From an uncultured Nitrososphaerota archaeon (GTDB lineage: Archaea; Thermoproteota; Nitrososphaeria; Nitrososphaerales; Nitrosopumilaceae), in assembly GCA_963701075.1 (NCBI GenBank), contig OY969559.1:224001-288000 (forward strand): a stretch of DNA of 64,000 bases. The letters are read 5' to 3'. The notes beneath the pieces are model-generated. The model searched no databases and was not told where the DNA came from. It was given only the letters and a program-made list of their open reading frames with translations. Of this stretch, positions 1-64,000 are shown one piece after another. The translations under genes and the position numbers were made by a program. The first letter of the stretch is position 1. Each line of letters opens with the position of its first letter.

Positions 1-529
1 AAGATGAAATTGATTCCATGATATCTGATTTCTTTGTGGGCATTACTGGACCTAAGACTTTGAGAATGGAATACAGATAGACAGGAAAGGAGGCTCGTGG
101 AGAGTTTAGCATAGGAATATTTCTGTGCTCGATTCTATTTTTTTTGCAGTATTCTTCCAGTTTTCCTCCAGAAGAAAATCCTACAAGCTTACAGCCAGCT
201 TTTTTTGCCTTGTCTATTACTGTAAGTGTCTCTTTAGTATCACCAGATACGCTTGTTGCAACTACAAGAGTATGAGAATCTATAGTCCTTGGAAGGTGAT
301 AGCCCTTGACCACACAGACATGCATTCTAGTTTTTGATAGAATGGATGATAGCGTGTCCCCAATTACGCCAGAGCCTCCCATTCCAACAAAAACAATATG
401 GTTGATTCCTTTGAAATCAGCCACATCATAATCTGTACCATAGAATTTTTCTGCAAGTTCTGGCCATCTGTCATAAACTTTGTACATTCCGCTTTTGTCA
501 TATTTGTTTATAGTATCAATATCAAGCAA
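1..529 (-). CDS. SIS-domain sugar-phosphate isomerase (PGI/PMI-like), 3'-truncated by window edge
   Basis: Manual translation from TTG at 529: MLDIDTINKYDKSGMYKVYDRWPELA...HIVFVGMGGSGVIG...SSYSGNT; not in ORF track because it is open at the edge. Confidence 0.8.
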   Translation of the reverse strand, partial: MLDIDTINKYDKSGMYKVYDRWPELAEKFYGTDYDVADFKGINHIVFVGMGGSGVIGDTLSSILSKTRMHVCVVKGYHLPRTIDSHTLVVATSVSGDTKETLTVIDKAKKAGCKLVGFSSGGKLEEYCKKNRIEHRNIPMLNSPRASFPVYLYSILKVLGPVMPTKKSDIMESISS

Positions 530-623
530 TTATTGTTGTGAAGATATGGTTGTAATATAATGATTATGAGATTTGTAGAGTTTATAATTTAAAAAAAGAA
601 ATCAAAAAATAATCTCCATGAGT

Positions 624-1787
624 TTATTTGTTTTTATCACTACAGCAAGCGTACATTTCCATGATTTTACCATACATAAGATCTTGATTAAATGAATCAG
701 CAAGCAATTTGCTTCCATCTTGTCCCATCTCCAAAGCCAGGCTAGGGTTTTCTATCAATTTTAAAAGATGTTCTGCCCATGCTTTTTCGTCGTAGGGGTC
801 CAACACAAACCCATTTTTTCCATCAGATACGATATCTGACATTGGTTTGATGTTTGATACAAGTACCGGTTTTTTCTGAGAAAATGCTTCTAGAATCACC
901 AATCCAAAACCTTCGCACAAGCTTGGAAATACTAGTGCATTAGAAGTTGCAATTATCTTCATTTTTTCATCAAGTGGTGCATATCCCAGAAATTCTACGT
1001 TAGACTCTAAACCCAACTTGTTTGCCAATTCTTCAAGTGATCTTCTGTGTGGCCCATCTCCTACTATTACAAGCTTGACATTTGGTTGTCTTTTTTTTAA
1101 AATTCCTATTGCTTTTATGACAACTTCAAGATTCTTGTAAAAGACAAGCCTTCCCACATGAACAAATTGAAGAGGATTAGATATCTCATTAAGAACTGGG
1201 CTTGCATCTACAGAGTTGTGTATTACATGGATGGGTCTTTTTTCACCAAACTTTAACAGGTCCTCTTTTGTCGCATCGCTTACCGTGTGAACACACTCAT
1301 GTTTTAGCTTGACCATTAGCTTTTCAAATAATGGAGCCAGTATGACGTTTAGCTTGGATACATTTGCCTGGTCTCCCCACTTTTTCCAGTAGTTTTTGCC
1401 ACATAGAGAAAAGATGTCATGCACTGTCAGAACATGGGGAATTGAAAATAGAGTAGATAGTATTGAGCCTGCCAAAGCAGGTGAAAAGTTGTTGGAGTGT
1501 ATGATATCTATATTATTTTTCTTGATTACTTTAGAGCATGCAATTACAGCATTTACAACATAACGTATGTTGTCGCCAAAGCTTGGAGGCAGCCCCCCTT
1601 GATATTGCAGCGTTGGCTTGACAAAAATTATGTTCAAGTTTTTGTCGTAACTCTCGCCTTTTATCTCGTTTGTAATTATCCAGACTTTATGACCATTTTT
1701 TACAAGCATCTTAGCTAGCATGCTAAAAACATACTCTCCACCTCCCTTTGTAGTAGAGAAGAACTGGGACAGGAGAAGAATATTCAT
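624..1787 (-). CDS. GT4 (GT-B) glycosyltransferase
   Basis: GGGE N-terminal motif, VGRL...K, and the EGFGLVILEA signature. Confidence 0.92.
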   Translation of the reverse strand: MNILLLSQFFSTTKGGGEYVFSMLAKMLVKNGHKVWIITNEIKGESYDKNLNIIFVKPTLQYQGGLPPSFGDNIRYVVNAVIACSKVIKKNNIDIIHSNNFSPALAGSILSTLFSIPHVLTVHDIFSLCGKNYWKKWGDQANVSKLNVILAPLFEKLMVKLKHECVHTVSDATKEDLLKFGEKRPIHVIHNSVDASPVLNEISNPLQFVHVGRLVFYKNLEVVIKAIGILKKRQPNVKLVIVGDGPHRRSLEELANKLGLESNVEFLGYAPLDEKMKIIATSNALVFPSLCEGFGLVILEAFSQKKPVLVSNIKPMSDIVSDGKNGFVLDPYDEKAWAEHLLKLIENPSLALEMGQDGSKLLADSFNQDLMYGKIMEMYACCSDKNK

Positions 1788-1883
1788 GAGTTTGATTTAT
1801 CGACTTGATTTATGAATTTGTACCTATGGATCTAATGACCCAGTCATAGGATTGATTTGCGTATACATGGCAGGAAAAGACCT

Positions 1884-2897
1884 TTATTCTTGCATTCCAC
1901 GTTTCTTGAGAAACCTAATAAACTCTACTACGACCCTGCCAATACCATGGCGCTTTCTTACCTTATTTGATACCTCGATGTATTTTCCTAGTCGCTTGGA
2001 AAATCCTTGCTCTGATTCGAAAACCAAACGAATGTCAGTCAATACCAACTTTTCATCTCCAGTCTTTGGCTCAAAGGGCCTGACCCTTGAGAGGTCTTGA
2101 TCATAGTATGGATCCCCCTTCAATATTGTATCATGGTATCGTTTCACAAAATATCGTATCTCTTCATTGTCTTCAGTATATGGCCTGCTAGCTGTTCCAT
2201 GATGGTATAGCTGAGCATGCGGGGTATAGATTACAGAATATCCTTTCTCCCGCAATCTCAAACAGAGATCAACATCGTTGAACGAATAGGCAAATTTTTC
2301 ATCAAATCCTCCAATTTTATCAAAGAAGCTCTTTTTTATCATCATGCAAGCTCCCGTTACTGCGCTACATTCTCGGACAGTTTGCACAAGCCCCTTGTAG
2401 CCTTGATCGTTTCGCGATAGACCCTCAAAGGCATGTATTGCTATCCCTCCAACACCGATTAGCACGCCTGCATGCTGTATGGTATCGTTTGGATAAAACA
2501 GCAGAGCCCCAACGGCACCAACTGTAGGTTTTACAGAATGCTCAAGCATGCTTTCGATCCAAGTTTGTGAAATTACTCTAGTGTCATCGTTTAGAAATAT
2601 GATATGTTCTCCTTGTGCATTTGTTACCGCAAAGTTATTGATACGAGAAAAGTTGAATGGCTTGTCATAGGAGAGTACCTTGTGTTTTAGGCTGCCCAGA
2701 TATGTTTTTGTCTCTTCTTTTCTGCTGCCGTTGTCAATTATTATGATTTCATAATTTTTGTATGATGATTTGGTCTCAATGCTTTCAATGCACGCTTTTA
2801 GTAATTTGGGGTTGTCCTTGGTTGGTATAATGATACTAACTAGCGGCTTAGAGTCTTGAGAGGCCATTTTGAAGACTCTTGTCCTTTCTTTTTCCAA
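1884..2897 (-). CDS. GT2 (GT-A) glycosyltransferase; likely start 2867
   Basis: VSIIIPT, IIDNGS, FLNDD, AVTGAC, FNDVDLCLRL. Confidence 0.9.
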   Translation of the reverse strand: MEKERTRVFKMASQDSKPLVSIIIPTKDNPKLLKACIESIETKSSYKNYEIIIIDNGSRKEETKTYLGSLKHKVLSYDKPFNFSRINNFAVTNAQGEHIIFLNDDTRVISQTWIESMLEHSVKPTVGAVGALLFYPNDTIQHAGVLIGVGGIAIHAFEGLSRNDQGYKGLVQTVRECSAVTGACMMIKKSFFDKIGGFDEKFAYSFNDVDLCLRLREKGYSVIYTPHAQLYHHGTASRPYTEDNEEIRYFVKRYHDTILKGDPYYDQDLSRVRPFEPKTGDEKLVLTDIRLVFESEQGFSKRLGKYIEVSNKVRKRHGIGRVVVEFIRFLKKRGMQE

Positions 2898-3362
2898 GTC
2901 TTTATATCGTTTCTTTTGGATGCTGTACGCCTTGATTCTGAAATGAGTTATAGTCGATCATATCCGGACAAGCAAAGTCAAGACTGTACCTGCAATCAGC
3001 CTGATTCTCCAACCTGCCTATGATCTAGCAGCTCAAAAGAAAAACTCTTGGTATCGTTTACCATGTGCGCAAATGCAGCAGAAAAAACAACATTATACAC
3101 CTTGTTAGGCGCTTTGTTTTCCATCAGTACCGAGCCTTCAAACCATCCAAACTGGTTTGTAGTTTCCTGAAAACTTGGGAAGTACCGTGGAATTATCATA
3201 ATTGTATAGCGTTGCATTTATTGAAACTCCCTGCAAGTCTCTCCCTGATCCAGCCTGAACTCTTCTAGAGGTATAGTCTTTGTTACCTGGTTATCATCAA
3301 ACGCTCCAAGCTGGAAATAGTAGACGTTTCCCTGTACCACAAAAGGTGAGCCAAAGGCTCGC

Positions 3363-3650
3363 TTAATGACGGGCTTCTAATTGGGCAAGGCGGGCTTTCA
3401 TTTGTTCTACATCTTTGATAATGTCTAACTTCTCGGACAGGGCATCTATTCTAGTATGAATAGAACGTATTTCTGTTGTTAGACGTTTGTCTAACTCATC
3501 CACGCTGTTATGGAGTGCATCTATTCTGGTGTTGATGGCCTTGAGTTCGCCTGACATTTCACCCTTGAGTGCCTTTATCTCCCCCTTGATTTCATTTAAC
3601 TGAGGTAAGAGAAAAGTTTCAAGTTCTTTCATCAAGCCCTTTATTGCCAT
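3363..3650 (-). CDS. Small coiled-coil protein with heptad repeats (DUF1640/Bdr-like)
   Basis: Repeated I(N/H)TRIDAL units; followed by hairpin GAGCC-AAA-GGCTC near 3348-3360. Confidence 0.7.
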   Translation of the reverse strand: MAIKGLMKELETFLLPQLNEIKGEIKALKGEMSGELKAINTRIDALHNSVDELDKRLTTEIRSIHTRIDALSEKLDIIKDVEQMKARLAQLEARH

Positions 3651-3736
3651 AATTTTGATTGGGTTTTAGGTCTAATAATGTTTTAGTCTGTCCGCTTGCG
3701 GACTTGATAAATGATACGCTTCGTGCCAATTCACCC

Positions 3737-3797
3737 TGTCCCTTCGGGACACCCCTCTTGGCACCGCTAAGAAACTTTTGGAAAAAGTTTCATCAAA
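3737..3797. repeat. Two hairpins; one resembles an IS200/IS605 end or PATE
   Basis: TGTCCC-TTC-GGGACA (3737-3751); GAAACTTTT-GGA-AAAAGTTTC (3771-3791) abutting TTGAT on the minus strand. Confidence 0.45.
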
Positions 3798-3903
3798 AGC
3801 AGACACCTTTGCTCGTCCTCTGGCTACGACCATTCGCTTGAGCTCAAGGTCTGCCAAGCTATATGCCATCCAGATACATATCGATGATTAATCTAGTTGG
3901 ATT

Positions 3904-4187
3904 CTAATCAAGCCCAACAAGTTCCTTCCATGACATATCATAGTTTTGATCCATTGTTTTTAAGCAAGTTAGATGTAAACCTAGATTTTAACCTGGTCTT
4001 TCTCCGCTGGACTGCATAGTCATGCTCTATCTTTGTTTTGACAATACCACCCCACCACTCTTTTGATATGATAGGTCCTACATCTAGGCGATACAACTAG
4101 CTTGTACTGTGTGCCATACCCATGCCTTCCCTTGGAACTGGTCTGTGATACCACCCCAAGCAAGATGGAAGTTAGTAGGATTTTCAT
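3904..4187 (-). pseudogene. C-terminal remnant resembling an Orc1/Cdc6 winged-helix end
   Basis: Manual reading over two frameshifts: LGVVSQTSSKGRHGYGTQYKLVVSP/DVGPIISKEWW.../MDQNYDMSWKELVGLD*; SKGRHG resembles the Cdc6 SxGRxG wing; family call is from memory. Confidence 0.45.
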
Positions 4188-4217
4188 TATAACCAAATAA
4201 TTTAAACCAAGAATTCT

Positions 4218-6053
4218 TCAATCACAATCAAAATCTTCGCCATCTAAGACTTTTTCTTCTGGGGCATCAGCAAAGTATGTTCTCATAATTTTGCGCTCAG
4301 CTCCCACTATTGCATAAACTAGGCTCATCACAGAATCTTTTGGATGGTTAAATTCCTTCTTTGCCCTCTGTCTAGGGTCCACAACATCCCCAAATTCTAA
4401 ATCTTTTCGCGTAAGCTTGGTAAAATCTTCAATTAGAAAGTGTGTTTCGTCTTTTTTTGCGTATGGTATTATGAATTTAGGGCCAGATACTGTTTGTCCT
4501 GATGTTGTTGTATAAGTAATCTTGGTATTCAGCAGATCGATGACGCGTTGAATGGAATAAGTTTTGTCAATGCGAGCCATAAATGCACGCTGCCCATGTT
4601 CGTCGTGGTCTTCTGCAAAAATTGGCGCAGTGATGCTTTCATTACTTTCTGTTCTGCACCCAATGAATTTTTTCGAGCCAGCGCCGGGAAATTTCCCTCC
4701 GTTGCTGTCGGTGAATCCATCCTGGATCATTTTAATCTGGTTTGCTCCATAGCCCAGGTCACCAACTCCAATATCACAATGTGAATAGTGGAATAATTTG
4801 GCAATGAGCTTGGCCTGTTCAAGTTGATTCTCTGCAGGACGTTTGTCAAGAAATGCCAGAAAATACCGCCTCTCCCCGTTCGGAAGTCTCCATTTTATTA
4901 CAATTGAGATTACGGTACTAGATGAAGAACCAGAGCCAAAGTCTACACCCATGGAAACCCTGATTGTATGGCCAAATATTCTTTTGAGCTCTGCAATCTC
5001 CTCCCAGGTAAGAAGCGCAATATACTGGTACGAATTCATACATTGTAGTACCATATTTCGCGTTACAGGTCGTGCCATCGATCTGTTAAATTGTCCCATG
5101 ATATGGTTTGGATAAAATGATGGATCTGGGTTTTCGTTTTTCTGATACTCGATTGAAAAAATTGGCGAGACTTTGTACAGATTTATCGCGTCAGACATGG
5201 TAATGGGGTTTGTCGGAATCATTGTTTGTGGAATATGATACCCATGACAGATTGTGTTGTTTGGATTTTGCGCAATCCATTTACCGGTCATCAAGTCTTC
5301 CAAGTATTTTCCAATCACAAGACCGTGTTCGTCGAATTGTAACTTACTTCGCCACTCTGGCTCATCTGGAACCCATTCAAATTGTGTGCTGTTATTCCAG
5401 AAATTTTCATATGCAGAGCCAGATTCCCCTCCGATGCCACACATTGTAAGTTCACCTTTTGTAGCTGCCATGGTTTGAATCACCTTTTGCGCCACGTGCA
5501 TAGGCTGCTCCTGTGACTCGTCTAGGATAACATGGTGCAGAGATTTTCCCTCTAAATTTTTAAAGTTGTTATTTGATATCATGCAATAGATTCGGCTTCC
5601 ATTTCGGAAAGACTGCTCGTCAATGTTGCTAGTTTTCCAAAGATATTTCATCAAGCCTGGATTTTGCAAAAAAGAGCCGTGCAATTTCTGGCGCGAAAAA
5701 GCTGCAAGACTTTTGTTGTTGAATGTTACATACGCAAGTTGCACACCAGGCCTTGTCAGTGCTTCATACGTTAGGACATCTGTGATGTATGTTGACTTGT
5801 AAATCTGCCTGCCACCAAGAATCATCTTAACAGGATGCGGATCCTGATAAATTTCGGTCCAAAATGGAGTGATGGCAAGATTTCTAAGGTTACCTTCTGA
5901 CATGGGCTTCATCTTGGGAATAAATTCCAAAATGTTTTCTTGTACTTGGGGTAATGATTTTGCTGACTTGGATTGTTTTTGAAGATCCTTTATGATTTTT
6001 TCAAGTTCTCGCTCTGCGAGTTTATTATGCTCAGTTTGCCATTTGAGAACCAA
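4218..6053 (-). CDS. Terminase large subunit (Caudoviricetes type)
   Basis: Walker A-like GRQIYKST, Walker B HVILDESQ, nuclease motifs MGVDFG and HPKDSVMSLVYA; 611 aa. Confidence 0.8.
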   Translation of the reverse strand: MVLKWQTEHNKLAERELEKIIKDLQKQSKSAKSLPQVQENILEFIPKMKPMSEGNLRNLAITPFWTEIYQDPHPVKMILGGRQIYKSTYITDVLTYEALTRPGVQLAYVTFNNKSLAAFSRQKLHGSFLQNPGLMKYLWKTSNIDEQSFRNGSRIYCMISNNNFKNLEGKSLHHVILDESQEQPMHVAQKVIQTMAATKGELTMCGIGGESGSAYENFWNNSTQFEWVPDEPEWRSKLQFDEHGLVIGKYLEDLMTGKWIAQNPNNTICHGYHIPQTMIPTNPITMSDAINLYKVSPIFSIEYQKNENPDPSFYPNHIMGQFNRSMARPVTRNMVLQCMNSYQYIALLTWEEIAELKRIFGHTIRVSMGVDFGSGSSSSTVISIVIKWRLPNGERRYFLAFLDKRPAENQLEQAKLIAKLFHYSHCDIGVGDLGYGANQIKMIQDGFTDSNGGKFPGAGSKKFIGCRTESNESITAPIFAEDHDEHGQRAFMARIDKTYSIQRVIDLLNTKITYTTTSGQTVSGPKFIIPYAKKDETHFLIEDFTKLTRKDLEFGDVVDPRQRAKKEFNHPKDSVMSLVYAIVGAERKIMRTYFADAPEEKVLDGEDFDCD

Positions 6054-6552
6054 GTTTTTTCAAAACCTCCTGTGCAAGTTTCACCATACTAATATCCGCA
6101 GTTGGCGAGTTTGCTATTGCTAGTTTCAAAGCGGTTAGTTTTGCTATAGTATCTATTGTTTTTCTTATTTGATCGCATGTAGAATCAATCGTAAATTCAT
6201 TTTGAGGAGTAGAAAGACGATTTTTTTGAAAATCGTACAAGTCGTATAATTTTAAGATCAGTTCATCTAGTGCAACAGTAGCGCCTTCGATATTTATTTT
6301 ACATTCTTCGATAAAACCCCTCTCGTTCACCGATCGTTTAATTGCAGCAAATTTTTTAAGAATCCTTCTTACAGTCTTTATATCATATCGGGTAAGTCCA
6401 GCTATTGTTCTAGGTGATGTTGTACCTTTTGAAAACCAGCCCCAAACCTTTTCTTCCATTTCAACTTGTGTTGCTGCACTAGGCCTTCCACGTCCATTAT
6501 GTTGTGAACTGGAATCGCTCTGTTCATTAGATCTTTCCCCCTCTAACATCAA
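6031..6552 (-). CDS. Putative terminase small subunit (HTH plus helical region)
   Basis: GRGRPS then HTH (PRTIAGLTRYDIKTVRRIL); overlaps terL start. Confidence 0.6.
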   Translation of the reverse strand: MMLEGERSNEQSDSSSQHNGRGRPSAATQVEMEEKVWGWFSKGTTSPRTIAGLTRYDIKTVRRILKKFAAIKRSVNERGFIEECKINIEGATVALDELILKLYDLYDFQKNRLSTPQNEFTIDSTCDQIRKTIDTIAKLTALKLAIANSPTADISMVKLAQEVLKKLGSQMAN

Positions 6553-7068
6553 AACTTCCTGCAGAATCCAGGTTTTTATGTATTAATTGCAAAATTTCGA
6601 TTCGAAAAATTTGACAAAAAATTCATGTGATCAAAAAACTTTTCTGACAACTTAATTTTGCAAATGCATCAAATGATCGCCCGCCAAAAATTAAAAATGC
6701 AAAAACAGACCATTTTAGACCATTTAATTGGCCAAATCGGGTTTGATTGCATACCTTTAGATCTTGATGCAGATAAATTTGTCGTGTTTAAATATTTAAG
6801 TAAATGATGTTTCAGATTTTAATCTCTGTTGCAAAAAAATAGTTTGTAAAAATATTTCCTACAAATTTTTGATAGTAAAAATATATCACAAAATTTTTTT
6901 GTTGAAAATCCAAACAACAATCAATTCTTTTGTAAACTTGTGTCTAGTTAATTGCCCCACCGGCTTTAATCAATACACCACCAGAATCAAAAGTGGAAAA
7001 AACTCGCAAATTAACAGAAGCTCAAGAAGTGTAAGATCAGTCTTTTATGCAAATTTTGCACCTACCCG

Positions 7069-7320
7069 TCATTCTCTAATATCAAGAATCTTCATGATGT
7101 CCTGTAGCCGTTGCGGATTTAGAGCGTACTGCATTCCGTATGAAGGATGCTGCAGGACAAGATTTTCCTTTACAAGTTTCTTGAGACCCTTTTCAATATT
7201 GCCTCTCTCATGTGATGGACACCCTGTCCTCAAATCCTCTAACGAAATGTGCCTTGCACCGACAACCCTGTTTCTGTACATCTTTTCCAAGATGAAAAAC
7301 AAGATGCGCTCGTGCTTCAT
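7069..7320 (-). CDS. Small winged-helix protein, family A copy 1 (putative toxin-like)
   Basis: Highly similar to 24375-24677 (HISLE.L.TG.PSH..G.I.K.LKKLVKENLVLQHP). Confidence 0.75.
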   Translation of the reverse strand: MKHERILFFILEKMYRNRVVGARHISLEDLRTGCPSHERGNIEKGLKKLVKENLVLQHPSYGMQYALNPQRLQDIMKILDIRE

Positions 7321-7398
7321 GCCCTTGCATGCGCATGGCAGATATTTAACAATTATTTACTAAATTACATACATATGGTAAATTTAATATAGTAATTT

Positions 7399-7887
7399 AT
7401 GGCAATATATCACATGATACGTACAACGTCAAGTGCCAAAGCAATGCCGGATGGACCGCTTGAAAGCATGTTTCCCGTGGCAAGCTCAAAGATACTGGAT
7501 TTTCTTTCAACGCACAAACTGTGGGACTATTCTGTATCTGATATTGCCAAATACTCTGGAGTGTCATTTAAAACTGCCCTGGCTGAGATCAGAAAGCTAG
7601 CAAGCCAGGATGTTGTAGAGCAGACAAGAACTGTTGGCAATGCCATAATGTACAAGTTCAACATGGAATCAAAGCAAGCATATCATATTGACAAGCTCAT
7701 AAATGAAATTGCCACAAGGAGAATCAATGAAACCATCAAGCCCGTACATAAGAAAGCCTCGAGGATCACTACAAAGAATGCAAAGGCTGAGATTCAATCC
7801 CATCTGGACAAGGCAGAAAAGATTAGGGCAGAGCACCCCGATTTGTATGAGGCCCTAGCAAAAGATAATAAAAAACTAATCAAGTAA
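7399..7887 (+). CDS. ArsR-like wHTH regulator, family B copy 1, with C-terminal antitoxin-like tail
   Basis: GPLES.FP...SKILDFL...WDYS.SDIAK.SG.SFKTAL shared with 24772-25128. Confidence 0.8.
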   Translation: MAIYHMIRTTSSAKAMPDGPLESMFPVASSKILDFLSTHKLWDYSVSDIAKYSGVSFKTALAEIRKLASQDVVEQTRTVGNAIMYKFNMESKQAYHIDKLINEIATRRINETIKPVHKKASRITTKNAKAEIQSHLDKAEKIRAEHPDLYEALAKDNKKLIK

Positions 7888-7926
7888 CTTTCTTTGTAAG
7901 ATATTTTGCTCTTTTGAGAACTCGGC

Positions 7927-8475
7927 CTATTCCATATTAGATCTTCTGCTAAAATGATCAACTCGGTTTACTTCCTTGAGTTCTGGATATAGTTTTAGTG
8001 CGCCTTTTGCCACCATCATACCGTCCGATGTAAGGTAGTACCCAGATTTTGTTTTTCCTACATATTCAGATTCCATTAGTTCTCTTAACATAGAGTCTTG
8101 AGGAATATCAATTGCCGAATCTTTTGAGATTGCTTTTCGTATAAGGAAATAAACCAGTATTTCTTCTTCTCTTGAGGCCGTGGGATAATGCAGCGTTTTG
8201 ATAATCATCTTTTGAATATTTTCAGGAAACGATGTTAATCCTGCGCGTTCCTTCATTCGTACAATTTTAACATTGCCCAGTGCAGAAATGTCCACAATAT
8301 TTTCTTGCAGAATAGATTGAACTTCACCGATATGATCTAAAACCTTTTGCAATGTTCTAAAATTTAGGCGAGTTTTTTGTGCTAATTTGTTCTGAGTAAA
8401 TGACTCACCGCTTTTTAGAGTTTCAAGAGTCTTTTCTACTGCGGTAGCAAAATCAGTTCGCATTCTAGATTTCAT
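7927..8475 (-). CDS. Double winged-helix protein
   Basis: N-terminal HTH (TQNKLAQKTRLNFRTLQKVLDHI) and C-terminal wing YYLTSDG. Confidence 0.7.
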   Translation of the reverse strand: MKSRMRTDFATAVEKTLETLKSGESFTQNKLAQKTRLNFRTLQKVLDHIGEVQSILQENIVDISALGNVKIVRMKERAGLTSFPENIQKMIIKTLHYPTASREEEILVYFLIRKAISKDSAIDIPQDSMLRELMESEYVGKTKSGYYLTSDGMMVAKGALKLYPELKEVNRVDHFSRRSNME

Positions 8476-8537
8476 ATGTATACTTGTTATGTTGTATACT
8501 TATATAATGCTTATTGTATAATTATACATAACCAGCC

Positions 8538-8852
8538 ATGGTATTACAAAATTATGAAATTGCAGTACTGCTAAAGATGTACGATGAACGCATTATGGGC
8601 AAAAGTGGTTATACAAGCCTCCAAAAAGTAAGAAGCAAAATCAATTGGCAAAAAATAGCCGCAGCATACAAGATTAAAAAAAGCTTTGATGATGTTTCAA
8701 GAAAATTGGTTAAAAGAAAGTTGTTATCTGATGATGGAAAAAGCATGGAGGTATTATACCTAGACAAACTAGGCGTTGATTTTGTGGTTGCATATATTTC
8801 AGAAAACCCCACCGCTTTCAGTGATTTAGAAGCAAAATTGTCAGGTTACTGA
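8538..8852 (+). CDS. Small wHTH protein, distant family A member
   Basis: AVLLKMYDERIMGKSGYTSLQKV aligns by eye with AILRKLYYDNRIGKKHISLENL; also RKLVKRKLL. Confidence 0.65.
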   Translation: MVLQNYEIAVLLKMYDERIMGKSGYTSLQKVRSKINWQKIAAAYKIKKSFDDVSRKLVKRKLLSDDGKSMEVLYLDKLGVDFVVAYISENPTAFSDLEAKLSGY

Positions 8853-9025
8853 TTCTGTCCAATCTGCGGTGATGGCAAGTATCTCGTTTTCTCCACTAGA
8901 AACGCATATAATAATATTTTTTGGCCTAAATTAGGCACAAAAGGAAGAAAGCAGAGGATGAAATACAGGATGTAAAGTTTTACTCTTCTAATTAATTGCC
9001 ACAAAGGCCTTAATCGAGATCTTGC

Positions 9026-9409
9026 TCAATAAGGATCTTCGGCCGTTGCCTCTTTTATCCTAACAAAATCCTTGATATTCTTGGTCCATACTTTGGCATC
9101 ATATACTGATGCGGTAGCAGCTATGATGGCATCCGGAATCTCAACCTTGTATTTTCTTCTAAAAAGGCCTGCTTGTTGTGCTATCTCATTTGTCAGTAGG
9201 ATTTTCGTAAAAAGAGAGGTGAGACCTCCTACTTTGGAGATGCCAGAGTCTGTTCCACATTCTCTTCCAGCATACAGCTCGGCTTCAGTAAGAACTGAGA
9301 TAAAACCATCTATCTCCCTTTTGGCAACGCGCTCAATTACACCAACAGCTCTTGCGTTACCTCTTAGGCAGTCTATCAAGATAGATGTGTCAAAAATTAT
9401 CTTTGCCAT
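9026..9409 (-). CDS. vapC: VapC PIN-domain toxin
   Basis: IFDTSILID, SVLTEAELY, PDAIIAATA, TKNIKDF. Confidence 0.92.
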   Translation of the reverse strand: MAKIIFDTSILIDCLRGNARAVGVIERVAKREIDGFISVLTEAELYAGRECGTDSGISKVGGLTSLFTKILLTNEIAQQAGLFRRKYKVEIPDAIIAATASVYDAKVWTKNIKDFVRIKEATAEDPY

Positions 9410-9687
9410 TAGAGACCGGACCTTTTGAGTCTCTTGCCCCAGCCTCTTCTAATCTCCTTTACATACTCTTTGCCGCTTTCATCAATCTTCCAACTCCCCG
9501 CACTATCCCTTAAAATCTTCAATCTACTCTTTTTCTCATCAGAATCTATCGTGCCTGCAAGTCCCTCGGCACGGCCTAGTTTCTCATTAATTAATTTAGA
9601 CAGGTTTTTTGTGTTTCCGTATCTTTCTACAGTCTCTTTTACAAGTCTCTTGTAAAGATCATCATTTAGGTTTACGGTTGTCTTCAA
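9409..9687 (-). CDS. vapB: VapB antitoxin (RHH-like)
   Basis: KTTVNLNDDLYKRL...LSKLINE; C-terminal AGSWK...YVKEIRRGW; translationally coupled to vapC. Confidence 0.8.
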   Translation of the reverse strand: MKTTVNLNDDLYKRLVKETVERYGNTKNLSKLINEKLGRAEGLAGTIDSDEKKSRLKILRDSAGSWKIDESGKEYVKEIRRGWGKRLKRSGL

Positions 9688-9890
9688 GTTATCACCATTT
9701 AACCATTTAGCCGCCTAAATATTTAAAGTTGATCAAATGCTGTCAGCCATAAAGTCACAAAGGACTCAGTCCACTTTTCTGTTAATGCGTCTCTTTTGGG
9801 CAGAGAGGATTATTTTGTTTGGATCTTTCCTGAAATAATGACATAAATCCCATCGCTTGACAGTGCCTGAATTTTCATCAATTATAATAG

Positions 9891-10490
9891 CTAAACTTGC
9901 AGTGCATATTTCCTGGCTTTGGCCAGAAAATCCACAATGTCGTTCTCCCTGGCCAGCTTATCCAAGTAAGCGTTATCAATAGAATCTGAGAATATTTTCA
10001 GCAATGCAACACTTTCTTCCATATCCCGTTGAGTATTGCTCTTCCAGAACTTGGCAGAATACAGCCTGTTCTGTATTAGATCTTCTGGTGCTGCCACCCT
10101 AAGCTCGTAACCCTTCACCTTGAATTTCCTCAGCTTGGTAAGATCACCACTGTAGACTGCAGGTATGACTTGAATGACAATGTTTAGGTCACTATTGAAC
10201 CACAACATATTTCCTTTTTTTCCAAACTCAAATTTATTGAGCAATTTTTCAGTCATTGCCTTATTGTCTACTAACAAGTCAATGTCTGAGGTAGCAAATG
10301 TTCCTGCAGTATAGAGATCTATTGCTTCCCCACCTACTAGAATTGCACTGGCTGCAATTTCTTTTAGTTTTGTAGTAAGAAATCCTAGGAAGAGGATCCT
10401 CCGTTTAAATGGATCTCTTTCGTCTTTTAGCTCCTTGTATTGTGTAGATGTCCTAAATCGAGAGCGTTTTTGAGCTACCACGTTTATCAC
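9891..10490 (-). CDS. Nucleotidyltransferase (AbiEii/DUF6036-like toxin)
   Basis: LVGGEA...TSDIDL...APEDLI...RDMEE. Confidence 0.8.
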   Translation of the reverse strand: MINVVAQKRSRFRTSTQYKELKDERDPFKRRILFLGFLTTKLKEIAASAILVGGEAIDLYTAGTFATSDIDLLVDNKAMTEKLLNKFEFGKKGNMLWFNSDLNIVIQVIPAVYSGDLTKLRKFKVKGYELRVAAPEDLIQNRLYSAKFWKSNTQRDMEESVALLKIFSDSIDNAYLDKLARENDIVDFLAKARKYALQV

Positions 10491-11038
10491 TATGTCTTTA
10501 GAATAAAGGTACCATCTTGCAGTTCAAATAGTTCACTGAAGGCTATTTCTGCTGATCTAACAAGTACGGCAAGCTCCCCTTGCACCCTTTTGGACATTAT
10601 CTTGTCAATATTTTGCTTCTCATCTACATTTCTAAATTTTGATCTATCTAATTGATCAAGTTTAACAATTTTTTCCATTCGCTCAGCTTGCATCTCAGTA
10701 GACATCCACTTTTCCAAATCAACTGGCCTGGATCTCTCTTGTTTTAATGACCGCAAAAAGTTAGATGCCGCTCTTCCTGCCACATTTGAAAGTTTATAGA
10801 ATGTTTGGTTACGTTCCTTTATTTGAGATTCAACAATTCTAAACTCTAATAGTTCTGTTAAACAGCGATATGTTGCGGCTGGGTCTAGTCCTTTAATCAT
10901 GGCAATCTGATAGGCCGTAATAGGCTGCTTTGCATCTGCTAGTGCATCTATTGTCAAAAATCTAGTCCTTCCCCCAAGTAAGATTTCGGCTTTCATTTGT
11001 GTACCTAAGACTAACATCTCTCCAGATCTATATAACAC
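10490..11038 (-). CDS. wHTH partner of the nucleotidyltransferase (putative antitoxin); likely start ~10996
   Basis: ITAYQIAMIKGLDPAATYRCLTEL HTH; coupled to downstream gene. Confidence 0.7.
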   Translation of the reverse strand: MLYRSGEMLVLGTQMKAEILLGGRTRFLTIDALADAKQPITAYQIAMIKGLDPAATYRCLTELLEFRIVESQIKERNQTFYKLSNVAGRAASNFLRSLKQERSRPVDLEKWMSTEMQAERMEKIVKLDQLDRSKFRNVDEKQNIDKIMSKRVQGELAVLVRSAEIAFSELFELQDGTFILKT

Positions 11039-11195
11039 CTTAGATTTTAAATCTATGATACTTCAAACATTCTGGTGATTCTAAGTTATAGTGAGATGTA
11101 GATATCATAATTACGTGCTCAAGAAGAACAGTCTTTTCTAGTAATATTGAAAAAGTAACACAATGTGTCTGACAGTACCCAAGAGAGTCTAGAAT

Positions 11196-12128
11196 TTGGT
11201 CCTAAATCTTAACGTAAACCATACCATTTTGTGTGCCGTAATAATTGTGGTTTTTTATACAATATTTATCCTGTTTTCAGACGCTGAAAAATTTTCTTCC
11301 CAATTAATCAAGATTGATGTATTGTTTGTGCCGTTGATTATTGCAGTACATGTTATTTCCTTGCTTGTTTGCAGTGTGCGACAAAAAGTGCTGCTTGACT
11401 CATTAGACATCAAATTATCTCTAAGACAAAATATTTTATTTCAATTTGCAGGCTATTCCATGTCAATTACCCCAGGCGGCATAGGCGAGCTGATAAAGTC
11501 CCATTTCTTGAAAAAAATCCATTCAAAAGACTATACAAAAACAATTCCTGTTGTTTTTGCAGAAAAGTACTACAACATGCTGGCCTCTGCCCTTGTAATT
11601 ACGGTTATGCTGTTTTTTAGGAATAATTTTGAGATAGAGATAACCGTATCAGTCATCTGGATTTTATTAATAGCGGCGCTTGTCATCATAAGAAACAAAA
11701 AGGTCTTTCCCATGCGCAAAATTCCCCAAGTGTGGGTTTTAAAGAACATACTAGAGAGTGTCTCAAGTTTTTCCAATACATTAGTTTCCCTGTCAGAAAA
11801 AAAGATCTTCATAAAGTGTTTTTTCTTGGGAACGGTTGCAGTCTTTGCAGATGCAGTTGCAATCTACCTTTGTTTTTTGGCTTTTAATATCAATTTTAGT
11901 TTCATAGATTCCACCTTATTTGTCATTACTTCATTAACGGTAGGCGCAATATCTTTTCTGCCTGGCGGGGTAGGGGTAACAGAGCTTAGCATGACAGGGT
12001 TGTTGGTTAAATCAGGCATTATTGTTTCTGCTGCATTGGCTCTTACAATATTCATTAGATTTATGATCACATGGTCAACTGTTGTAATTGGCTTTATTAC
12101 GCTTAGATTTGCAATGAAAAGTAAATAG
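11196..12128 (+). CDS. Lysylphosphatidylglycerol synthase TM / flippase-like membrane protein (UPF0104)
   Basis: ITPGGIGELIK and PGGVGVTE motifs; multiple TM helices. Confidence 0.85.
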   Translation: MVLNLNVNHTILCAVIIVVFYTIFILFSDAEKFSSQLIKIDVLFVPLIIAVHVISLLVCSVRQKVLLDSLDIKLSLRQNILFQFAGYSMSITPGGIGELIKSHFLKKIHSKDYTKTIPVVFAEKYYNMLASALVITVMLFFRNNFEIEITVSVIWILLIAALVIIRNKKVFPMRKIPQVWVLKNILESVSSFSNTLVSLSEKKIFIKCFFLGTVAVFADAVAIYLCFLAFNINFSFIDSTLFVITSLTVGAISFLPGGVGVTELSMTGLLVKSGIIVSAALALTIFIRFMITWSTVVIGFITLRFAMKSK

Positions 12129-12152
12129 TCATCCAGTTGTGATTTCTAAGAC

Positions 12153-12365
12153 TCAATTTAGAACTTCGATGATCAGTTTTTCGTCGTTTTTAGAATCTTC
12201 TTCTAAAGACTCTAGAACAAGTTCTATGGCTTCAGTCATATTCTTCTTTAATTCTTCGATTGTTTCACCTTCACTTATGGCCCCTGGCAACTCAAGACAT
12301 TGTCCAGTATAGCCTCCTTCAGGAGCCTTTTGAAGTCGTATGGTAAACTTGTGTTTTTCTGTCAT
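12153..12365 (-). CDS. hicB: HicB-family antitoxin (solo)
   Basis: EGGYTGQCLELPGAISEGETIEELKKNMTEAI. Confidence 0.88.
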   Translation of the reverse strand: MTEKHKFTIRLQKAPEGGYTGQCLELPGAISEGETIEELKKNMTEAIELVLESLEEDSKNDEKLIIEVLN

Positions 12366-12406
12366 GGTATAGATTATGATTCTGTCATATTTCTAGTTGC
12401 CTCAAA

Positions 12407-12427
12407 GGTTCTGTCAAATTCCCGTAC
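12407..12427 (+). mobile_element. Solo IS6-like terminal repeat (candidate)
   Basis: GGTTCTGTCAA, identical to the first 11 nt of the TIR at 19783; degenerate second copy GATTCTGTCATATTTC at 12378. Confidence 0.5.
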
Positions 12428-12507
12428 TCTAGCAGATATTAAAATCGGTTCAAGTCAAACAAGCAAGCTTGGGGCTAACACTAGATCAGTATTATCAATT
12501 TTTCAGC

Positions 12508-12702
12508 CTATGCCTGAGATACCAATTCTTTTGGGTTCTTGTTGAACTTTGAAACAATGTACTGTACTTTGTCATCGCCTTCTGGCAGAGGATTTGCGCA
12601 CCTACCGCATTTTGGAAGGGTTACTATTGCATCGTAATCAATCTCACCAATGAACCTGTCACACTGGGAGCAGCGGACCGATTTTTTGTCATATATGTTC
12701 AT
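12508..12702 (-). CDS. Small zinc-ribbon protein
   Basis: CSQC...CGRC. Confidence 0.75.
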   Translation of the reverse strand: MNIYDKKSVRCSQCDRFIGEIDYDAIVTLPKCGRCANPLPEGDDKVQYIVSKFNKNPKELVSQA

Positions 12703-12876
12703 GGCGTACTATAATACGTCATCTCCCCTAATAAGGCAGATCACCATTATCACGTACGGGACTGCCAAGTTACCTTCTGGAAATAATCAGATTCTGTCCA
12801 AATGATAAATCTGAATCAACAGCAGGATCCAGTTTGAAGAATATGATGGCAGGTTCTTGAAATTATATGGCTGGTA

Positions 12877-12901
12877 GGTTCGTCAACTTGGTGGCTCATC
12901 C
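12877..12901 (+). mobile_element. Solo copy of the TnpB-element terminal repeat
   Basis: GGTTC-GTCAACTTGGTGGCTCATCC vs GGTTCTGTCAACTTGATGGCTCATCC (19783-19808): 1 gap, 1 mismatch. Confidence 0.8.
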
Positions 12902-13105
12902 AAAGGACTTTTTGCCGTTTTACAACCACCAGATCATATTTCCAAATCAAGACTGGATCTATTTCGAGATAGCAGCAATAGTAGGATTTGTAACCATTTT
13001 AACAACAAGAAAGTCACAGAGGATTCAGGCAAGTGCCTAAAGGATTGACTATTGGTGCTGTTACCTGTGTACTACGTTAAAATATCTGCAAGTCCATTAG
13101 ATAGC

Positions 13106-13273
13106 ATGCAAAAGGCAGAGAAGAAAAGACCTGTAATTGATGCAAATGGTTACGATCTTTCAAAAAAGGTTATGAAAGTGACTGAAGAAAAAACATTTCT
13201 TGAGGAAATAAAACAAATTATGGCTGAAAATCCAAGATTATACAACGCTTTAGCAGAAGATAAGTTTGATTAA
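13106..13273 (+). CDS. Putative antitoxin of the Fic/Doc protein (55 aa, convergent)
   Basis: ATG at 13106; C-terminal helix FLEEIKQIMAENPRLYNALAED; stop overlaps the Doc stop (TTAA). Confidence 0.6.
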   Translation: MQKAEKKRPVIDANGYDLSKKVMKVTEEKTFLEEIKQIMAENPRLYNALAEDKFD

Positions 13274-13686
13274 ACTGCAAATACTTTTCTTCTAAGATAA
13301 TCCTCAACCTCTGGAATTATTGTGTCATCTCCTTCTGATTTCAACATAGTTTTTTCCAAGAGGTAGAACATCTCCTTTTCTTCTTCCCTAGTCTTTAGCG
13401 ATAGCGTAAATCCATTCTTACGAAGAAAATGAATTGTAATTGCTAATGCTGTTCGTTTGTTTCCATTGGAAAATGGCTGTTGCCATACTATCCCGCCAAG
13501 TATATGTGCTGCTTTTTTTATTATGCGTTCTCTTTTGTCTTTTATATCATTAAATGAATTAACTTGGTTGAAAACGGCAAAAAGTCTTTCTGTAACGCAT
13601 CCAAATGGTTCATTTCTATGTGTGCAAATGTGCTTGTCAACACGAATTACATTATTTATCATATTGTCGGAAAAAATCTCATTCAT
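13270..13686 (-). CDS. Fic/Doc family protein with His-to-Gln motif variant
   Basis: KAAHIL...QPFSNGNKRTA...FLRKNG. Confidence 0.85.
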   Translation of the reverse strand: MNEIFSDNMINNVIRVDKHICTHRNEPFGCVTERLFAVFNQVNSFNDIKDKRERIIKKAAHILGGIVWQQPFSNGNKRTALAITIHFLRKNGFTLSLKTREEEKEMFYLLEKTMLKSEGDDTIIPEVEDYLRRKVFAV

Positions 13687-13782
13687 TGCGTATTTACATA
13701 TGCAAGTACAATTTCAATTGTTCTACCCGAATAGATCAATGGTCCCAAATACTTTAGTGTTGGAAGTATATCAGTTAGCATA

Positions 13783-14007
13783 ATGAAGGTTGAAGATCTC
13801 TTCAAAGACTATACTGAGTTTGACTCTAGAAGTCAGCTTTTACGTAAACTAGAAGGAAGTATGAAAGCAGCTGTACTCAATACAATAATTGCTCGCCTAG
13901 TATTGGAGAACAAGATAGTTGTAAATGATGATCATTCCTTAACATGGATTGATACGGAAGGAAACGGAAAACTAAACAAGCACTTTGACACGGCTATTCC
14001 TCTCTAA
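13783..14007 (+). CDS. wHTH antitoxin-like protein, paralog of 16131-16424
   Basis: Aligns by eye: SRSQLLRKL...ENKIVVNDDHSLTWI vs SKNSLWRAL...SNKIMYDKDRAIVWI. Confidence 0.65.
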   Translation: MKVEDLFKDYTEFDSRSQLLRKLEGSMKAAVLNTIIARLVLENKIVVNDDHSLTWIDTEGNGKLNKHFDTAIPL

Positions 14008-14228
14008 GGATACACAGGTTGTCTGGAGACAAATCCATGACTGATAGTACCTAAATTTTGCTCTGGCATATAGACGCAAATCAAAATAACTAGAGGGTGC
14101 TAAAGGCGGACATCAGATGATAAAAAAGAAGACCCCTCCCAAAAGGCCGAGAAATGCAAAAAGTACAGGTACAAACAATGCTAAAGGTACTGCAGCTGAG
14201 AAAAAAGGGCACAAGAAAAAGCCAACAT

Positions 14229-14510
14229 ATGGACCCTGACAGGCTTGCGCTCTCAAAAAATGACATTTTAGAGTTCTGCGACAGGGTGCTAAAAAAATGG
14301 CAGCAGGATCCGGCACAAAACTCTAGAAACATTCCGGCAATGTTTGCAGTAAGAGCCGGCGTACTCTTCTCCGACGAGGTATCGCTTAGTGCAATCTGGT
14401 CTGAGATAATATCATGGGTGTATCAATTGTTATATGAAAATGCACAGGCACAGGCAAGACACGAGAACCAAGAGTGGGCCAAAGTGTTCTCCAAGATAAA
14501 AAGCGATTAG
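14229..14510 (+). CDS. Hypothetical protein (93 aa from ATG 14229) whose 3' end is repeated downstream
   Basis: MDPDRLAL...YENAQAQARHENQEWAKVFSKIKSD; synonymous divergence in the downstream copies supports coding status. Confidence 0.75.
   Translation: MDPDRLALSKNDILEFCDRVLKKWQQDPAQNSRNIPAMFAVRAGVLFSDEVSLSAIWSEIISWVYQLLYENAQAQARHENQEWAKVFSKIKSD
14433..14510 (+). repeat. Gene 3'-end repeat, copy 1 (intact)
   Basis: GCAAGACACGAGAACCAAGAGTGGGCCAAAGTGTTCTCCAAGATAA core. Confidence 0.9.
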
Positions 14511-14541
14511 ATGCCAACACCGCCTATATGAAGAATCAATA

Positions 14542-14958
14542 TTACTTTAAAATTTCAGCTTTTATCTTTGTCAGCAGATCCTCAGCAAATTGCAGATTCT
14601 TTCTCAGATCAGCTTCCTTGAACTCCATTCCTTGCAAATATCCAGCCAAATGAAGTTCAGATGCCATATCCAGATATTTTCCATTTGTACGTTTGTCTAT
14701 TAGTCCTCTTTGCAGCAAATTATCACGTATGAGAAATTGTAGTGCCAACCTGCCTGTGAATTTTGGTGAGCCAGGATATTCTATCTTTTTTATACCATGG
14801 TGATAAAGCAATCCTTCAAGTGCTGTTTCTACTGCTCGAAATATCTCCTCTGCAGCAGGAAAAAGCCGCTTATTTTGAAAATTGTTCTGTGCAGACTGCA
14901 GATATTCTTCTGCTTTCTTCATACTCCATCTAACTAAATCTTCTCGGCTTTTCACCAT
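14542..14958 (-). CDS. HEPN-domain protein (toxin of MNT-HEPN pair)
   Basis: KAEEYLQSA...AEEIFRAVETAL; ELHLAGY in place of Rx4-6H/Y; overlaps MNT gene. Confidence 0.75.
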   Translation of the reverse strand: MVKSREDLVRWSMKKAEEYLQSAQNNFQNKRLFPAAEEIFRAVETALEGLLYHHGIKKIEYPGSPKFTGRLALQFLIRDNLLQRGLIDKRTNGKYLDMASELHLAGYLQGMEFKEADLRKNLQFAEDLLTKIKAEILK

Positions 14959-15550
14959 ACAAAACCTCTCCATTTGCATGAATCCCTATTATCAAGGGAT
15001 CGTTTTCTAATCTCTGCAAGTATTCCTTGACAGACATGACTATTGGATAAATCACAATACCATAATCTATGCTTATTTTCATGTTGACAAAGTCAAGAAG
15101 ATCTTTTTTTATTACTTCATTTCTGTTCTGTGAAAGTACAAGTATGTCTATATCGCTTGGTTCCCTTACAATGTCGCTTCTTATCCTACCTTTTGCAAGA
15201 CTACCAAATAGTATAACCGCTTTTATCCTGTAATTTTTTACTGTATGTCTGACCACCTTGCGTGCTATCTCCATGTAGACGTCTTGCAGGTCTATGAACA
15301 GGGTCTTCAGAGATTTGTAGAGAAAATGATTGCGGTTTATCTGATACATCTTGGCCTTGCCAACCCTTTCCATCGTAACTAACCCAGAATTGACGAGATC
15401 TCCCATCTGCCTATTTATCTCCGAGACAGAAGAGCCTGCATCTTTAGCCAACTCTATCTCGAGAATTTTCCTGTCTGGCTTTTCGATTAATACCGATAAA
15501 GCATTAACCTTTGTTTTGCTGCCTAATATTCTATCCAAATACATTGTCAT
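14930..15550 (-). CDS. wHTH plus minimal nucleotidyltransferase (MNT antitoxin)
   Basis: ILFGSLAKG...SDIDILVL; N-terminal HTH; likely start 15544/15550. Confidence 0.88.
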   Translation of the reverse strand: MTMYLDRILGSKTKVNALSVLIEKPDRKILEIELAKDAGSSVSEINRQMGDLVNSGLVTMERVGKAKMYQINRNHFLYKSLKTLFIDLQDVYMEIARKVVRHTVKNYRIKAVILFGSLAKGRIRSDIVREPSDIDILVLSQNRNEVIKKDLLDFVNMKISIDYGIVIYPIVMSVKEYLQRLENDPLIIGIHANGEVLYGEKPRRFS

Positions 15551-15561
15551 ACACTTCTTTT

Positions 15562-15595
15562 GGTTTTCCGAAATATATTTCTGTTTTCCGAAAAT
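15562..15595. promoter_or_regulatory. Tandem operator candidate upstream of wHTH-MNT
   Basis: GTTTTCCGAAA repeated twice at a 22-bp spacing. Confidence 0.5.
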
Positions 15596-15637
15596 AAATA
15601 CTTTCTGCATCTAGACTCTACATAAAATGATTTATCA

Positions 15638-15719
15638 TACGAGAACGCAGGCACAAGCAAGACACGAGAACCAAGAGTGAGCCAAAGTATTTTCCAAGAT
15701 AAAAAATGATAAAACCTAG
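15638..15719 (+). repeat. Gene 3'-end repeat, copy 2 (decayed)
   Basis: Reads YENA/AQARHENQE*AKVFSKIKNDKT*; six synonymous changes, a TGG>TGA change and a 2-nt deletion. Confidence 0.9.
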
Positions 15720-15799
15720 ATTAATTTTATCGATCATTAACCAAACTGATCCTTCTATTGTTCAGCTAGTCGTATCTTGTTGATATAAGCAGGTTTTAC

Positions 15800-16129
15800 G
15801 TGCCAATGAAGAAGAGGGCAAGTGACGTAATTGGCAGTATTGAGTTTAGAAGATTCTATGACAGTATTGCTCAAGATGATCCCAAAAAGAAGGAATTTCT
15901 TGATGCATTCAAAATTCTAAAAGAAGACTGTTTGCGAGGCAATAAGATACCACATGATCGTTGGCCTCTTACATATGCCAGAAAATATGGAATCAAGAAC
16001 CTCTGGAGATATCCCCTACGATCAGGCTGGAGAATTGTGTACACGATATCAAGCCAAAAAAGGGGTTTTGTTGTTTGTATTCTTGAGGTCTTTTCACACC
16101 AAGAATATGAGAAAAGATTTGGCTACTAG
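15800..16129 (+). CDS. RelE/ParE-superfamily toxin (archaeal type)
   Basis: NLWRYPLRSGWRIVYTI...ILEVFSHQEYEKRFGY. Confidence 0.8.
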   Translation: MPMKKRASDVIGSIEFRRFYDSIAQDDPKKKEFLDAFKILKEDCLRGNKIPHDRWPLTYARKYGIKNLWRYPLRSGWRIVYTISSQKRGFVVCILEVFSHQEYEKRFGY

Positions 16130-16130
16130 T

Positions 16131-16424
16131 TTACAGTAATGATTTGGAAGTTTTCAGGAGTTTTTTTAGTTTAATGTTGTCTGCAAATATCCAGACTATG
16201 GCCCTGTCCTTGTCGTACATTATTTTGTTTGATTCCTCCAGATAATCAAGAACTGCCTTGAATGTTGGGTATTGCACCTGCCTTGGCAGTGCTCTCCAGA
16301 GACTGTTCTTGGAAGGATATTGCGAGATTTTAGAAAGCATTTGTTCCACCATCTTGATAGTATCAAGCGTAGGGTTGGATGCATTTGCTTTGAGTTTTTT
16401 ATTTTTTAATATTACTTTACTCAT
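16131..16424 (-). CDS. wHTH putative antitoxin, convergent with the RelE-like gene
   Basis: NPTLDTIKMVE...LWRALPRQVQYPTFKAVLDYLEESNKI; palindromic TATACGTATA upstream. Confidence 0.7.
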   Translation of the reverse strand: MSKVILKNKKLKANASNPTLDTIKMVEQMLSKISQYPSKNSLWRALPRQVQYPTFKAVLDYLEESNKIMYDKDRAIVWIFADNIKLKKLLKTSKSLL

Positions 16425-16569
16425 CTGGTTTATAATGCGCTTCCATGTATATATGTAATACTATAATACGTATACGTATAGTACATCTAAATTATACATG
16501 ATAGAAGGTGTGATGTCTTGTCTTGATAAAAGACAACATGAAAAATGGCTGCTTTTTGGCAGATCGAAA

Positions 16570-16628
16570 GCAAGACAGAGAACCAAGAGTGGGCCAAAGT
16601 GTTCTCCAAGATAAGAAACGAGAGATAA
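16570..16628 (+). repeat. Gene 3'-end repeat, copy 3 (decayed)
   Basis: GCAAGACA-GAGAACCAAGAGTGGGCCAAAGTGTTCTCCAAGATAA then R-N-E-R-stop. Confidence 0.9.
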
Positions 16629-16662
16629 CCGCATTGAAAGTTCTGCAGGTTTTCAGATTACA

Positions 16663-17073
16663 TCAATTTACAGTCGATTCCAGTATCTTGAGCATCTCAT
16701 CTGCTGTGACAATCTTTGTGCCCTTAAATTTCCCAATGTCAAGCAAATGTCTGTCGCCTGAAACGATATAGTCTGCATGAACTGCAAGCGCAGTGGCAAG
16801 AATCACGTCATCGTCAGGGTCTTCGAGCACCACTTTTATGCCAGAACTTGGGCGTACAAATCTTACCGTATTGTTGAACGCTTTGAGAAAATCTACAATA
16901 TCCCCTTCCCTTACATAATGTTCAAACTTTTTTCTGGCTATAACGCCAAGAAAATCAGAGCGAATCTTTCTTGATGAGACCAGGACAAACTCTTTCTCTA
17001 TTGATTTGAACCACAGTTTTCTTGGTTTGCCTCTTGTGATTAAAGCAGAAATCAGAATATTGGTGTCAGACAC
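16663..17073 (-). CDS. PIN-family putative toxin (TIGR00305-like)
   Basis: DTNILISAL, EDPDDDVILATA, IVSGDRHLL. Confidence 0.9.
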   Translation of the reverse strand: MSDTNILISALITRGKPRKLWFKSIEKEFVLVSSRKIRSDFLGVIARKKFEHYVREGDIVDFLKAFNNTVRFVRPSSGIKVVLEDPDDDVILATALAVHADYIVSGDRHLLDIGKFKGTKIVTADEMLKILESTVN

Positions 17074-17093
17074 AACATATGTACCCAGATCTC

Positions 17094-17390
17094 TTAGCGC
17101 TTCCTCTTCTCTGTCCTATATTCTTCTATCTCGCGCTGGATCTCATCTTCTGACAGTTCGCCGTATTTTTCTATTCTGGAATCAATCCTCTTGTACAGTT
17201 CCTTCAAATCCTTCATCACGTCTGGGATCTCCATCTTCTTCATTATGACTGAATCCTTGTATCCGTATACGAGTAGTTTTGTCTTTGGCCCAAGCCCGAG
17301 CTTCTTTCTGAGCGCTTGTGGTATGACAACCTGTCCCTTCCCGCTCACTATTGTAATATCCCCTTCCTCGTAAGTTATAGCATTCTTCAT
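17094..17390 (-). CDS. AbrB/MazE-family antitoxin
   Basis: SGKGQVVIPQALRKKLGL. Confidence 0.9.
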   Translation of the reverse strand: MKNAITYEEGDITIVSGKGQVVIPQALRKKLGLGPKTKLLVYGYKDSVIMKKMEIPDVMKDLKELYKRIDSRIEKYGELSEDEIQREIEEYRTEKRKR

Positions 17391-17491
17391 AGCATATTCT
17401 TACTTTCTTACCATAAATAATTGACGGTATCCCTACTGGTCCTGACTGGTTTCAAACAAGTTTTAAACCCAGTCACTTTAAGTGAAAATGT

Positions 17492-18787
17492 TTGGCAGAC
17501 AAGAAGAAAAAGGCGCCAGAGCCAAAAAAGCAAGAGTCAAAACCCAATGTTGGCAGGTCAATCAAGCCACATCTTCTTTCCTGGGCAGTCTTTGTACCAA
17601 CTGTTGTCATAGTTTTTATCAGCTTGATACCGGTGGTCTTTCCCGCACTGATAGCAAGGACAACAAGCCAGTTTCAGGCAGCAGTCTTTAACCCAAATGT
17701 AATCAATCCGTTCCAGCCAGGAGTGCTTGCAGTGCCGCTGATTATAGTAAATATAATCATACTTGCAGTAGGCATTGCATATTACAAGAGGTCAAAGTGC
17801 AAGACATATTTTAAAAAAATTGCAAACTTTGAGGTATCACAGAAACAGGCATTAATTGGCGTAATTATCATACTTGCAGTCTTTGCAGCACTGACTGTAG
17901 GAACGTTATCAACTGAAGAGACATGGGGAGATTATAAATCTGTCAAAGAGAGAGTCCAGGGATGGGACATATCGCAGTTTGGCAAAAGCTTTGAGCCGCA
18001 TTTTAGATATCTTTTACTTTCTACCTCACTGCATGTATTTGGTAACATCAGAGTACTTCCATTTATCGTAAGCATAGCCCTGCTTGTTCAGACATACTTT
18101 TTTACAAAAAAGATCACAGGAAAAAGATTTGCAGGAATTGTCTCCATGGCATTGGTGCTTCAAAGCGATATCTTTGTAACATACAGTACCACAGCAAGCT
18201 ATGAGAATTCCTGGATACTGCTATATCTTTTCTCGCTGTATATGGTTTTAAAGTTCTGGCCGCCATCTCCGATACCATATATTCTCTCAATATTTTCAAA
18301 GCCCCTCACGCTTGCATTTCTCCCAATGAGCCTTTATTTTATCGCAAGATCTTCGCTTCCAAAAAAGTCCAAGATTTACTCTCTTGGTACATATGGTGTT
18401 ATCATAATCATAATTGCAGCAGCTACTGCTACATCATACAAGACAGACTTTACCGCGGGCGGCGCCATATCACTTGATGCCTCCCAATTCTGGCAGGGCT
18501 TTGCAGCAATGGCAATACAGATGAGGTTTGACTATATTGTGATACTATTTCTTTTACCATTAACGGTAATGCTCTTTTTTGCATCAAGAAGGGGAATACA
18601 GCATGCAGATTCTATTATGATATTTATGCTTGTCATACTATTGATATCTCCTTTCCTGACAGGGTTTACACGTCAGACAAATGAGCCCTACAGGTTCGTC
18701 TCGCTTTCAGTGTTTTTTGCAATAGGTGTTGGAGTACTGTTGTCTGACAAAGCTAGGAAACAGAACGAATTATTGTCCAGTACGTAG
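17492..18787 (+). CDS. Polytopic membrane protein, GT-C/PMT-like glycosyltransferase
   Basis: About 11 TM segments, periplasmic EE..GDY loop, EPYRF. Confidence 0.65.
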   Translation: MADKKKKAPEPKKQESKPNVGRSIKPHLLSWAVFVPTVVIVFISLIPVVFPALIARTTSQFQAAVFNPNVINPFQPGVLAVPLIIVNIIILAVGIAYYKRSKCKTYFKKIANFEVSQKQALIGVIIILAVFAALTVGTLSTEETWGDYKSVKERVQGWDISQFGKSFEPHFRYLLLSTSLHVFGNIRVLPFIVSIALLVQTYFFTKKITGKRFAGIVSMALVLQSDIFVTYSTTASYENSWILLYLFSLYMVLKFWPPSPIPYILSIFSKPLTLAFLPMSLYFIARSSLPKKSKIYSLGTYGVIIIIIAAATATSYKTDFTAGGAISLDASQFWQGFAAMAIQMRFDYIVILFLLPLTVMLFFASRRGIQHADSIMIFMLVILLISPFLTGFTRQTNEPYRFVSLSVFFAIGVGVLLSDKARKQNELLSST

Positions 18788-19202
18788 TTACCTTGTCTCC
18801 TGGTGCTACAGGATATCCGTCATGGTATGCAGCTGCCAGACCTATTTTTCCGCTTGGCGTACTTGCAGATATTATGTTCAGCGTCACTATGGTCGGAGAC
18901 GTGTGTACTGTAGTATCGTTTACTTGGAGGATCTCAAGGTTTTGCCCTCCAGCATTTATTAGATTTCTCTTGAACATGCCTATGTTTTCGTTTATCTGTT
19001 CGTTGAGCTGATCCGGATAATATATGGTAACACGCGGTGTCTCAATATATGCAACCAAGTTTCCTGACGAGTCCTGTACCTCTATCTGTGCATAAATTCC
19101 AAGTACCGATTGCTTCGAAGGACCTGTAGTCTGCGCAAAGGAATTTCCAGTTGACAGTACCAGAACAGAGCCTATCACCAGAACAAGCAGCAGTACGCGC
19201 AT
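18753..19202 (-). CDS. Secreted hypothetical protein
   Basis: Signal peptide MRVLLLVLVIGSVLVLSTGNSFA from ATG 19202. Confidence 0.7.
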   Translation of the reverse strand: MRVLLLVLVIGSVLVLSTGNSFAQTTGPSKQSVLGIYAQIEVQDSSGNLVAYIETPRVTIYYPDQLNEQINENIGMFKRNLINAGGQNLEILQVNDTTVHTSPTIVTLNIISASTPSGKIGLAAAYHDGYPVAPGDKVTTYWTIIRSVS

Positions 19203-19278
19203 AGTTTTTTTGGAATTGTTTTGGACTAATAAGCTTCTCGAAGAATATGGCAAATATTGTCTTTTCAATGTAGTGAAA

Positions 19279-19503
19279 TTACAAGAGAGTGATAAATTCC
19301 TCAACTGTCAATTCCGCCTCTTCCAATATAGCCTTCAACGTACCTTTGGCTATCTCTTTATGATTTGGTACTGTCAGTCTTTTATGCGGATGTTCTCTAT
19401 GTCTTAAAATTATATGACTTCCAGTTTGATGATCTGTATCGTACCCAATTTTTGATAATACCTTGATTACTTTTATGGCTGAAACTATTGGAATTTTAGG
19501 CAC
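19279..19503 (-). CDS. hicA: HicA toxin
   Basis: QTGSHIIL...LTVPNHKEIAKGTLKAIL. Confidence 0.93.
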   Translation of the reverse strand: MPKIPIVSAIKVIKVLSKIGYDTDHQTGSHIILRHREHPHKRLTVPNHKEIAKGTLKAILEEAELTVEEFITLL

Positions 19504-19705
19504 TTACTTCAACCAATTCTTCTTCTACATTTGGGAGAGGCTCATTATGTTTTTTTAGGCTTTGCAAGTATCCACGTACTGCATCCTTGATGTTAGTCAA
19601 AGCATCTTCTCGTGTCTTGCCCTGCGAGATACAACCTGGTAAGGATGGACATTTTGCTACAAATATGCCGTCCTCATCTTGCTGTATCAATATTCGATAT
19701 TTCAT
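19496..19705 (-). CDS. hicB: HicB antitoxin
   Basis: DEDGIFVAKCPSLPGCISQGKTREDAL. Confidence 0.93.
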   Translation of the reverse strand: MKYRILIQQDEDGIFVAKCPSLPGCISQGKTREDALTNIKDAVRGYLQSLKKHNEPLPNVEEELVEVSA

Positions 19706-19774
19706 TACTATTGTCCTTTGTGTTTTTTATTTACTTAAACGTTAACTTCTAGTATTTTATTATGTCTTTGACTA

Positions 19775-19782
19775 GTCAAATA
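19775..19782 (+). repeat. 8-bp target-site duplication, left (GTCAAATA)
   Basis: Identical direct repeat at 21059-21066, each directly abutting a TIR. Confidence 0.9.
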
Positions 19783-21058
19783 GGTTCTGTCAACTTGATG
19801 GCTCATCCTACAAGTAAACTCGGCGCAATCTGCTCCACATCTTTGGACTGCTTCATCGCTTCATCTTGCACTGCGTCAGGCTCGAACCGTGCTGGTTCTT
19901 TCTGTTTCAGCATTGCCAAGCCTCTAGCCAGAATGTTTCTGCTGGCGTTTTTGTCCCTGTCTATTATAACACAACAGGTCGGACATCTCATCATTCGATG
20001 CTCTTCGGGTATCATTTTTGACCCACATACCGCACACTTCGATGAAGTCCCATTTGGTTTTACATAAATCACTTCAAGGCCGTTACAATCAACTGACTTG
20101 TATTTGATCATCTTTTGCAACTTGAATCGTGACCACGAGTTTAGTCTGAATCTAAACCTTTTTCCCTGACCGTTTCCTTTTCTGTACAATTTTCTTATTC
20201 CAGTGAGATTCTCCATTATGACCTGCCTGCCCTGTGATACAATCTCACTTGATTTCTGGTGCAGGAATGTATCTTCTCTGTTCTTTTGTTTCTTGCCATA
20301 TTTTTGTTTGAGTCTCTTCTGTATTCTGGCATCGTTTCTTGTAAAGTGCGACAGTACATCTCTGTATTTTGCCTTCATTGATGCAATATCAGACATGTCT
20401 AGTACCATGGTGGTGCTGGTTTCGTCCGTGCCAGTTGCGTTCTCAAGGTTCATGTCAATTCCAATGTATCCAGCCGGTTCCTTTCTTGATATCCCTCTTG
20501 TATAAGATATGGATAATTTTTTACCAGTTAATGTAATCTCTCCTAGTTTCAGACCTGGTTGTAGTAGAACATTATAGACATGGTGATTGAGAGGGATGTA
20601 GACAAACTGTCTTGGTCTAACCGGAAACTTGAGGTGGTTGTGGACTAGCTCGTATCTCTGGTTATCAATTACAAGTATGCGTCTTTTCATGAATGGTATC
20701 TTTACACTTGCATTCTTCTTTTTAGCTCGACGATAGTTTTTGAGCATGGCACAAGCCTTCCAGATTGCAGTGTAGACATATCCAGAATACATCATCTTGT
20801 TGAATTTTGGGTAGACAAGACTACGCAGTTTGAATCGTGAAGTGATACCATGTTTGATACCAAGCCTTATTGCCTCGTTTACAACAGACCTGAAATCCTC
20901 CATCACTGGCACAATCTCAGTACAGCTATGATTCTGTGTTGCACACTTGACTGATAACATTGTAGGCTTTTGATATCTCTGATCTTCTTAAGAAGGAGGT
21001 AATTGTGATATGTCGCAAGTTTACAATGTCTGCCACGAGCCATCAAGTTGGCAGAACC
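19783..21058 (-). mobile_element. Non-autonomous TnpB element with 22-bp IS6-like TIRs (1276 bp)
   Basis: TIRs GGTTCTGTCAACTTGATGGCTC (19783-19804) and GAGCCATCAAGTTGGCAGAACC (21037-21058), 21/22 match; 8-bp TSD; only tnpB inside. Confidence 0.9.
19803..20960 (-). CDS. tnpB: TnpB RNA-guided endonuclease
   Basis: RuvC-I IGIDMN, RuvC-II MENL, Zn finger CAVC..CPTC, RuvC-III DRDKNASRNI; catalytic D-E-D intact. Confidence 0.93.
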   Translation of the reverse strand: MLSVKCATQNHSCTEIVPVMEDFRSVVNEAIRLGIKHGITSRFKLRSLVYPKFNKMMYSGYVYTAIWKACAMLKNYRRAKKKNASVKIPFMKRRILVIDNQRYELVHNHLKFPVRPRQFVYIPLNHHVYNVLLQPGLKLGEITLTGKKLSISYTRGISRKEPAGYIGIDMNLENATGTDETSTTMVLDMSDIASMKAKYRDVLSHFTRNDARIQKRLKQKYGKKQKNREDTFLHQKSSEIVSQGRQVIMENLTGIRKLYRKGNGQGKRFRFRLNSWSRFKLQKMIKYKSVDCNGLEVIYVKPNGTSSKCAVCGSKMIPEEHRMMRCPTCCVIIDRDKNASRNILARGLAMLKQKEPARFEPDAVQDEAMKQSKDVEQIAPSLLVG

Positions 21059-21066
21059 GTCAAATA
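21059..21066 (+). repeat. 8-bp target-site duplication, right (GTCAAATA)
   Basis: Identical to 19775-19782. Confidence 0.9.
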
Positions 21067-21100
21067 ACATTATTAATGGAACTAAATAGAATTCCAACGA

Positions 21101-21173
21101 AGCCCGGTAGTGTAGCGGTCAAGCATAGGGGCCTTTGGAGCCCTTGACCCCAGTTCGAATCTGGGCCGGGCTA
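21101..21173 (+). tRNA. tRNA-Gln(TTG)
   Basis: Acceptor AGCCCGG/CCGGGCT, anticodon loop CT-TTG-GA, T loop TTCGAAT. Confidence 0.95.
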
Positions 21174-21227
21174 CTTTTAAAATCAAATTCCTCAAAATAT
21201 CATCACATGTAGTTCATGTGCGGCACA

Positions 21228-21449
21228 TTAACTGGCGGCATAAGATGCGGCAAGATAGTTATTCCAACCAGAACCGGTACAACAAACAAGAGTACAGGTA
21301 TTGTAGCAAGAAGTATTCCAAGCAAGAGACAGACTTCTGGCCTTTTTTGGATCATCATCACGAATAACAAAATATGCAACTATTCCTCCCAGTACGTTAA
21401 ACACAATAGGCAACAGGAACCATAGACTGCTTCTTCTTCTAATTTGCAC
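21228..21449 (-). CDS. Small membrane protein (probably frameshifted after KKAR)
   Basis: WFLLPIVFNVLGGIVAYFVIRDDDPKKA. Confidence 0.6.
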   Translation of the reverse strand: MQIRRRSSLWFLLPIVFNVLGGIVAYFVIRDDDPKKARSLSLAWNTSCYNTCTLVCCTGSGWNNYLAASYAAS

Positions 21450-21502
21450 GGTATAGATAACACGTTTTTTACATTTAAACCATGTCTGCAGGCACGCCCG
21501 GT

Positions 21503-22196
21503 TTACAGATGCATCTTTGCTAATGCGTGTTCTAGTGATTTGTGTATCACATAGAACGGCATGCTGTCACTTACACTTTGTGTTCCTGAATATGGGTTGC
21601 ATATTTCATATCCAGCAAATCCATTTGCATTCTGGTGGAATGTAGCCAGTGCTTCTGCAAGGCAGACTGGATTTGTCATTACTGGAGAGGTTACATCTCC
21701 ACCTGCCGACTTGCTGCCAACTACTTCAACTTGAGATACATCATTGACGACGACTACACCGGAGAGTAGGTTATTGATTCCACTAGAAGTAGATGCTATA
21801 CTGTTTGGCAACAGCACTGGAGTCGTGTTAGTATACAATGTCAATGTAGTTCCAGATATGGTATAGTGAGCTGTCTTGTCTACCCAGGCGTAGTTACTGT
21901 TAACAGATCTTTGGAATTGAATTACGTAGACTACATCCAGGATTGGACTGGTTAGTTAGTTCCTGCACTAGACCAATATACGAATATGTCTCGTTATGCT
22001 GTGTCAGCACTTTTTCAGTCATATTAACTACTTTGGAGTTGATAGACTGGTCTATGGGTTGCAAGACACAGACTGTCTTCTGTGTTACCTGGGCATGAGC
22101 AGTCATTGCGGGTATCACACATGTATCTACTGAAAAGAGAACCATCAGAGATATGGCGGCCAGTATCACCGGTTTCCAGCTTGCAAACTCAGACAA
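21503..22196 (-). CDS. Secreted hypothetical protein, split by one frameshift near 21915
   Basis: Signal peptide in 21900-22196; alternate frame continues FQRSVNSNYAWVDK...TLTLYTNT into 21503-21844. Confidence 0.55.
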
Positions 22197-22362
22197 GTGG
22201 GACCTCCGCCAGCTTTAGATTGTTTTTTGATACGTAGAAATCAACTATAATATCAAGTTCATTTGAGATGGTTCTCTTTTCAAGATCAGACAGTTGCCTC
22301 AATTTCTTAAAGACTGCTTCCTTGAGTGTAGCCGTTGTGAATCCTTTGGCTTTCTTGCCCAT
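22189..22362 (-). CDS. Ribbon-helix-helix protein (57 aa; not in ORF track)
   Basis: MGKKAKGFTTATLKEAVFKKLRQLSDLEKRTISNELDIIVDFY... Confidence 0.75.
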   Translation of the reverse strand: MGKKAKGFTTATLKEAVFKKLRQLSDLEKRTISNELDIIVDFYVSKNNLKLAEVPLV

Positions 22363-22466
22363 ACAGTAACTTTACTGTATATTGTAATATAAAAATCTAC
22401 AGTAATTTTACTGTACGTATATCCAAAGTTAATCTTAAATGAACAAATACGGTAACTTTACCGTAT
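22361..22466. promoter_or_regulatory. Three palindromic operators TAC(A/G)GTAA-NN-TTAC(T/C)GTA between divergent RHH genes
   Basis: 22361-22380, 22398-22415, 22447-22466; the outer two overlap the start codons. Confidence 0.85.
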
Positions 22467-22653
22467 GGCAAGAAAGGACTGGGTCAGCGCAAACATCCCT
22501 GTGGGACTGGCAGAGAGACTGGACGAGTTTCTAAAGACAGAGGATTCCTACAAGATGGGCTTTACCAGTAGAAACCAGATAATTGTAGATATAGTCAAGG
22601 ACTTTTTGCAGACGTGGGAATCCAAAGGCGAGAAACGTAGATCAAAAGGCTAG
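22465..22653 (+). CDS. Ribbon-helix-helix (CopG/Arc-like) regulator
   Basis: WVSANIPVGLAERLDEFL...GFTSRNQIIVDIVKDFL. Confidence 0.85.
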   Translation: MARKDWVSANIPVGLAERLDEFLKTEDSYKMGFTSRNQIIVDIVKDFLQTWESKGEKRRSKG

Positions 22654-22664
22654 GGGCACATTTA

Positions 22665-23426
22665 CTATATCTCAAGTCTTGAAAGCAATTTTGTTGCTAT
22701 ACTAAAAAATACCACAGCAAGAACAGTCAGAACAATCATCTCGTACCCAGTGGTACCAGTAAAGTTGCCAAATATTCCAGCACGCACCACATCGACAAGA
22801 TATGTCAGTGGATTGAGATAAAATGCCGTTGCAAGAATTGGAGGAGCACCCTGTGCAGGATAAAATGCGGTACTTACAAATGCAAAAAACAAAAATGCCG
22901 TATTGATTACCACATTGAACCCCTCGCTTGATTTTAGCCTGGTGGATATGATGGATGCAATGGAGCCAAATAGTATGGCACCAGTCATTGAAGCAAAGAC
23001 AACAAGAGGTATGGTCAGTACATTAAACTCTACTGACTTGAAAAATATGGGATACCCAATTGCTGTTATCAATCCAGCAGATACAAGCCCAATGATTCCA
23101 ATTGTATATACATTTGACAGGATATATTGCGCGCGGGTAAATGGACCGACCAAAATCTGCTCAAACATTCCATGCCTTCGGTCATTCCAGATTATGATAC
23201 CGGAGATCAGGGTGCTGTTCATTATATTAAAGCCAATCATGCCAGATGCGATAAATGCAGGATAGTTGAGACTCTTTGAGCCAAACGGGACACTGTGAAT
23301 CAGTGCAGTATATGCAAACCCTGCAACGAAAATATAGATGACAGGAAATATCACCTGCCATATCACAAAGCCCATGTTGAGCGATATGGTAAGATTTCTA
23401 TTTACCAGACGAAATATTGGATGCAT
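22665..23426 (-). CDS. ABC-2 type exporter permease
   Basis: Six TM segments; FYP..., NPLTYLVDVVR. Confidence 0.9.
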   Translation of the reverse strand: MHPIFRLVNRNLTISLNMGFVIWQVIFPVIYIFVAGFAYTALIHSVPFGSKSLNYPAFIASGMIGFNIMNSTLISGIIIWNDRRHGMFEQILVGPFTRAQYILSNVYTIGIIGLVSAGLITAIGYPIFFKSVEFNVLTIPLVVFASMTGAILFGSIASIISTRLKSSEGFNVVINTAFLFFAFVSTAFYPAQGAPPILATAFYLNPLTYLVDVVRAGIFGNFTGTTGYEMIVLTVLAVVFFSIATKLLSRLEI

Positions 23427-24348
23427 TGGAATTTTTCACCACTGTAAGAAAGATCTCCTCGAGGCTTGTTGGGACCACACTCAAGTCCTCTATTGGGATA
23501 TTGTTTGATTGTAATACCTGCAAAATTTTTACCAAAACCTGCTCCGAGTCTGCAGAATGTATTGTAATAACAGTACCTTCATCATGGGAAACCTCATAGT
23601 TTCCAACCCCCTGCAATATACCTGAGATCTCTTGCATGTGTCCTATGCGAATCTTGATTGTCTTTTCCCTTCCAAACTTGTTTTTGAGCTCGTCCGGGGT
23701 ATCAACAGCAATAATTTTTCCCCGGTTTATTATGGCAATCTCGTCGCATAGATATTCTGCCTCCTCAAGTATGTGTGTTGTAAAAAATATCGTCAACCCA
23801 TCGCGCACCTTTCCCTTGATATAGTCAAGCAGTCCCCTTCGTGCAGATGGGTCAAGCCCTGCTGTTGGCTCGTCTAAAAACAAGAGATCCATGTCATGCA
23901 TAAACTCTCGTGCAACCTGGACCCGTCTTCTCTGTCCAATAGAGATATCATCATTCTTCTTTTTTCTTATATCCTGCAGGTCAAAAGCCGTGAGAAGTTC
24001 CTCCACCCTGTCGCGTCTTGTCTTGATATCGATATCCCACATCATGCCATACTTCTCAAGGGATTTTTCTACAGTAAGTGTTGGTTCGTAGCTTGGCTGC
24101 TGTAACACCACGCCAATCTTTTTTCGCACATCAAGAGGGTGTCGCGATGCATCAATTCCAAGAATAGTGATAGTACCGCTGCTTGGAGGAATCAATGTAG
24201 TCAAAAGTTTCATGGTGGTTGTCTTGCCAGCACCATTTGGCCCCAAAAATCCAAATATCTTGCCAGACTCTACTGACAAATCAATGCCATCAACTGCTGT
24301 GACATTTCCATATGATCTAAAAAGAGATTTTGCCTCGATGCAGAGCAT
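23398..24348 (-). CDS. ABC transporter ATP-binding protein (DrrA-like)
   Basis: GPNGAGKTT, SIGQRRR, LFLDEPT. Confidence 0.95.
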   Translation of the reverse strand: MLCIEAKSLFRSYGNVTAVDGIDLSVESGKIFGFLGPNGAGKTTTMKLLTTLIPPSSGTITILGIDASRHPLDVRKKIGVVLQQPSYEPTLTVEKSLEKYGMMWDIDIKTRRDRVEELLTAFDLQDIRKKKNDDISIGQRRRVQVAREFMHDMDLLFLDEPTAGLDPSARRGLLDYIKGKVRDGLTIFFTTHILEEAEYLCDEIAIINRGKIIAVDTPDELKNKFGREKTIKIRIGHMQEISGILQGVGNYEVSHDEGTVITIHSADSEQVLVKILQVLQSNNIPIEDLSVVPTSLEEIFLTVVKNSNASNISSGK

Positions 24349-24374
24349 TTAATGACTTTCTTTCTCCTACTAAT

Positions 24375-24677
24375 TTATCTACTGAAATTCAGACTTTTTG
24401 TTAAATGCGGTTTCATTTTTGAATTTATTCTCTTTGGCTGAGCATATTGATAGACTTCTTGCAGCCGTTTAGGGTTTAATGCAAACTGCGGACCATAAGA
24501 CGTTGGATGCTGTAAGACCAGATTTTCTTTTACCAGTTTTTTTAATTTCTTATCGATATCACCCTTTAGATGAGAAGGAAACCCAGTTTTCAAGTTCTCA
24601 AGCGAGATGTGTTTTTTGCCTATCCTGTTATCATAATATAACTTTCTTAGAATGGCACTGCTTACATCATCCAGCAA
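24375..24677 (-). CDS. Small winged-helix protein, family A copy 2
   Basis: Paralog of 7069-7320. Confidence 0.8.
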   Translation of the reverse strand: MLDDVSSAILRKLYYDNRIGKKHISLENLKTGFPSHLKGDIDKKLKKLVKENLVLQHPTSYGPQFALNPKRLQEVYQYAQPKRINSKMKPHLTKSLNFSR

Positions 24678-24721
24678 TGATTTTATGAGACAGCCTAGGC
24701 ATTTAACTATTATGTAATTAT

Positions 24722-24739
24722 TTACCTAACAATAGGTAA
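24722..24739. promoter_or_regulatory. Palindromic operator between the divergent wHTH pair
   Basis: TTACCTA-ACAA-TAGGTAA; related TTACATACATATGGTAA at 7365-7381 in the paralogous spacer. Confidence 0.6.
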
Positions 24740-24771
24740 TTATATTAATAATATTAACAATAATACTAGAC

Positions 24772-25128
24772 ATGGTAAAAAGGGCTCTTTCGAAGAACAA
24801 GACATTACAAAACGGCCCACTAGAGAGCGTGTTTCCAGGAAGTACATCAAAGATTCTAGATTTCCTCGCAACTTTCAAAGATTGGGACTATTCCATATCA
24901 GACATTGCCAAGAATTCTGGAATCTCTTTTAAGACGGCATTGAACGAAATAAGAAATCTAGAACGGCAAGATGTAGTTTCCAGAACAAGGATTGTAGGAA
25001 AGGCCATAATGTATAAACTAAATCTAGAATCAAAACAAGGGTCCTACATTGACAAGCTAATATTTGAAATTGCCACAAAACGAGCTCTTGAAACAAAGAA
25101 TAGCGGCAAAGCTAAGATAACAGTGTAG
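24772..25128 (+). CDS. ArsR-like wHTH regulator, family B copy 2
   Basis: Paralog of 7399-7887 without the C-terminal tail. Confidence 0.8.
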   Translation: MVKRALSKNKTLQNGPLESVFPGSTSKILDFLATFKDWDYSISDIAKNSGISFKTALNEIRNLERQDVVSRTRIVGKAIMYKLNLESKQGSYIDKLIFEIATKRALETKNSGKAKITV

Positions 25129-25246
25129 ATCGCCCAGATTAAAAGATCAACTTTTTTGTTACTAGAAAGTTGTCCAAGTATGAAATACAGTAGATCGCGG
25201 TAGGTCAAAAATTCTTATTAATACACAGATCTTAATTGAGTTTGAT

Positions 25247-26645
25247 TTGTCCGAATTTGATTCATTGATGAATAAACTTCTTGAGCAAAAACCAGAGATC
25301 TCAAGACAAGATATAGAAGAGATGATCCAAAAAAAGAAAGAAAAGATAGGCGCAGGTTATCTTACAGACCAAGGTGCCCTCTTTCTTATTGCGTCAGACC
25401 TTGGCGTATCATTGAGCGAGCCGTTAAAGGTCGAGATGGGCCTCAAGGACCTCTATGTTGGTGCAAAGGAGATTACACTTGAGACACGAGTGATGAATAT
25501 CTATCCAGCAAAGCAATTCTCAAGAAAGGACGGTACCCAGTTTCTTTTGCGTAACATGACAGTATATGACGGAGACTCTAGAGCAAAGGTAAAGCTATGG
25601 GATGAAAAGGCAAACCTTCCCGGAATAGAGAATCTCAAGCCAGGGGACCTCGTTAGGATAATCAAGGCATATGTAAAATCTGACATGAAGGGCAATCCGA
25701 TAATCAACGTCGGTTCAGGTTCCACAGTAGAGCCAAACAGCACACAAAGCAAGATCCCAGGCCTTGATGCAATAACAGACAACGTATCAAACGTAAAGGA
25801 GAACCAACAGAATCTAGTGGTATCAGGAATTTTGGATGGAAACATCCGCACTACAGAGTTTACTAATTTCAAGGGAGAGCCAAGCAAGGCATTGCAGCTT
25901 CGACTAAAGGGCAATGACGGTACAATAATTCGCGCCGTACTGTGGAACAAGGACGAGAACTCGGTTCCAAAGGTAGTCTCTCCTGGTGCAAAGGCAAGAT
26001 TGATTGGAGTTAACACAAAGATGGGCCAGATGGGACTTGAGCTTCATGGAGATGAGGGAACTGTACTGGAGATAGAGGGAGGAAAAGAGATAGAGAAAAT
26101 GGTTGTAAGAATTTTGTCTGCCGCAAAGAGTGAGTCGGGAAGCAGGCTGCTTGTTGTAACAGCACAAGACAAAAAGCTTAGTAAATATCGTAGATGCCTC
26201 TTCAATCACATCAAACCTCAGTGTTGGCGATGTCATCGAACTCTTGCCATCAAAGATATACGGGAACTCTGTGACAATTGAACAAGATTCCCCTGTAAAA
26301 AAAATTGATGATCAAAAGATGCCGACGTTATCAGATGTCAGGACAAAGATAAGAGATGTCAAGCCATCAGATGGAATCTATTGCGTCGAGGCCATAATTT
26401 TAAAAGCTCCACAAAAGCGCGAGGTACAAACAAAGACAGGCGAGTCCATCTCACTTTCCGAGACATTCATAGAAGATGACACAGGACAGATATGGCTCAA
26501 GGGCTGGCGCACACAAGCAAGGCTGCTAGAACAGTTCACCCAAGGTGAGATAATCAGCGTTACAGGTGTTACTGCAAAGCCAGGTCTTGAGGGAAGAACA
26601 GAGATATTTCTTACCGCATATTCAGTCGTTACAAAAAAGAACTAG
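25247..26645 (+). CDS. Replication protein A-like multi-OB-fold ssDNA-binding protein (frameshift near 26180)
   Basis: OB folds with KLWDEKA, VLWNK, DDTGQIWLKGW; two ORFs joined by a 1-nt indel. Confidence 0.8.
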
Positions 26646-29345
26646 TTAGTCCCAGAATCCTCGCGTAGTAACATACTGTCTTTCTGCTTCGTATATCTGT
26701 CGGTAAAGTTCTTCTTCGCCTACCATGTTTCGCAGTATCCTTGCCCCAGTGTCTGCACCAACACCATATCCTGACAACACAACAAGTGCAGTACTTCCAA
26801 AATTTTCTAACAGCGATGAAACCTTCCACGCGCGATTGAACTTGTGGTCCTCCTCTGCGGTTATTTTTTTTCCTGCCGCCTTTTTTTGTACTATTTTTGA
26901 TAGGTCATAGTCAGAGTAAAACGTAGCAGAGACCTGCCTTGACTTGCAGTGCGGACAGACAAGCGCCCCCTTTACTTCACGGGTTTCTACCACTTTTTCC
27001 CACTTGCCGCAACGCATACAGACAAGCCTATGTTTTGTTTTGACAAGCCGTGCTTTTACCAAGTCAAGCACCCCCTTGTCCAAGTTTGCAGGAGACGAAT
27101 AGTATTTTGTGGTGTGATCAAGTATTGGCTCTGCAAGTTTTGAGAAACTATCAGCCTCAAACCACCGCAATGTTATGGTATCATTTCGTATACTTTCAAG
27201 AGTTTTAGCTGTTCCCTCCAAGTCATACTTGTCGTGGAAGAGCTCCCGCAGGGCTTCCTTTGCAAGTACAGTGGCAGAATATCTTTCATAGAGAAACCTT
27301 GCAGATTTTCTGTCATATACTGCCTCCCTGCCTACGATTCCAAATTTTTTTGCAACACACCAAGTTCTCCAGTTTACGTTATGTGTACCAGAAAGCGATG
27401 CACGAACAATTGACTCCAATTCATACTTGTCTTTTAGTACGGAAAGCACCGAGTCCTCGTTGATTCTCCCATTTGATGATATCATGATTCTATATGCATC
27501 AGACCTTGAATCAACAAGATATCCACTCTTTGCAGAAAGCATTGCAGAAAGAAGTGTGGCAAGTGTTGCGTTGATCCTAGTTCCAAAGCACGCATGAATT
27601 ACTATGGTGTTTCTAGCACGCTGCGATTCCACAACAATTGTTTTCTCGTCTGGAATTGCATCCATCTTTAGACTCTCAATTATCTTGTTTGCAAGAGGCT
27701 CAAGCTTTGTCTTGGTGCGATATAACCCCACTTTTCTTGCAGTGGCAAGATCAACTGGTATGTTCTCTCCCTCCCAGTATGGAACATTTATTCCAGCAGA
27801 CTGGACTGGTTCTACGTTTATCTTAAGTGAACTGTCATCAACGTTTAAAATTCTCCATTGCATCCCGCGCAACACAAAGACATTTCCTGGGTCGCCGTGG
27901 TCACCTACAAATCTCTGGTCAAGGCTTCCGATCATTTTTTTGGATACAGTATCGAGCACCTTGAATTTCAAAATATCAGGAATTGTGGACAGGTTTTCAA
28001 AAAAATACCTAAACGAGCGTCCCCTTTTTTTGAAGACCATCTCTTCTTTATCAAAAAATACAATCGAGCCGTTATGCAGTATATCTAGCACACCAAACAG
28101 GTCATCAAGTGTTGTATCTCTAAACGAATAGGCTTGGTTTATCATCTTTAGCGCAAAGTCAATTGGAACAGTTCCAAACTGCATTGTCATGCCAACCAAG
28201 TGGTGCGCCAGCACATCTAGTGCGCCATCATGAACTATTTGGTCCTCGATTGATTTTTCCCTGACACGTTCCAGTATAGCAAGTGCTTCAAACTCGTCGT
28301 CGGCATTGTTAGTTACAATCAGTCCCTTTGCAGACAAGCCCCTGCTGTGCTTGCTTCTGCCAATTCTTTGCACAAGTTTTGATACCTGCCTTGGTGAACC
28401 ATAGTGTATCACAAGTTCCACAGAGCCAATGTCAAGACCTCACTCAAGCGATGACGTGCAAACCACGATTCCAGGCCTTCCCTCCCTTAGAGTCTCCTCA
28501 GTTTCCTCCCGTACCTGTTGTGAGAGAGAACCGTGGTGCATATCTATTCGCAGACTGGACCTCTCCTTTAGGACGGATGCTAGATATTCTGACTCGCCAC
28601 GGGTATTTGTAAACAAGAGTACTGGCGAGTCTGCATAATTTTTGGTAACGTAATCTATGATGGAATCAACAACATCGGTTATGGTCCCGTCGATATACCT
28701 TACCTCAACGTCATACTTTCTAATTGAGCGGTCCTCAATTATCTTGCATCTTCTTTTTGTTCCTACCACAAACTTGGCGGCTTCTGATGTATTTCCCACT
28801 GTTGCAGAAAGACCAACCCTTGTTACAGGAAATTTTGTGTTTGTCTGCAGCCGCTCAAGGCTCAGCGATAGCTGTGCACCGCGCTCATTTCCCAGCAGCT
28901 CGTGCACTTCGTCTATTACAATCCACTCTCAGCTCGTCAAGTGCCTGTAACATTGCTGGCTGTGTCAGTAAAATTATGATTGTCTCAGGAGTTGTTATCA
29001 GTACGTCTGGTGGTTCAAGTGCAATCTTTTTCCTAACTGACTGCGATGTATCCCCATGACGAATCTGAATTGTAAGGCCCTCATTTTCCGCATACCCAAT
29101 TACTCTACGAAAGACATCCCTGTTTAGTGCCCGGAGTGGAGTGACATATAGTGTCTTAATCTTTCCATGTTTTTTTGACTTGGCAACCCTATCAAAGATT
29201 GGAATCACGGCAGTCTCTGTCTTGCCAGAGCCTGTTGGCGCAATAACTAGTGAATCAATCTTTTGATATATTACAGGAACAGCTTTTTTCTGGATCTCAG
29301 TTAGGTGCTCAAAACCAAGATTGCGAAACTTGTTCTCTAACTCAA
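26646..29345 (-). CDS. lhr: Lhr-family SF2 helicase (frameshift near 28930, in-frame TGA at 28440)
   Basis: APTGSGKT, TTPET, DE(V)HEL, GLSATVG, HHGSLS, SSLE*GLDIG, QRIGRS; C-terminal Zn ribbon. Confidence 0.85.
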
Positions 29346-29479
29346 GCGGTAGATGATGTAGATGAGTCTGATTCTTTTGCTTGTCTTGTTCTAGATCGCT
29401 CGTATACCATTGCACCAACTATGCCAGCACCAAATAAGATAACTGTGATAATTGGTATCTGATCGAAAATTCCTGCCAT
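29342..29479 (-). CDS. Small single-TM protein (45 aa)
   Basis: Manual translation MAGIFDQIPIITVILFGAGIVGAMVYERSRTRQ... Confidence 0.55.
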   Translation of the reverse strand: MAGIFDQIPIITVILFGAGIVGAMVYERSRTRQAKESDSSTSSTA

Positions 29480-29668
29480 GAGTCACGTTACAACCACAGT
29501 GATAAATATCTTAGCTCAAGCAAGCAACTTGCACAGATTTATTCTAATTCAGTTCTCTTGAGATCATAATTTTATGATCTGGATGAGAGATCAGGATTAA
29601 GATATTAAGCTGCGATGAAATGTAAATGAAATGATTTTGTTAAATAGAAATCTTCGGTAAAGAAACCT

Positions 29669-29752
29669 GTCAGGGTCGCCAAGTAAGGTATGGCGTGTGT
29701 CTGAAAAACACATTTTCCCCCGGATACGTGGGTTCAATTCCCACCCCTGACG
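29669..29752 (+). tRNA. Atypical type II tRNA with GAA anticodon (nominally Phe; Ser/Leu-like body)
   Basis: GTCAGGG/CCCTGAC-G acceptor, TGTGT-CTGAAAA-ACACA anticodon arm, 15-nt variable region, GTGGG-TTCAATT-CCCAC T arm. Confidence 0.75.
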
Positions 29753-29810
29753 GGTTTATCACAATATGGATTTAGAGTCTAATTAATGTTTTAGTCTGCT
29801 GAAAATTTGT

Positions 29811-30458
29811 TCAAGCTATTTCTACAATCCCTTCTGGTTCTATCTTGTATGCAACCTCTTTTTTCATGCCAAATGCAGGCAGTACCTGTGCAGAAAACTT
29901 GTTTCCCTCTTTTGATAGCCTGATCTTTTTGTGAGTAAAGATGCTAATTGACTTGTCAAGGTTCTCCCTGTCTTGCTCGCCTGACCTTCTGACAACGTTG
30001 GTTATAACAACTGGAATCTTGTTTTGGATGCAAAGCAAGCTGAGTGAGTGCATGTATTCCATGAATTTTACGTGTTTTTCAAGCGAGTTTGATTCTTTAG
30101 AGTACTCGAACGAAAAAAGATCTGTAATATTGTCTATTATGACTAGTCCCGGATTTACCTGAGATATGTTTTTGAGATGATTGATTTGCTCGGCGATATT
30201 TGTCACTCGCGCAACAATTATGTTGTCTAAAAGACTTGGCGCAAGTTGTCTGGCATGCATTAGCTGAAGTATTCTTTCAGGTCTAAAGCTGCCGCTTGTG
30301 TCCTGATAAATTATTTTTTTATTCATAGCATTGGTACAAATCTGCATTGCAAGTTGCGTCTTTCCGCTTCCACCAGGTCCAAAGATGTCAGTTATGATGC
30401 CAGCAGCTATTCCCCCACCCAATAGATTATCAAGTCTTGGTAGACCAGTTGAGATCAA
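29811..30458 (-). CDS. radB: RadB/RecA-family recombination paralog
   Basis: ISTGLPRLDNLLGGG, GPGGSGKTQ; lacks RadA N-terminal domain. Confidence 0.75.
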   Translation of the reverse strand: MISTGLPRLDNLLGGGIAAGIITDIFGPGGSGKTQLAMQICTNAMNKKIIYQDTSGSFRPERILQLMHARQLAPSLLDNIIVARVTNIAEQINHLKNISQVNPGLVIIDNITDLFSFEYSKESNSLEKHVKFMEYMHSLSLLCIQNKIPVVITNVVRRSGEQDRENLDKSISIFTHKKIRLSKEGNKFSAQVLPAFGMKKEVAYKIEPEGIVEIA

Positions 30459-30557
30459 ATCGATTGTCTAGAAAATACTGGAAATTAAATGGTATAAGTG
30501 ATGATCGGGAAGGCTTTTATTTACGATTTCAAGCACTGGTGACAAGTGAATTATTGA

Positions 30558-30803
30558 TTGTCGCAACCACCGACTCAGAAACGACCTCTAACAACGCTGC
30601 AAAAAGGTGTTAACAAAAAGGTTACGGTCAGACTCAAAAGCGATATAGAGTACAAAGGAAAAATGAACAATGTTGATTCCTACATGAATTTAATCATGAC
30701 AGATGCAGAGGAGGTCAGTGGTGGCAAGGTGGTTGCAAATTATGGTAGAGTTATCGTAAGAGGCAATAATGTACTTTTTATCAAATTAGAAAATGAGCTG
30801 TAA
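30558..30803 (+). CDS. Lsm/SmAP RNA-binding protein
   Basis: [15 protein letters not shown]. Confidence 0.93.
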
Positions 30804-31981
30804 TGACCCTGACAATGAAAGAAGCGGGTAGGAACTATCTATTTACTTCAGAATCGGTCACCGAGGGTCATCCAGACAAGGTGTGCGATCAAATTTCAGA
30901 CGCAATTTTGGACGAGTTTCTAAAACAAGACCCTGATTCAAGAGTTGCAGTTGAGACCATGACAACTACAGGAATTGTTGTGGTGGCAGGCGAGGTCACA
31001 TCAAAGGCAAGATTTGACATTCAAGATGTAGTCAGAAAAACAATCAAGGAGATAGGCTATAACGATCCCCAGTATGGTTTTGATGCTGACTCGTGCAGTG
31101 TTCTAGTTTCCATTCATTCCCAAAGTCCTGACATCTCAAATGGAATCTCTGCCAATGAAAACAAGGAGCAGGGAGCAGGAGACCAGGGACTGATGTTTGG
31201 CTATGCAACAAACGAGACTGCAGAATTTATGCCGATGCCAATAATGCTTGCTCACAAGCTTACCCAGCGTCTTGCAGAGGCAAGAAAGAAAAAGGAACTT
31301 CCATGGGCAAGACCTGACGGAAAATCACAGGTTACCATAGAATATGAAGATGGCAAGCCAAAAAGGATCGAGGCCATTGTTGTTTCAACACAGCATTCTC
31401 CTGACATTACAAACGAAGAGATAAAAAAAGAAATTATTGAAAAGGTGATCAAACCAGTCTGCGGCAATCTATGGAATGATAAAATAAAGATCCACGTAAA
31501 TCCAACTGGAAGATTCGTAATTGGCGGACCTCCAGGAGACGCAGGACTTACGGGAAGAAAGATAATTGTGGACACATATGGTGGCATGGGAAGACATGGC
31601 GGAGGGGCATTTTCCGGAAAAGATCCATCAAAGGTAGATAGATCCGCGTGTTATATGTGCAGATACATTGCAAAAAATATTGTAGCGGCAGGACTTGCAG
31701 ACCGCTGCGAAGTCCAAGTTGCATATGCAATAGGGGTAGCACAACCAGTTTCCCTCATGGTCAGCACATTTGGCACAGGCAAGATCCCAGAAGAGCAGAT
31801 TGAGAACCTAGTTAGAAAACATTTTGACATGAGACCTGCTGCAATCATATCTCAACTGAAATTAAAGAACCCAATTTACAGAAAGACTGCAGCATATGGA
31901 CATTTTGGAAGGGACGAGCCAGAATTTACTTGGGAAAAGACAGACAAGGCTGACACACTAAGAAAGGCGGCAGGCCTGTAG
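30803..31981 (+). CDS. metK: S-adenosylmethionine synthetase (bacterial/eukaryotic type)
   Basis: [28 protein letters not shown]. Confidence 0.97.
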
Positions 31982-32842
31982 CATTTCTCCATATTTTGTA
32001 AATTCAATTCCTGAAATACCGGCAAGTTTTCTGTGATTGCCAATATAATCACCCACTAGAATGCTGAGATCGTCGACACCAAACTGCGAGGCACTGGAGC
32101 AAAGAGCATCATGATATGCCTTTTCAAAATCTACATGTCTTATTTGCGCCTTGTCCCCAACCAAGTCTCTTACAAAGCGATCATACGTTACTGCCTGTGG
32201 ACCAACAAGGTCAATTGTCTTTTTTGAGAACTGTTTTCCATGTATGGCTTTCATTATAACTTGTGCCACATCTGATACCAAGATAGGCTGAAGTCTATAT
32301 TTCCCAGAGCCTGCAATGATAACGAAACCTTTGCGTATCTGTCTTGAAAGTATCTGCGACAGTGGATCATTTTTTCCCATGATATACGAGGGTCGAAATA
32401 TTGTATAATCAAGTCCAGACTGCACAATCTCTTGCTCTGCTTTGAATTTTGATACAAAATATCCCAGTGTAGATTTTTTGTCAACACCAAGACCGCTTAG
32501 GTAAATTATTTTCTTGATTCCAGCTTTCTTGCAAAGTGTAACCGCATTTCTTGTAAGATTGACATTTACGGTATCATAGTCAGAGTCTGCTGTCTGTCTT
32601 CCCTTTCCAATAAAATGCAGAAATGCGGCAGACCCTTTCACCAAATCTACAAGGGCATCTTCCGTAAGATCGTGCGATATGATAGCCTGTCCAAAATCAA
32701 CTGCCTTTTTTCTGCCCTTTCTCACTAGAGGTATAATCTCAAACCCATTTTTTGCAAGAAACTTGCCCACATTTTTTCCCACAAATCCATTGGCTCCAGA
32801 TATGGCTATCTTATCCATATACACCCACAATATATCCGACAA
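31958..32842 (-). CDS. NAD-dependent epimerase/dehydratase (SDR)
   Basis: [16 protein letters not shown]. Confidence 0.9.
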
Positions 32843-32875
32843 ATTAATTTTGGTGCTTGTTCAATCTCTAGATAC

Positions 32876-33323
32876 TTGAAGAACCTGTCTGACTGCTATC
32901 AGATTCTAGGCGTCCAAAAGGGAGCATCGCAGAAGGAGATCAAGAATGCATACAGACAGGCTCTCACTCAAGTATCACCCAGACAGAAACAAGGATGACA
33001 CGGGTGGAGAGAAATTCAAGCAGATTACAGAGGCATATCAGTTGCTTCGACGTGAGGAAAAGTCAAAGACAAGGGTTTCTGAGACAGATGTTGCAACAAA
33101 ATACACCGAGTTTTGGAAAAAATACGACGGCAGCAAGATGAATGATGATTTTAATTTTGGGCCCAACTTTGCAGGATTTAAGAATCCATTTGGGGCAAGC
33201 GTTCAAGAAGAGTACAGCCATTTTCGTGAAAAGGAATCTTCCTTTAAGGTTACACACATCATACTATATGGCGGACTTGGTCTGTTTGCATTGTGGATAA
33301 TACTGACTAGCATATTCAAGTGA
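32876..33323 (+). CDS. DnaJ-domain membrane protein (frameshift near 32960)
   Basis: DCYQILGVQKGASQKEIKNAYRQ / KYHPDRNK...FKQITEAY; C-terminal TM. Confidence 0.8.
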
Positions 33324-33361
33324 TATCAAAGGATTAATACAGAAAAAAAATAATTACCCAC

Positions 33362-34456
33362 ATGGAATCTGACTCTACGCCAAAAGGAAAAATGAGAACA
33401 GGTTATACCACGGGAACTTCGGCAACGGCTGGAGCAAAGGCTGGAATACTTGCAATTTTGAATCAGGAAAAGATAGGCTTTATCGATGTTACATTACCAA
33501 AAAAATCCAAGATCCAAATAAAGATTGAAAAATGTGAATTTGACAAGCAATCTGCACACTGTTACGTAATAAAAGATGGTGGCGACGATCCAGATGTTAC
33601 CCACGGTGCAGAGATACACACTGATGTCTCACTAACAAGTAATGTTGGAAAAATCGAGATAGACGGGGGTGAAGGAGTAGGCAGGGTGACAAAGCCAGGC
33701 CTTGGCCTAGAGGTGGGTTCTGCTGCAATAAATCCAACACCAAAAAAGATGATCACAGAAAACATTACCGAAGTTGCACAAGACCTTCTCAAAAAAAATG
33801 GAGTCAGGGTCATCATATCTGTTCCAAAGGGAAAAGAGCTTGCGCCAAAGACTGACAACCCACGGCTTGGCATCCTAGATGGCATCTCAATTCTTGGCAC
33901 AAGTGGAATTGTTATCCCGTATTCGACTGCCTCGTTTGCAGCATCAATTAGGCAGAGCATAGATGTTACAATTGCAATGGGAAATGATACCGTAGTCCTG
34001 ACAACAGGTGGCAGAAGTGAAGATTTTTCAAGAAACATAATCACTTTGCCTGACCATTGCTTTGTCCAGATGGGAGACTTTTCAGGTTATACAGTACAGC
34101 AGTGCGCAAAAAAGGGAATAAGAAAGGCATACGTTGCAGGCTTTATTGGAAAATTGACCAAGATGGGCATGGGTGTAAAGCAGACCCATGTAAAGGGCTC
34201 CAAGGTAGACATGGAATTTCTTGCAGAGCTTGCACAGAGATGCAATGCATCAAGTGATACTATACAGGAAATAAAAAAAGCAAACACTGCAAGACATGTC
34301 TTTGAGATAGTGTCAGCCAAGAACCTCAAGGGATACTTTGATCTTGTCTGCTCTGAAGTATACAATCAACTACGAAAACATTCTGAGGAAAAATTTGAGA
34401 TTGATGTTATCATGTTCGATTTCGATGGTAACACAATAGGTAAGTATCCAAGATAG
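33362..34456 (+). CDS. cbiD: Cobalt-precorrin-5B C1-methyltransferase
   Basis: RTGYTTGT, KDGGDDPDVTHG, GISILGTSGIV. Confidence 0.96.
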   Translation: MESDSTPKGKMRTGYTTGTSATAGAKAGILAILNQEKIGFIDVTLPKKSKIQIKIEKCEFDKQSAHCYVIKDGGDDPDVTHGAEIHTDVSLTSNVGKIEIDGGEGVGRVTKPGLGLEVGSAAINPTPKKMITENITEVAQDLLKKNGVRVIISVPKGKELAPKTDNPRLGILDGISILGTSGIVIPYSTASFAASIRQSIDVTIAMGNDTVVLTTGGRSEDFSRNIITLPDHCFVQMGDFSGYTVQQCAKKGIRKAYVAGFIGKLTKMGMGVKQTHVKGSKVDMEFLAELAQRCNASSDTIQEIKKANTARHVFEIVSAKNLKGYFDLVCSEVYNQLRKHSEEKFEIDVIMFDFDGNTIGKYPR

Positions 34457-34472
34457 CAAGAGATATGTTCAC

Positions 34473-35556
34473 TTGGAAAAGAGACAATTTGTGGATACCG
34501 TAGCAATTCTAGCTATTACAAAAAATGGAATCAAGATGGCTAAAAACTTGAAGGGCAAGTTTCCAAATTGGCAGGTCTTTGCACCCTCCAAGTTTTCAAA
34601 CAATGATTCCAAGATTAACTGGTTTGAGGATTCTACCACAGAAAAAATAGGTGAGTTGTTCAAAAAACATGATGCCCTCGTCTGCATCTTCTCGCTTGGT
34701 GCCGTAATACGTCTAGTCAGCTCCCCACATGAAGGACAAAAAGACAGATCCTGCAGTAGTTGTGATTGATGATACAGGCAAGTTTGTGATAAGTACACTA
34801 TCAGGACATCTTGGCGGGGCAAACAAGCTTGCAGAAGATATTGCAGAAGTTCTTGGCGCAACTCCTGTGATTACAACGGCTGCAGATGTTAACAAGACCA
34901 TTGCAGTAGACTTGGTAGGAAAGGAGTTTGGGTGGCAGATTGATGATGATTCAACTGTAACAAAAATTAGTGCATTTATGGTAAACGAAGAAAAGATAGG
35001 TCTCTTTCAGGATGCTGGCGAGAAAGATTGGTGGACACCAAAAAGAGAGCTTCCAAAAAATGTCCACCCATATGCAAGTTTGGAAGAGCTGATAGGGTCA
35101 GACTGCAAGGGATTTTTGATAATCTCAGATAAAATGATACATGACAGGCAGATACTGGAGCGCTCAGTTGTGTATAGGCCAAAGACTCTGGTGGTCGGTG
35201 TTGGGCTACACTGGGATACAAGCAAGGATATAATCAAGGAGGGCCTAGAGTTTTGTCTCTCAAAGTTCAATCTCAGTTCCAAGTCAGTTGCTAGGTTTGC
35301 ATCAATCAAAAAGGAAGCTCAGGTGACAGGACTGCGCGAGATTGCAGAAAACATGAAGGTTCCAATAGATTATTTTGAAAAGCAAGAGCTTGCAGGAATT
35401 GCAATCCCGAATCCTTCAGAAGTTGTCAAGACATTTGAGGGAACCCCAAGTGTCTCAGAGGCGTCGGCAATCAAGAGCTCAGGCGGTACGCTAGTAGTTG
35501 AAAAACAGAAATTTCCCCCAAATCTTACCATTGCAATTGCGAGGATATCAAAATGA
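34473..35556 (+). CDS. cbiG: Cobalt-precorrin-5A hydrolase (frameshift near 34720)
   Basis: KKTDPAVVVID, LSGHLGGAN, PSVSEASA. Confidence 0.9.
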
Positions 35557-36299
35557 AACGAGGGTTATTGCTAATCGATAGGGGTAGCCATGAAGATGAC
35601 GTAAAGCAGGAGCTTCAATACATATGCGACAAAGTAAAGCAAAAGGGAGACTATCATGTGTCTGATTACTGTTTTCTCGAGGTAGTCCCCCCATATATCG
35701 AAGAGGGTATCAATGCTTGCCTATCTGAACAGATTGATTCACTTACCATAGTGCCATATTTTCTGTACCCCGGAAGAAAGGTCAAGGCTGCTGTCAACAC
35801 TGCAATAAAATTCCAGTCAAAGACCAAAGTGAAACTGACCATATCAAAACCCATGAACTTGCACAAGTCTTTGATAAGACTTGTAGACGAAAAGATACAG
35901 AGCATACTTGGGAAGAACAAGGTTACCGCCGCAAGAAATGGCGTAGATGTATTGCTAATTGGACATGGAAGCAAGGACCCAAATGCAAGATCATCTCTAA
36001 AGTATGTTGCAGATGGGCTTGAGCCATTGTATAGAAACGTCAACTATTGTTTTTTAGAGATTGAAGAGCCCAACATACAACATGGCATAGATGTATGTAC
36101 AAAAAACAATCCAGACTTTCTTGTTGTGGTACCATACTTTTTGCACAAGGGAGCTCATGTAAAGCGTGACATTTATGAAGACCTCAATCCCGCAATTACA
36201 AATTCCGGAATAAAGAAAGTATTTCTTTCCGAGCATCTAGGAATAGATGACAAGATGGTTGACTTGGTGCTTGAGAGGGCAAAGGAAGTAGAGAGATGA
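35553..36299 (+). CDS. cbiX: Sirohydrochlorin cobaltochelatase, two-domain CbiX
   Basis: LIGHGS, PYFL..GAHVKRDI. Confidence 0.9.
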   Translation: MKRGLLLIDRGSHEDDVKQELQYICDKVKQKGDYHVSDYCFLEVVPPYIEEGINACLSEQIDSLTIVPYFLYPGRKVKAAVNTAIKFQSKTKVKLTISKPMNLHKSLIRLVDEKIQSILGKNKVTAARNGVDVLLIGHGSKDPNARSSLKYVADGLEPLYRNVNYCFLEIEEPNIQHGIDVCTKNNPDFLVVVPYFLHKGAHVKRDIYEDLNPAITNSGIKKVFLSEHLGIDDKMVDLVLERAKEVER

Positions 36300-36934
36300 T
36301 CACGCAGAAGGGTCAGTCAATAGAGGACAAGAGCATGGAAATAATAGAGAGTGAGATAGGCGCTCATCCTTACAGCCAAGACGAATGGACAATAGTGAAG
36401 CGAGTGATACATTCTACAGCCGATTTTGACTTTGCAAGAGATAACAAAATAATTTTTCACAAGCAGGCAATAGAGAGTGGAACAGCTGCCCTCAAGCGAG
36501 GATGCAACATAATTGTAGATGTTAATGGAGTAGTGGGACTGTTAAACAAAGACAACCTGAGCAAGTTTTCAAACAATGTGATTTGTGGCATATCAGATCC
36601 TGCAGTGGTAGAGGAAGCAAAAAAACTCAACAAGACTCGGGCCCAGACTGCAATGCGAATGGCTGCAAAAGAGATGGATGGAGGAATTGTGGCAATAGGA
36701 AATGCCCCTACTGCACTTCAGGAAGTAATACAGATGGTGCAGCAAGGATTGACGAAACCTGCCCTTGTCGTTGGCATACCTGTTGGATTTGTCTGCGCCG
36801 CAGAGTCAAAAGAAGAGCTCCGCCATTCCGATATTGTACACATAACAAATCTTGGCCGTAAAGGAGGTAGCCCATGCGCGTCTGCCATCTTAAATGCACT
36901 CTACATCATTTTAAAACAAAGATCATCTTCTTGA
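36296..36934 (+). CDS. cbiC: Precorrin-8X methylmutase
   Basis: RVIHSTAD, GNAPTAL, PVGFV..AESKE, GRKGGS. Confidence 0.95.
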   Translation: MITQKGQSIEDKSMEIIESEIGAHPYSQDEWTIVKRVIHSTADFDFARDNKIIFHKQAIESGTAALKRGCNIIVDVNGVVGLLNKDNLSKFSNNVICGISDPAVVEEAKKLNKTRAQTAMRMAAKEMDGGIVAIGNAPTALQEVIQMVQQGLTKPALVVGIPVGFVCAAESKEELRHSDIVHITNLGRKGGSPCASAILNALYIILKQRSSS

Positions 36935-38320
36935 GAGTGCGACACAGTTCTCAACAAATGTATTTGCAACTTTTGGCATAGCAAAATGCATGTGCATGTA
37001 GGATGCAAGTGCATTGTATTGCACCATACCGTCCCTGTTTTTTCCTATGCCTATTCCAATATCCATTGTGTAGGCAAACTTGGAGTCCTTTGATACCGAC
37101 TCTAGTTCAGAGAAATGAAACTCGTGCCCCCGCAGTATGGAATTTTTCCCAGATACAACACACGGTCTTGATACACTTGCCTTGGTATAGTTTAGCGTTA
37201 GTTTTTTCTGCATGGCAGTATCTGCCTCGCATAGCCCAATCATCTTGAATTTTTTCTCCTTGTACCTAATTGACCGGGTCAGATACATCAATCCCCCACA
37301 TTCTGCATATATTGGTAAGCCATCTTCTGCTTTTTCCTTTATCTCTTTTTTCATGGAATCATTTCTTTCTAAAAGTTCTCCCTTGACTTCTGGAAATCCC
37401 CCTCCAATATAGAGACCGTCACATGATGGAATTTTTTTGTCATGAATTGGGCTGAAAAATTCAATAGATGCCCCCGCCCTGCGCAGTGAATCCAGGTTCT
37501 CCTGATAGTAAAAGTTGAATGACTCGTCTAGTGCTACTGCAATCTTTGCTCTTTGTTTTGTCTTGGTGTCTTGTGGTATAGATGGCAGGTTTGGTACCTT
37601 GCAGCTTGTCTCAATAATTTTTTCAATATCGATATAATCAGAATATGATTTGGCAATAGCCCTTATTTTTTGCTCGAGTGTTTTCATCTCATTTACTGGA
37701 ATCAATCCAAGGTGTCTTGATTCAAGATTTAGGTGGACATCTCGTGGAATCATGCCAACAATTGGAATTTCCAGTTTTGACAATGCTTGCCTGCAAAGAT
37801 CCTCATGCTTGCGGCTTCCAATCTTGTTTAGTATGAAACCTACAATTCTAGAATTTTTGTGAAACTTTACAAATCCCAGTGCAGTTGCCGCAATAGAGCG
37901 AGCAGCCTTGCTTGCATCAAGTACCAGAACAACTGGAGCTTTTACGATATTTGATATGTGGTGCGTGCTTGCAAAATTGGAGCCTCCGCCAAACCCATCA
38001 TAGTACCCCATGACACCTTCTATCACCGATATATCATCATGCGAGTTTTGAACAAAGTCTTTTAGCACTCCATGCTCGCCCATGAGCCACGCATCAAGAT
38101 TTCGTGCAGGCCTCTTTGCTACTGCCGAGAGATATGTAGGGTCAATAAAGTCAGGCCCCACCTTGAACGGTTGTACCGAGTATCCATGTTTTTTCATGCC
38201 ATAAATTATTGCTGCAGCAATTGATGTTTTGCCAACTCCGCTGCTGGTACCAGAAAGAACTATTCTAGGTATCTTCAATTTCAATCTCCTGACTGAGCCT
38301 TGATTGAAGCCAGTATTCAA
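36923..38320 (-). CDS. cbiA: Cobyrinate a,c-diamide synthase
   Basis: SGVGKT, FKVGPDFIDP, YAECGG, GHEFH. Confidence 0.95.
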   Translation of the reverse strand: MNTGFNQGSVRRLKLKIPRIVLSGTSSGVGKTSIAAAIIYGMKKHGYSVQPFKVGPDFIDPTYLSAVAKRPARNLDAWLMGEHGVLKDFVQNSHDDISVIEGVMGYYDGFGGGSNFASTHHISNIVKAPVVLVLDASKAARSIAATALGFVKFHKNSRIVGFILNKIGSRKHEDLCRQALSKLEIPIVGMIPRDVHLNLESRHLGLIPVNEMKTLEQKIRAIAKSYSDYIDIEKIIETSCKVPNLPSIPQDTKTKQRAKIAVALDESFNFYYQENLDSLRRAGASIEFFSPIHDKKIPSCDGLYIGGGFPEVKGELLERNDSMKKEIKEKAEDGLPIYAECGGLMYLTRSIRYKEKKFKMIGLCEADTAMQKKLTLNYTKASVSRPCVVSGKNSILRGHEFHFSELESVSKDSKFAYTMDIGIGIGKNRDGMVQYNALASYMHMHFAMPKVANTFVENCVALSRR

Positions 38321-39615
38321 TTTTCTTGTGATTGGAGAGCGTTTCCAGCATTGTCTTTTATCAAACCAAAGAGCTGGCGTATTGCTAGCTTTGGATGATT
38401 TGCTGCAAGCTTTATCATGTTTGCCAACCCAAATTCAGCTTTTACAAAATCCAGGAATTCTTCTGCGGAGAGGTCATCAATTATTCCAATCTCACGATCC
38501 CATTCCTCGTCACTGAGGCCAAGCCACCTGTACTGCACCTTTATTGCAGAGGCAATCTTGGAGCCAATTGCTTTTTTCATGGAATCTTCATATGGTTTCA
38601 AAGATTTTTTGGACGTGTCCCCAGATGAGATGGCATTTGTAGCCACCTCTCCTGCCTTTCTTCCATATTCTATTGCATACCTTATTCCCTCCAGAACAAG
38701 TGGATTTGCTTGACCTGCAGAATCTCCTACAAGTATAAGGTTGTCATCAATGGTAGAAGATCGCAGTCCCTCGTTTGGGATCAAGCCATAATGAAATTCA
38801 ATAGGGACTATTCTGCCAAGCGAATCTAGCGGCTTGGGTCTTTTCTCAAGCAATTCCAAAAGTCGTTGTGTTGCATCTACTTGGGACTCTGGCTTGCCAA
38901 CACCAACACCTATCCGAACCTTATTTTTTCCCAGCGGAAAGATCCAGGCATATCCAGCAGGAGAATAATTCTGTCCAACCATAAGATACCACGTCTGAGG
39001 GTCTATCTTTTCCACATAGGCCTCATATTCTGCTCCAGCACCAAACCTCTTCCACTGGGATACCAATCCAGTAGATTTTGCCACCACAGAATAAAATCCA
39101 CTTGCATCTATGGTTACCTTTGAGCGAAACACCAGATCTTCTTTTAGCGATGTTGCCTTGACTCCACATAATTTTTTCTCTTCAAGTATAACATCAGTGA
39201 CACCAGTTCGCAAAAATATGTCTGCACCAGCACCTGCTGCCTGATATGCAAGAAACTGGTATGTCTTTCTAACATCTAGTACGGCTACTTCGGGCTCCTT
39301 GCTTTTTTTTAGTATCATATTATTTGGTGAATAAAACGCATAATTTTGTATTGGGTTGTAATATTCTGCAGGAATGCCAAATGACCTTGCTTCCTTTATC
39401 CAGGTGACTCCACTTGTTCTGACGCTCTGCCCTATTGCCTCATCTCTTTCAAGTATTGCTACTTTTGCCCCCTTTTTTGCGGCACTCCATCCAGCGGACA
39501 GGCCTGCAGGCCCTCCGCCTACCACAACGATATCGTATTCGTAGTTTCTGGTCATAGATTGTCTATGGGTCTTTGATTTAACATAATAATCCTTTTTGCG
39601 ATTAGTGCAAGTCAA
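38317..39615 (-). CDS. Geranylgeranyl reductase-family FAD oxidoreductase
   Basis: GGGPAG, GYAWIFP, VGDSAGQANP. Confidence 0.9.
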   Translation of the reverse strand: MTCTNRKKDYYVKSKTHRQSMTRNYEYDIVVVGGGPAGLSAGWSAAKKGAKVAILERDEAIGQSVRTSGVTWIKEARSFGIPAEYYNPIQNYAFYSPNNMILKKSKEPEVAVLDVRKTYQFLAYQAAGAGADIFLRTGVTDVILEEKKLCGVKATSLKEDLVFRSKVTIDASGFYSVVAKSTGLVSQWKRFGAGAEYEAYVEKIDPQTWYLMVGQNYSPAGYAWIFPLGKNKVRIGVGVGKPESQVDATQRLLELLEKRPKPLDSLGRIVPIEFHYGLIPNEGLRSSTIDDNLILVGDSAGQANPLVLEGIRYAIEYGRKAGEVATNAISSGDTSKKSLKPYEDSMKKAIGSKIASAIKVQYRWLGLSDEEWDREIGIIDDLSAEEFLDFVKAEFGLANMIKLAANHPKLAIRQLFGLIKDNAGNALQSQEN

Positions 39616-39662
39616 ATCCCTAAAGCGTCAGATTTTTACTAGTCACAGTAAAACTACATTTT

Positions 39663-40196
39663 ATGGAAAAGGACGGGCTGGTAATTGTTTATACAGGCAA
39701 GGGAAAGGGAAAGACAACAGCTGCACTTGGGATGGCACTTCGCGCAATAGGTTATGATTACAAAGTTTGCATGATTCAATTCATCAAGGGCTCCTGGCAC
39801 TATGGCGAGATGACCTCATCGAAGAGACTAGAACCAGAGTTTGAGCTCACTGCAGTAGGCAAGGGATTTGTTGGCATCATGGATGACAAGAGCCCCATTG
39901 AAGACCACAAAAAGGTTGCAGATGAGGCGCTTGCCATAGCAAAAGAAAAAATAACTTCGGAAAAATACAACATCGTAATTCTAGACGAGATAAACTATGC
40001 TGTCAACCTAGGATTAGTAAAGATTGATGATGTGTTAAAACTAATACAGACAAAACCTACAAACGTCAACCTAGTACTGACAGGAAATCATGTCAGAGAT
40101 GAGATAATAGAATTGGCTGACTTGGTGACAGAAATGAGAGAGATAAAACATCCATTCAAGTCTGGCATACGAGCAAAAAAAGGAATTGATTTCTAA
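39663..40196 (+). CDS. cobO: Cob(I)alamin adenosyltransferase (CobA/CobO/BtuR)
   Basis: TGKGKGKTTAA, QFIKG, KHPF..G..A.KGIDF. Confidence 0.95.
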   Translation: MEKDGLVIVYTGKGKGKTTAALGMALRAIGYDYKVCMIQFIKGSWHYGEMTSSKRLEPEFELTAVGKGFVGIMDDKSPIEDHKKVADEALAIAKEKITSEKYNIVILDEINYAVNLGLVKIDDVLKLIQTKPTNVNLVLTGNHVRDEIIELADLVTEMREIKHPFKSGIRAKKGIDF

Positions 40197-40225
40197 GCAG
40201 CAACATTAAATTACGTACGTAAAAC

Positions 40226-41035
40226 TTGAAAATTATGACAACTGCCATACAAGAATTTCCCGAAGTTGGAGAAATTGTGATTGCTACAATAACTAGAATT
40301 ATGGCTCAAGGTGCCTATGTTACTCTTGATGAATACAATAACATCCAGGGGTTCTTGCATGTTTCCGAGATTGCTACCGGTTGGATTAGAAATGTAGAAA
40401 AGTTTCTCAAGGTAGGAGAAAAGAAAGTTCTGCTGGTAAAGCGTGTCGATCCAAGAAGATCTGAGATTGACTTGTCGCTCAAGCAAATTTCCTCAGATCA
40501 AAAGAAGAAAAAACTTTTGGAAATAAAACGTGGAGAAAAAGAGATGGCTCTTATTGACAATCTCAAGACAAAAGCTAACCTATCAGCAGCAGAGGCTGAA
40601 AAAATTGAAAATATTCTAGTAGATAAATTTGATTCAGTGTATAATGCTTTCAGCGAGGTAACTGCAAAGGGCCCGTCCATTTTGAGCGGCCTTGACATAC
40701 CCGAAAAAACAGTTGCGGTAATTAATGAATTGAGTTCAAAGATGCAAATTCCTCATGTCGAGATAAGGGGAGTATTGGATCTTACATGTACCAAGCCTGA
40801 TGGTATCGATGTTATCAAGCGAGCTTTGCTTGCAGCTTTAGACAACAAGAAGGTAACGGTATCTGTGACCTACATAGGTGCACCCAAGTATCGCCTCAAC
40901 ATTACTGCACAAAATTTCAAGGATGCAGAAAAAGAGCTAAAGCCTACTCTTGAAGCAATTGAGCGTGCCATTGAAAAAAGCGGTGGTACCTTCAAGTTTA
41001 CAAGAGAAGAGTCAAAGAAGACCCGAGAGGGCTAA
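40226..41035 (+). CDS. eif2a: Translation initiation factor 2 alpha subunit
   Basis: S1 domain PEVGEIV...IDLSLK; YIGAPKYR. Confidence 0.95.
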   Translation: MKIMTTAIQEFPEVGEIVIATITRIMAQGAYVTLDEYNNIQGFLHVSEIATGWIRNVEKFLKVGEKKVLLVKRVDPRRSEIDLSLKQISSDQKKKKLLEIKRGEKEMALIDNLKTKANLSAAEAEKIENILVDKFDSVYNAFSEVTAKGPSILSGLDIPEKTVAVINELSSKMQIPHVEIRGVLDLTCTKPDGIDVIKRALLAALDNKKVTVSVTYIGAPKYRLNITAQNFKDAEKELKPTLEAIERAIEKSGGTFKFTREESKKTREG

Positions 41036-41036
41036 C

Positions 41037-41192
41037 ATGAAATTTCAGATGCGCAAGTGCACCAACTGCAAAAGATATACGCTAAAAGACGAGTGCCCCA
41101 AGTGCGGAAATAACACAACAAGTGTTCATCCGGGAAAATATTCTCCTGATGACAAGTATGCAAGATACCGAGTATCTGACAGATACAAGTGA
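41037..41192 (+). CDS. nop10: H/ACA RNP protein Nop10
   Basis: YTLKDECPKCG...HPGKYSPDDKYARYR. Confidence 0.93.
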   Translation: MKFQMRKCTNCKRYTLKDECPKCGNNTTSVHPGKYSPDDKYARYRVSDRYK

Positions 41193-41193
41193 C

Positions 41194-44007
41194 TTAGCTT
41201 GTGCCGTTAGAAGCCCTTATCGTTATTACACGAGCATCATCTGGATTAACTGGTCTGCTGTTCGAATCTGTCGGTAATGCGGCTATCTTGTCTACTACAT
41301 CCTGGCCTGAAATTACCTGCCCAAAGAGAGTATACTTGCCATTTAGGAAACTGGCATCTCCTACTGTTATGAAGAATTGTGAGCTTCCGCTGTTGACGTC
41401 TTGTCCGCGTGCCATTCCAACTGTATATGACGTAAAGTTCAGGTCACTGAACTCTGGCGGGATGTTATATCCAGCATCTCCTGTTCCCCAAGTATCTTCT
41501 GAACCGTTTATGGAATTGGGATCTCCTCCTTGTATGACAAATCCAGGAACTATTCTGTGGAATACAGTTTTGTCATAGAACCCAGAATTTGCCAATTTCT
41601 CAAAGTTGGCAACTGTCTTGGGAGCTACGCTGTTGAATAATTTTAGCGTGATGTCTCCATATTTTGTAGTAATTACTGCAGTATCACCAGTTGTTGTAGA
41701 CGAACTATTTGTTGTCGTAATCTTTGGCAGCGAAGGTTGTTGTGGCAGTGTGCTGTTTGCCTGTTGCTGTGTGCTGTTTGTCTGTTGTTGACTGTAGCTT
41801 CCTAGCACATAATTTGCATTGACTTGGTAAATTAATACCCCAGAGATGACACCCGAGTCAGTTCTGTTCATGCTGGATGACTGGTATACAAGTTTTAGTG
41901 GACCATTTCCATTTTCAGGATACTTGATATTTTTGGCATAAATTGCAGTAAATCCAGATTGGTATGTCTGAGACTCGGAATGACTAGTTGGATCATAATA
42001 CGTTACAGTTGTAAATGGGAACATGTGTCCAAGCAATGTATTTTGCCAGAAATAATCAGTAGGTGTAAACTCGTCGGATTGTAGGAATTGCGTCTCGTCT
42101 TCACCTGCAATTCTCATAAACCACTGTTTCTTACTTTCATCTCCACCACCGCCTAGAACATACAGTTCTTGGCCGTTTGAGACAAATTTTTGTCCAACTA
42201 CATACACAACAACATAGTCTGCGTGCATGTCTCGCAACATCTTCCAAGCATCATCAGGAGAAGCCAGAAACATCTTTGCTATACCTGCTATTTTGTTTGT
42301 ATCTAGTGTAGCATTATCAACAAAAGTGGTTCTGTTTCCTAAAGTCTGTATCCAGTAACCATAATCCCACCATGAAGCTATGACCGAATTTGGCGGAGTA
42401 TTGTTTTTTAGCCAACTCATTGCATCTGGCCAATCAGTTGTCGCAATTGCAAAATTAGAACCGCCATTGAGTATTGTAGGAGGCGCTTTTACTATTGATA
42501 TCCAATTTGCGTCAACAGGAAAAATTAGAGGTACCAATAACAAGGCCACAATTATAACTACAAATGATATCTTTGGAATCGGGCCAAGAAAGACAAGGCT
42601 TTTTTTTGTCAGAGTTTTCTTTTTTGATGACTCTTTTGATGGTTCTGTCACTGCCGGTTTGTTTTCCTTTTTCAGTATCTCAGATGTCATGGCCGCAAGC
42701 CCAATAGATGCCAGCACAATGACAGAGCTTGCTGTCAATAATTCTAATCTAGAAAATGTTGAACCGGCATATGCACCTACTATTCCAAGAATGAGGGCAA
42801 AAATAGTCATCTCATTTTTGATGCTAAATGGCAGAGAGTTATTGCCATCACTTTTCTTCCTAAAGATCAACCATATTCCAAAGCCCGCAAATAACATTAG
42901 AATTGAAAAATAGGTAAAGTTTTGCGCAAGTGTTGGAGTGGCATGTTCTGCAACTGAATCTACCAAGGGATCCTCTGATGTTAAGAAGGGATCCATCGCA
43001 TTCATGTAACGGAAACTAGCTGAGTGAAGAGCCCCCGATGCAAAGATTGCACCTCCAATGACTATACACGCGGCAAGAACCAACAAGCTGTTACGCAACT
43101 TGACCTGATCCTTGCTAAATTTCTGAACAAAAATTATTATGACCATCAGTATGGTTGGGCCGATGAGAACAAGACCTCTTTCGCCAAATACAAAAGTGGG
43201 TCCGGGTCTTGCAAATACGCCTCCCGATATAGCCATTGTTACGGCTACAAAAAATGGAATTGCCCACAATAAGAACTTGTGATCTTTTCGCACAAAGGGC
43301 AGTATAAGGACAAAAATTCCTAGGGGTATTAGGAAGAATTCTATTCCTCCCCAAGAAGCAAAACCGATGCTTAGAAATCCTGCCCCGCCAAAGAGTTTGG
43401 CAATTGCAACTTTTCGGTTTTCAGATTTTATCCCGCTAAGGAACAGGTATACGCCTAATAGTCCATAAAAGAGTCCAAGCGGTTCTGACTTGAACCACCC
43501 TATTGTTCCCCTCACTATTATGGGCGGAGAAATTGCGAAGAAAAGCGATGCAAAAAGACCAGATGTCGTGCCTCCTATAACTCGGACAAGTGCAAATACT
43601 ATGACAGTTGTTAGAGAACCAAAGACTACTGGAAATATTATTGTAAAATCATAAAGACTCATTCCACCGCCAAAGATTTTGTACAAGATGGCATCGGTGA
43701 AGTGAAGCGGCACTTGGGCATTGGTAAAGACATCCCTGCCTTCCGGATACCAGCTCATTGTGTCATGCCAGTGAACATACGCATCGACACCGTTATTTAG
43801 CAAGTATTCTGTTGCCCTGTAGTTAAAGAACGGGTCAAACTCGTTTAGTTGAAAACCATAGTCAGCAGCTTGTGATCTTACCATGGCCGAGATGGAAAAG
43901 GAAGCTGCAAGTATTCCAATCACAAGCAAATGTCGTAAATTAAAATCACGGCTTCCTACCGTGAACAGTTTTCTATCCTGAATCAACCTAAGCTTGATGA
44001 AATTCAC
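41194..44007 (-). CDS. aglB: Oligosaccharyltransferase AglB/STT3 fused to C-terminal cyclophilin PPIase
   Basis: EFDPFF, SVAEH, WWDYG; then FHRIVPGFVIQGGDP, SGSSQFFI. Confidence 0.93.
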   Translation of the reverse strand: MNFIKLRLIQDRKLFTVGSRDFNLRHLLVIGILAASFSISAMVRSQAADYGFQLNEFDPFFNYRATEYLLNNGVDAYVHWHDTMSWYPEGRDVFTNAQVPLHFTDAILYKIFGGGMSLYDFTIIFPVVFGSLTTVIVFALVRVIGGTTSGLFASLFFAISPPIIVRGTIGWFKSEPLGLFYGLLGVYLFLSGIKSENRKVAIAKLFGGAGFLSIGFASWGGIEFFLIPLGIFVLILPFVRKDHKFLLWAIPFFVAVTMAISGGVFARPGPTFVFGERGLVLIGPTILMVIIIFVQKFSKDQVKLRNSLLVLAACIVIGGAIFASGALHSASFRYMNAMDPFLTSEDPLVDSVAEHATPTLAQNFTYFSILMLFAGFGIWLIFRKKSDGNNSLPFSIKNEMTIFALILGIVGAYAGSTFSRLELLTASSVIVLASIGLAAMTSEILKKENKPAVTEPSKESSKKKTLTKKSLVFLGPIPKISFVVIIVALLLVPLIFPVDANWISIVKAPPTILNGGSNFAIATTDWPDAMSWLKNNTPPNSVIASWWDYGYWIQTLGNRTTFVDNATLDTNKIAGIAKMFLASPDDAWKMLRDMHADYVVVYVVGQKFVSNGQELYVLGGGGDESKKQWFMRIAGEDETQFLQSDEFTPTDYFWQNTLLGHMFPFTTVTYYDPTSHSESQTYQSGFTAIYAKNIKYPENGNGPLKLVYQSSSMNRTDSGVISGVLIYQVNANYVLGSYSQQQTNSTQQQANSTLPQQPSLPKITTTNSSSTTTGDTAVITTKYGDITLKLFNSVAPKTVANFEKLANSGFYDKTVFHRIVPGFVIQGGDPNSINGSEDTWGTGDAGYNIPPEFSDLNFTSYTVGMARGQDVNSGSSQFFITVGDASFLNGKYTLFGQVISGQDVVDKIAALPTDSNSRPVNPDDARVITIRASNGTS

Positions 44008-44042
44008 TCTGTTTATTACTCTTTTGGGCTCTCTATTGTCCC

Positions 44043-44702
44043 CTAAGGTTCTTTTGTTAATATGTGGACTTCACAGGATGTCACCGCATTTTTAAATTCC
44101 TGAGCATCCTGCGGACTTCCTACAATTGAACCATAATGCATAGGTATTGCAATCTTTGGCTTTATCACATCTACAGATCTTGCAGCATCCCTTGGAGTCA
44201 TAACATATGTTCCGCTTACTGGAACCAGCAACACATCTGGTTGCAAATTATTCATTTCTGGAACCAGATCAGAATCGCCAGTGTGATATATTGTGGTACC
44301 ATTGATATTAATCAGAAATCCAATTTTGCCATCTTCTTTTGGATGGAATGGTTTTTTTGTATCAGGATTTATTTTGTCTATGTTATAAGCTGCAACTCCC
44401 CTCAATTTTATTCCATTTACGGTTTTTTCTTCGCCAGGAGAGAGGCTTATCTTTTCCTTAAATGGAATACCCACCAACTTGCTGATGCATTCTTTTGCTG
44501 CCACAATCGTTGTCCTGTTAGATGAGACTTTACCCAAGTCTTCTATACTCATATGATCAAAGTGCTCATGAGAGACAAGTATCAAGTCTGCCTCAAATGG
44601 CTTTGAAATTCTGTAGGGGTCTGTTATTATCTTGAAATCTTTTTCCAGCAAAAAGGTATCATGGCCTAGCCATTTTATTTTGATGCCTTTGTACTCTAAC
44701 AT
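44043..44702 (-). CDS. MBL-fold metallo-hydrolase
   Basis: SHEHFDH, YHTGD, IPMHY. Confidence 0.92.
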   Translation of the reverse strand: MLEYKGIKIKWLGHDTFLLEKDFKIITDPYRISKPFEADLILVSHEHFDHMSIEDLGKVSSNRTTIVAAKECISKLVGIPFKEKISLSPGEEKTVNGIKLRGVAAYNIDKINPDTKKPFHPKEDGKIGFLININGTTIYHTGDSDLVPEMNNLQPDVLLVPVSGTYVMTPRDAARSVDVIKPKIAIPMHYGSIVGSPQDAQEFKNAVTSCEVHILTKEP

Positions 44703-44726
44703 ATTTTAATATTATTTTTGATAAAA

Positions 44727-45106
44727 TTAAGTCTTGCTTGGCTCTAAAATTATTCTGTCATTTGCCAAAGACAGGATTGTTCCTCCATTTTCCTTTATCT
44801 TCCTCTTGAGTTCAATATCTATGGTAGCCACTATACCGCCATTGTTCTTCACGTGGTATACCAGGGCATCATCTACTTTCTTTCCAGAAATTTTTATCCT
44901 GCCAAAGCCTTCTGAGATCCTCAATGCATCAAGTGCGGAACTTTTTTTTTATCATTTGCTTTTGAAATTCTTGTAAGCTCATCAATTACAAGGTCTGGCA
45001 CAACAAACTCCAAATTTCCAATTTCAGTATCCATACTTGAGATATTTTTTATCTTTTTTGAGCCAAGAACCATTAGAAAACTGGTATCACAGATTACTTT
45101 AACCAA
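44727..45106 (-). CDS. PIN-domain protein (Fcf1/Utp24-like); frameshift in T-run near 44945
   Basis: VICDTSFLM...VIDEL / VDDAL...VATIDIELKRK; follows eif2g as in many archaea. Confidence 0.8.
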
Positions 45107-46364
45107 CTGATACACCTGCACCTATCAATCTCCATCTTTCCCCTATTCTTCTACTTATTGCAACCTTACTGTTCTCAAAGAGACACACAGGTCGCTTGAA
45201 CTGTATCTCTACTGTCTTACCTCTTGCACTTGTTACTTTGGATAACAAAGGAGCTGTTCCTATGCTTAATCTAAGAGATTCTCCGGTTTGGACCGATGAT
45301 ACTTTAATCTCATCGCCAGAACCAACTGCAGTATCAAAAAGGCTGACTTCAATCTTGGCATTGTAGGAATTTTCAGGCAGGGTCCCGGGCTTTCCTATGA
45401 TGGAGCCTATCAACGAGTCGCTGCGTGTCATGGATGGATCAAGTTTTGTCCCTATTGCAACAAGGCCCCCAGGTTTTACTTGATCAACAATTCCAGCTCC
45501 GGTTCCAAGAGAAGATATCTGAGTTACAATGGATTCATATTTTCCTGACTTTTCATTTTGTAGGCCGGGCTTTATCTCAATCTCGTCTCCCACATTAAAC
45601 GTGCCCTGAGTGAGACTTCCTCCTATCACCCCTCCCTTCATGTCTTTTATCTTTGTACCTGGTTTGTTTACATCAAATGATCTTAACACATGCATGACAG
45701 TACTTCCAGATTCTTTGCGTTCTGGAGTTGGAATTGTAGATTCTATTGCACCTATTAGTGCGTCAATATTTAGTTTTGATTGAGCAGAGATAGGAATGAT
45801 TGGGGATTTGGCAGCATTGGTTCCTTTAACAAATTTTACTATATCAGAATAATTTTCCATGGCTTCCTCATATGATACGAGATCTACCTTGTTTTGCACC
45901 AAAACTATTTGTTTTATGCCAAGTGTTTGCAAGGCAAGCAAGTGTTCTTTTGTCTGTGGCTGGGGCACCTTTTCATTTGCTGCAATTACAAGCATGGCGC
46001 CATCTATCAGGGCAGATCCAGAAAGCATGTTTGCCATAAGGCTTTCATGGCCCGGACTGTCAACAAAACTTACAACACGAGAAAGCTCGCTTTCCTTGCC
46101 ACAGTTATTACATTTTGGCGTAACTGAATATCCTAGTGGAACTTCACAGCTTTTGCATTTATAAAATGCGGCATCTGCATATCCAACTCTAATGGTAATT
46201 CCCCGTTTGAGTTCCTCACTGTGAGCACTGGTCCAAACACCTGTTAGTGCCTGTATCAGAGTTGTCTTTCCGTGATCAACATGTCCAGATGTACCAATAT
46301 TGACACATGGTTGATGTCCATATTTTTTTATGTACCAATCAGGAAGAGTTTCTCTCCAGTGCAC
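45099..46364 (-). CDS. eif2g: Translation initiation factor 2 gamma subunit
   Basis: GHVDHGKTT, RGITIRVGY, Zn knuckle, DSPGH, NKVD. Confidence 0.97.
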   Translation of the reverse strand: MHWRETLPDWYIKKYGHQPCVNIGTSGHVDHGKTTLIQALTGVWTSAHSEELKRGITIRVGYADAAFYKCKSCEVPLGYSVTPKCNNCGKESELSRVVSFVDSPGHESLMANMLSGSALIDGAMLVIAANEKVPQPQTKEHLLALQTLGIKQIVLVQNKVDLVSYEEAMENYSDIVKFVKGTNAAKSPIIPISAQSKLNIDALIGAIESTIPTPERKESGSTVMHVLRSFDVNKPGTKIKDMKGGVIGGSLTQGTFNVGDEIEIKPGLQNEKSGKYESIVTQISSLGTGAGIVDQVKPGGLVAIGTKLDPSMTRSDSLIGSIIGKPGTLPENSYNAKIEVSLFDTAVGSGDEIKVSSVQTGESLRLSIGTAPLLSKVTSARGKTVEIQFKRPVCLFENSKVAISRRIGERWRLIGAGVSVG

Positions 46365-46396
46365 AAAGAAGCTGAAAAACATTACCTATCTTAATC

Positions 46397-46807
46397 TTAT
46401 GCCTTTTTTGATTTTTCAGCGCTTTCTTTTTTCTCTGCTTCTTCTTGTGGTTTTTCTTCTATCTTGAGCTCGCCATCAAGAAAACAATTTACCTGATATA
46501 CCTCTTCAGTTATCGTACTTCCCCGTATTAGCTTGCGTACTCGCTGGCCAATCTCTGCATTTCTCAGGCCAACTCCCTGCGACAAAAGTATGTACTTGCG
46601 CGCTCCACCATGGATATCAGGGCGCAAAGGAACTCCCGACTTGTCACTGCCTCCTGTGACCTTTAGTTTACCTGCTTCGCCTACCAATGCAGCATCAAGC
46701 TCAGAGCCTACTTGCAGTCCTAGAAATGGATTTGCATCCTTTTCTTTAACCTCTTTTGAGATTGTTTTTCCTTTCTTGTCTGAGATGTTTAGCTTGAATG
46801 TAGCCAA
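46397..46807 (-). CDS. rps6e: 30S ribosomal protein S6e
   Basis: KVTGGSDKSGVP...RVRKLIRG. Confidence 0.95.
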   Translation of the reverse strand: MATFKLNISDKKGKTISKEVKEKDANPFLGLQVGSELDAALVGEAGKLKVTGGSDKSGVPLRPDIHGGARKYILLSQGVGLRNAEIGQRVRKLIRGSTITEEVYQVNCFLDGELKIEEKPQEEAEKKESAEKSKKA

Positions 46808-46839
46808 GTAGTGAAAAAAGTTTTCACACTATTAATTAA

Positions 46840-48100
46840 GGTTCTGTTATGAGTGTTTGTCAAATTTGCAAGACATACCCCCATCACTTGACTGCATCGA
46901 CTCGATAGATTACCGGTTCCTTGCTACCAGGTTCTACCATCACCGCTTCACCTGCAGTCCCGTCTGGCACGACCTGTGTGCCTCGAAGCAAGATGTTGTG
47001 AGCAGCGTTGATATCTCTATCAATACTGCTCTTACAAGTAGGACAGAACATCTTTCGGTGCTCTTCGGGTACTAGTTTTGACCCACATGCCGCACACTTT
47101 GTGCTTGTCCCACCTGCCTTGATATATTCTACCGGCAGACCAAGCCATCTTGCCTTGTACTCGATCTGTCGTTGAAGTTCATAAAATGACCAAGAGTTCA
47201 TCTTTTGTCTGTGCTTTCTTCCTTGACCGTTTCCCTTTCGATACAACTTGCGAATTCCCTTGAGGTTTTCCATTATGATTCCAGAATTTTGAGATACAAT
47301 CTTCTTTGATGTATAGTGCAAGATACCATGTACTCTGTTCTTCTGCAGTTTACCATATTTTTGAAATATCTTTCTTCGTATCCTGGAATCATTGCGTTTG
47401 AATTTACTTTTTACTGTACTGTATGATGCAATGATCTTCTGAGCCTGGAATAGGTCGTGTACAATACAGTTTCCATGTGTATCATATGTTGTTACATTAT
47501 TTAGATTTCTGTCAATTCCAATAAAACTAGATGGTCTTTGTTCTGGAATGTCTTTAGAGTATGAGATTATCAACTTGTCATCTGTGATGGTAACATTTCC
47601 AAGCTTTGTACCCTTAATTTTTTCACAAACATAGCTAGTCAGCCTGATGAGGATATATTTTGTAGATTCTGTAGGAACTCTGATGATATCATATTCAATC
47701 TTATATGACTGATTTTCAATTATCAAGTGATTCCTTGAAATATACGGTTTTTTAGCATTAGGTTTCTTCTTTAGCACCTTTTTATACAGTTTCAATTTAG
47801 AAGCAGCACATTCTAGTGCACCATAGACATATTTGCAATGGAACTGTGAGTCTAGACGTAATTTGTGGTACAATTGGTAATGAATTTTGTACTTTGATGT
47901 GAGGTTCTTCTCTATACCGATCCTGATTGCCTCGTTTGCGCAGTATCTGAAATAATCAAAGACTGGACCAAGCTCGTCTTTTCTGTTATGGTACTGCCAG
48001 ACACACTTTGTTACTTTCATGATGTGTCAAAAACGAACGATTCACCTAAAAGGTATTGGTAATTATCACATATCCATATAATTCAACAACACTAACCTAA
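46840..48100 (-). mobile_element. Second TnpB element; intact GGTTCTG end at 46840, other end uncertain
   Basis: GGTTCTGTTATGAG 44 bp past the tnpB stop; only a degenerate CAACAACACTAACC near 48084-48097; no clear TSD. Confidence 0.6.
46884..48020 (-). CDS. tnpB: TnpB RNA-guided endonuclease
   Basis: IGIDRN, MENL, CAAC..CPTC, DRDINAAHNI; shares LYRKGNGQG...NSWS with copy 1. Confidence 0.93.
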   Translation of the reverse strand: MKVTKCVWQYHNRKDELGPVFDYFRYCANEAIRIGIEKNLTSKYKIHYQLYHKLRLDSQFHCKYVYGALECAASKLKLYKKVLKKKPNAKKPYISRNHLIIENQSYKIEYDIIRVPTESTKYILIRLTSYVCEKIKGTKLGNVTITDDKLIISYSKDIPEQRPSSFIGIDRNLNNVTTYDTHGNCIVHDLFQAQKIIASYSTVKSKFKRNDSRIRRKIFQKYGKLQKNRVHGILHYTSKKIVSQNSGIIMENLKGIRKLYRKGNGQGRKHRQKMNSWSFYELQRQIEYKARWLGLPVEYIKAGGTSTKCAACGSKLVPEEHRKMFCPTCKSSIDRDINAAHNILLRGTQVVPDGTAGEAVMVEPGSKEPVIYRVDAVK

Positions 48101-48133
48101 ATCTTTTAAAATTTGCAATTCCGCTCTAGTCTA

Positions 48134-48256
48134 TTGAAAGAGCAGATCAAGTGCCCACGATGTGAAAGGATGATGACCTCAATGCAAGCGTGTCACATGA
48201 TATGCACAAATTGCGGTGCACACCTTGATTGCTCTGACAAGGGCTCGTTCTGGTAA
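48134..48256 (+). CDS. Small zinc-finger protein (40 aa)
   Basis: Manual translation: (M)KEQIKCPRCERMMTSMQACHMICTNCGAHLDCSDKGSFW. Confidence 0.65.
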   Translation: MKEQIKCPRCERMMTSMQACHMICTNCGAHLDCSDKGSFW

Positions 48257-48257
48257 A

Positions 48258-48434
48258 TTACAATCCACCAGGCTTGTCGAATTGAAAGTTGTCCACCATT
48301 GCTCCTACTCTTTGTTTCATGAGATTTAGGTAGTCTTCATATTTTGCTTCAAAACCACAGTGAGGGCATTTGACACTAGTTACATCGTCATCAAGAATTG
48401 CAACTTTGTCACATTCTGGGCACTTTGCATCCAT
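48258..48434 (-). CDS. Small zinc-ribbon protein (58 aa)
   Basis: MDAKCPEC...KCPHCG; upstream part of the track ORF is antisense to the tRNA. Confidence 0.75.
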   Translation of the reverse strand: MDAKCPECDKVAILDDDVTSVKCPHCGFEAKYEDYLNLMKQRVGAMVDNFQFDKPGGL

Positions 48435-48489
48435 TGGATCTAGTTGCGCGGTCAAACTATATAATGTTAGATACCAGAATCTCAACCAA

Positions 48490-48563
48490 GCGGAGTTAGT
48501 CCAGCCCGGCAGGACGTCAGCTTCCCAAGCTGAAGGTCGCGGGTTCAAATCCCGCACTCCGCA
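48490..48563 (+). tRNA. tRNA-Gly(CCC)
   Basis: GCGGAGT/ACTCCGC, TCAGC-TTCCCAA-GCTGA, TTCAAAT. Confidence 0.95.
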
Positions 48564-48584
48564 TTTAACAAATACAAAATTTGT

Positions 48585-48992
48585 TTATTTTTTTAAAATA
48601 TTTTCAATCTCAGCAAGCTCGCTATCACTCAGTTTGGGTCTCTTTGTAAACATGCTGTGCACCGGACCTGCACCGTCTTCTTGTCTCCTTGGAATTAGGT
48701 GTACATGAACATGCGGTATTTCCTGGCCACTTTCTTTTCCGTTATGGACTGCTACTAGTGAAGATGGAGCCAAACGCTCAATCTTGCCTGTCAATATTCT
48801 TACAGTCTCAAACAGATCAGCGTTGTCTGATTCGGTCATTTCTTGTATCTTGGTATAGTGAGTCTTGGGGATTACAAGTGTGTGACCTTTAGTCAATGGA
48901 AACGCATCAAGGAATGCAATTGATTTTAAAGTCTCATGTATCTTTCTTGCAGGAATCTTTCCAGATACAATGTTGCAAAATATGCAATCCAT
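48585..48992 (-). CDS. HIT family hydrolase
   Basis: CIFC, HVHVHLIP. Confidence 0.95.
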   Translation of the reverse strand: MDCIFCNIVSGKIPARKIHETLKSIAFLDAFPLTKGHTLVIPKTHYTKIQEMTESDNADLFETVRILTGKIERLAPSSLVAVHNGKESGQEIPHVHVHLIPRRQEDGAGPVHSMFTKRPKLSDSELAEIENILKK

Positions 48993-49039
48993 TTACATTT
49001 TTTGGTTGTTAGAAGACTGTTAAATCCTTTTGGAGGTCG

Positions 49040-49986
49040 TTAGTTCAATTCTGTTATTGCTTGCGCAATAGATGCATGGTCTGGAGCATCTGGCATCTGT
49101 TCCAGATATTTTTTGAGATCTTCTTTGGCCTCGACTGTTTTATTCTGCTCTAGTCTTGCAATGCCTCGATTCTTGTAGATTGGCACAAATCTGTGTGGAT
49201 TTATCTTTATTGCAGCAGTGTAATGAATTTCTGCATTTTGATAATCTTTTGTCTTTAGATAATAGTTGCCAAGTCCCCTATATGCAAGATAGCACCTGTC
49301 ATTTACTCGATGCTTTTCTTGTAGTACTGGACTGCTTCTTGCAAGCTTAGGTCATTTAGTATTCCAGCATACAGGCATGAAGCAGTGGAATTTGATGGAT
49401 TGATCTCAAGTGCTTTTTTTAACAATTGGACAGCTTCGTCAGTTTTTCCCTGCAACCGTAACTTTTCTGCATCAAAGCACAGCCTGTTTGACTTTGTCTT
49501 GCTGTCATGTGCTATCTTTGCCTCTGGTATGATATCAGGAGGAACTAGCAAAAGCATCAACCTGTCATCTTCTTCCCACTGTTTGTCAAATTTTTCGTCA
49601 GGAATTGCGCCAATCTTGTCAGGCTCTGGAATGTAGTGAAAAATGGTCTTTTCCATTTCATCATACCCAATAACCAAAGATGCATGTTGCACGACATCTT
49701 TTATTCCAGGTAAGATAACAATGGGAGGTATTCCCATGTCAATGAATCTCTTGAGTTCTTTTAGCGAAGAATTCAAAATTATGCTTGCAAGCCCGTGTCT
49801 TTCTGCTAGCTCGACGCCCTCAATCAATATGGTTCCCTTTACTCCAGGATATCTTTTTGCAATCTCTTTGGCTTCTGCCAGGGGAAGGTCTACTCCCCAG
49901 TATTTTGACACGGCGCTAATAACAAGGGGCAGACAGATGTTCTCCTCTTGGACTATAGGTACATCAAGTGAGTGACTCGATTCCAT
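49040..49986 (-). CDS. Peptidase C39-like plus TPR protein (frameshift near 49305)
   Basis: VPIVQEENIC, QHASLVIGYD; TPRs continue in another frame to stop at 49040. Confidence 0.75.
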
Positions 49987-50017
49987 GAGATGAGACCTTG
50001 CACGTGTGTTATTAACT

Positions 50018-50563
50018 CTATTTCACAGATGCGAAACTTTTCAACAAATTCTTTCCGTCGTTGCTCATCTCCGGATGAAATTGAGTTCCAAAAATATTTT
50101 GATTTTCATACTGGAAAATTTCAAACTTGCAAGCACCTGAGCTGGCTATCACGTTAAAGGATGAGTCAAGTGTGGCAACCTTGTACGAATGGCTTTCAAA
50201 TGCCTTGATCTTTCCGCTGCATAAGGGATTATCTTGTGTTACATTGACTTCATGAATGCCATGTCGTGGCTCTGCCATCTTTTTTATTGTGCCCCCTAGC
50301 GTGATTGCAAGAATTTCTGCACCGTAACATATTCCAAGAAGAGGCTTTTTCTTTGCAAGAGCATATCTAATCAATTTAGAGTTGATAGCATTCATCATGG
50401 AATCATTTTGTCTTCTTCCAGATAGAATGATTGAAAGCGAGTCCTCAATGTCTGATTCTGTTACCTTATCAAATAATACATGCCTGTAGTTTATTTTTAT
50501 TTCTTTGAGGCAGTCTATAATGGAGTTTGTGTAGACAGAGCCATTGTCTACAACCAGTAACAA
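50018..50563 (-). CDS. Class I glutamine amidotransferase (GMP synthase A-like)
   Basis: LGICYG, TQFHPE. Confidence 0.88.
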   Translation of the reverse strand: MLLVVDNGSVYTNSIIDCLKEIKINYRHVLFDKVTESDIEDSLSIILSGRRQNDSMMNAINSKLIRYALAKKKPLLGICYGAEILAITLGGTIKKMAEPRHGIHEVNVTQDNPLCSGKIKAFESHSYKVATLDSSFNVIASSGACKFEIFQYENQNIFGTQFHPEMSNDGKNLLKSFASVK

Positions 50564-53402
50564 CTATCCTACCCCTATCGATATGTAGTGCAGTTCTGGT
50601 ACGTTATTGACAACTATGATAGTGCCTAGGTTTATCGTGTTGTTCTCTTGCCAGAAGATTATTCTGTTGTCTCCAGACTGCACAAAGTTCTTGACAAAGC
50701 CTGCGATCAGTGTTTTTGCGTTATCAAGATCAGTTGGTTGTTCAAATGAAACTTGGCCCTCCTCAAAAGTAAGCGGCAGCTGTATTGTGGTAGGAGTTAC
50801 TACTGTAAGCTTGTCTTGATCAAGTATTGACCTGATAGCAGATATTCTTGATGATTCGTCCAGTGTTAATGTGGCGGTAACATTAGACGAGGTAACACCA
50901 CTAAGCTTTTCAAGATATGCCGCAAACGCCTCTTGCGGAGTGTTTCCCAGTCCTACAAAGTATTCGCCATCAAATGCAGCCCCAACAGCTGCAATTGTTG
51001 CAATTTGAGATACAACTCCGCCAGTGCCTGCGGTATATACAGGAATAAAGTAGACATCGTGATCTCCCACCCTGTACAAAATATTATCTCCTAACGTAGG
51101 GTTTTGAAGCAATGTTCTAAGCTGTCTAAAGTCCGAGTCCTTGTCAAGCGCCTCACTTACAGAGGATGGTCCAAGAAGTTTTGTTGTGGAATTGAGGGGA
51201 ACTTGGTAAAATTGCATCCGTCCAAGATTTGGTACATCGTTCTGAACTGTCATAAATCCTGCCAAGTTTCTGCCTGCAGACCCTTGAAGTTCTAGCGATA
51301 GTATGCCAAGATAAGTCGGCTTGTCAAATCCCTCTGGTTTTGCCTCTACGTAATAAGTGTCAACACCATTAGGTACCTCATAAAAGTTGTTTGCCTGAAT
51401 AAATGTAGAAGTGTCTGTAACGTGATAAATGTTGAACATGTCCACTTTCCAATCAAAGAGTTCCTCTGGATACCTAAGTTGCTTGTTGAGCCATGTCGGT
51501 GTATCTATGAATTTATCTTGGTATTGGCTGTAGAACATATTTGTAAAGAAATCGTCTCCTGTCTTTATCAGAGTAATATTTCCATTATAGGTATCAATCA
51601 GTGCGTAACCGACTAGCCTTATGTACGGATTGCTAACAGACCATGGTACATTTTTTGTGTCAAATCCTATTATCAATGGCATGAGCCAGTAGGTTTTGTT
51701 CCCGTTAGCAACAGGAAGCGTACCCACTTGGTTTCCAAATAGATCGTACTGGAAATATGGGTACAGTAATTGCATTCTGTCATGTATGTCTCTGTATCGC
51801 ATAATGTGAATTGGCTGCGTTGGATATGACAGGAAGAAATTTGGCTCGAAGAGCTGGCTTACTGGTGGGCTTACATCAAGTCCTCCTGTTCCATCATAAG
51901 ATGCATTGTTTAGTTCAGCCGTTACGGTTCTTCCTACAGGATATGCAGACCAAGTATCGGTAAACAGTCCTCCTTCTCCATAATAGATTACCCTTTGCTT
52001 GAAAAATTGGCTGCTGTCAACTATGGTTCCATTATTGGCATCAAGTGTGAGAAATCCATTGTCTACATGGGTGTAGACAAAGTGTTGATTATACCACACG
52101 TTTTCTGCACTAACCGATGACGGTAGGATTGGTTTCATTGATGCAGTCCAGTATAACGTATCATTGAATCTCAGTATATCGTTGCCTTCAAAGTCAACAT
52201 ATGGTATCAGCCCTATTTCCGGCTTTAATTTTGCAAATGCCGCATCCCAGTTCCATACCCTAACCTTGCTTAACACATCATTATTGGCAGCAACATAGTC
52301 TGCGATCTGATCTGGAGGAACGGGCGAAATTTTTACAGTGTGAGGCACGATAGATATTTGATCTAGTTGAGCCAGGTACCTGTTCACTCCAATCTGTTGT
52401 GCCTTGTATGGCCCAAGATACTCTATCTTTCTTGCGTCAGCTATGCTGTTGTTAATAACCATTATCGAGCCTACGATTATTGCTATTATGACCAAGGTTA
52501 GTACGCGGATGTAGATGTCACGTTTTGACGGGTGCATAATTACCTTGGACTTGAACTTGTCAATGAAATAAAATGCAACAAGCGCAAAGCCTGCTGCAAA
52601 GGTTCCGGCAATCTGATATTTTGTGTTATAGTCTATAGAGTCTGTGAAGAACATGTTGAATGCAGACCATATTACTCCTATTCCAATTATTCCCTCAACG
52701 GTTGATGTATAATCAAGAAACTTTGGCTTGCCTTTTGCTGCATCTTGAAGGTAGCTTGTGATTATTCTCACAACATTATGAAGCCCGACGTATAGCACAA
52801 GTCGCATGCCAATAACAGCTAACAGCGAGGGCACGAATACTGTTAGTGCAGGAATCATCGGTACTACTTGGGTTGTTGCATAAGTAGGATCTAGTGCCGG
52901 AGTGTTAAAGGGAAGAGAAAAGATATTCCAAACGCTTTGTATGCCCAGATCATTTCCTTGCAAAAGATAAACCAAGGCAAAGCCAAAAATAAGATTTGTA
53001 AAGAATGCCCCAAAGAGCAGGACCTTTGTTATCTGCCAAATTATAAAGTTTGGAATGCTCAGCTTGTATTCCTTAAAACCAGGAATATTTTCTGCCCCAA
53101 CATAATTTCCCCTTTTGAGAAATGTGAGGGCAACACTAAGAGAGTACCAAGAGATTGAAGATCGATTCTTGATATTTACTCTAATCAGTGCTATTGATGA
53201 TAATACAAGTGCAGATACGAGTGAGAAATACAGAGGTTTTGTAAAAAGCGTGCCAAACTCCTGAAAGTTCATGTACAAAACGACAGCTTGGTTGCTGCCC
53301 ATCACAAAAATTACAATTGCAATTATGGCTACAATTCCAAGCCTGATGTACTTGCTGGCATCACGCGGAGGTGGGTTGGATTGAGTAGATGAGCTGATAC
53401 AA
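50564..53402 (-). CDS. UPF0182 family membrane protein (ORF track start 53305; N-terminus extends upstream)
   Basis: N-terminal TMs; IYYGE, LRYPEELF, NLAGFM motifs. Confidence 0.8.
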
Positions 53403-53488
53403 AATTATGCTACCTTCCCAAATGTCAAATTAATGTCTACCTACTTCCAGTTCTTTGGCAACTATTAATAAGTCAAGTCGCAGTTTTC

Positions 53489-54614
53489 TCAGACCGCACT
53501 AGCTAATCCCTTGCATATCATGTATACGGCCGCGTATTTTGGCACAGAGATTCTCTCATTTGCATATGGACCATATTTCTTGTTCTTCAACCTAACCAAG
53601 ACAGGACAGTTGGCAATAATGTCCACCTCTTCTTCTCCAAGCAAGCATGCATCCAAAAAGGGATCAAAGTCATCGAGATTTTTGCACTGGATTTTTGACA
53701 GGCCGCTCTTGCTGTTTACCGAACCTTCAAGCCTGAAAATCCTGTGTATGTCCATAGTTACTTTGGGATCCACTTTTACGCCCATTGTTTGGCGTATCTC
53801 GTCGAGTTTTGCTTGGAAGGCAAGATACCCATCTGAAATTATTTGTCTTGTTATTTTGGGTACCTTTGTTTTTGATCCAAATAAGCTAGTTGCTACTCTT
53901 CCTTTCCATCCTGCATCACCTATCTCAGGAAGCGTTGACTTGGAGTTGTATTGTTTTTTCATTCCAAAGGTTTCAGGCATGGCACCGTTGAACATGATAT
54001 AATCCACAAGATCAGACTCTTTCTTGCGAGCCCAACATTTCATAATTATTGTTTATGACTCTGATGTGAAATCCCTCGTTTCCTGAAAAATATACATCAG
54101 TCTCTTCATTTTTTATGCCAAGATCTTGGCCAAGTACTTGCACCAGTTTTTTAACTTCTTTTTTGGACTCGCTGATACAGTTCTTGCAAGCAACTGATAC
54201 AATGTCAAACTTGGTAGACCCGCACTGAGGACAGGCTGGCGGCTTTCCAGGTACAGCGCCATGACATGAACCACACTTGAAAACAGAGTGATCATTTCTG
54301 CAAGACAGCGCCAAGTCCTTTGCGTCAATATCAAAGATTAGATCAGCACCCTTCCAGTCCTTTTCTGACATTGGCAAGTTTGGAAAAGAATAGTATGCAT
54401 TTGAGCAATAAACATCTGATGGAGCCTCTTTCATCAGGAGAAGATGCAGCTCCTTGTTGTCCTTTATTGCAATATGTCGTATCATGCCGCCGTTTATTTT
54501 TTGATAACCAAATTCTCTTTGAGTGGGGTTTGGCGGAACACTGACCAGATCAAAGTGATTGAAATAATATTCTTTGATTGCATTCTCTACAAGTGTAACA
54601 TCTTTTTCAAGCAT
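53489..54614 (-). CDS. priS: DNA primase small subunit (frameshift near 54040)
   Basis: REFGY, LIFDIDAKD, FSGNEGFH, DPKVTMDIHRIFRL. Confidence 0.9.
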
Positions 54615-55634
54615 TAGTTCTTCCTCTTTTTGCCAAATTGAATTGGATTTATTATTCCATCACAATCAGGAATTGCAAAACACAGGTTCTCGCTTCGCAG
54701 TTTATCACAAGAGGGGCACTGATATTTCGTACCTTTGCCTGAAGCACCAGATATGTGTTCAAGTTGGTATCGAGTTACGCGTTCATTATAGTCTGGCGCA
54801 TTTTTAAAAAGCGGAGCTGATCTGATCAGTTGTCTGACCCCTTGCAAGAAGATATGTAGCAAGCAAGAATCTTCCCGAGTGTGGTAGGTTTTCCCCTTTT
54901 TCCAGCACCTCAATTGCGTGTTTCACACACGGAGGATAGCCAGATGATACCACCACAGCATCAGAGAATTTAGTTGCCAGCTGAACCAGGTCTTGTACGC
55001 GAGCCTTGAAGGTGTCTGGAATTGGTGGTAGTGTTATTGATTGGATTCTAGAGGTGATGTATTGACCAAGTTCTGTACGTATAAGCCTCACAGTTTCATG
55101 CGCTGTCAAATGTACAAACCCAGTTGCCACTCTCCGGTTGACAAGTTTCCATTCTTTTTCATGAAAATGTACTGCCCTTCGCAAGTAATTTGGTACACTT
55201 AACATAAATTCGTCATTTTCTACTACAACTTTTACTGAAAATAGTTCCTGGATGATTTTTAATGGAAAGTCGCTATCGTATTTTTGTTTAAGGTCATGCT
55301 CCAGATATTTTTCAGCTCTTCGTGCTTCAGAAAGTGAAAATCTTCTTGTCAGAGTACTAATTCCAGTCGCTTTTAACAAAATGACTGCCACAATGAAAGA
55401 AAGTATTTCCATGTCCATGTCCAAGTTTTTCAGCTGTTCCATATCAGAACTGTAGACCTGTCCTGATGAAGCCACAACAATTCTGCCATATGCCTTTTCT
55501 ATCAATGGTGCCCAGTCCTGGTGGCCCAGCTGTTCAAGATTGAACCCCTTATCTCGCAGATATTCTCCTGCTTCTGCAAGAAAGGGATACTTGGCAAGAT
55601 CCATTATTCCTGGCTGTAGCACATCTCTCTTCAT
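54614..55634 (-). CDS. priL: DNA primase large subunit (frameshift near 54825)
   Basis: AKYPF, YPPC, HSGRF, YQLEH, YQCPSC. Confidence 0.9.
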
Positions 55635-55739
55635 TTTGCACGACTTAAAAATTTGATTGTGTTTTGGTATAATTGCAGAAGACTTGCATCATGATAAAAT
55701 ACACAGCGAACTTAAATTATGCTCAAATGAACCACTGAC

Positions 55740-56582
55740 ATGCAGGTTGGGATGCATGTGTCCATCTCGGGTTCCATTGACCGTGCTGTAGATAATGCAG
55801 TGGCAATAGATTGTACTGCATTTCAGATATTTACTCGCAATCCACGCGGCTGGGCAGCAAAGCCCTTGGCATCTAATGATATCACTAATTTTAGGGAAAA
55901 ACTTGCTGCAAGCAAGATAGACAGGTTTGCAACCGTTGCTCATATGCCATATTTACCAAACCTTTCATCGCCTGAGGACGATCCATTTGCAAGATCGCTT
56001 GGCTCGCTAATAGATGAGATAAAAAGATGCAGCAAACTTGGCATTCCCTATATTGTAGCACATCTTGGAAGCCACAAAGGTGCAGGAGATAAGAAAGGAA
56101 TTGAAAAATTGATCAAGGCATTTACAAAAGCAGCCGATGACACTGCAGACGATGTTATGATTTTACTTGAAAATACGGCTGGACAAAAAAATAGCGTAGG
56201 TTCTGATTTTGAACAGCTTGGAGCCATACTGCAACAACTAAAGCCTGCCAAGCGTTTTGGGGTATGCATTGATACATGTCACGCATTTGCAGCAGGGCAT
56301 GATTTGAGAACAGAAAAAAGTGCTTCAAATACACTTTCAAAGTTCCACAAAACGATAGGATTTGAGCACCTAAAGATACTGCATCTAAACGATTCAAAGG
56401 GCGAACTTGGGTCCAACCTAGACAGACATGAACACATTGGTCTGGGTCACATTGGTGAGAAAGGGCTTGCATATGTTATACATACCATAAATTCAAAAAA
56501 GATTCCGATGATTTTAGAGACTCCCATAGATGAGAGGCGTGACGATGTTGGTAACCTTAAAAAAGTTAAGGAACTGGCTTAA
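55740..56582 (+). CDS. nfo: Endonuclease IV
   Basis: GMHVS, LENTAG, DTCHAFA, HLNDS, DRHEHIG. Confidence 0.95.
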   Translation: MQVGMHVSISGSIDRAVDNAVAIDCTAFQIFTRNPRGWAAKPLASNDITNFREKLAASKIDRFATVAHMPYLPNLSSPEDDPFARSLGSLIDEIKRCSKLGIPYIVAHLGSHKGAGDKKGIEKLIKAFTKAADDTADDVMILLENTAGQKNSVGSDFEQLGAILQQLKPAKRFGVCIDTCHAFAAGHDLRTEKSASNTLSKFHKTIGFEHLKILHLNDSKGELGSNLDRHEHIGLGHIGEKGLAYVIHTINSKKIPMILETPIDERRDDVGNLKKVKELA

Positions 56583-56609
56583 GAGATCTGGTGCCTTGGG
56601 TGATATATC

Positions 56610-58070
56610 ATGAATTATGAACAGATAATACAACTTGCGCTTGAAAGGGGATTTTACTTTCCAAGTTGTGAGATTTATTCAGATGCTCCTGCAGGATTCT
56701 GGGAGTATGGGCCATCAGGTGTTAGCTTAAAGAACAAGTTCATAGATTTGTGGAGACGTGAGCTTGTCAGACGTGATAGGATGTGGGAGATTGATGGTTC
56801 CCAGATAATGTCACAGTCTGTTTTTGTTGCATCAGGCCATCTGTCAAGTTTTGCTGATCCAATAATAACTTGTCAAAAATGCAAATCCATTTTCAGGGCC
56901 GACAAGCTAATTGCAGAGGTTACTTCACTAGTGGTCCCAGAGAGTGCAGAGCTTGAACAGTTTGACCAAGTCATATCAGAAAAAGATGTGAGGTGTCCCA
57001 AATGCAAGGGAAGTTTTGATAACACAAAAAAATTCAACATGATGTTCAAGGTGGGGATAGGCCCACAGAGTGAGGCGGCGTATCTTAGACCAGAGACATG
57101 TCAATCTATCTTTGTTGACTTTCCAAGACTTTACAAGACAATGCGAGGAAGACTGCCGATTGGAGTTGCACAGATTGGAAAAAGTTTTAGAAACGAGATC
57201 TCGCCGCGACAGAGCCTTCTTAGATTAAGAGAGTTTTATCAGGCAGAAATAGAGGTCTTTTGCAATCCCAATAAACTAAACGAGATGGATGGATTCTCCG
57301 AGGTAGAAAATACTGAGATCAGGATAATGGCTGATGATGACACCATCAAACAAGTAACATGCAAGGAGGCATTAGAGTCTGGAATGCTGCCCAACAAGCT
57401 TGTGGCATACTACTTGGCGCTATTAGTGGAATTTTATCGCAAGACAGGAATTGATGTGAGCAAAAGCAGGTTCAGAAAACTAAATGACAAGGAAAAGGCA
57501 TTTTACGCATCAGTTGCATTTGACTTTGAAGTAGAGACTACCATTGGCTGGCTTGAGCTTGTTGCATGTAACTATAGGTCTGATTATGATCTTAAGAGCC
57601 ATGGAAACGTAAGCAAGGAAAAGTTTGAGGTGCTAGACAATGACGTCAAGGTTTTGCCTCATGTCTTTGAGCTCTCAATGGGAATAGACCGCAGTCTGTA
57701 TACTATTTTGGAGCATAGTTTTCGGGAAGACAAGGAAAATGACAGAGTTGTGCTTTCTCTAAAACCATACCTTGCTCCAATACATGTAGGAATACTTTCT
57801 CTTATGAAAAAAGATGGTCTTGCAGAAAAAACAGACGAGATCTTTTCAAAGATAAAGACAAGATTTGATGCCTTCTTGGATCACTCTGGCGCCATAGGGC
57901 GAAGATATAGAAGACTTGACGAGGTAGGTGCGCCCTTTGCAGTAACAGTTGACCATCAGACATTACAGGATGACACGGTAACAATTAGGATGCGAGACTC
58001 GATGAGCCAAGAAAGGATAAAGATATCAGATCTTGATTTACATCTTACCAAAGAAACTAGGTTTCCGTGA
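56610..58070 (+). CDS. glyS: Glycine-tRNA ligase (archaeal/eukaryotic alpha2 type)
   Basis: LRPETCQ, FRNEISPR, REFYQAEIE, GIDR, IGRRYRR. Confidence 0.96.
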   Translation: MNYEQIIQLALERGFYFPSCEIYSDAPAGFWEYGPSGVSLKNKFIDLWRRELVRRDRMWEIDGSQIMSQSVFVASGHLSSFADPIITCQKCKSIFRADKLIAEVTSLVVPESAELEQFDQVISEKDVRCPKCKGSFDNTKKFNMMFKVGIGPQSEAAYLRPETCQSIFVDFPRLYKTMRGRLPIGVAQIGKSFRNEISPRQSLLRLREFYQAEIEVFCNPNKLNEMDGFSEVENTEIRIMADDDTIKQVTCKEALESGMLPNKLVAYYLALLVEFYRKTGIDVSKSRFRKLNDKEKAFYASVAFDFEVETTIGWLELVACNYRSDYDLKSHGNVSKEKFEVLDNDVKVLPHVFELSMGIDRSLYTILEHSFREDKENDRVVLSLKPYLAPIHVGILSLMKKDGLAEKTDEIFSKIKTRFDAFLDHSGAIGRRYRRLDEVGAPFAVTVDHQTLQDDTVTIRMRDSMSQERIKISDLDLHLTKETRFP

Positions 58071-58139
58071 TTTTACAATAAACGTAAAGGATTCAAAAAG
58101 CGTCGTTCAACAAAATACTTTTGATGAATATGCTAGTCC

Positions 58140-58724
58140 TTACTTGATTAGCAGAACAGGACATGAGGCTTTATGTGAAACACCAATTGACACACTACCC
58201 AACAGCAATCTATTATAATCTCCTCTTCCATGAGTGCCCATTACAATAAGGTCTGCCTTATTTGAACTAGCAAAAGAAACTAAAGAATCAGTTACTGACG
58301 ATGAAGTTAATATTTCTGTCTTCAAAGGTATTGCAAATTTTTCTGCAGCAAGATGTATTTTCTTGAATAGTTTTTCCATTGAAGCAAGTTTTTCTTTGCT
58401 TATTATCTGCTTACCAACTTCTTGAATATCAAGAGATGAATCCTCAAAAGATGAGTCAGTCATGACTGTTGTAACTATAATGGAGGAACCGTATTTTTTT
58501 GCTAAATCCAGGGCAAATTCAAATGCTCGATTAGAAAATATCGATCCGTCATAAGGAACAAAGATGTGTTTAATCAGAGATGTATCAATTTCTTTACATG
58601 ATAAATCTACACAAACTATTTGTTCCTGTTTTATAGTAAAGGGAATTTCATGAGGATGACCACATGTACCATCCTTGCAGTCATTACGTGTTCTTTGTAT
58701 TTTTATAGTATACTTCTTTGACAA
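58140..58724 (-). CDS. Universal stress protein with N-terminal Cys/His extension
   Basis: VPYDGS, DLIVMGTHGR, LLGSVS, CPVLLIK. Confidence 0.9.
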   Translation of the reverse strand: MSKKYTIKIQRTRNDCKDGTCGHPHEIPFTIKQEQIVCVDLSCKEIDTSLIKHIFVPYDGSIFSNRAFEFALDLAKKYGSSIIVTTVMTDSSFEDSSLDIQEVGKQIISKEKLASMEKLFKKIHLAAEKFAIPLKTEILTSSSVTDSLVSFASSNKADLIVMGTHGRGDYNRLLLGSVSIGVSHKASCPVLLIK

Positions 58725-59006
58725 GTTACCATCACTTACAGTTCTATTTGATAATCAATGTGAATAAACATCAGTCTGTTTAAAAAATAAAACAAAGTTT
58801 GGTTTTTAGCACATGCCATCTTTGAGTTTGTTATGCAAGATTCTGCTCTTGATATGAATGATTCTAGTCTTGACATAGAAAATTATTCTTGCAGAACCAG
58901 TATGGTACGGTTAGACTTTTGTCAGCATCTTGATCAAGTCTAGAGGCAAGAATAATTCTAATGTATTCCAAGTTCATTATATAGCATAAATTTTTTCTGC
59001 AACAGA

Positions 59007-62000
59007 TTATTGCGACAATAATGTCACAGGTAAACTATCGATAGCCCTATACTTTATCTTCAGATATACGTCGTCCATGGCATGTGCTTGCGGTAAGAGG
59101 CCTTGCTGCGAATCAATTCCTACTTTCCAATTACCAAGTATTGGATCTACTGATGTTATAGAGAATCTCTCAAGCGGGCTATCTGGTCCAGAGTATCTGA
59201 CTCGGTATATCTGGTCTCCTATGGTTACTGACTTGAAGTTGCCTGCAAGCCCAAGGGTAGAGTTTGTTACAAGACAGTCACTTGAGCCACCAATGACACA
59301 TACTCCGTCAGGTGCAATGACATTATATTGCATAGTTCCTTCGTTATTAAATGAAGAATACAGCACTAATGGTTGTGCTATAGTGTTGTTGCTTTCATTT
59401 AGCATATCTATGCTTGATAATTGTGAAAGGGCAATTGTCTGGACTGATGGGAATATGATTATTGAGGATGCCGATGTCTCAAATGACTTGTCGTAAAAGT
59501 TGGCAATTGCCTGTACATTATAGTCATCTAATTTTCCAGTTGAGGGAGCCTTCCATTCCAAGTTTACAGCTGTCTGTCCTGTTCCAAATACCTGTGGGGG
59601 AGACGTATAGGTGACATTTCCATCAACAATTAGAGATACTGAACCGTAGATATGCCCTGTGCTGTTATTAGTAAAGTATGCGGTTTGGATTCCCATCGTT
59701 CCCTCTGCTCTTGTAGGACTGATATCCATCTCAAGATTGCCTGAAATGTCATATTGTGGCTTGACACCAATTGTATACTGGCCAGAATCAGTTGTCTTGC
59801 CTGCATTGTTTTGAGCATCTATCCAGTATGTTATAGCTGGGGCCTGCATCATACTTTCTGGAATTATTCCCGAAACAGCATATGTAGTGTTTGAGATCTG
59901 CAATGGTGTTACACCCATGTTTATTACAGAATATCCAGTGGTAGAGTTTCCTATTGGGACAAACCTGAGCTCCACTTGACTGAGTGGTGTCGGACTGTTA
60001 ATTATGGCAGATACTGTTACTGGTTGGGAGTTTGTAAACTGGTTTTCTTCAGATGGAGTAATTATACCGTTTCCTATCTGGGATTTGACATTAAATATTT
60101 CAGGTGCACCTGGTGGGATTTGTTCTGCAGATGTTGCACCTGTGTTTTCATAATTGATGTTTCCTTCACATCCTGAGACATTTACTGTCTCTCCTACTGA
60201 GAAGACATTGTTATCTGCTGCCTGTAATGCCACTACCTCAAATGATGTTTCTTTTGGATCAACTTGTGCAACATAGACTAGCTTCTGGATAGTAGAGTTT
60301 TGGTTCTCTTGTGCAAATGGTTGCACCTGAGCTAGTGTTGCTTGAACTGTTCCTGTTAGAGATGTGCGCAATATGACTGTGGGGGTGCTGACAGAATATT
60401 CTACAAGCATACTTACGGTATCATTCTGGCATAGGTTATAGGAGACTGAATCGATCTTAAGTTCTGGTGCAAGTACACCTCCAAATGTGCTACTGGATTC
60501 ACCTGAAGATGATACACCAGCTCCTACACCACCAACTCCTACACCACCAACTCCTACAGCTCCTGCACCACCTCCACCGGTGGATACACTAGGTGATGGA
60601 CTTGGCGATACACTACCTGAGCTCCATGTTGCAAATCCAGTAAAGTGCTTTGTCCAGATGTGCAAGTCCGAGCCTACGTTAATCTTACAGTCTCCTCCTG
60701 CTGGCAAGTTGTTGTTTGTTGCCTGTGTATCATCAGTACATGTTGTTGTAATCTCTGTGACTGAGGATGGAGAGTAATAGTAACCAATGTGCTCTCCTGC
60801 CTGACCGAACAATACCAACTGTACCGCATTGTTAAATGTCATCGGAATGCTTGATCCCATCTCTAGCACAGTTTTTACCGTACTGGTTTGTCCTGATGGC
60901 GTAGGTATTACCAGATTCTGTCCGGTTTGTACTGTTGGCAGATCAAGTACGCCATTCCATGATGTTCCTGACATGGCTGTATTTGCTGGAATTGTTACTT
61001 GAACAATGGGATTTTCAGTATCAATAGAATATTTTGTTATGTCAAGAGGATTTGAGATCTGGACGGTATTGGTATTGTCAATTGTTGTATATATTGAAGA
61101 ATAGTTAATCGACGGTGTAGTTACATTGGCTGGAATTGTGACAGTAGAGAGGGCTGCAGTGGGGCTAATCACCACCAGTTGTGGTCGTGATGGATTGACT
61201 GTAATTTGTGTTTGAGTATTGCCAACTAATTGTTGGGTCGGAGTAAGACCCGTGGCAAAAGTATCTGAAAGGCTCATCGATTCTGTGGCAAGTGTAACTG
61301 ACTGGTGGTGGAATGCTGTTACTGTATCGGTGGTGCCCACTGATTCTGTAAGCGGGACTGTGTGTATCTGTGATACTGTAACTGGGTTGTCGGTGGTGCC
61401 TACTGACTCTATGGTAAGTGGAACTGACTGACCATGGGATGTTGTTACTTGGTTGTCGGTAGTACCTACTGACTCGGCGCTAAGTGTAACTGACTGGGGG
61501 TGGAATGCTGTTACTGTATCGGTGGTGCCCACTGATTCTGTAAGCGGGACTGTGTGTTGAGCAACTGCAGATACGGTGTTGTCGGTGGTGCCTACTGACT
61601 CGGTGCTAAGTGTAACTGACTGGGATACTACGACTGTATCAGAAGTGCCCACTGACTCGGTGCTAAGTGTAACTGACTGGTGGTGGGATGTTGTTACTGT
61701 ATCGGTGGTGCCCACTGACTCGGTGCTAAGTGTAACTGTGTGTTGAGCAACTGCAGATACGGTGTTGTCGGTAGTACCCACTGACTCGGTGCTAAGTGTA
61801 ACTGATCTAGATACTGCGACTGTATCAGAAGTGCCCACTGACTCGGTGCTAAGTGTAACTGACTGGTGGTGGGATGTTGTTACTGTATCGGTGGTGCCCA
61901 CTGACTCGGTGCTAAGTGTAGTTGTGTGTTGAGCGACTGCAGAGACGGTGTTGTCGGTAGTACCTACTGACTCGGTGCTAAGTGTAACTGACTGGGATAC

Positions 62001-64000
62001 TACGACTGTATCAGAAGTGCCCACTGACTCGGTGCTAAGTGTAACTGACTGACCATGGGATGTTGTTACTGTATCGGTGGTGCCCACTGACTCGGTGCTA
62101 AGTGTAGTTGTGTGTTGAGCGACTGCAGAGACGGTGTTGTCGGTAGTACCTACTGACTCGGTGCTAAGTGTAACTGACTGGCTGTAGGATGTTGTTACTT
62201 GGTTGTCGGTAGTACCCACTGACTCGGTGCTAAGTGTAACTGACTGGCTGTGGGATGTTGTTACTTGGTTGTCGGTAGTACCCACTGACTCGGTGCTAAG
62301 TGTAACTGACTGGTGGTGGAATGCTGTTACTGTATCGGTGGTGCCCACTGACTCGGTGCTAAGTGTAACTGTGTGATGAGCAACTGCAGATACGGTGTTG
62401 TCTGTAAGACTAACGTTTTCTGTAAATCCCACATCATCCGGATAGAATTTTGAGACTCTGTTGTTGCCAGCATCTGCCACATAGATGCCATTGTTGCTAT
62501 CTATTCCTATACCCATTGGTCCGTCAAACTCGCTACCAGCAGTTCCAGTAGATCCAAATGTTTCAAGGAATGTTCCTGATGGACTGAACTTTTCTATTCT
62601 ATCGTTTTGTGTGTCTGCAACATAGGGGTTGTTAAAGCCGTCAATTGCAATTCCAATAGGACTATTGAATTGACCATTGCCATTTCCTGCTGTACCAAAC
62701 GATGAGGAATAGGTACCAGATGGGTTGAATATCTCTACCCTATTGTTTCCAGTATCGGTGACATAGACCCAACCAGTACTGTTAACTGCCACACCCATAG
62801 GACCTGTAAATTGCCCATTGCCAGTTCCAGTTCCGCTACCAAATGTTGTCTCTAGCGTTCCTGAAGAACTAAACTCTTTTACAAGGTCATCTCCGGTGTC
62901 TGCTACGTAGATATTGCCAGAACTATCCACTGTAACTCCTGTAGGACTGTCAAGTGTACTGGAACCAAATGAGCCTTGAGAACTTCCTGAAGATGAGTAT
63001 TCGTTAATTACGTTATCGTTAGTGTCTGCAACATATACCACGCCGGTATTACTATTGGCTGCCACTCCGAATGCAGCAGTAGATGTAACGTTGAAGGTTG
63101 GTGTGCCACCGCTTGACGGTATTTTAGAAGCATAGTCCAGTGCAGAACCAATGTTAAAGTTACCACTACTATCAATGAACACGCTAAGTGGGGTGTCTAC
63201 TGCGATCTGTCCTATGAATGCGTTGTTGTTTGCATATGCGGTAGAGTTTCCAAACTGGAACATCAGATGATGATGCGCGAAAGTCATGACATGCGAGATC
63301 TCAAAGCCAGTCTCATTGCTTGAGTAATTGTGGTAAATTATCGAGTTACCCTCTATCGTCGGGCTAAGCACAGTGGTTCCATTGTTTAGTTGTAGGAATT
63401 TAAGGTCTGCAGGAGGAGCAGTACCAAAGTTTGTTCCATTAATTGACGTAATGTTCAGGTCTGCAGTGCCTGTGGTGTTAAAGTATACTGTCCAGTTGCC
63501 TCCCACTGCAGGATATGACTGGACATTGATCACCTCTATTTGTGCAGTTATTTGGAATTGCTGTTGTGAGAGATGCGGCACAGTCCACTGTATCTGATCG
63601 GGAATTCCATCGCCGTTTGTATCAACTAGTTTCACTGCAAATCTAGCATCATTGGTAACATCAACACTTGAACCATTAACTAGCCAGTTTAGTTTGAAAT
63701 GGGCACCCTCCTTGACTAGATCTTCAGGTATATTGGAAAATGCTGTTACATTTGTGTAGTGTAAGGTAGAGTTGTGTGCAACCCAGACTAGCTTGTCATA
63801 TTTTGATGCGATAGACAAATCCTTCTCTATAGTAAATGGAGCAGGTGTTACGTAGGCAATATCGTACTTGCTTGCAGATTCGTTGATAAATAGTAACTTG
63901 GTTGGCTTGTTAGTCTGTAATATCTTCGGAATCTGGCCTAGTGATACTAATGGCGCAGATAGATTGCCGCCAAAAGACAGGGTACGCAGACCATGCGGGT
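59007..64000 (-). CDS. Large cell-surface protein with NHL beta-propeller and Thr/Ser-rich repeats (5'-truncated by window edge)
   Basis: NHL repeats (GVAVNS..VYVADT.NNRV); frame open beyond 63818. Confidence 0.88.
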   Translation of the reverse strand, partial: PHGLRTLSFGGNLSAPLVSLGQIPKILQTNKPTKLLFINESASKYDIAYVTPAPFTIEKDLSIASKYDKLVWVAHNSTLHYTNVTAFSNIPEDLVKEGAHFKLNWLVNGSSVDVTNDARFAVKLVDTNGDGIPDQIQWTVPHLSQQQFQITAQIEVINVQSYPAVGGNWTVYFNTTGTADLNITSINGTNFGTAPPADLKFLQLNNGTTVLSPTIEGNSIIYHNYSSNETGFEISHVMTFAHHHLMFQFGNSTAYANNNAFIGQIAVDTPLSVFIDSSGNFNIGSALDYASKIPSSGGTPTFNVTSTAAFGVAANSNTGVVYVADTNDNVINEYSSSGSSQGSFGSSTLDSPTGVTVDSSGNIYVADTGDDLVKEFSSSGTLETTFGSGTGTGNGQFTGPMGVAVNSTGWVYVTDTGNNRVEIFNPSGTYSSSFGTAGNGNGQFNSPIGIAIDGFNNPYVADTQNDRIEKFSPSGTFLETFGSTGTAGSEFDGPMGIGIDSNNGIYVADAGNNRVSKFYPDDVGFTENVSLTDNTVSAVAHHTVTLSTESVGTTDTVTAFHHQSVTLSTESVGTTDNQVTTSHSQSVTLSTESVGTTDNQVTTSYSQSVTLSTESVGTTDNTVSAVAQHTTTLSTESVGTTDTVTTSHGQSVTLSTESVGTSDTVVVSQSVTLSTESVGTTDNTVSAVAQHTTTLSTESVGTTDTVTTSHHQSVTLSTESVGTSDTVAVSRSVTLSTESVGTTDNTVSAVAQHTVTLSTESVGTTDTVTTSHHQSVTLSTESVGTSDTVVVSQSVTLSTESVGTTDNTVSAVAQHTVPLTESVGTTDTVTAFHPQSVTLSAESVGTTDNQVTTSHGQSVPLTIESVGTTDNPVTVSQIHTVPLTESVGTTDTVTAFHHQSVTLATESMSLSDTFATGLTPTQQLVGNTQTQITVNPSRPQLVVISPTAALSTVTIPANVTTPSINYSSIYTTIDNTNTVQISNPLDITKYSIDTENPIVQVTIPANTAMSGTSWNGVLDLPTVQTGQNLVIPTPSGQTSTVKTVLEMGSSIPMTFNNAVQLVLFGQAGEHIGYYYSPSSVTEITTTCTDDTQATNNNLPAGGDCKINVGSDLHIWTKHFTGFATWSSGSVSPSPSPSVSTGGGGAGAVGVGGVGVGGVGAGVSSSGESSSTFGGVLAPELKIDSVSYNLCQNDTVSMLVEYSVSTPTVILRTSLTGTVQATLAQVQPFAQENQNSTIQKLVYVAQVDPKETSFEVVALQAADNNVFSVGETVNVSGCEGNINYENTGATSAEQIPPGAPEIFNVKSQIGNGIITPSEENQFTNSQPVTVSAIINSPTPLSQVELRFVPIGNSTTGYSVINMGVTPLQISNTTYAVSGIIPESMMQAPAITYWIDAQNNAGKTTDSGQYTIGVKPQYDISGNLEMDISPTRAEGTMGIQTAYFTNNSTGHIYGSVSLIVDGNVTYTSPPQVFGTGQTAVNLEWKAPSTGKLDDYNVQAIANFYDKSFETSASSIIIFPSVQTIALSQLSSIDMLNESNNTIAQPLVLYSSFNNEGTMQYNVIAPDGVCVIGGSSDCLVTNSTLGLAGNFKSVTIGDQIYRVRYSGPDSPLERFSITSVDPILGNWKVGIDSQQGLLPQAHAMDDVYLKIKYRAIDSLPVTLLSQ
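61270..62405 (-). repeat. Coding tandem repeat, about 18 units of 57-66 nt
   Basis: T(T/S)D..V...H.QSVTLSTESVG units; DNA core CACTGACTCGGTGCTAAGTGTA. Confidence 0.92.

Follow-up and report, generated by a model that had tools for sequence, protein, structure and literature searches.

A TnpB-only element with IS6-type ends in a Nitrosopumilaceae archaeon and its probable mobilization in trans by an IS6-like DDE transposase

We identified a 1276-bp element carrying a single gene, tnpB, at positions 19783-21058 of the window, the 64,000-nucleotide stretch of Nitrosopumilaceae DNA that we analysed. The element has 22-nt inverted ends and is flanked by a perfect 8-bp duplication. We consider it probable that the locus as a whole is a tnpB gene with its RNA scaffold, enclosed in IS6-type ends and moved in trans by a zinc-finger DDE transposase (PF13610). 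The original prediction had proposed a nonautonomous element mobilized by an IS6-like transposase, and at the sequence level movement in trans by such an enzyme is well supported, because the same ends bound PF13610 elements in relatives and the genome has no Y1 or serine transposase; the 8-bp duplications agree with this. The features of the locus, in window positions, are as follows.

19279-19503, minus strand: hicA, left neighbour outside the element
19496-19705, minus strand: hicB, left neighbour outside the element (hicAB, 19279-19705, is a toxin-antitoxin pair)
19763-19782, minus strand: predicted guide portion of the omegaRNA, starting with the duplication copy and continuing into the hicB-side flank
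19775-19782: target-site duplication copy 1, GTCAAATA on the plus strand, on the hicB side and adjoining the end at 19783
19783-19804, no strand assigned: RE, the terminal inverted repeat on the tnpB 3' side, GGTTCTGTCAACTTGATGGCTC on the plus strand, overlapping the tnpB stop codon
19783-19922, minus strand: predicted omegaRNA scaffold, ~140 nt, covering the last ~40 tnpB codons and the inverted repeat
19803-20960, minus strand: tnpB, 385 aa, with RuvC D-E-D and a zinc finger; the sole long ORF, with a PF07282 match
20961-21036, minus strand: tnpB 5' untranslated leader inside the element, assigned by position only
21037-21058, no strand assigned: LE, the terminal inverted repeat on the tnpB 5' side, complementary to the RE arm at 21/22 positions
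21059-21066, no strand assigned: target-site duplication copy 2, GTCAAATA, a perfect repeat of 19775-19782
21067-21069, minus strand: TAM-like trinucleotide of putative function, reading TGT in the direction of tnpB and adjoining the LE-side duplication on its 5' side
21101-21174, plus strand: tRNA-Gln (UUG), right neighbour outside the element

The inverted arms (95% complementary), the perfect duplication, and the lone tnpB whose stop codon shares 2 nt with the left arm were all as originally predicted. The two tips carry the outermost GGTTCTG in inverted orientation, and the end sequence, which starts GGTTCTGTCAAC at each tip, has the form GG..CTGT with G at position 7; a small palindrome (TCAAnTTGA) lies inside the end. 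A 19-mer end motif (<=3 mismatches) had 7 forward and 5 reverse matches in the 1.9-Mb genome, compared with 0 and 0 for a reversed control pattern, and thus the inverted repeat is more than a chance feature. In soil contigs from two runs belonging to two studies, the match began exactly at 19783 and extended inward while the sequence outside was unrelated, which fixes that boundary independently. Contigs from three soil runs were 90 to 95% similar to this region and are probably DNA, and a search for sequencing runs that contain the region yielded none of RNA. The leader shared one stretch with a 74%-identical relative (L087). Across the family, the 22-mer end was present in 21 of 151 genomes, with <=3 mismatches allowed.

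The protein matched PF07282 (Cas12f1-like TNB domain) with an E value of 7e-15. The E (VIMENL) and the last D (DRDKNAS) of the RuvC triad aligned with the corresponding residues of a solved TnpB (9nzp), and we recognized the first D (IGIDMN) and the zinc finger (CxxC...CxxC) by inspection of the sequence. All three acidic residues (D169, E250, and D336) and the four Cys were invariant in alignment A2, so that the catalytic D-E-D appears intact, as had been claimed. Among the three intact tnpB copies of this genome, dN/dS was 0.20 to 0.27. Judged from its sequence, TnpB is under purifying selection and the protein is functional, with its activity predicted from motifs.

The same architecture recurred in relatives, in which the original prediction had proposed to look for it. 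An end pair enclosed a 1.2- to 1.3-kb tnpB-only element at 30 of 80 metagenome tnpB loci, and these 30 elements had duplications matching at 8/8 positions in 11 cases and at 7/8 in 3. Mismatched-locus controls gave 8/8 in 3 of 870 comparisons, all three from duplicate insertions. Further end-pair cases came from genome-derived tnpB elements, including paralogs F and I of this genome. Over all independent insertions, 12 of 31 had an 8/8 duplication and 4 of 31 a 7/8 duplication; many relatives, like copy D of this genome, had none. The duplications varied between insertions and were AT-rich. At two metagenome loci (L177 and L180), a common right flank was joined to different left flanks; this, like the copy that has no duplication, is no more than a hint of copy-in (cointegrate) transposition with resolution by recombination.

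Relatives of the candidate partner transposase were found in 62 of the 151 family genomes. Since a generic inverted-repeat search at transposase loci returned noise and subterminal repeats, we used motif-anchored searches instead. In related Nitrosopumilaceae, the same ends bound 2.3- to 4.0-kb elements with a zinc-finger DDE transposase and passenger genes; at 11 of 26 transposase loci examined, an end pair (at least 14/22) was accompanied by an 8/8 duplication. The ends of three such elements (G005, G090, and G094) were 19 to 21/22 identical to those of the tnpB element, and the predicted IS6-type (DDE_Tnp_IS240) genes with matching ends are therefore present in the lineage. These well-matched partners were in other genomes only. 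The genome under study did contain one PF13610 gene, a 456-aa ORF with a zinc-finger N terminus, in a 2278-bp element that has GGCTCTGT ends and is flanked by an 8/8 duplication, but its ends were only 16/22 and 14/22 identical to those of the tnpB element. A composite element with both genes was considered and rejected, as no examined locus had the two together: tnpB was absent from the DNA examined at 27 published transposase loci, and no transposase was found at 101 published tnpB loci. At 3 + 1 loci from unpublished genomes, the two genes were likewise not found together. Likewise, no tnpB was found in the transposase/TIR regions L068, L069, and L071-L072; L070, the only region of that set with tnpB matches, had been chosen for its two tnpB elements.

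The scaffold region was the most conserved stretch of the element, and dS was halved over the last 50 tnpB codons. In alignment A1 (15 elements), a structure of 30 pairs had 94.6% of its cells paired, compared with 84.6% in shuffles (0 of 500 reached the observed value) and ~35% when the alignment was slid, and 15 of the 30 pairs had compensatory changes. In the last helix of the predicted scaffold, the inner half of the inverted repeat pairs with upstream sequence. The prediction that an omegaRNA scaffold would end in the inverted repeat is thus supported by a covarying structure that runs into the end. The weight that we give to an RNA structure comes solely from the alignment-based structure: the single-sequence fold of the 3' end was no more stable than shuffles (z, -0.72), and an Rfam search of 19500-21300 returned no match except tRNA-Gln. 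The conserved, covarying structure fits an omegaRNA whose guide would start at the duplication. From TnpB biology we infer that the guide is read from the flank immediately beyond the tnpB-distal end, on its 3' side.

We propose that the element is a nonautonomous transposon in which tnpB and an overlapping omegaRNA scaffold lie between the 22-bp ends of an archaeal IS6-like family. The zinc-finger DDE transposase would move it in trans and make the 8-bp duplications, with no Y1 or serine TnpA used. The scaffold would stop at the last base of the element and the RNA would read out into the flank, so that the guide would consist of the 8-bp duplication and the next ~8 to 12 nt. In an unoccupied allele, the guide-matching sequence would be preceded by the upstream flank, and this layout would place a short TAM immediately 5' of the duplication, at a distance of 8 bp from the tnpB-upstream end. 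The occupied allele carries ...AGAACC at the TAM position and would be spared. TnpB would then cut empty alleles, and repair from the occupied copy would drive or retain the element, as in IS605 except that the duplication would separate the TAM from the end. It is important to note that the homing rationale of IS605 elements (restoring an excised copy) does not transfer directly, because IS6-type movement is copy-in without excision; a copy-in/cointegrate mechanism is assumed here for the archaeal partner, which is distant from IS26.

A motif was found at the expected position. Among 31 independent insertions, 25 had T at -11 (P = 5e-9), 22 had T at -10 (P = 2e-6), and 17 had TT directly 5' of the LE-side duplication, compared with 2.7 expected. 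In metagenome relatives the motif was TT(G); in this clade T-G-Y was at this position in all five insertions (the genome's own copies A to D and L141). The original prediction had held that the TAM should be relaxed or decoupled from the transposon end. Here the putative TAM looks neither missing nor unconstrained: the motif is short and one-sided and lies 8 bp outside the end, and the TAM looks displaced and short, not lost. RNA-guided homing refitted to a duplication-making, copy-in DDE transposon is a possibility for which we would claim somewhat less than even confidence: the duplication would supply the first 8 guide nt, with the TAM (TGY in this clade and TTG in a large soil clade) 8 bp outside. 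The motif excess would then mean either that only TAM-adjacent insertions persist or spread by the cutting of empty alleles or that TnpB biases insertion by the transposase.

The same transposase could move the element while the flank motif reflects where this enzyme prefers to insert or, alternatively, selection for an AT-rich, TATA/BRE-like promoter element in the flank from which tnpB would be driven, with TnpB a passenger that has another role, or none, in spread. We think this unlikely, with evidence on both sides. T at -11 was also enriched at the ends of transposase-bearing elements (14 of 22, at both ends), for which reason part of the T signal may be transposase target preference; the AT-richness of the duplications and the ability of IS6-family ends to form hybrid promoters with flanking DNA, as described in the accessible text of PMC7986276, point in the same direction. 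Nor was the TT motif replicated in elements of other subclades (0 of the 8 with an end pair among 25 genome-derived loci), only 3 of which had a duplication of at least 7/8. However, the motif is one-sided relative to tnpB, the mirrored AA having been found in 4 of the 31 insertions, and a two-fold symmetric transpososome acting on near-perfect inverted ends should not produce a one-sided motif. T at -10 was in only 4 of the 22 transposase-element ends and TT in 3 (Fisher P = 0.004). Further, the T-G-Y of this clade contains G/C and is not TATA-like, and the predicted guide match begins at the very base next to the motif.

Two other explanations concern the ends themselves. It is very improbable that they derive from another DDE family making 8-bp duplications (e.g., IS1595-like or ISH3-like) and that their likeness to IS6 is superficial. 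The archaeal "IS6" members are, according to the accessible text of Harmer and Hall (PMC6807381), no more than distant relatives of bacterial IS6/IS26 and may merit their own family; against this, the transposase in elements with these ends matched PF13610 over 136 of 139 profile positions (67 bits; cutoff, 27 bits), its matches to rve and IS66 were weaker and below the cutoffs of those profiles, and GG..CTGT with G at position 7 is like the IS6 consensus given in the same text. We find it scarcely credible that a Y1 TnpA moves this element as a conventional tnpB-only member of the IS200/IS605 family (IS1341 type), with similar subterminal hairpins for ends and a chance repeat for the octamer. 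Such elements are common, especially in archaea, according to the accessible text of PMC10691335, and both the palindrome in the end and the ability of the 3'-end RNA or DNA to form a hairpin would suit one. But this reading is contradicted by the inverted tips, the variable perfect duplications at many independent insertions, and the DDE-transposase elements bounded by the same ends, and neither Y1_Tnp (PF01797) nor Resolvase (PF00239, serine transposase) had a match in the single-contig genome (95% complete by markers), whereas control genomes did match.

Our preferred reading, a trans-mobilized element of an IS6-like family, has TnpB travelling on another type of transposon throughout a family that occurs in ammonia-oxidizing archaea and soil metagenomes. 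TnpB is the ancestor of Cas12, and to our knowledge what it does has been established for IS605/IS607 elements only, which excise without a scar and make no duplication. Elements of the IS200/IS605 family (IS1341 group) have subterminal hairpins and insert on the 3' side of a fixed sequence of four or five nucleotides, which adjoins the left end. The element described here resembles IS200/IS605 and IS607 elements (ISDra2-type OMEGA) in its RuvC D-E-D, its zinc finger, and a predicted scaffold that runs over the tnpB 3' end to the element end with a flank-read guide. Those elements have no inverted ends and no duplication, use a Y1 or serine TnpA, and have a TAM that abuts the left end; in contrast, this one has inverted ends, a variable 8-bp duplication, and a candidate TAM 8 bp from the end. 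Fanzor was reportedly described in eukaryotic TIR (DDE) transposons by Bao and Jurka in 2013 and, similarly, is a TnpB-family nuclease riding TIR/TSD transposons of unrelated transposase families. For Fanzor, the TAM includes the 5' TSD, which is fixed (such as TA or TTAA), according to the accessible text of a 2026 review (PMC13565253), whereas here the variable duplication is the predicted start of the guide, the motif lies outside it, and the host is archaeal.

For other DDE families, prokaryotic TnpB in DDE/TIR transposons has been published before, together with solo copies that move in trans: the main text of Altae-Tran et al. (2023, PNAS; PMC10691335) described DDE-associated TnpB branches DDE-1 to DDE-6, in which the tnpB 3' end lies <=250 bp from an inverted end and solo copies share ends with transposase-bearing elements, which was read as movement in trans. 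That main text names only IS630 (DDE-6) as a partner, and the accessible text of PMC13565253 lists ISL2, IS630, and IS1031; IS6 is named in neither, and the supplement of PMC10691335 may list IS6-like partners. We found no link between TnpB and IS6 in print, and papers containing both "TnpB" and "IS6 family" were unrelated, judged by title and abstract. Unlike in DDE-1 to DDE-6, no element with both genes was seen here, the archaeal IS6-like partner, a zinc-finger transposase, usually travels with other cargo, and the variable 8-bp duplication lies between the TAM-like motif and the end.

The accessible text of two IS6 reviews (Varani et al. 2021, PMC7986276; Harmer and Hall 2019, PMC6807381) contains no occurrence of tnpB in either. 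In the ISfinder sense, this family has 8-bp repeats, MITEs, and one cargo-carrying member, ISDsp3 (PMC7986276); its archaeal members are at most 25% identical to bacterial ones, and their membership has been questioned (PMC6807381). The elements studied here share with the family described in these texts the GG..CTGT ends, the 8-bp duplications, and the PF13610 partner, and long forms with an N-terminal zinc finger and nonautonomous derivatives (MITEs) are described there as well. Classical members are ~800 bp and encode only the transposase, whereas the partners here are 2.3 to 4.0 kb with passenger genes.

The family thus offers a named partner for mobilization in trans, a concrete predicted scaffold that ends in the inverted repeat, and TAMs (TGY and TTG) that are predicted from insertion-site statistics and that the duplication would set apart from the end. 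If the TAM reading is true, RNA-guided homing would be transferable between transposition chemistries, and these would be compact archaeal nucleases (~385 aa) with short TAMs. If homing itself is true, the family would be a natural archaeal partnership of a nuclease and a transposase of unrelated families, with clade-specific TAMs readable from genomes alone. If the TAM reading fails, the element would be a clear but modest addition to the published DDE-linked TnpBs.

The genome contained four full-length copies, 88 to 100% identical and each at a different site, with duplications of 8/8, 8/8, 7/8, and none. The octamers flanking the other copies were TTATTGTC (8/8) and TAATCTT(A/G) (7/8), with none for copy D. 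Two solo end remnants (20/22 and 22/22) were also present. The copies look old in this genome (dS between copies, 0.24 to 0.40), and present mobility there is doubtful, because the resident transposase element has diverged ends.

The left neighbours, hicA and hicB, were identified by profile matches (PF07927, E = 8e-18; PF15919, E = 4e-10). An empty allele with one octamer between hicB and tRNA-Gln, which the original prediction had called for, was not found in precise form. In the closest relative examined (G155:C240), the octamer occurred once, followed by the same tRNA-Gln leader and without the element, but the left flank was nonhomologous. In a second genome (G160:C144), hicB to tRNA-Gln was collinear and lacked the element, but the octamer site had diverged, so that a single octamer copy there is not proven. 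In several congeners, hicAB lay on the opposite side of tRNA-Gln, indicating that this neighbourhood has been rearranged.

Direct reading of the sequence confirmed what had been described for the 1,276-bp element at window positions 19783-21058, namely, inverted ends and an 8-bp duplication around a lone tnpB, including the tnpB stop codon that shares 2 nt with the left arm. The features are as follows.

19775-19782 and 21059-21066, both flanks: target-site octamer GTCAAATA
19783-19804 and 21037-21058: inverted arms, 22 nt each, 95% complementary
19803-20960, minus strand: tnpB, 385 aa, the sole long ORF between the arms
Left neighbor of the element: hicA/hicB
Right neighbor of the element: tRNA-Gln

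The tnpB product matched PF07282 (Cas12f1-like TNB domain; E = 7e-15). The 1.9-Mb genome contained 12 occurrences of the end motif (≤3 mismatches) and none of the reversed control, so the motif is not due to chance.

The genome (G000) contained four full-length copies (A to D) with 88 to 100% identity and different flanks. Three had octamers (GTCAAATA, 8/8; TTATTGTC, 8/8; and TAATCTT(A/G), 7/8), and the fourth, whose tnpB is frameshifted and one of whose arms lacks 1 bp, had no octamer. We also scanned metagenome contigs with the clade alignment of TnpB and retained 80 loci from 255 relatives. An end pair (GGTTCTG-type ends, 14/22 or better) surrounded a 1.2- to 1.3-kb tnpB-only element in 30 of the 80, and the octamers matched at 8/8 positions in 11 of these 30 and at 7/8 in 3. 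When left flanks were paired with the right flanks of different loci, 8/8 matches arose in 3 of 870 pairs, all duplicate insertions. Further cases came from the same archaeal family (genome:contig G008:C15, G109:C166, and G112:C13). IS6-type ends were also found on more distant tnpB paralogs of G000, at 66607-70647 (L029), 1208209-1211862 (L033), and 143082-147125 (L031): paralog F had octamer TAAAAGAC (8/8, preceded by TTG), paralog I was frameshifted with octamer TGCTTTAA (8/8), and paralog G had one GGTTCTGTCAAG... end and no octamer. Several TnpB lineages thus ride one end type in one genome. The window element is mobile and leaves an 8-bp footprint, and the combination of inverted ends and octamer recurs in its own copies, metagenomes, family genomes, and paralogs F and I.

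The window holds a second tnpB paralog (46840-48011, minus strand; G000 270840-272011), which shares 45% identity with the first and has a GGTTCTGTTATGAG... end adjoining its 3′ side at 46840; no matching end was found on its 5′ side. In copy B (G000 170226-171416), the tnpB stop that falls within the inverted repeat reads CGA instead of TGA, so that the ORF extends 11 codons further, through the element end into the flank. Two metagenome elements (L177 and L180) have the right flank and octamer in common and different left flanks, as expected of recombination between copies or unresolved copy-in events.

No Y1 or serine-recombinase transposase was detectable in the genome, and there was exactly one match to PF13610 (DDE_Tnp_IS240), a 456-aa ORF with an N terminus rich in CxxC. 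It lies in a 2,278-bp element that also holds a 265-aa passenger ORF and has ends GGCTCTGTAAAG.../GGCTCTGTACAA... and octamer TGTTTGAA (8/8). Transposase relatives were present in 62 of 151 family genomes. The 22-mer end (≤3 mismatches) was found in 21 of the 151, with some occurrences paired 2.3 to 2.7 kb apart and enclosing a homologous transposase and passenger gene. For instance, the ends of such an element in G005:C11 matched those of the tnpB element at 21/22 and 19/22 positions (octamer ATAAAACA, 8/8), and both ends in G094:C1 matched at 20/22, with no octamer; the element in G090:C18 had octamer ATAATACG (8/8). The IS6-type gene with matching ends that was sought exists in relatives (G005, G090, and G094), but the resident element matches at only 16/22 and 14/22. 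Among 26 published transposase loci, 11 (2,278 to 3,980 bp) had an end pair of 14/22 or better and an 8/8 octamer. We found no tnpB in 27 published transposase loci or in the transposase/TIR regions L068, L069, and L071-L072 (the sole tnpB matches in that search were in L070, picked as a two-tnpB region) and no transposase in 101 published tnpB loci. That none of these loci contains both genes argues that the tnpB elements are nonautonomous riders, probably on an archaeal IS6-like family otherwise carrying varied cargo. The core of the original prediction, movement in trans by an IS6-like DDE transposase, is supported by the same ends and 8-bp octamers on PF13610 elements.

Two 22-nt ends stand alone in G000, at 168583-168604 (22/22; 1.5 kb from copy B) and at 1820112-1820133 (20/22; 940 bp from the resident transposase element). 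A well-matched autonomous partner seems to have been lost, leaving only these solo ends. Further, dS among the four copies was 0.24 to 0.40, which makes recent movement in this genome unlikely.

In three loci (L097 in G005:C11, L099 in G056:C28, and L106 in G054:C1), a transposase-bearing IS6-like element lies directly beside the end of another copy (...ACAGAACC, 8 bp, GGTTCTG..., with the same 8 bp again at the far side); two have an upstream transposase fragment. This layout suggests a preference for insertion flush with a resident end, or tandem-dimer formation. Near both ends, the L097 and L100 transposase elements carry internal subterminal repeats (TGTCAACCATCGGCTCATTT) that resemble the inner terminal-repeat sequence and may be extra transposase-binding sites.

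Membership in IS200/IS605/IS607 was rejected on the inverted ends, duplications, and transposase. Relative to the IS6 family in the ISfinder sense, the window element works like a MITE-style derivative; Harmer and Hall doubt whether archaeal members belong in that family (PMC6807381). An earlier study described TnpB of prokaryotes within DDE transposons bounded by inverted ends and interpreted solo tnpB copies that share these ends as mobilized in trans (PMC10691335), and a 2026 review gives ISL2, IS630, and IS1031 as TnpB partners (PMC13565253). The general phenomenon is therefore known, and the window element is a variant of it. There is no mention of tnpB in PMC6807381 or the 2021 IS6 review (PMC7986276), and IS6 is not named as a TnpB partner in the accessible text of PMC10691335 or PMC13565253. 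What is added here is a named partner family, a predicted scaffold, and a displaced, clade-specific TAM candidate.

The catalytic E and last D of TnpB align with a solved TnpB, and the clade alignment shows no variation at D169, E250, D336, or four cysteines of the zinc finger. The dN/dS among the three intact copies was 0.20 to 0.27, indicating purifying selection on the protein. The last ∼130 nt were the most conserved part of the element (0.90 to 0.94 of columns identical among the four copies, versus 0.66 to 0.88 in the coding region upstream), and dS in the last 50 tnpB codons was about half that of the remainder. Aligning the final 230 nt of 15 elements gave a consensus structure with 30 pairs in three main helices, 15 of the pairs with compensatory changes; 94.6% of cells were paired, compared with 84.6% in shuffles (0 of 500 reached it) and ∼35% with partners slid. 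In the last predicted helix, the inverted repeat contributes its inner half, paired with the sequence immediately upstream, and ...AGAACC remains between this helix and the flank. Such a structure would be expected of an omegaRNA (the TnpB guide RNA) that terminates at the element boundary, and the predicted covarying structure fits the earlier proposal that the scaffold ends in the inverted repeat. A single-sequence fold of the 3′ end was unremarkable, and an Rfam search of window 19500-21300 matched tRNA-Gln but no family over the predicted scaffold.

The guide would comprise the octamer and the following flank, and an empty allele would show the same sequence behind the upstream flank. If so, the TAM (the short motif required 5′ of a guide-matching target) must lie between −9 and about −12, counted from the element end upstream of tnpB. 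Across 31 independent insertions (27 metagenome and 4 own, near-identical flanks removed), T occurred at −11 in 25 (P = 5e-9; background, 0.29) and at −10 in 22 (P = 2e-6), and TT in 17, compared with 2.7 expected (TTG, 11; TTA, 4; TTT, 2); the mirrored AA lay beyond the other end in 4. All five insertions of the element's own clade (copies A to D and the 87%-identical L141) had T-G-Y at −11 to −9, with nothing resembling it on the mirrored side. Of the 22 ends of 11 transposase-bearing elements, 3 had TT, 4 had T at −10, and 14 had T at −11, so part of the −11 signal may be target preference. A further 25 loci, taken from genomes, gave 8 end pairs, of which none had TT and only 3 had an octamer of 7/8 or better; the motif is thus clade specific at best. 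A promoter-related explanation, instead of a TAM, is less likely and fits poorly, as the motif contains G/C, is strictly one-sided, and abuts the predicted guide match. The expectation of a TAM relaxed or decoupled from the transposon end calls for correction: on the TAM reading, a short, one-sided, clade-specific candidate (TT or T-G-Y) would persist, displaced from the end by the octamer.

The predicted empty allele, one octamer between hicB and tRNA-Gln, was recovered in part. In G155:C240, from the closest relative examined, a single GTCAAATA directly precedes the same tRNA leader without the element, but the left flank is unrelated; in G160:C144, hicB to tRNA-Gln is continuous without the element but diverged at the octamer. 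In soil contigs from two studies, the match begins exactly at 19783 inward, and the outside sequence is unrelated. One soil contig has a different TIR-type end beginning after 19735, so insertions have entered the hicB-tRNA-Gln spacer at least twice. The closest relative carries a different small gene cassette at the tRNA-Gln site, and hicAB, upstream of tRNA-Gln in the window, lies downstream of it in several congeners (G094, G035, G058, and G175, compared with window 19279-21174). The tRNA-Gln neighborhood is a hot spot of rearrangement and insertion.
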